IMG/VR virus record: IMGVR_UViG_3300044723_001636
Span: 1-24,387 of that record
Reading direction: 5' to 3' (one strand)
Origin: a virus
Lineage: Duplodnaviria; Caudoviricetes
DNA length: 24,387 nt
Shown here: one piece after another, positions 1 to 24,387 of the stretch
How the letters are laid out: every line of letters starts with the position of its first letter
How positions within the stretch are numbered: position 1 is the stretch's first letter
Notes under the pieces: generated by a model
The model's database searches: none
The model's input: the letters and a program-made list of their open reading frames with translations, nothing else
What the model was told of the DNA's origin: nothing
Translations under genes and position numbers: made by a program

Positions 1-2
1 AA

Positions 3-461
3 ATACTAAACGATACAGGTGCAAAAGCAAAGATTATAAAAAAGTATGTACCCATAATGAATAATCTTATCAATCAGTATTTACAATCTATGGATTTCTT
101 TGTATCATTTAATTTAGACGAAGAGTTTAATGAAACAGTAAAAAGTAGATTTAGAGATAACTTTAACTACAATAGTTTTAGTGAAGGTGAAAAGATGAGA
201 ATAGACTTGGCATTGTTGTTTACCTGGAGAGCAATTGCTAAAATGAAAAACTCTACTAATACTAATCTGTTAATATTAGATGAAATATTTGATAGCAGTT
301 TAGACGGACAAGGTACAGATGATTTCTTTAAGATAATAGGAACATTAAAGAACGAAAACATATTTGTAATATCGCATAAGGGTGATATATTATTTGATAA
401 GTTTACAAATATAATTAAGTATGAAAAATATAAAAACTTTACAAGACTGGAGGCAGTATGA
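3..461 (+). CDS. 46: T4 gp46-like recombination endonuclease ATPase subunit (SbcC/Rad50 family), 5'-truncated by the window edge
   Basis: Frame is open from base 3 (ILNDTGAKAKIIKKYVPIM...). ABC signature FSEGEKMRIDLALLF, Walker B LLILDEIFDSSLD and H-loop VISHK. Confidence 0.95.
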   Translation: MLNDTGAKAKIIKKYVPIMNNLINQYLQSMDFFVSFNLDEEFNETVKSRFRDNFNYNSFSEGEKMRIDLALLFTWRAIAKMKNSTNTNLLILDEIFDSSLDGQGTDDFFKIIGTLKNENIFVISHKGDILFDKFTNIIKYEKYKNFTRLEAV

Positions 462-1009
462 AATTAGTATCACCAGACGATCCAATATTAAAACAACCAT
501 TACCAACTTTTGATGATTCGCAACTAGAAGACTATGGTTATAAAGACAGACAAAAACTATCTGACGATATGTTTGAATTTATATCAAAGAATGGTGGTAT
601 AGGTCTTACTGCTAATCAAATAGGTATGAGATTAAATATGATGGTGATAGGTGGACACCCTAGTATAGAAAATGGTATGAAACTAACGTGTTTTAATCCT
701 GTTATAATAAGCACAAGTGCTGAACAAGTAACTATGAAAGAGGGTTGTTTATCATATCCATTCTTATTTTTTAATATAAAAAGACCTAGAAAAGTGGTGG
801 TTAAATACAGAGATGTAGATGATAAACTACAAGAAGGTCACCTTGACGGATATATGAGTAGAATATTTCAACACGAGTATGATCACACAGAGGGTAGAAC
901 TATGCTTGACAATGTTTCAAAATTCAGATATAATCTAGCAATGAAAAAAGCAGAAAAATTAATGAAGAAACATATGAGAGAAATGAAAAATGCCGAGAAA
1001 GACAACTAA
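458..1009 (+). CDS. def: Peptide deformylase
   Basis: All three PDF motifs present: GIGLTANQIG, EGCLS, QHEYDH. ATGA overlap with the gp46 stop. Confidence 0.95.
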   Translation: MKLVSPDDPILKQPLPTFDDSQLEDYGYKDRQKLSDDMFEFISKNGGIGLTANQIGMRLNMMVIGGHPSIENGMKLTCFNPVIISTSAEQVTMKEGCLSYPFLFFNIKRPRKVVVKYRDVDDKLQEGHLDGYMSRIFQHEYDHTEGRTMLDNVSKFRYNLAMKKAEKLMKKHMREMKNAEKDN

Positions 1010-1232
1010 AACTTATGTTCACGTCAATCAACACGTTATACGAAGTAATAAAAAACATAACAAAAACGAACCAGTTATCACAGTTAAGAAAGGTTCTAAA
1101 AACACTTACTGTCACGAAGTCAAAATACTCGGTCCTAGTACCGTGGTTTATGGCGGTAATGATAAACCTCTTCTTTCTTGTGGTGCTAGAGTTGTCATTT
1201 CGACTGAATCAGATGTAGAGATTGTCAAATGA
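990..1232 (+). CDS. Small conserved phage hypothetical protein
   Basis: 80 aa basic ORF (YVHVNQHVIRSN...PVITVK...LSCGARVVI) overlapping both neighbours. Resembles small proteins common in marine T4-like phages (from memory). Confidence 0.75.
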   Translation: MPRKTTKTYVHVNQHVIRSNKKHNKNEPVITVKKGSKNTYCHEVKILGPSTVVYGGNDKPLLSCGARVVISTESDVEIVK

Positions 1233-2368
1233 CATACAAACCATATAAACTACAAGATGTAATAGATGCATCTAATAAAGAACTATTTACAGTCATATCT
1301 ACATTTGCAGGTGGTGGTGGTTCATCAACAGGTTATAGATTAGCAGGTGCTAAAATACTTGCAATCAATGAGTTTGTTGATTCAGCAGTAGACACATATA
1401 AAGCAAACTATCCACAGACACCTGTATTACCTGGCGACATAAAAGAATTGACAGGTGAAGATTTATTAAAAACTGCAGGTGTTCAAAAAGGTGAACTAGA
1501 TATTTTAGATGGTAGTCCACCTTGTTCTGCATTTAGTATATCAGGTAAAAGAGAAAAGGGTTGGAACTCAACAAAGAAATATTCTGATGACAAACAAGTA
1601 GAAAATATAGAAGATTTATTTTTTGAGTACATTAGAATAGCAAATGATATACAAGCAAAGGTTGTTATAGGTGAAAACGTAGCAGGTATTATGGTTGGTG
1701 ATGCTAAAAAATATTTCAATAGAATCATAAATGCTTTTGATAAAATAGGTTATGAGGCGGTTGGTAAAGTGATGAACGCCGCTGACTTTGGAACACCACA
1801 AGCAAGACAAAGATGTTTTTTTGTAGCAGTAAGAAAAGATGTGATGGATACATTAGGGTTAAACTTTATGACAATGGAGGGTGAATTATATCCTAAACCA
1901 AATAGCACTCAACCTACGTTAAAAGATGCTATTGATGATTTAGAGAATGATAAAGAAGAAGAACAGATGTTACTTGATTTTGTTCAAGGTTCTTTTCAAA
2001 AGAAGTGGATTGAATTGTTACCATTTAATCCAGATAAACATAGAAAACCAAGTGATCCAGAATTTATAGACATAAATCCTAAAAGATCAATGTTTAATAT
2101 GATTAGACCAGCACCAAACTTACCTTGTCCGACAGTTACACAAGCAGGTCAAAAGAAAGGTTTGTCTGGTGTGTTTCACTATAATAGTAATCGTAAATTA
2201 ACGATAAAAGAATTAAAAAGAGTTATGGGTTTACCAGATGATTTTAAACTTGAAGGTGACTTTGATCAACAAGCAGAAAGAGTTGGTAGAATGGTAGCAC
2301 CTCTAATGATGAAAGAGTTATCTGGTACCATATATAAAAATATAATTAAACCATTTAATGATAGATAA
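1229..2368 (+). CDS. C5-cytosine DNA methyltransferase-family protein; candidate DNA carboxymethyltransferase
   Basis: Motif I FAGGGG, motif IV GSPPC, motif VI ENV, motif VIII QARQR, motif IX RKLTIKELKRVMGLPDDF. Motif X reads GRMV rather than the usual GN(S/A)V. Confidence 0.93.
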   Translation: MTYKPYKLQDVIDASNKELFTVISTFAGGGGSSTGYRLAGAKILAINEFVDSAVDTYKANYPQTPVLPGDIKELTGEDLLKTAGVQKGELDILDGSPPCSAFSISGKREKGWNSTKKYSDDKQVENIEDLFFEYIRIANDIQAKVVIGENVAGIMVGDAKKYFNRIINAFDKIGYEAVGKVMNAADFGTPQARQRCFFVAVRKDVMDTLGLNFMTMEGELYPKPNSTQPTLKDAIDDLENDKEEEQMLLDFVQGSFQKKWIELLPFNPDKHRKPSDPEFIDINPKRSMFNMIRPAPNLPCPTVTQAGQKKGLSGVFHYNSNRKLTIKELKRVMGLPDDFKLEGDFDQQAERVGRMVAPLMMKELSGTIYKNIIKPFNDR

Positions 2369-3188
2369 ATTACTTCAAGATATAGTTGAAAAAGAATGCA
2401 AAGATAATGATGTAGCAGTTTTATTATCTGGTGGTGTCGATAGTAATAGTGTTTTATTTACTGCTAATCGTCTAGGTAAAATAGTGCATTGTTATTCTTT
2501 TCATTTAGACACAGGTTCATCATATGATTCTATAAAAGCACAAGAAGTATGTAATAAGTTTAATTTTGATTTAACACTAATAGAAGTGCCAACAAATAAT
2601 TTAGAAAATGATTTTATAACACTTGCTGAAAAGTATAAGTGTCAAAAGAAAACACATTTTGAATGCACGTTTCCATTTATGTATGTGTTTCCAAAAATAA
2701 AAGAAAAGTATGTGCTATCTGGTTGGGCGGCAGATGGTCATTTTGGTTTAAGTAAAAAAGCAAGTTTGCATTACAAACACCCCAAAGAAAAGTTTGATAA
2801 GTTTAGAAGAGATTATTTTTCTGTAGAAAATCCAGTAGGGGTTAGACAAATAGAAATGTTATGCAAAGAACACAATAAAGTATTATCAGTTCCATATCTA
2901 GATAAAAAAGTTTTTGATTATTTCATACAGTTTGACTGGGACACACTCAATAAACCCAAAGAAAAATACGAAGTTAGAAAATGCTTTCCAGAGTTTAATG
3001 AGATAAATCTTAAAAATCATTTAAATTTACAATTAATTTCTAGGGTTGACAAAATATTTGAAACCTTGTTAACTAGTGAAAAGATTAATATTGGAAAGAG
3101 AAAAAGAGTTATGGATATTTGTAAAGACTGGTATAATGTAAATAAAAACTTAAATAATCCAACTATACTTGAGGACAAGTTATTATGA
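2358..3188 (+). CDS. Asparagine-synthetase C-terminal-domain-like ATP pyrophosphatase (PP-loop); candidate amide ligase
   Basis: PP-loop LLSGGVDS, SGWAADGHFG (cf. SGEGADELFG), VPYLDKKV (cf. VPFLD), EKYEVRKCF (cf. EKxxLRxAF). No N-terminal glutaminase domain. Confidence 0.85.
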   Translation: MIDKLLQDIVEKECKDNDVAVLLSGGVDSNSVLFTANRLGKIVHCYSFHLDTGSSYDSIKAQEVCNKFNFDLTLIEVPTNNLENDFITLAEKYKCQKKTHFECTFPFMYVFPKIKEKYVLSGWAADGHFGLSKKASLHYKHPKEKFDKFRRDYFSVENPVGVRQIEMLCKEHNKVLSVPYLDKKVFDYFIQFDWDTLNKPKEKYEVRKCFPEFNEINLKNHLNLQLISRVDKIFETLLTSEKINIGKRKRVMDICKDWYNVNKNLNNPTILEDKLL

Positions 3189-3856
3189 AATTTACATTTG
3201 CACAATCAGAAGAAGGATTTGATAATCACATAGATAAGTCTATTAGAGGTTATGCTGACTTATGGGGTGATGTTGTCAACATTGGTAAATACTTTATAGA
3301 AGATGATACTAACGTTGTAGATATAGGTTGTTCTACAGGTAAACTTCAAAAGTCTATGATAAAATTGTATGAAGAACATATACCCAATGCTAAATACGTT
3401 GGTGTAGAAATAGAAGAAGACTTTTATAAAGATTATCCTGTTGATGAATTGAAATACTCTAATCTAAAGTATTTTAGAGATGATGTAAGAAACTTTAAAT
3501 TTACAAACTGTAGTTATGTAACATCTTTATTTACATTACAATTTATGTCACCAAAGTCTAGAAAAGAAGTAATACAAAGTATATACAATGGTTTAAATAC
3601 AGGTGGTGCATTTGTATTTTCTGAAAAAGTATTTGCACAAAACCCTAGAGTACAAGATATGATGACATTTATGTATTATGATCATAAAAGAAAAAACTTT
3701 ACAGAAAAAGAAATATTAGATAAAGAAGTCCAGTTAAGACATATGATGAAACCAAACACAAAAAATGAATTGATAAAAATGTGTACTGATGCTGGATTTG
3801 AAACACAAACATTTTGGCAAAATTATAACTTTATAGGAGTGATAGCACTTAAATGA
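3185..3856 (+). CDS. cmoA: CmoA-like carboxy-S-adenosylmethionine synthase / class I SAM-binding protein
   Basis: N-terminal FTF...FDNHIDKSIRGY (cf. CmoA FTF...FPDMIQRSVPGY), DIGCSTG, FTLQF, IYNGLNTGGAFVFSEK, C-terminal WQNYNF. Confidence 0.85.
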   Translation: MKFTFAQSEEGFDNHIDKSIRGYADLWGDVVNIGKYFIEDDTNVVDIGCSTGKLQKSMIKLYEEHIPNAKYVGVEIEEDFYKDYPVDELKYSNLKYFRDDVRNFKFTNCSYVTSLFTLQFMSPKSRKEVIQSIYNGLNTGGAFVFSEKVFAQNPRVQDMMTFMYYDHKRKNFTEKEILDKEVQLRHMMKPNTKNELIKMCTDAGFETQTFWQNYNFIGVIALK

Positions 3857-4680
3857 AACAATTCTTTATACCAAATACTGTTACAGAATTTAGCAATGAA
3901 AATCCATTTGTATTGATAGCAGGTCCTTGTCAAGTTGAAAGTAAAGAACACGCAATACAAATATGTGGTTCATTATTAGAAATATCAATGTTATACAATA
4001 TACCTTTAGTATATAAATCATCTTTTGATAAAGCAAATAGAACAAGTATCAATTCACAAAGAGGATTAGGTTTAGAAAAGTCTTTACAAGTATTTGAAGA
4101 AATACAAAAACAATTTAATGTACCTGTTGTTACAGACGTTCACGAACCAGGTCAATGTAAAGAAGTAGCATCAGTGGTTAATATGTTACAGATACCAGCA
4201 TTTTTATGTAGACAAACTGATTTACTTGTAGCATCAGCAGAAACACAAAAAACTGTAATGATTAAAAAAGGTCAGTTTATGGCACCTTGGGATATGAAAA
4301 ATGTCATAGAAAAAATAAGTCATATAAATGATAAGATAGTGTTATGTGAAAGAGGTACAAGTTTTGGTTATAATAGATTAGTTGCTGATATGACTTCTCT
4401 ACCGATAATGAAAGAAACAGGTTATCCTGTTGTGTTTGATGCAACACATTCAGTACAACAACCAGGTGGTATGGGTGCAACATCTGGAGGTAATCGTGAG
4501 TTTGTACCTGTGTTGGCGAGATGTGCTATGACAATAGGTATAGCAGGTATATTTATGGAAGTGCATCAAGATCCAGACAATGCACCAAGTGATGGACCTA
4601 ATATGTTAAAGTTAGAAGATTTACAAGATTTACTAAAACAGTTATACGACATAGACGAAAGCACGAAAGGTGGGTTTTAA
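3853..4680 (+). CDS. kdsA: KDO-8-phosphate synthase (2-dehydro-3-deoxyphosphooctonate aldolase)
   Basis: IAGPC, KSSFDKANRTS, QIPAFLCRQTD, KKGQF, ERG, FDATHSVQ, EVHQDPDNAPSDG. KANRTS distinguishes it from DAHP synthase (KPRT/S). Confidence 0.95.
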   Translation: MKQFFIPNTVTEFSNENPFVLIAGPCQVESKEHAIQICGSLLEISMLYNIPLVYKSSFDKANRTSINSQRGLGLEKSLQVFEEIQKQFNVPVVTDVHEPGQCKEVASVVNMLQIPAFLCRQTDLLVASAETQKTVMIKKGQFMAPWDMKNVIEKISHINDKIVLCERGTSFGYNRLVADMTSLPIMKETGYPVVFDATHSVQQPGGMGATSGGNREFVPVLARCAMTIGIAGIFMEVHQDPDNAPSDGPNMLKLEDLQDLLKQLYDIDESTKGGF

Positions 4681-5822
4681 TGGATAAAGAGGTCAAAAGA
4701 ATATATGATGCAGAAATAAATAGACAATCACAAACCATAGAGTTAATAGCATCTGAAAACTTTGCAAGTCAGGCAGTAAAGAAATTATGTGGTTCAGAGT
4801 TTACAAATAAGTATGCTGAAGGTTATCCAGGTAAGAGATACTACAATGGTTGTGAGTATATGGATCAAATAGAACAACTTGCAATAGATGAATTAAAAAA
4901 GTTATATAACTGTGAATATGCTAACGTGCAACCTCATTGTGGTGCAAATGCAAATACTGCCGTCTATCAAGCATTTTTGAAACCAGGTGATACAATACTT
5001 GGTATGGATTTAGCATCAGGTGGTCATTTAAGTCACGGTTCTAAACCTAATATATCAGGTAAAATATATGATGCACATTATTATGGTGTCGATAAAGATG
5101 GTTGGTTAGATTACAATGCAATTAAAGAACAAGCAAAGAAACTAAAACCAAAGATGATAGTTGCAGGTGCTAGTGCATACTCTAGACAAATACATTGGTA
5201 TATCTTCAGAGAGATAGCAGATGAGGTAGGTGCATATCTATTATGTGATATGGCACATTACTCTGGACTAATAGCAGGTGGTAGTTATGATAATCCAGTT
5301 CCTCACGCAGACGCAGTTACATCAACTACACATAAAACATTGAGAGGTCCAAGAGGTGGTATAATCTTATGGGATAATGATGAACATACTAAAAAGATAA
5401 ATTCTGCTATCTTTCCTGGTACACAAGGTGGTCCTTTGATGAATATGATCGCCTCAAAAGCACAAGCATTTAAAGAGGCGAATACAACAGAATTTAGACA
5501 ATACATTCAAAATGTAATCAATAATGCAAAAGCAATGGCAGAAGTATTCATAGAGAATGATTTTAATGTATTGACAGGTGGTACTGATAGTCATATGATG
5601 CTGATAGATTTAAGTGATAAAAAGTATTCTGGTAGAGAATCAGCAGATAAACTAGAAGAAATGGGTATTACAGTCAATAAGAATGGTATACCTAATGATC
5701 CTAGAAGTTTTGTAGAAACATCAGGTATTCGTATAGGAACTGCCGCCGAAACAACAAGAGGTAGACCAGCAAGTTGGTTTCGTGATGTTGCTAAAAGAAT
5801 AATAAACATCATTACACTGTGA
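4680..5822 (+). CDS. glyA: Serine hydroxymethyltransferase
   Basis: LIASENF, NKYAEGYPGKRYYNGC, GGHLSHG, DMAH, PLP-lysine motif TTTHKTLRGPRGG, FPGTQGGP, SGIRIGT. Compact at 380 aa. Confidence 0.97.
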   Translation: MDKEVKRIYDAEINRQSQTIELIASENFASQAVKKLCGSEFTNKYAEGYPGKRYYNGCEYMDQIEQLAIDELKKLYNCEYANVQPHCGANANTAVYQAFLKPGDTILGMDLASGGHLSHGSKPNISGKIYDAHYYGVDKDGWLDYNAIKEQAKKLKPKMIVAGASAYSRQIHWYIFREIADEVGAYLLCDMAHYSGLIAGGSYDNPVPHADAVTSTTHKTLRGPRGGIILWDNDEHTKKINSAIFPGTQGGPLMNMIASKAQAFKEANTTEFRQYIQNVINNAKAMAEVFIENDFNVLTGGTDSHMMLIDLSDKKYSGRESADKLEEMGITVNKNGIPNDPRSFVETSGIRIGTAAETTRGRPASWFRDVAKRIINIITL

Positions 5823-5860
5823 CATAATTACAACACTTTCAAATAAAATTGGTAAGGGGG

Positions 5861-5888
5861 TTGAAATATCGCCTTTGAATCACCATAT
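5861..5888 (+). promoter_or_regulatory. Candidate sigma32 (RpoH)-type promoter
   Basis: TTGAAA (5861-5866), 14-nt spacer, CACCATAT (5881-5888), matching the TTGAAA-N13/14-CCCCATNT consensus; intergenic. Confidence 0.5.
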
Positions 5889-5939
5889 TAATAGTATGAC
5901 TTGATAAAATTAAATTAATAAAAAAACAAAACTTTTTTG

Positions 5940-5968
5940 TTGACTTTTCGATAAAACCTTGCTATTAT
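5940..5968 (+). promoter_or_regulatory. Sigma70-type (early) promoter
   Basis: TTGACT-17 nt-TATTAT with an A/T-rich UP-like tract upstream; SD-like GAAAGGA before ATG 6015. Confidence 0.7.
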
Positions 5969-6014
5969 ACTAGTATAAGTGATTCGTTAACAAAAAAAGA
6001 AAGGACAATACACT

Positions 6015-6377
6015 ATGTTAAATTATGAAATGAACTACTTTTCAAATGTGAAGTTTTACTATGATACGAATAGCATCAGTTCAAAGTATCTCGAAAATCT
6101 TTATAAGATTTCTTATAACTTCGTTGATTATAAGATTCGTACCTCGAGTATGCGTGTTTTTGAAAAGAATTTTAAGATGCAAATGCAAAAGTTAATCAAT
6201 ACTTATTTTGATAAGTCTATTCAATCTCAAAACTACATTGTTAAGATTAAGCAAGTAAAGATTGAAAATAATGATGAACAGACGATTTACATTGATAAGA
6301 CTGTAGATTCTGATGAACTTCTTGTAAATTTACTAAAGAATTCTAGTAACATTGTAAGCATTTTACCAAAGTTTTAG
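6015..6377 (+). CDS. Hypothetical protein (probably early-expressed)
   Basis: 120 aa ORF with its own promoter and SD; no recognisable motif. Confidence 0.7.
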   Translation: MLNYEMNYFSNVKFYYDTNSISSKYLENLYKISYNFVDYKIRTSSMRVFEKNFKMQMQKLINTYFDKSIQSQNYIVKIKQVKIENNDEQTIYIDKTVDSDELLVNLLKNSSNIVSILPKF

Positions 6378-6384
6378 ATACTAT

Positions 6385-6428
6385 TGTTAGTGTCTTGACA
6401 AAAAAAGTCTTGACACTAACACATTTTT
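6385..6428 (+). terminator. Hairpin (possible intrinsic terminator) overlapping a promoter
   Basis: TGTTAGTGTC (6385-6394) pairs with GACACTAACA (6412-6421), inner GAC/GTC pair, A7 loop, followed by a T-tract. Confidence 0.55.
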
Positions 6429-6438
6429 CTGATAACAT
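6410..6438 (+). promoter_or_regulatory. Sigma70-type promoter
   Basis: TTGACA (6410-6415)-17 nt-TAACAT (6433-6438) with an extended -10 TG. Confidence 0.6.
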
Positions 6439-6468
6439 TACATTTTAACTAATTTGAAAGGGACAATT

Positions 6469-7599
6469 ATGTCAAAACTATATGATGAAAACGTATTCTC
6501 CTACTACCAAGAGAGTAATAGCAAAAATCTGATAACAGTAGACAAAGAAACATTATTGAATTTATTAATGATTAAAGATGCTTATATTAATCTAGAGAAA
6601 AACTATAATGTAAAAGTAACTAAAGATTTACTTGATGTTAATGATATTGCAATAGTAGAAAGCAATAATATTGCTCAAGCATACGGAAATGACCAATCTA
6701 TTATAAATGAGTATATGAATTTGTTTGCTACACGAACTTATAATCCTTTTTATGCATTTCCTCCTGTTGTAGTTTCAACAAAACATATGAAAAATATATT
6801 AGTGTTGTATGCTACTTTAGGTGGATTTAAGAGAATTAAAGCACTAAAAAGAGCAGTTGAAAAAGGATTGTGTGAAAATAAAATGATACCTGTAATTAAA
6901 GTTGATATCGAAGAAACAGATGAAAGAGTGATAAGAGAAATAGAACTAAAAATTAACAGTGTTGAAAATGCTGAAGATTCAGTTAAGAAGATTGAAAAAA
7001 CAACTAGAGATATAGATTCTATTGCTAACTCTGTAAATGCATATATAAGAGAAGTAAAACTTTTAAATCCTAAAGATGATAATATTCCAGAGAGTGTTTA
7101 TAGAGATTGTTTGTCTATCTTTGAGTATGATCTACAAAAAAGTAAATATAGTTTACCAGACATAATAACTAGATGTAGAAGAAATGTTGGGTGTAAAGTT
7201 CCAGTTTTAAAAAGCACTTCAGAGATGACTGATTTGGCAAGAAATTCATCAAATGTTGAAGATTATTGTAGAGAAAATGGTTTTAAAAAACCTCTTATAG
7301 TTGCTTACAATAAGAAAAATGGTGCAATTTCCAATAAAGATTTACCATTGAAGTATTTGAACTCAAAACTAAAAGCAGAAAAAGAAAACTATGATGCAAT
7401 TTTTTGTATCGTTCAACATACAGGTGTGACATCAAAAGTTGCAAATGAACACAAGAAAAAGTATCTTAATTATGAAAATAGTCAAGAAAGCACTAGTAAC
7501 AACTTTAAACAAGTTGCTAACAGTAATGTGCCTGTAATTATGGGTGTTTGTTTAGATGATGAAATTACTTTGCAAAGTGAGAATTACAATGCAGAATAG
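6469..7599 (+). CDS. Hypothetical protein with a degenerate ParB/Srx-like domain
   Basis: ATG 6469 follows SD GAAAGGGA (ORF track starts at TTG 6454). PPVVV...YATLGGFKRIKAL...IPVIKV...IELKINSVEN resembles the ParB N-terminal pattern PIxV...Y.IxxGxRRxxA...IPVIV...LIEN. Confidence 0.55.
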   Translation: MSKLYDENVFSYYQESNSKNLITVDKETLLNLLMIKDAYINLEKNYNVKVTKDLLDVNDIAIVESNNIAQAYGNDQSIINEYMNLFATRTYNPFYAFPPVVVSTKHMKNILVLYATLGGFKRIKALKRAVEKGLCENKMIPVIKVDIEETDERVIREIELKINSVENAEDSVKKIEKTTRDIDSIANSVNAYIREVKLLNPKDDNIPESVYRDCLSIFEYDLQKSKYSLPDIITRCRRNVGCKVPVLKSTSEMTDLARNSSNVEDYCRENGFKKPLIVAYNKKNGAISNKDLPLKYLNSKLKAEKENYDAIFCIVQHTGVTSKVANEHKKKYLNYENSQESTSNNFKQVANSNVPVIMGVCLDDEITLQSENYNAE

Positions 7600-8185
7600 T
7601 TTAAATTATTTCAATGCAACAAACCCCAAAGTTATAGGATTGTTAATAGATCAAGATAAATCAATAAGAAATAATGTTTTAAAACTTAAATCGGTAAGAA
7701 AGACAATGATCTGGAATAAACCATATCGTGATAAGTGTGTGCAGACAGATGATGTACACGGATTAAGAACAATTTATCACGATATATTCTTTGGTAAAAT
7801 TAGTGAATGTAAAATATATACAGGTGTTCAAAGTGTTGCAGATTTAGAAAGTAATAATACAAAATCTACTGGAGAACATATTTTTCCTTCGTTTGGGATG
7901 GCACCATATTTTTATGATAATGTAAATAATTGGTCTGAAGAGAAGTTTTTAAAAAATGCATTACCATTATGTCTTGTTAGTAAAACAACAAGTCAACAAA
8001 ACACAGATTTATCAAATCAAAAAAATGTTTTGATACTAGATAAGTATGAAGTCGCAAATATAGAATGTTATTTTTGTGATGAATACTCTTCTCAAATTGG
8101 TTTACCTAAATGTATAAAGGATTTATTACCAATAGAGTTAATTGAATATGATAGAAAAAATATCAAAAAAGGGGTTGACATTTGA
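7589..8185 (+). CDS. Hypothetical protein with a possible HNH-like motif
   Basis: Likely start ATG 7589 overlapping the upstream stop. GEHIFP...LCLV...QQN...SN resembles the EHxxP...L.L....N...SN pattern of DUF1524-type His-Me finger nucleases. Confidence 0.45.
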   Translation: MQNSLNYFNATNPKVIGLLIDQDKSIRNNVLKLKSVRKTMIWNKPYRDKCVQTDDVHGLRTIYHDIFFGKISECKIYTGVQSVADLESNNTKSTGEHIFPSFGMAPYFYDNVNNWSEEKFLKNALPLCLVSKTTSQQNTDLSNQKNVLILDKYEVANIECYFCDEYSSQIGLPKCIKDLLPIELIEYDRKNIKKGVDI

Positions 8186-8203
8186 TAAATAATGTATTAT
8201 ATT
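8175..8203 (+). promoter_or_regulatory. Sigma70-type promoter of hsp20
   Basis: TTGACA-17 nt-TATATT. Confidence 0.75.
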
Positions 8204-8208
8204 ATATA

Positions 8209-8268
8209 TGTACGCCTTTTAAGGGTACACTTAATAACTTTGCTTAAATTAACAAGGAGGTTTATATG
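8209..8268 (+). promoter_or_regulatory. ROSE-like RNA thermometer in the hsp20 5' UTR
   Basis: 5' hairpin TGTACGCCTTTTAAGGGTACA, then AACTTTGCTT pairs with AAGGAGGTT (the SD) leaving the G of UUGCU bulged. Confidence 0.6.
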
Positions 8269-8703
8269 ACAAACGCATTAAGTATATTCAATCAATTAAG
8301 ACCCGTAACAGTAGGATTTGACGATATCTTTGAAGACTTTGGAAAGATGTTTGACGAGAATATATTACGAGGTTCTTATAAACAATCTTACCCACCTTAT
8401 GATATTGTAAAGGTTACCGATAACAAATACAATATCCAGATTGCTCTAGCAGGATATTCAAAGAAAGATATTGAGGTAAAGGTAGAAGAAAACACTTTAT
8501 CTGTTAAATCCATCAGAGAATCATCTGCTGAAAAGCAAGAAATAATACATCAAGGCATTTCAAAGAGATACTTTGAAAGACATTTCACCATTGCTGATGA
8601 TGTAGAAGTGTTAGGTGCAGAACTAAAAGATGGTCTATTGACTGTTTCTTTAGAGAGAATAATACCTGAACACAAAAAAGCAAAGACTATTTTAATTAAA
8701 TAA
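8266..8703 (+). CDS. hsp20: Small heat shock protein (Hsp20/IbpA family)
   Basis: VGFDDIF, SYPPYDI, IALAGY, HQGISKRYFERHFTIAD, AELKDGLLTVSLERIIPE; strong SD AAGGAGG. Confidence 0.95.
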   Translation: MTNALSIFNQLRPVTVGFDDIFEDFGKMFDENILRGSYKQSYPPYDIVKVTDNKYNIQIALAGYSKKDIEVKVEENTLSVKSIRESSAEKQEIIHQGISKRYFERHFTIADDVEVLGAELKDGLLTVSLERIIPEHKKAKTILIK

Positions 8704-8714
8704 ATAGTCATAAA

Positions 8715-8776
8715 GGGGTAGTGTTTGAGAAATACGTTTTACAGATATGTTGACAGAAAAACACTACCCTCATTTT
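8715..8776 (+). terminator. Long-loop inverted repeat after hsp20 (terminator or RBS-sequestering stem)
   Basis: GGGTAGTGTTT (8716-8726) pairs with AAACACTACCC (8759-8769); 32-nt loop; followed by TCATTTT. Confidence 0.5.
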
Positions 8777-9414
8777 CAAAACCTGATTTTGAAAAGATAG
8801 ATTTTCGTGTTTGCAAAAGTAATGTTCTTGAAGACGGTAAGTCTTTAGGTAATAGTGATGGTAGAATCTACGTCATTGAAAAGAAAAATGGTTTGTATCG
8901 TAAACTGTTTGGACCTCTTATAGATTATATAGAATCTTTAGGTGATATGACAGTATTGTATATACAATATTTAATCACAGAACCTAATAGTAAAATGATC
9001 ATACATAATGATAGAGATATGATTTATCAGAATAACTCTTGGATAGATGCTGATGCTTGTTCTTTAAATTATTCATACGGAACATTAGACTCGTATTTAG
9101 AATTTTTTAAATTAAAATCTGCTCATTATGAAAAAATAGAAAGATTTAGATATATACACAACCAAGAGGATTTTGATAAACCTTATTTGTTTGAAGGTAT
9201 CAGAGAAAAAGATACCAGTTTAGTTGCAGAGGCAAAATACGATACAAAATATGCAACATTAGTTAATTGTGCAGTTTATCATAGAGCAGTTAACCATTCA
9301 AATGTACCAAGATATGTTATACATTTTAGATTAGTTAGAAAAAGTGATCCCAATATTGACATTAAATTTCGTGAGGCAAAAAAGATATTTAAAAGTCATA
9401 TAGTTGATATTTAG
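8725..9414 (+). CDS. Cupin / 2OG-Fe(II) oxygenase-like protein
   Basis: HxD (IHND) and distal LVNCAVYHRAVN...RYVIHFR pattern typical of double-stranded beta-helix oxygenases. TTG start is uncertain. Confidence 0.55.
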   Translation: MRNTFYRYVDRKTLPSFSKPDFEKIDFRVCKSNVLEDGKSLGNSDGRIYVIEKKNGLYRKLFGPLIDYIESLGDMTVLYIQYLITEPNSKMIIHNDRDMIYQNNSWIDADACSLNYSYGTLDSYLEFFKLKSAHYEKIERFRYIHNQEDFDKPYLFEGIREKDTSLVAEAKYDTKYATLVNCAVYHRAVNHSNVPRYVIHFRLVRKSDPNIDIKFREAKKIFKSHIVDI

Positions 9415-9416
9415 AC

Positions 9417-9445
9417 TTGACAAGATACAAATTTTATTATATAGT
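9417..9445 (+). promoter_or_regulatory. Sigma70-type promoter ahead of the clamp/clamp-loader genes
   Basis: TTGACA-17 nt-TATAGT. Confidence 0.75.
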
Positions 9446-9454
9446 GAGTGAATT

Positions 9455-9727
9455 ATGAAATACAATGAAGATAAAATATTATATGAAGTGATAAGTTACA
9501 TTAAGTCAACTTATAACCAACACTACTCTGATAGTGGTAGTGGTTTTCAAATTCAAGACATATTCAAAGAATTAAATATAGGTCGTGAATTTGCTCAAGC
9601 AAATGCTATCAAATATGTGTGTCGTTATGGAAAAAAACACGGTAAGAATAAAATGGATTTATTCAAGGCGATACACTACATTACATTATTATTAAACTAT
9701 GATAGGAGTGAAGATGAAAGTAAGTAG
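9455..9727 (+). CDS. DUF3310-like protein (T7 gp1.7 nucleotide-kinase-related)
   Basis: HY...F.QANAIKYVCRYGKK...DLFKAIHY matches the DUF3310 pattern HY...F..GNAIKY..R...K....DL.KA..Y. Confidence 0.75.
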   Translation: MKYNEDKILYEVISYIKSTYNQHYSDSGSGFQIQDIFKELNIGREFAQANAIKYVCRYGKKHGKNKMDLFKAIHYITLLLNYDRSEDESK

Positions 9728-10382
9728 TCAAACATTATCTGTTCTCAAAAACTTTTCTGAAATTAATGAGAACATTTTAGTAAAACCAGGCAGTACAATT
9801 AGAACCATATCTACTTTGAAAAATGTGTTAGCACAAGCAAAAGTAGAAGAGAACTTTGATAAAGAGTTTGGTATATACAAATTACCAGAGTTTCTACGTT
9901 CAGTAGAACTGTTTGAAAAACCAGAACTAAACTTTAATGGTGGTCAGTATGTAACTATTAAAGATGAAAAGTATAAGCAACATATTAAATATTTCTTTGC
10001 TGATGAGTCTGTATTAGTGACACCATCAAAGTCAATAGAACTACCAGATAGATATGTGACTTTTACATTTACAAAAGAAAAGTTTGAAAGACTAATGAAA
10101 GGTGCTAACTCTTTAGCATTACCAGACATAGCATTAAAAGGTGCTGAAGGTAAAATGACTATTACTGCATCTGACAAAAAGAATACTTCTTCAAATGAAT
10201 ATTCTGTTGAGTTAGGTGAAACTGATAAAAACTTTGTAGCATATTTTAGAATGGAAAACTTCAAACAAATTGAAGATGACTATGATGTAGCAATCTCACA
10301 AAAAGGTATATCACACTTTATAGGTAAAACTAGACAAGTGCAGTATTGGATTGCTCTTGAAAATGATAGTGTTTTTAATTAA
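9714..10382 (+). CDS. 45: Sliding clamp (T4 gp45)
   Basis: MKVSSQTLSVLKNFSEIN, FGIYKLPEFL, C-terminal YWIALE; precedes gp44/gp62. Start placed at the second Met. Confidence 0.93.
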   Translation: MKVSSQTLSVLKNFSEINENILVKPGSTIRTISTLKNVLAQAKVEENFDKEFGIYKLPEFLRSVELFEKPELNFNGGQYVTIKDEKYKQHIKYFFADESVLVTPSKSIELPDRYVTFTFTKEKFERLMKGANSLALPDIALKGAEGKMTITASDKKNTSSNEYSVELGETDKNFVAYFRMENFKQIEDDYDVAISQKGISHFIGKTRQVQYWIALENDSVFN

Positions 10383-10397
10383 TTTGAGGTTTATATT

Positions 10398-11342
10398 ATG
10401 GAAGAATTTTTATGGGTCGAGAAGTATCGACCTAAAACAATACAGGATTGTATACTAACAAAAGATTTATCAGATACATTCAAAAAGTTTTCTAACAAAG
10501 GTGAGATACCAAATCTACTACTATCTGGCACTGCTGGTACAGGTAAGACCACTGTTGCAAAAGCATTATGTGAAGAAATAAAAGCAGACTACATTGTCAT
10601 AAATGGTTCTGATGAAGGTAGACAGATTGATACCTTACGAAACAAGATAAAAGATTTTGCATCTACTGTTTCACTAAATGAAACTGCTAAACACAAAGTC
10701 GTTATTATTGATGAGGCAGATTATATGAATCCTGAATCTGTTCAACCAGCATTAAGAAACTTTATAGAAACATTTCATAAGAACTGTAGATTTATATTTA
10801 CTTGTAATTACAAAAACAAAATACTACCTGCTCTGCATAGTCGTTGCACTGTGGTAGATTTTAGAATTGTAAATGGTCAAAAGAAAATACTTGCAGTAAA
10901 ACTTATGAACAGATTATTCTTTATCTTGAAGAATGAAAAGATAGAGTATGATAAGAAAGTATTATCAGAACTTATAATGAAATACTTTCCTGACTTTAGA
11001 AGAACTATAAATGAATTGCAAAGATATTCAGTTAGAGGTAAGATTGATAGTGGCATATTATATAATATGTCAGAAGTTGATATCAAAAATCTAATGGCAT
11101 CTATCAAAGAAAAAAGATTTAATGATATGCGAAAGTGGGTGGTTACAAATATTGATAAAGAACCAACTCAACTGTTTAGAACCATATATGATAATCTTGA
11201 AAAAAGTTTAGATGCTAAATCTGTTCCTCAAGCAATATTAACACTTGCTGGTTATCAATATAAGTCCGCCTTTGTTGCTGATCAAGAAATCAATATGGTT
11301 GCTTGTTTAACTGAACTTATGGCAAATTGTAAATTCAAATGA
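10398..11342 (+). CDS. 44: Clamp loader large subunit (T4 gp44)
   Basis: LWVEKYRP, Walker A GTAGTGKT, Walker B IIDEAD, SRC motif, FPDFRR. Confidence 0.97.
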   Translation: MEEFLWVEKYRPKTIQDCILTKDLSDTFKKFSNKGEIPNLLLSGTAGTGKTTVAKALCEEIKADYIVINGSDEGRQIDTLRNKIKDFASTVSLNETAKHKVVIIDEADYMNPESVQPALRNFIETFHKNCRFIFTCNYKNKILPALHSRCTVVDFRIVNGQKKILAVKLMNRLFFILKNEKIEYDKKVLSELIMKYFPDFRRTINELQRYSVRGKIDSGILYNMSEVDIKNLMASIKEKRFNDMRKWVVTNIDKEPTQLFRTIYDNLEKSLDAKSVPQAILTLAGYQYKSAFVADQEINMVACLTELMANCKFK

Positions 11343-11731
11343 GTTATGAATTAAAAGATTATCTCAATGCTATTAATTTTTCAAAGAAGAACTTACTAGA
11401 CACAGACGATACAGAATGGGAAAAGAAGTATCCACCTTTTATAATTAATAAGTGTTTATCTATGCATTATGATACCCTAATGCAGGCAAATGAGATGAAT
11501 GGGTTTCATTTTCTTCCAAAGAAACTACAATTTAATTTTTTCATAAATAGTATCAGAAAGAAAAAAAGATTTGGTGGTAAGTGGTTCAAACCAAGTCAAT
11601 TGAAAGACTTAGATTATATTAAAGAGTATTATGGTTATAGTAATGAGAAGGCAAAGACCGCTCTGAGTATATTATCTAAAGAACAAATTGAAACTATTAA
11701 GAAAAGATTATATAAAGGTGGGAAAAAATGA
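11339..11731 (+). CDS. 62: Clamp loader small subunit (T4 gp62)
   Basis: YPPFIINKCLS, ANEMN, YYGYSNEKA, C-terminal KGG; synteny with gp44. Confidence 0.92.
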   Translation: MSYELKDYLNAINFSKKNLLDTDDTEWEKKYPPFIINKCLSMHYDTLMQANEMNGFHFLPKKLQFNFFINSIRKKKRFGGKWFKPSQLKDLDYIKEYYGYSNEKAKTALSILSKEQIETIKKRLYKGGKK

Positions 11732-12159
11732 GTGAATTAAGAAGTGAACAGGTGAACTGGACACCTGGCGATATGTTAGAGGTAACAATCAAACAACCAG
11801 ATGACTTCCTAAAAATAAGAGAAACATTAACAAGAATAGGTGTTGCTAGTCGTAAAGATAGAACATTATATCAGTCGTGTCATATTTTACATAAACAAGG
11901 TAAATATTTCATAACACATTTTAAAGAACTATTTGCACTTGATGGTAAACCAGCAAGTCTAGTGAAGAATGATATAGAAAGAAGAAATACGATTGCAACA
12001 TTACTATCTGATTGGGAACTTATTGAAATAGTAGATAACAATAAAATTTCAGAGAAAGCACCATTAAGTCAAATTAAGATATTGCATTTCAAAGAAAAAA
12101 ACGATTGGAACCTATCTGCTAAATATAACATAGGTAAAAGTCAAAGTAATGAGGAATAA
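11728..12159 (+). CDS. regA: RegA translational repressor
   Basis: PDDFLKIRETLTRIGVAS, LYQSCHILHKQGKYFITHFKELFALDG, W.L..KYNIG. Confidence 0.97.
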   Translation: MSELRSEQVNWTPGDMLEVTIKQPDDFLKIRETLTRIGVASRKDRTLYQSCHILHKQGKYFITHFKELFALDGKPASLVKNDIERRNTIATLLSDWELIEIVDNNKISEKAPLSQIKILHFKEKNDWNLSAKYNIGKSQSNEE

Positions 12160-13547
12160 TGCACATACCCAAATTCAAAGAGTTTATAGGTGAGGCAAAA
12201 GATGAAAGATTATTTTGCAAGATATTAATTATTACTGACGAACCTGAAGAGGCAAAAACATTTCATACTGCTGATAGACTAAAACAAGAGGCAGAAAAAC
12301 TAAAGTTACCATACTATCTGTATAAGTTGTCTGGTGGTTATATGACCTTTGAAGATGGTATTAGAAGATTACATAATAAAAATGATCCAAAAGGTTTTGA
12401 AATAACTTCTGATACTGTCGCAGTTATTCGTGGTTCTATTACACGAAAAGATAGTTGGATGGATATTGTATCAACTTTAGAAAAAGATGGTATATGTGTT
12501 GTTAATTCAAGACAGTGTATTAGTATCTGTGCTGATAAGTATAGAACATATTTAAAACTTGCTGACTACAGTATTAATCAACCTAATACTGCATTGATAA
12601 CAGATGCAGAAAAGTCAAAAGAGGCATTTGAGAAGTTAGACACAAAATATCCTATCATATTAAAAACATTAAGAGGCAGTAAAGGTGTTGGTGTTTTATT
12701 TGTAGAATCAGAAAGAGGTCTTGATAGTTTATGTCAAGTGCTATACAAACAAGATGAAGATGCTGACCTACTTTTACAAGAGTATATACCTAATGATTAT
12801 GATGTCAGAGTATTGATATTAGGTGGTAAAGTATTAGCAAATATGAAACGACCAGTTATCGAAGGAGACTTTAGAAGTAATGTATCACAAGGTTCCGAAC
12901 CAACAAAGATAGATTTAACTGAAGTTGAAATTACAGAGTGTTTAAAGGCGGCAAAAGCAGTTGGTGGATTATGGACTGCCGTTGATTTTATACCTAGCAA
13001 AAATAGAGAAAAAGAACCACCTTACATATTAGAAGTAAACTCATCACCTGGTACAGAAGGTATTGAAAAAGCGAGTGGTCAAAATATATCAAAAGAAGTT
13101 ATTCAGTTTTTTATGAAAGACACTAATAGAATTAAAGTGCCTGATGCTTGTGGTTTCAAAGAGATTGTAACAATAAAACCATTTGGTGAAATAGTTGCAA
13201 AGTTTGATACAGGTAATTCAGGTATGTCTGTGATACACGCAGACAAAACAAAAGTCAAGGGTAAAACAATTGCTTGGACTTTAATGGGTAAAACAGTTGT
13301 ATCACAAATTATAAGAAAAGAAGAAATAAAAGTTGGTGGTTTAAGAGATTATGAAGAAGATAGATATGTGATAAAGTTAGATATGGAATTTGCTGGTACA
13401 GTTTACAAAGACATTTTATTTACAATAGATAATAGAGAAGACAGAACTCCTATATTATTAGACCGTGAAACAATGAACAAACTAAACGTTATAGTATCAC
13501 CTAGAAGAAAATATGTAATGACAACTCATTACGAACTTGACAAATAA
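12159..13547 (+). CDS. rimK: RimK-family ATP-grasp ligase fused to a C-terminal RimK-associated retropepsin-like protease domain
   Basis: DKYRTY..L, PIILKTLRGSKGVGV, LLQEYI, DVRVLILGG, DFRSNVSQG, ILEVNSSPGTEGIE; then AKFDTGNSG and PILLDRETM. Confidence 0.88.
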   Translation: MHIPKFKEFIGEAKDERLFCKILIITDEPEEAKTFHTADRLKQEAEKLKLPYYLYKLSGGYMTFEDGIRRLHNKNDPKGFEITSDTVAVIRGSITRKDSWMDIVSTLEKDGICVVNSRQCISICADKYRTYLKLADYSINQPNTALITDAEKSKEAFEKLDTKYPIILKTLRGSKGVGVLFVESERGLDSLCQVLYKQDEDADLLLQEYIPNDYDVRVLILGGKVLANMKRPVIEGDFRSNVSQGSEPTKIDLTEVEITECLKAAKAVGGLWTAVDFIPSKNREKEPPYILEVNSSPGTEGIEKASGQNISKEVIQFFMKDTNRIKVPDACGFKEIVTIKPFGEIVAKFDTGNSGMSVIHADKTKVKGKTIAWTLMGKTVVSQIIRKEEIKVGGLRDYEEDRYVIKLDMEFAGTVYKDILFTIDNREDRTPILLDRETMNKLNVIVSPRRKYVMTTHYELDK

Positions 13548-13565
13548 ATTAAAATAAGATATATT
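13537..13565 (+). promoter_or_regulatory. Sigma70-type promoter of gp43 (near-leaderless transcript)
   Basis: TTGACA-17 nt-TATATT; ATG at 13571 is only 5 nt after the -10 box and no SD is visible. Confidence 0.7.
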
Positions 13566-13570
13566 ACAGT

Positions 13571-16057
13571 ATGAATTTTTACAAGAATGTGATTGTACAC
13601 AGAGGCAAACTTCTGATTAGAGGTGTGTTGAATGGTAAAGAGTATCAAGAAAAACTTGACTTCAGTCCCACACTTTATGTATTGTCTAATGAACAAACAG
13701 AATACAAAACACTTCAAGGTCAAAACTTAAAACCTATACGACTTAATTCTATTGCTGATGCTAAAAGATTTAAGAAAGAAGTAGAAACACAGAACTCACC
13801 AATCTTTGGTTTAGATAGATTTCACTATCAGTATATTGGTCAAGAATATCCTGGTAGAATAGAATGGTCTAGAGAATACATTAAAATATTTACATTAGAT
13901 ATCGAAACAACTTGTGAGGCAGGTTTTCCTGATGTTGAAAACCCAACAGAAGAATTAATTTGTATTACAATTAAAAATCAATCTAACAAACAAATAATTA
14001 CTTGGGGTGTTGGTGACTTCTATCACGATAGAGATGATGTGACTTATGTAAAATGTAAAAGTGAAAATGAATTGTTAATGCAGTTTATGATGTTCTGGAC
14101 CAAAAATTATCCTGACGTAATTTCCGGGTGGAATACTAAATTTTTCGATTTACCATATCTAATGAATAGAATAAGACATTTACACGGTGATAAAGTAATC
14201 AATAAATTATCGCCTTGGAAACTAATTCAAAGAGATGAAATAGAAGTTAGAGGTAAAGTACAAACTGTTTATAACTTGTATGGTATTGTTATGTTAGATT
14301 ATCTTGATCTATATAGACAATACATACCACAGAAACCTGAAAGTTATAAACTAGATCACATTGGTGAAATTGAACTAGGTCAAAATAAAAATGAAAACCC
14401 TTACGATACATTTAAAGAGTTTTATGAAAAAGATTTTCAAAAGTTTGTAGACTACAATATACAAGATGTTGAACTTGTTGATGCTCTTGAAGATAAGTTA
14501 CGTCTTATAGATTTAGCATTAACTATTGCGTATGAAAGTAAAGTAAACTATGGTGATATATTTTCACAAGTTAGATTATGGGATACGTTGATTGCAAATC
14601 ACTTAATGACAAAAAAGATATGTGTTCCACCACGAGAAGATCAAGTAAAAGAAACAAAGTATGTTGGTGCATATGTAAAAGAACCCAAACCTGGTTTATT
14701 TAAATGGGTCGTATCATTCGATATTAATTCTCTATACCCACATATTATTATTCAGTATAATATATCACCAGAAAAAATCATAGGTGCAGAGAAAGGATTG
14801 TCTGTAGAAAAAATGTTAGAAGGTAAATCTATGTTATCTTATCTAGAAACAGAGGGTGCTTGTATCACCCCAAACGGTGCAAAGTTTAAAACAGATAGTC
14901 AAGGTTTCTTACCAGAGATGATGGAAACAATGTATCAAGAACGTGTCATATACAAAAATAAAATGCTTGATGCTAAAAAACAAAAAGAAAAAACAAAAGA
15001 TGTTAAATTAGATAATGAAATATCACGATATCACAATATTCAATGGGCGAGAAAGATTGCATTAAATAGTGCTTATGGTGCCATTGGTAATCAATACTTT
15101 AGATATTATGATGTAAAACAAGCAAGTGGTATTACAACTGCTGGTCAGTTTATTATTCGTTTTATAGAAAATAAAATGAATGAGTATTTAAACAACGTGT
15201 TACAAACACAAGGTAAAACTGATTATGTTGTTGCGTCAGATACCGATAGTATATATGTTGTTTTAGATAAACTTGTAGAGAAAACTTGTCAAGGTAAAAC
15301 CAATGACCAAATATTAAATTTTTTAAATAAAGTATGCGATAGTAAATTAGAACCATACATAGAAAAGTGTTTTGATGAACTAGCAAGATACACTAATGCA
15401 TACAAAAATGCTATGGTTATGAAACGTGAAGTTATATCCAATAAAGCAATATGGGTTGCAAAGAAAAGATATATGATGAATGTTTTAGATGAAGAGGGTG
15501 TTCGTCTTTCTAAACCTAAATTAAAAATTATGGGTATTGAGGCAGTAAAATCTTCAACACCTCAAGTGTGTCGTGGTAAAATTAAAGAGGCGATAAACAT
15601 TATTATGAATAAAGATGAGAGTGCTTTGCAAAACTTTATTCAAGATTTTAAGCAAGAGTATTTTAAATTATCTGCTGAACAAGTTTCTTTCCCTAGGTCT
15701 TGTAATAATCTTAAAAAGTATAGGTCATCTAAAGATATTTTTATCAAAGGGTCACCTATTCACGTTAAGGGTGCTTTGATATATAATTATCAAATACAAA
15801 AAATGAAATTGCAAAACAAGTATCCTTACATACAAGAGGGTGATAAGATTAAGTTTGTTAAGTTACTAGAGCAAAATCCATTTAGATTTGATGTTATAAG
15901 TTATGTAACTAAATTACCTACAGAATTCAAACTACAGAAATGCATTGATTATGAAGTACAATTTCAAAAGACATTTCTTGATCCTATGCGTTTCATACTT
16001 GAGGCAATTGGTTGGTCAGCAGAAAAACAAGCAACACTGGAGGATTTTTTTCAATGA
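13571..16057 (+). CDS. 43: Family B DNA polymerase (T4 gp43)
   Basis: ExoI LDIET, ExoII GWNTKFFDLPY, ExoIII YNIQDV; SFDINSLYP, KIALNSAYGAIG, ASDTDS, KKRY; C-terminal clamp-binding LEDFF. Confidence 0.98.
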   Translation: MNFYKNVIVHRGKLLIRGVLNGKEYQEKLDFSPTLYVLSNEQTEYKTLQGQNLKPIRLNSIADAKRFKKEVETQNSPIFGLDRFHYQYIGQEYPGRIEWSREYIKIFTLDIETTCEAGFPDVENPTEELICITIKNQSNKQIITWGVGDFYHDRDDVTYVKCKSENELLMQFMMFWTKNYPDVISGWNTKFFDLPYLMNRIRHLHGDKVINKLSPWKLIQRDEIEVRGKVQTVYNLYGIVMLDYLDLYRQYIPQKPESYKLDHIGEIELGQNKNENPYDTFKEFYEKDFQKFVDYNIQDVELVDALEDKLRLIDLALTIAYESKVNYGDIFSQVRLWDTLIANHLMTKKICVPPREDQVKETKYVGAYVKEPKPGLFKWVVSFDINSLYPHIIIQYNISPEKIIGAEKGLSVEKMLEGKSMLSYLETEGACITPNGAKFKTDSQGFLPEMMETMYQERVIYKNKMLDAKKQKEKTKDVKLDNEISRYHNIQWARKIALNSAYGAIGNQYFRYYDVKQASGITTAGQFIIRFIENKMNEYLNNVLQTQGKTDYVVASDTDSIYVVLDKLVEKTCQGKTNDQILNFLNKVCDSKLEPYIEKCFDELARYTNAYKNAMVMKREVISNKAIWVAKKRYMMNVLDEEGVRLSKPKLKIMGIEAVKSSTPQVCRGKIKEAINIIMNKDESALQNFIQDFKQEYFKLSAEQVSFPRSCNNLKKYRSSKDIFIKGSPIHVKGALIYNYQIQKMKLQNKYPYIQEGDKIKFVKLLEQNPFRFDVISYVTKLPTEFKLQKCIDYEVQFQKTFLDPMRFILEAIGWSAEKQATLEDFFQ

Positions 16058-17208
16058 TAAAATTATATAATGACGATTGTTTAAAGATAGTAGAAAAATT
16101 AGTAGATGAAGGTATACAAGTTGATTCGATTGTAACTGACCCACCATATCATCTGACATCTATTGTAGAAAGATATGGTAAAGAAGGTTCTGCACCAGCA
16201 AAAGACAAAGATGGTTTATTTCAAAGACAGTCAAAAGGTTTTATGGGTAAAGAATGGGATGGTGGTGATATTGCGTTTAGAGAAGAAACTTGGGAACTTT
16301 TTATGAAAGTATTGAAACCAGGTGGTCATCTACTTGCGTTCTCTAGTAGTCGAACATATCATAGAATGGCAGTTGCGATAGAAGATGCTGGTTTCAGTAT
16401 TCGTGATCAGATTATGTGGTTATATGGTAGTGGGTTTCCGAAGAGTTTAAATATAGGAAAAGCAGTAGATAAGAAATTAGGTAATAAAAGAGAAGTAATT
16501 GGAACTAAAGAATGTGGTTATCAAGTTAGTATTTCTAAAACTAGAAAAGAACAAGGTAATAGACCAAATTTAACTAATGCAACTAAAGAAGTGATTGTCG
16601 ACAAGGGAGATACAGAATATGAGGGTTGGGGAACTGCATTGAAACCAGCACACGAACCTATCGTTCTTGCAAGAAAACCACTATCCGAAAAATCTATCGT
16701 TGCAAATGTACTAAAACATAAAACTGGTGGAATACATATAGATGCGAGTAGAATTGAATACGCAGATGAAAATGATAGAAGTGGGTGGCATAAAACTGGT
16801 GGTGGTGGAAAAGGTTATATGGACACAAGTACATTTAAAATAAGAAAGATAACACCAGAGGAAATACAAGAGAGAACAAAGAATGGTAGGTTTCCAGCAA
16901 ATGTAATGCATAATGGATTAGAAGAAGATTGGGCGAGATACTTCTATTGTGCTAAAGCATCAAAGTCTGAAAAGGGTGATAATCCACACCCAACAGTAAA
17001 ACCATTAAAGTTAATGAAATACTTATGTAAATTAATTACACCAAAGGGTGGGACAGTATTAGACCCATTTATGGGAAGTGGTTCTACTGGTATAGCATCA
17101 AAAGACGAAGGGTTTGAGTTTATAGGTATTGAAAGAGAAAAAGAGTATTTTGAGATTGCAGAAAAAAGAATAAATATAACATCACCTTTAGAGAGTTTTA
17201 TGAAATGA
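16054..17208 (+). CDS. DNA amino-methyltransferase (N6-adenine/N4-cytosine), beta class
   Basis: Catalytic TDPPY near the N terminus, HPTVKP, SAM-binding LDPFMGSGSTG near the C terminus. ATG 16054 overlaps the gp43 stop (ATGA). Confidence 0.92.
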   Translation: MIKLYNDDCLKIVEKLVDEGIQVDSIVTDPPYHLTSIVERYGKEGSAPAKDKDGLFQRQSKGFMGKEWDGGDIAFREETWELFMKVLKPGGHLLAFSSSRTYHRMAVAIEDAGFSIRDQIMWLYGSGFPKSLNIGKAVDKKLGNKREVIGTKECGYQVSISKTRKEQGNRPNLTNATKEVIVDKGDTEYEGWGTALKPAHEPIVLARKPLSEKSIVANVLKHKTGGIHIDASRIEYADENDRSGWHKTGGGGKGYMDTSTFKIRKITPEEIQERTKNGRFPANVMHNGLEEDWARYFYCAKASKSEKGDNPHPTVKPLKLMKYLCKLITPKGGTVLDPFMGSGSTGIASKDEGFEFIGIEREKEYFEIAEKRINITSPLESFMK

Positions 17209-17294
17209 AATTTAAAAAATTAAAAATGAGAATAAGATTATTTTTATCTATCTTTAAGAAGAGAAGAGAAAAAGGTAATCCTTGGATATATTAG
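17205..17294 (+). CDS. 29-aa basic peptide (not in the ORF track)
   Basis: MKFKKLKMRIRLFLSIFKKRREKGNPWIY; ATGA overlap with the methyltransferase stop and fills the gap exactly. Confidence 0.55.
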   Translation: MKFKKLKMRIRLFLSIFKKRREKGNPWIY

Positions 17295-17295
17295 T

Positions 17296-17445
17296 ATGTG
17301 GAAATATTGGTGTAAAGCAATCGGTACAAAGGCATTTGACGAGGATAATAAAGCAGATAAAGTAGCAATTATTAGAACTTGCTGGATTATACTGCATATT
17401 GTTACTTGCATTGCAATTATATCTAACACATTGAGGCAGTGGTAA
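17296..17445 (+). CDS. 49-aa small membrane protein (not in the ORF track)
   Basis: MWKYWCKAIGTKAFDEDNKADKVAIIRTCWIILHIVTCIAIISNTLRQW; one hydrophobic segment; stop abuts the TTG at 17446. Confidence 0.7.
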   Translation: MWKYWCKAIGTKAFDEDNKADKVAIIRTCWIILHIVTCIAIISNTLRQW

Positions 17446-18753
17446 TTGATAACATTAGGAATCTCAGAGGGGTTTCATAATTCGTCTGTCTGCTATGTAG
17501 AGGACGGTGAAATATTGTTTGCTTCAGAATCAGAAAGATATACTGGTAATAAAAATGATAGGTGGGTACCAGGTGACATATTAGATATGTATGAATGTGA
17601 CAATATGGTTTATTATGAAAAACCATTTAAAAAAAATATTAGAAGACTTTTAGCAGGTCAGTCGTGGGAAAAAACTAGATTTAAATATGATAACTACTAC
17701 TCACATCATTTATCTCACGCCGGCGCAGGTTATTACACTGCACCATTCGAAGATTGTAATATATTAGTTATAGATGCTATTGGTGAATGGGAAACAATAA
17801 CAATATGGGACAATCTAAAAAAGATTAGGTCGTGGTCGTATCCATATTCTCTAGGATTATTATATTCAGCAGTAACACAATATTTAGGATTTAAACCAAA
17901 CGAAGAAGAATATATTGTTATGGGTATGTCAGCATTTGGTGAACCCATTTATAATTATGAATATTTGTTATATGAAAATAATCATAGAGGTATAAAATTT
18001 TTAAAAGGTAAACCAGAAGATATCGCCGCCTCAATACAAAAATTATATGAAGATGAGTTGTTAAAATTGGTAAAGATGTGTCCGAAGAAAAACTTAATAC
18101 TTATGGGTGGTTGTGCTTTAAATTGTGTTGCTAATAGTAAAATCAAAGGTAAGAACATTTGGATTATGCCATCACCCGGTGATGCAGGTAGTTCTTTAGG
18201 TGCATCAGCATTGAAACAAGGTAAGATTAATTGGAAACACCCATATTTAGGTTATGATATTAGCAGACATATAAACCCTAAAGAAGTTGTAGATGATTTA
18301 TTAGAAAATAAAATAGTAGGTGTAGCAAATGGTAGAGCAGAATTTGGACCTAGAGCATTAGGTAATCGTTCTTTATTAGGTGACCCTAGATATGATATCA
18401 AAGATACTGTTAACACAATTAAAAGAAGACAAAAGTTTAGACCTTTTGCACCTGCAATATTAGAAGAGTTTGCAGATGAATATTTTGAAGGTCCTATGAA
18501 TCGTTATATGCAGTTTGTATCAAAAGCAAAACACGACTACAAATCAGTAACTCACGTTGACAATACTGCAAGAGTTCAAATAGTAGAAAAAGATTGTAAA
18601 TCTGTAATAAGACCTATACTTGAAGAGTTTTATGAAAGAACTAAAGTTCCTATGTTGTTAAATACATCTTTAAATATAAAAGGTAAACCTATGGTAAATA
18701 CAGAGAAAGATGCTAATAAGTTTACAGAAAGATATAATGTAAATGTCTGGTAA
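17446..18753 (+). CDS. Carbamoyltransferase (NodU/CmcH/TobZ family)
   Basis: LGISEGFHNSS, ESERYTGNKND, HHLSHA, DAIGE, SLGLLYS, EEYIVMGMS, GGCALNCVAN, PGDAGSSLG, EFGPRALGNRS, FRPFAP, HVDNTARVQ, LLNTSLN. Confidence 0.95.
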   Translation: MITLGISEGFHNSSVCYVEDGEILFASESERYTGNKNDRWVPGDILDMYECDNMVYYEKPFKKNIRRLLAGQSWEKTRFKYDNYYSHHLSHAGAGYYTAPFEDCNILVIDAIGEWETITIWDNLKKIRSWSYPYSLGLLYSAVTQYLGFKPNEEEYIVMGMSAFGEPIYNYEYLLYENNHRGIKFLKGKPEDIAASIQKLYEDELLKLVKMCPKKNLILMGGCALNCVANSKIKGKNIWIMPSPGDAGSSLGASALKQGKINWKHPYLGYDISRHINPKEVVDDLLENKIVGVANGRAEFGPRALGNRSLLGDPRYDIKDTVNTIKRRQKFRPFAPAILEEFADEYFEGPMNRYMQFVSKAKHDYKSVTHVDNTARVQIVEKDCKSVIRPILEEFYERTKVPMLLNTSLNIKGKPMVNTEKDANKFTERYNVNVW

Positions 18754-19582
18754 ATTATTAATTGTTGGTGATAGTTTTTGTTCTAGATATGTCGAGGATA
18801 CTAAAAAGTACCACTCAGTAAAGAAAAAACCTTATATATGGAAAGTACCAAAATTCAAATACTGGTTTGATTATTTAGGTGATAAGTTAAATTTAGAACT
18901 TCTCAATTTATCTTTTCGTGGTGCTGGTAATCAACAAATATTTGACAATACATTATATGCATTAAATACAAATGACGACATAGAGTTCGCAGTAATTTGT
19001 TGGTCAGAGTTTGATAGAATCGATTTACTAAATGGTAGTTCTGAAAATAGAAATTCGGTTCATATCAACTTGTCAAGCACATACACTGATATAAACTCAT
19101 CTAACACCTATAGAAATCTCTCTAAAAAATATAACTATTTCTTTACAGAAGATAAATTATTTGATGCAATGTGTATGATGGATAAATTTATAAACTATTC
19201 CATAACAGTAGATAACTTACTGAAACATAGAAAAATAAAAAATATACAAGCATTTTCAGTTACACCATTTTTATCTATAAAAAAACAAAATAGAATGTCA
19301 CAGATTAGTTTATTTAACGAGTATTTAAATCACGAGTTATTTGATAAGTTGAATGATGAAAATTTCTTTATGTATCCTGGTGTAAAAGAGTTAGGTGGTG
19401 GCAATTTTAATGACCTGACAATAGACAATGAAAATTATGTGTTAAACTCTGAAAAAAATACTAACAAAGAGTTAGCAGATCAAGGGTGGATAATCGACAA
19501 TCACCCTAACGGAGAGGGTAATAAAGTAATTTTTGATAAATTATTTCGTTTCATACTTGACAAATATAAAAAAATAGTATAG
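18743..19582 (+). CDS. SGNH/GDSL hydrolase-like protein
   Basis: Block I IVGDSF, block II NLSFRGAGN, block V DNHPNGEGN. Confidence 0.7.
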   Translation: MSGKLLIVGDSFCSRYVEDTKKYHSVKKKPYIWKVPKFKYWFDYLGDKLNLELLNLSFRGAGNQQIFDNTLYALNTNDDIEFAVICWSEFDRIDLLNGSSENRNSVHINLSSTYTDINSSNTYRNLSKKYNYFFTEDKLFDAMCMMDKFINYSITVDNLLKHRKIKNIQAFSVTPFLSIKKQNRMSQISLFNEYLNHELFDKLNDENFFMYPGVKELGGGNFNDLTIDNENYVLNSEKNTNKELADQGWIIDNHPNGEGNKVIFDKLFRFILDKYKKIV

Positions 19583-19585
19583 TAT
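19557..19585 (+). promoter_or_regulatory. Sigma70-type promoter
   Basis: TTGACA-17 nt-TAGTAT; SD GGAG before ATG 19624. Confidence 0.65.
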
Positions 19586-19623
19586 GTATATATTGATTCG
19601 TTAATTAACAATATGGAGATATT

Positions 19624-19944
19624 ATGTATAGAAAACTAAGCAAAAAAGCAAAGATTATGAACATCTTAAACCGTGGTAGCAGTGTTACTTGGAAACAACT
19701 AAAGACAACTTATGGTCTAAAGTCACCAAGAGCAATGATAGATACTATCAGAAGAGATGGTGTTTGTGTTTATGCTAACAAGGACAAGAGAGGTAACACT
19801 TTCTATAGAATAGGTAAACCAACAGGTGCTATGTTAAAAGCAGGTGTTGCCAAGATTGGTTCAATGAAGAACGTAACATTTGATAGCATTGTAGCAGAAG
19901 GTGTTAGAGAAGTTCTAGGTACCGAGTTTGCTTACAGTAACTAG
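19624..19944 (+). CDS. Basic, probable winged helix-turn-helix DNA-binding protein
   Basis: KIMNILNRG.SVTWKQL...YGLKSPRAMIDTIRRDG.CVY...TFYRIG fits three helices plus a beta wing; own promoter and SD. Confidence 0.6.
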   Translation: MYRKLSKKAKIMNILNRGSSVTWKQLKTTYGLKSPRAMIDTIRRDGVCVYANKDKRGNTFYRIGKPTGAMLKAGVAKIGSMKNVTFDSIVAEGVREVLGTEFAYSN

Positions 19945-19973
19945 TTGACATATAATTAATTATATGTTACTAT
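19945..19973 (+). promoter_or_regulatory. Sigma70-type promoter
   Basis: TTGACA-17 nt-TACTAT with an extended -10 TG. Confidence 0.75.
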
Positions 19974-19976
19974 AAA

Positions 19977-20040
19977 ATATGGTTGATTCACTATTTCCTT
20001 TCAAGTTTTATCATTACAGTGAGTCAACCATATATTTTTT
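19977..20040 (+). ncRNA. Candidate ~60-nt small RNA or attenuator hairpin
   Basis: 16-bp stem ATATGGTTGATTCACT / AGTGAGTCAACCATAT (one G-U), 25-nt pyrimidine-rich loop, then a T6 tract, directly after a promoter. Confidence 0.45.
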
Positions 20041-20043
20041 ATT

Positions 20044-20520
20044 ATGAAAGAATTTAATTACAAATTACCATATAAAGAACTAGATTTTACTAATAAATCA
20101 ATACGACAATTATATAGAATTGGAAGAGGTGAACAAGGTGTTTTATTAGTAAGACCTTACACAGATGATATTTGTAAGTATTGGAAATTTAAAATACCTC
20201 CTATAGCAAAAAAATCTGCTCAAAAGATTTACGAAATGTATGCTGACTACAAAGTAAAGAATGATTTTGTAGGTATGGATATGTGTCGTAAGTTTTTAGA
20301 AATGGGATTTACAAGAGCAAGAAGATATGCTAATCATAAAGATGGTAAAAAATATAATACAGATGGTACAATCAAACCACAAGAAAAAGATTGGGCGACA
20401 AGTAACAAAGCAATATCGGCAACTATATTTAAAGAGTACAGAGATAGGGTTGCAAAAGATTCTAAATATAAAGCAATGAGAAAACATTGGCGTGATTTTG
20501 AAAATACTATAGGAGTTTAA
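20044..20520 (+). CDS. DUF4385-like protein
   Basis: YRIGRGEQGVLLVRPY...WKFK...DFVGMDMCRKFLEMGFTRARRYANHKDGKKY, recognised as the DUF4385 pattern. Confidence 0.8.
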   Translation: MKEFNYKLPYKELDFTNKSIRQLYRIGRGEQGVLLVRPYTDDICKYWKFKIPPIAKKSAQKIYEMYADYKVKNDFVGMDMCRKFLEMGFTRARRYANHKDGKKYNTDGTIKPQEKDWATSNKAISATIFKEYRDRVAKDSKYKAMRKHWRDFENTIGV

Positions 20521-21540
20521 ATGAATGATTTTTTAAAAGAGATTGTAAAAGATGTGAATAATGATTATGCTAGTTTGGCGAGTGATGGTATTGCAGGTGG
20601 TGATGTAACGTCATTTATAGATACAGGTTCATATTCTTTTAATGCTTTATTATCTGGTTCAATATATGGTGGATTACCTGCTAATCGCATTACTGCAATT
20701 GCTGGTGAGGCGGCGACAGGTAAAACTTTCTTTGCATTAGGTATCTGTAAAAACTTTTTAGATGCATCACCTGATGCAGGTATAATTTATTTTGAGTCAG
20801 AAAATGCTATATCAAAAACTTTGATCGAGAGTAGAGGTGTAGATAGTAAAAGAGTTGTTGTCTATCCTGTTGCAACAGTGCAAGAATTTAGAACACAAGC
20901 AGTGCAAATTATAGACAAGTATCTTGCACAACCCGAAGAGAAAAGACAACCAATTATGTTTGTGTTAGATAGTTTAGGTATGTTATCAACCACAAAAGAA
21001 ATGGAAGATACTGCCGCCGGTAAAGAAACAAGAGATATGACTAGAAGTCAAATTGTTAAATCGGCATTTAGAGTTTTAACATTGAAATTAGGTAAAGCAA
21101 ATATACCTATGATAATGACTAATCATACTTATGATGTTATTGGTTCAATGTACCCACAAAAAGAAATGGGTGGTGGTTCAGGTCTGAAATATGCCGCCTC
21201 ATCTATCGTATATCTAGGTAAGAAAAAAGAAAAAGAAGGAACTGAAGTTGTAGGTAATATTATTCATTGTAAAAATTACAAGTCAAGAATTACAAAAGAA
21301 AATGCAATGATTGATGTTAGATTAACTTACACTAAAGGTCTTGATAAACATTATGGTTTATTAGAACTTGCTGAAGAGGCAGGTATATTTAAAAAAGTAT
21401 CAACAAGATATGAATTGCCAAGTGGTGCAAAACTATATGGTAAACAAATATTAAATGAACCAGAAAAACATTTTACAGAAGAGGTATTAGATAAGATAGA
21501 TGAGTATGCAAAACACAAGTTCTCTTACGGGACTGAATAA
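20521..21540 (+). CDS. uvsX: UvsX RecA-like recombinase
   Basis: DTGSY.FNALLSG, Walker [43 protein letters not shown]. Confidence 0.96.
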
Positions 21541-21817
21541 AACTTATAAGTTTGTACAAAAACCGGGTGAAGACTTTGCTTGTATTCAACTACTTGGTGG
21601 TGAATATGATGGTGTTGTGTATAAACATAACAATATAAAGTTTGCACCTAAACCAAATGAAAATGATGAGATACCTTTGAAGTTTGATTATGATGTATTA
21701 GTCAATCCAAATAAAGCAAAGGTAGACACTCAAGAATTTATGCACTATATTGGTGACATACTGTTAGAGGTAGTGCAATATCAACTAGACAATAACACTT
21801 TAAAATTTAATGAATAA
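21500..21817 (+). CDS. Conserved phage hypothetical protein (sits where T4 has gp40)
   Basis: 105 aa ORF between uvsX and gp41 overlapping both neighbours; function not evident from sequence. Confidence 0.65.
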
Positions 21818-22355
21818 TTATATTACCTTTTACAATGATGTTTTACCTAAAGAATTTTGTGATAGCATCATTCAAAAATATGAAGATGATAATGGTAAAG
21901 AACTCATAGAAAATAGTAATATGAGGTTTACTCAATTAAATATTAATACATCTAGTCAATGGCAAAACATAGTAAAAAATTTAATGAGAAATTGTTTTTT
22001 ACCATTAATAGAAAGGTATAAAAAGGAGTTTAATATAGATCAGTTTCCAAAAGATTATGCCTATGAGCAGTTAAGAATTAAAAAATATATGCCTAATGAT
22101 TTAGATGAATTTAAATTACACGTTGATGTTGAAGATCACCAAACTGCTAAAAGATTTTTAGTGTTCTTTATTTATTTGAATGATAATGAAAAAGGGTTGA
22201 CTTGTTTTCCTGATTATGATATAAAAGTACAACCAAAAGCAGGTAGAGTGTTAATGTTTCCACCTTTGTGGACACACAGACATTATGCTGAAAAACCAAT
22301 AAAAGAACCAAAGTATATTTTAGGTTCTTATTTACATTATGTAGGTGCGTTATGA
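21810..22355 (+). CDS. 2OG-Fe(II) oxygenase (prolyl-4-hydroxylase-like)
   Basis: FKLHVD (HxD), RFLVFFIYLND, G.T.F, VQPKAGRVLMFPP.WTHRH, KYI. Confidence 0.88.
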   Translation: MNNYITFYNDVLPKEFCDSIIQKYEDDNGKELIENSNMRFTQLNINTSSQWQNIVKNLMRNCFLPLIERYKKEFNIDQFPKDYAYEQLRIKKYMPNDLDEFKLHVDVEDHQTAKRFLVFFIYLNDNEKGLTCFPDYDIKVQPKAGRVLMFPPLWTHRHYAEKPIKEPKYILGSYLHYVGAL

Positions 22356-23710
22356 GTGAAAGAGTAGAACTAACAATATTAAGAAACTTGTTTTTCAATG
22401 AAGACTTTACAAGAAAGGTAACACCTTTTATTAAACCAGATTACTTTACAAGTAGAGATGAGAGAATACTATTTGAAGAAGTAGAAAAGTTTATTGTAAA
22501 ATATAAGAACAGTCCTACTAAAGAGGCGATACTAATTGAACTTGGTAAACGTAAAGATATAAATGATGATGAATGTAAGTCTGTAGAAAATCTTGTCAAT
22601 GGTTTTAGAAATGAAGAAGTAGATTTACAATGGTTGTTAGATACTACAGAACAATTTTGTAAAGATAGAGCAGTGCATAATGCAGTATTAGATGGTATTA
22701 AAATACTTGATAACAAAGATAAGAAAAGAACACCAGAGGCGATACCGTCTATATTATCAGAGGCACTTGCAGTTTCTTTTGATAGTCATATTGGTCACGA
22801 TTATATTGATGATGCTGAAAGAAGATTTGAGTGGTATCGCACTAAAGAAAAGAAGTATCAGTTTGATTTAAATTATTTCAACAAGATTACTAAAGGTGGT
22901 GTTCCTGCTAAAACTTTAAATGTTGCACTTGCTGGTACTGGTGTTGGTAAAAGTTTGTTTATGTGTCACGTTGCGTCATCATATTTAACACAAGGTTATA
23001 GTGTTTTATATGTTACATTAGAAATGGCAGAAGAAAAGATTGCTGAAAGAATAGATGCTAACTTATTAGATTTAACTGTTGATGATTTACATACTGTACC
23101 AAAACAATTGTATGAAGACAAAGTAAAAAAGATAAACAACAAGACTGCTGGTAAATTAATCATTAAAGAATATCCTACTGCATCAGCACACGCAGGTCAT
23201 TTTAGAGCATTGATAAATGAATTGTCTTTAAAGAAAGACTTCAAACCTGATGTGGTGTTTATTGATTATCTAAATATTTGTTCAAGTAGTAGATTTAAAG
23301 GTGGTAATATATCATCTTATTTTTATATCAAAGCAATTGCTGAAGAGTTAAGAGGTTTAGCAGTTGAGTTTAATGTGCCAATCTTTAGTGCTACACAAAC
23401 TACAAGAAGTGGTTTTGTGTCTACAGATATTGGTTTAGAAGATACATCTGAAAGTTTTGGTTTACCAGCAACTGCCGATTTTATGTTTGCGTTGATGAGT
23501 AATGATGAGTTAGAGTCATTGGGTCAAATGAAAGTTAAACAATTAAAGAACAGATACAATGATCCCAGTCAAAACAAAACATTTGTTATTGGTGTTGACA
23601 GAGCAAAGATGAGATTGTATGATGTAGAAAATTCTGCACAGACATTGGTAGATAGTAATATTAATAAAACAGAGGACGCATATGATAAATTTAGTGACTT
23701 TAAGTTATGA
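22352..23710 (+). CDS. 41: Replicative DNA helicase (T4 gp41, DnaB family)
   Basis: AGTGVGKS, TLEMAEEKIAERIDAN, IKEYPT, IDYLNIC, AEELRGLA, SATQTTR, SESFGLPATAD, KQLKNRY. Confidence 0.98.
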   Translation: MSERVELTILRNLFFNEDFTRKVTPFIKPDYFTSRDERILFEEVEKFIVKYKNSPTKEAILIELGKRKDINDDECKSVENLVNGFRNEEVDLQWLLDTTEQFCKDRAVHNAVLDGIKILDNKDKKRTPEAIPSILSEALAVSFDSHIGHDYIDDAERRFEWYRTKEKKYQFDLNYFNKITKGGVPAKTLNVALAGTGVGKSLFMCHVASSYLTQGYSVLYVTLEMAEEKIAERIDANLLDLTVDDLHTVPKQLYEDKVKKINNKTAGKLIIKEYPTASAHAGHFRALINELSLKKDFKPDVVFIDYLNICSSSRFKGGNISSYFYIKAIAEELRGLAVEFNVPIFSATQTTRSGFVSTDIGLEDTSESFGLPATADFMFALMSNDELESLGQMKVKQLKNRYNDPSQNKTFVIGVDRAKMRLYDVENSAQTLVDSNINKTEDAYDKFSDFKL

Positions 23711-23907
23711 TTAAGTTAAGATATAAAAAAAGAATGAAAAAGAAGGGTAATAAAATAGTATGGCAAATACTTGAAAGACCCACAAATTCTTTAGTAGGCG
23801 AGTATTTCTTTGAAGAAGATGCTAAACAAATAGTTGATTTTCAAAATAAAAATCAAGTATGGGCAGTAAATGGTGGTGTTCCAAGTTTTATGGTGATTAA
23901 GACGTAA
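23707..23907 (+). CDS. Small hypothetical protein
   Basis: 66 aa; ATGA-like overlap with the gp41 end (TTATGA at 23705-23710). Confidence 0.7.
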   Translation: MIKLRYKKRMKKKGNKIVWQILERPTNSLVGEYFFEEDAKQIVDFQNKNQVWAVNGGVPSFMVIKT

Positions 23908-23912
23908 ACTTA

Positions 23913-23920
23913 TATAAATA
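23913..23920 (+). promoter_or_regulatory. T4-type late promoter (gp55-dependent)
   Basis: Exact TATAAATA in the intergenic gap, about 60 nt upstream of ATG 23981. Confidence 0.8.
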
Positions 23921-23980
23921 ATAGAAACTGAATATATTGTATGGGAAGGTGATTATATTTATGGGACAAATGAGGAATAT

Positions 23981-24387
23981 ATGCTTAGTTTCAAAACATT
24001 TGCTACGGCAGGTAAGAATTTACATTTAGAACACCTAGAAGATCAGATCATAGATAAAGGTGCTGAAGGTGGTAAACAAGCAGTAGCATTTTTAAAATCC
24101 ATTAGACAAATGTTACAAGGTGACTCTAGAAGTAGTGTCAATGTAACTGTTAAATGGGACGGAGCACCAGCAGTTTTTGTTGGTACTAATCCAGAAAATG
24201 GTAAATTCTTTGTTGGAACTAAATCAGTATTTAATAAAAATCCTAAAATAAACTATTCAATATCAGATATACAAAAAAATCATTCAGGTGGTGTTGTTGA
24301 TAAGTTGATTGCATCATTTAATGAATTAAAAAGAGTTTTCAAACCAGGTATCATATTACAAGGCGATTTATTATTTACAAAGTCTGA
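23981..24387 (+). CDS. Conserved T4-like phage protein with a nucleotidyltransferase/ligase-like KWDG motif (DUF6267-like), 3'-truncated
   Basis: Not in the ORF track because it has no stop. SD GAGGA, then MLSFKTFATAGKNLHLEHLED...VTVKWDGAPAVFVG...FFVGTKSVFNKNPK...LQGDLLF, open to the window end. Confidence 0.8.
   Translation, partial: MLSFKTFATAGKNLHLEHLEDQIIDKGAEGGKQAVAFLKSIRQMLQGDSRSSVNVTVKWDGAPAVFVGTNPENGKFFVGTKSVFNKNPKINYSISDIQKNHSGGVVDKLIASFNELKRVFKPGIILQGDLLFTKS

Follow-up and report, generated by a model that had tools for sequence, protein, structure and literature searches.

A putative CmoA-CmoX-CmoY DNA modification cassette in an exchangeable slot of a likely SAR11 phage

The cassette and its genomic setting

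The stretch of DNA analysed here (hereafter the window) is a fragment of a virus genome, 24,387 nt long and of approximately 30% G+C, with replication genes of the T4-like kind. The polymerase encoded there shares 73.8% identity with its counterpart in Pelagibacter phage Mosig, the closest cultured phage as judged by this protein, compared to approximately 50% for cyanophages, and on this sequence comparison a SAR11 host is likely. Within the window, cmoX and cmoY overlap by 11 nt and cmoY and cmoA by 4 nt, an arrangement which suggests translational coupling, while the chain of overlapping genes extends beyond the cassette on both sides (orf80/cmoX, 4 nt; cmoA/kdsA, 4 nt; kdsA/glyA, 1 nt; Table 1). 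The open reading frames and family matches obtained (PF00145, C5 methyltransferase, E 2e-53, for CmoX and PF00733, Asn_synthase, E 9e-18, for CmoY) bear out the first-pass annotation, which had described at this position three overlapping genes encoding a C5 methyltransferase, a glutaminase-less asparagine synthetase-like enzyme and a CmoA-like protein. It had also reported that cmoB is missing from the window, and indeed no CmoB family model matched any of the 21 proteins scanned with Pfam or the 12 scanned with NCBIfam, a result which pertains to this 24,387-nt fragment only.

Table 1. Positions of the cassette genes and of neighbouring features in the window.
Feature	Description	Position	Strand	Product length or further detail
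Candidate promoter	Sigma-70 consensus without mismatch (TTGACA-17-TATAAT), located within the deformylase gene	906..934	+	
orf80	phrog_8676; left flank of the slot, outside the cassette	990..1232	+	
cmoX	Orthologue of DNA cytosine C5-carboxymethyltransferase, second clade	1229..2368	+	379 aa
cmoY	Predicted ATP-dependent amide ligase, synthetase domain of asparagine synthetase only	2358..3188	+	276 aa
cmoA	Predicted carboxy-SAM synthase, phage type	3185..3856	+	223 aa
kdsA	KDO8P synthase; borders the slot on the right, outside the cassette	3853..4680	+	NF003543
glyA	Serine hydroxymethyltransferase; flank	4680..5822	+	PF00464, E 2e-147
Another DNA methyltransferase		16012-17208		A different one lies there in sister phage G010

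Sister phages, which were found through glyA and kdsA searches, possess flanks of 80–91% nucleotide identity to those of the window. Alignment to two of these (L128 and L129) stops at position 1232, the orf80 stop, and resumes at 3842–3852, the start of kdsA, from which it follows that 1229–3856 is the unit exchanged. orf80 itself is present, at 94–95% identity, in sister loci that do not carry the cmo genes, and no cmoX was found in five sister contigs, which are 2–16% complete. The cassette fills an exchangeable slot which sister phages fill with other genes: a 378-aa oxygenase-containing protein and an amino-methyltransferase-like gene in L129; a 2OG-oxygenase, a GNAT gene and the same amino-methyltransferase-like gene in L171 and L130; and a DruA/DUF4338-family gene in L128 and L106 (in the latter by visible similarity to L128). 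In Mosig the equivalent slot, which follows the deformylase gene, is taken by a DUF4338 gene of 56% identity.

The sigma-70 consensus upstream of orf80 is the sole 12/12 site in the window, with 0.08 expected per shuffled window, and as a candidate promoter it may drive the slot, in which case orf80, the cassette, kdsA and glyA could all be under its control. L128 and L129 retain the two hexamers with altered spacers between them, and L171 and L130 have neither; since the consensus sits in coding sequence, codon constraint may contribute to it.

Relationship to the system of phage S-B43

Yang et al. (Nat Commun 2025;17:281; PMC12783734) described a CmoA-CmoX-CmoY system in Synechococcus phage S-B43 (MN018232.1; PDB 8YF3), this being the sole description of the system found in a search of the open-access literature. 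The first-pass annotation had suspected that a similar cyanophage module was already on record, and this proved correct. Based on biochemical, structural and native phage DNA evidence, S-B43 CmoA is reported to make carboxy-SAM (Cx-SAM), CmoX (SpCmoX) to form 5-carboxymethylcytosine at GC sites and thereby confer HhaI resistance, and CmoY to ligate glycine, the resulting amide being present at approximately 75% of GC sites in phage DNA (PMC12783734). Wild-type SpCmoX accepts only Cx-SAM, of which it contacts the adenine and ribose through F25, E47, F48 and D69, while its R350N derivative takes neither cofactor (PMC12783734). The same source collected, mostly from metagenomes, 5,615 CmoX, 4,257 CmoA and 2,251 ligase candidates, the CmoX set being defined by two criteria (an SPPC motif and Arg at the R350 position) and the ligase network by a threshold of roughly 30% identity, with a glutaminase domain marking a proposed ammonia cluster (PMC12783734).

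The S-B43 orthologues are among the best matches in annotated phages for all three window proteins. CmoX is 53.4% identical (194/363) to SpCmoX and retains the SPPC motif (S96-P97-P98-C99, corresponding to S95-C98), the diagnostic arginine (R354, corresponding to R350) and the cofactor contacts (F26, E48, F49 and D70, corresponding to F25, E47, F48 and D69). In sequence comparison with the PDB it matches 8YF3 best (E 7.5e-115), and this entry scores 387 bits as against 89 bits for true methyltransferases and is also the first fold match (TM 0.83/0.94) of the predicted structure (pLDDT 91.4). The mark of canonical 5mC methyltransferases, Asn at the HhaI N304 position, is not found in CmoX, which possesses Arg354. 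In loci from cellular genomes (n=37, of which 10 were left out of the count as nine matches fell short of position 354 and one contained a stop), CmoA was encoded nearby in 10/12 with Arg at 354 and in 0/15 with Asn or Met. These cellular loci constitute an independent control and lend indirect support to Arg at 354 as a mark of Cx-SAM use.

CmoA, whose gene adjoins the cmoX locus, is 56.2% identical (122/217) to SpCmoA. It matches TIGR00740 (E 8e-31) at 107.6 bits, below the cut-off of 193.3, and its best PDB matches are the E. coli CmoA structures 4IWN and 4GEK (E 3e-26). Arg199 of E. coli CmoA, which holds the carboxylate (PMC3663124), aligns with Glu181 of the window protein, and an arginine is located four residues on, at 185. 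As the same pattern is seen in the active SpCmoA and in 101 of 109 CmoA matches (from viral loci, which overlap between searches), the alignments indicate that the window protein is of a phage type and not a defective enzyme.

CmoY is 51.9% identical (139/268) to SpCmoY, above the approximate threshold of the ligase network, and its PF00733 match begins at residue 2, so that an N-terminal glutaminase domain is absent; it thus bears two marks of the glycine-type cluster, namely a synthetase domain only and more than approximately 30% identity to SpCmoY. When 26 sequences are aligned, CmoY and SpCmoY agree at every one of the 35 columns that are invariant, and of 641 candidates in the protein collection, 252 were relatives of CmoY. 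In fold, the predicted structure (pLDDT 94.3) resembles beta-lactam synthetase, asparagine synthetase and carbapenam synthetase.

A survey of gene neighbourhoods across phage genomes, which the first-pass annotation had proposed, demonstrated that the three genes co-occur: CmoX was present in 78/80 and CmoY in 35/80 CmoA loci (80 kept of 221 IMG/VR loci). Conversely, within the DNA fetched for 80 CmoX loci (kept of 89), cmoA was present in 27, cmoY in 18 and the X-Y-A order in 15, many of the remaining loci being truncated or carrying CmoX alone before cobT/cobS-like genes (labels assigned by reading). Five such 'solo' CmoX contigs were searched whole, and as three of these carry cmoA elsewhere, beside a second cmoX, the notion that 'solo' CmoX is a CmoA-independent enzyme is weakened; cmoY was not found in those three contigs, which are 16–23% complete.

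Two clades of CmoX and the target sequence

A quick IQ-TREE tree, with SH-aLRT as the sole support measure, was built from 44 sequences chosen to represent 156 full-length CmoX proteins. It unites S-B43 with S-CRM01 (SH-aLRT 95) and assigns the window CmoX to a different group (SH-aLRT 91 for 22 rows and 98 for its subgroup of 12 rows). C5 methyltransferases read DNA with their variable region, and CmoX residues 286–320 presumably fall within it. This segment is 31% identical to SpCmoX as against 54–94% within the second clade, the corresponding values relative to SpCmoX being 64% for the catalytic region and 60% for the motif IX-X region. Three loci (L033-L035) carry one CmoX of each clade in tandem, while in three contigs (G001-G003) two copies, 71–73% and 52–53% identical to the window CmoX, lie approximately 15–16 kb apart. 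The presence of both CmoX types in one phage suggests that the two clades may have different targets.

Codon-shuffle and Markov tests of k-mer bias yielded no dinucleotide signal by which the clades could be told apart, the 'SB43like_only' group in this comparison containing second-clade loci (L234, L235, L237 and L255) and therefore not representing a clean control. AGCT, CATG and AGCC are avoided in the window and likewise in sister phages without cmo genes. The observed/expected ratio (O/E) of GATC is 0.36 in the window as against 0.00–0.09 in four sister loci, with window-only/sister-only site counts of 8/0, 3/0, 8/1 and 5/0 in aligned blocks that overlap. This weaker avoidance was nevertheless rejected as evidence for GATC as the target: the best p value is 0.008 uncorrected over 136 4-mers; the aligned blocks overlap one another; two carriers of second-clade CmoX (L035 and L234) have GATC ratios of 0.00 and 0.06; and the comparison is confounded by the other DNA methyltransferase of the window, in place of which sister phage G010 has a different one.

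Interpretation and comparison with known systems

Judged by their identification, by the catalytic and cofactor residues that they conserve, by fold and by linkage, the window genes are cmo genes, and we consider it highly probable that the cassette is a further example of the published CmoA-CmoX-CmoY system, the chemistry of which is not new. It is only for the S-B43 orthologues that the individual reactions, the occurrence of the glycine amide in the DNA of virions and the HhaI resistance of carboxymethylated DNA have been established (PMC12783734), and by homology to these the window copies of CmoA, CmoX and CmoY are expected to be active. CmoA would convert SAM and prephenate to carboxy-SAM, CmoX would transfer the carboxymethyl group onto the C5 of cytosine and CmoY would join the carboxyl of that group to glycine, the phage's own DNA likely being modified after replication and so shielded from host restriction enzymes. 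The route from carboxy-SAM through 5-carboxymethylcytosine to an amide had already been put forward in the first-pass annotation, and it finds support in the work on the orthologous S-B43 genes, which also identifies the amine as glycine (PMC12783734).

Several other explanations of the locus were weighed. Pfam and NCBIfam label CmoX with generic Dcm names, as would be expected of a conventional orphan 5mC methyltransferase flanked by genes unrelated to it, but the arginine in place of the canonical Asn, the far higher score of 8YF3 compared to true methyltransferases and the association of this arginine with the presence of cmoA render such an identity extremely improbable. It is also unlikely, although less so, that CmoX and CmoA act as published while CmoY ligates a different amine, such as another alpha-amino acid or ammonia, to yield an undescribed base; 48% of CmoY residues differ from those of SpCmoY, yet the invariant columns are all common to both and the glutaminase domain is absent, and glycine is probably the amine that CmoY joins. 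A further proposal extends the module to kdsA and glyA, with glyA supplying glycine for CmoY and a DAHP-synthase-family gene supplying prephenate for CmoA. All five form a continuous run of overlapping genes with a single candidate promoter upstream, and glycine is the substrate of SpCmoY, for which reason the coupled glyA was examined for linkage. However, the kdsA product matches the KDO8P synthase model NF003543 at 417 bits (cut-off 242) while DAHP synthase models remain below their cut-offs; cmo genes occur in 0/53 kdsA loci, cmoA or cmoY in 0/37 glyA loci and kdsA or glyA in 0/80 cmoA loci; and sister phages keep both genes with other cargo in the slot. A CmoX-like match was present in three glyA loci, one of Melnitz type and two at 33% partial identity, and the CmoX-like copy of cultured Melnitz possesses Leu at 354. 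As an evolved linkage the supply of substrates by kdsA and glyA is largely refuted, and we regard their membership of the module as very unlikely, though glyA could add glycine as an incidental metabolic benefit in the window phage alone.

Within the published system, to which the cassette most probably belongs, the choice of target is more finely balanced. The second clade may represent no more than a divergent copy that shares both the chemistry and the GC target of SpCmoX and is retained in two-copy phages to raise the dose, and this is quite conceivable given the conservation of the catalytic and motif IX-X regions, the lack of a k-mer footprint separating the clades and the variation of the DNA-reading segment within the S-B43 clade also. 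Against it stand the divergence of residues 286–320 from SpCmoX relative to their conservation in the second clade, the three contigs with two unlike copies and the loci with one copy per clade in tandem. On these grounds we lean slightly towards a target for the window CmoX that differs from the GC of SpCmoX. The broader proposal has, in our estimation, an even chance of being correct: second-clade CmoX would act on a non-GC cytosine motif, and marine T4-like phages, probably of SAR11, would combine the two clades and exchange the entire cassette, at one genomic slot, for other candidate DNA-modifying genes, either a DUF4338/DruA-family gene or a set made up of GNAT, 2OG-oxygenase and amino-methyltransferase genes. 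The specificities of other CmoX proteins are stated to be undetermined by the authors of the S-B43 study, who list CmoX target sequences as an open point (PMC12783734). If the motif is indeed non-GC, the window would encode a naturally occurring carboxymethyltransferase directed at a second target sequence, an enzyme of use in DNA labelling, while the other occupants of the slot in these probable SAR11 phages represent candidates for undescribed DNA modifications.

Compared to S-B43, the window carries the same three overlapping genes at 52–56% identity over their full length, with the SPPC motif, the cofactor residues, the carboxylate-binding arginine and the glutaminase-less ligase all kept. 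The gene order is X-Y-A rather than A-Y-X, the cassette lies after gp46 and the deformylase gene rather than after primase, and CmoX belongs to the other clade and is devoid of the 8-residue insertion that follows the catalytic Cys in SpCmoX; both are T4-like marine phages, but the host of the window phage is probably not a cyanobacterium. With canonical C5 methyltransferases (M.HhaI, M.HaeIII and Dcm) the window CmoX has the fold and catalytic motifs in common, whereas its Arg354 occupies the position of HhaI Asn304, the HhaI residue being taken from the alignment in PMC12783734. The E. coli CmoA/CmoB pathway to tRNA cmo5U likewise employs a CmoA homologue, but the window has no cmoB, its CmoA is partnered with a transferase that acts on C5 in DNA, and the residue aligned with Arg199 is a different one. 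Finally, CmoY possesses the PP-loop adenylation fold of asparagine synthetase B and beta-lactam synthetase (Foldseek TM 0.67–0.75), from which it differs in being a 276-aa protein without the N-terminal domain and in having an orthologue that acts on DNA.

Alternative cargo of the cassette slot

Between orf80 and kdsA, where the window phage carries the cmoX-cmoY-cmoA (cmoXYA) cassette, sister phages carry other genes, listed in the table together with the remaining features considered here. Sister loci L128 and L106, as well as the Pelagibacter phage Mosig, harbour a gene of the DruA/DUF4338 family of 430-440 aa; since Mosig is a cultured phage, the presence of modified bases can be tested in its DNA. 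In three further sisters (L129, L171 and L130) the slot encodes a 2OG-Fe(II) oxygenase (PF05118) and a GNAT-like protein, followed by an SPPY amino-methyltransferase-like protein, the first two apparently being fused as one gene in L129 and present as two genes in L171. This gene set is considered a candidate alternative DNA modification set.

Features of the window and of related loci
Feature	Locus	Position	Remark
DruA/DUF4338-family gene	L128	6682-8001	same slot
DruA/DUF4338-family gene	L106	82-954	same slot
DruA/DUF4338-family gene	Mosig, MT647606.1	14385-15683	same slot
Oxygenase, GNAT-like, SPPY methyltransferase-like set	L129	5756-8004	position of cmoXYA
Oxygenase, GNAT-like, SPPY methyltransferase-like set	L171 and L130	5915-8004	position of cmoXYA
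AT-rich insert, three ORFs (120, 381, 209 aa)	window	5823-8185	
N6/N4 DNA methyltransferase	window	16012-17208	after gp43
NodU-like carbamoyltransferase, then 279-aa ORF	window	17446-19582	
CmoX-like transferase	L002 (Methylophilales phage Melnitz)	4010-5227	41%, long branch
CmoX-like transferase	L100	8698-9957	41%, long branch

A second exchangeable slot and other window regions

The place after gp43 is a second exchangeable slot, occupied in sister G010 by a different, methyltransferase-like gene of 179 aa (L258 2335-2874). The N6/N4 methyltransferase encoded there in the window may account for the weaker avoidance of GATC relative to the sisters. AGCT, CATG, AGCC/GGCT, GGCC and CGCG have zero sites in the whole 24,387 nt, which probably reflects avoidance of host restriction sites and is largely common to the sister phages.

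The ORFs of the AT-rich insert returned no family match in Pfam, NCBIfam or PHROG and none among the fetched loci, and sister L129 is devoid of the insert, hsp20 directly following glyA. The NodU-like carbamoyltransferase is 96% identical to the copy of G010. The 279-aa ORF that follows it is without a family match.

cmo homologues in other phages and in bacteria

Certain phages (L033-L037; contigs G001-G003) possess two cmoX genes, each from a different clade and arranged in tandem or approximately 15-16 kb apart, with one cmoA for both. The divergent Melnitz copy has Leu at position 354 (window CmoX numbering), where Arg marks CmoX, and neither cmoA nor cmoY is present in that locus. Loci from bacterial assemblies (L264-L267, L269, L276, L278) contain cmoX with Arg at this position together with cmoA and, in some cases, cmoY; Endozoicomonas ascidiicola and Bradyrhizobium jicamae are among the source isolates, and the loci are probably prophages. 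Among phage records H12-H40, H44-H80 and H93-H120, Erwinia and Dickeya jumbo phages encode all three homologues scattered across about 20 kb, the cmoX match being split in two pieces. In the same set of records, Pseudomonas phage PaBG has adjoining cmoA and cmoY homologues, as does Yersinia phage fHe-Yen9-02.
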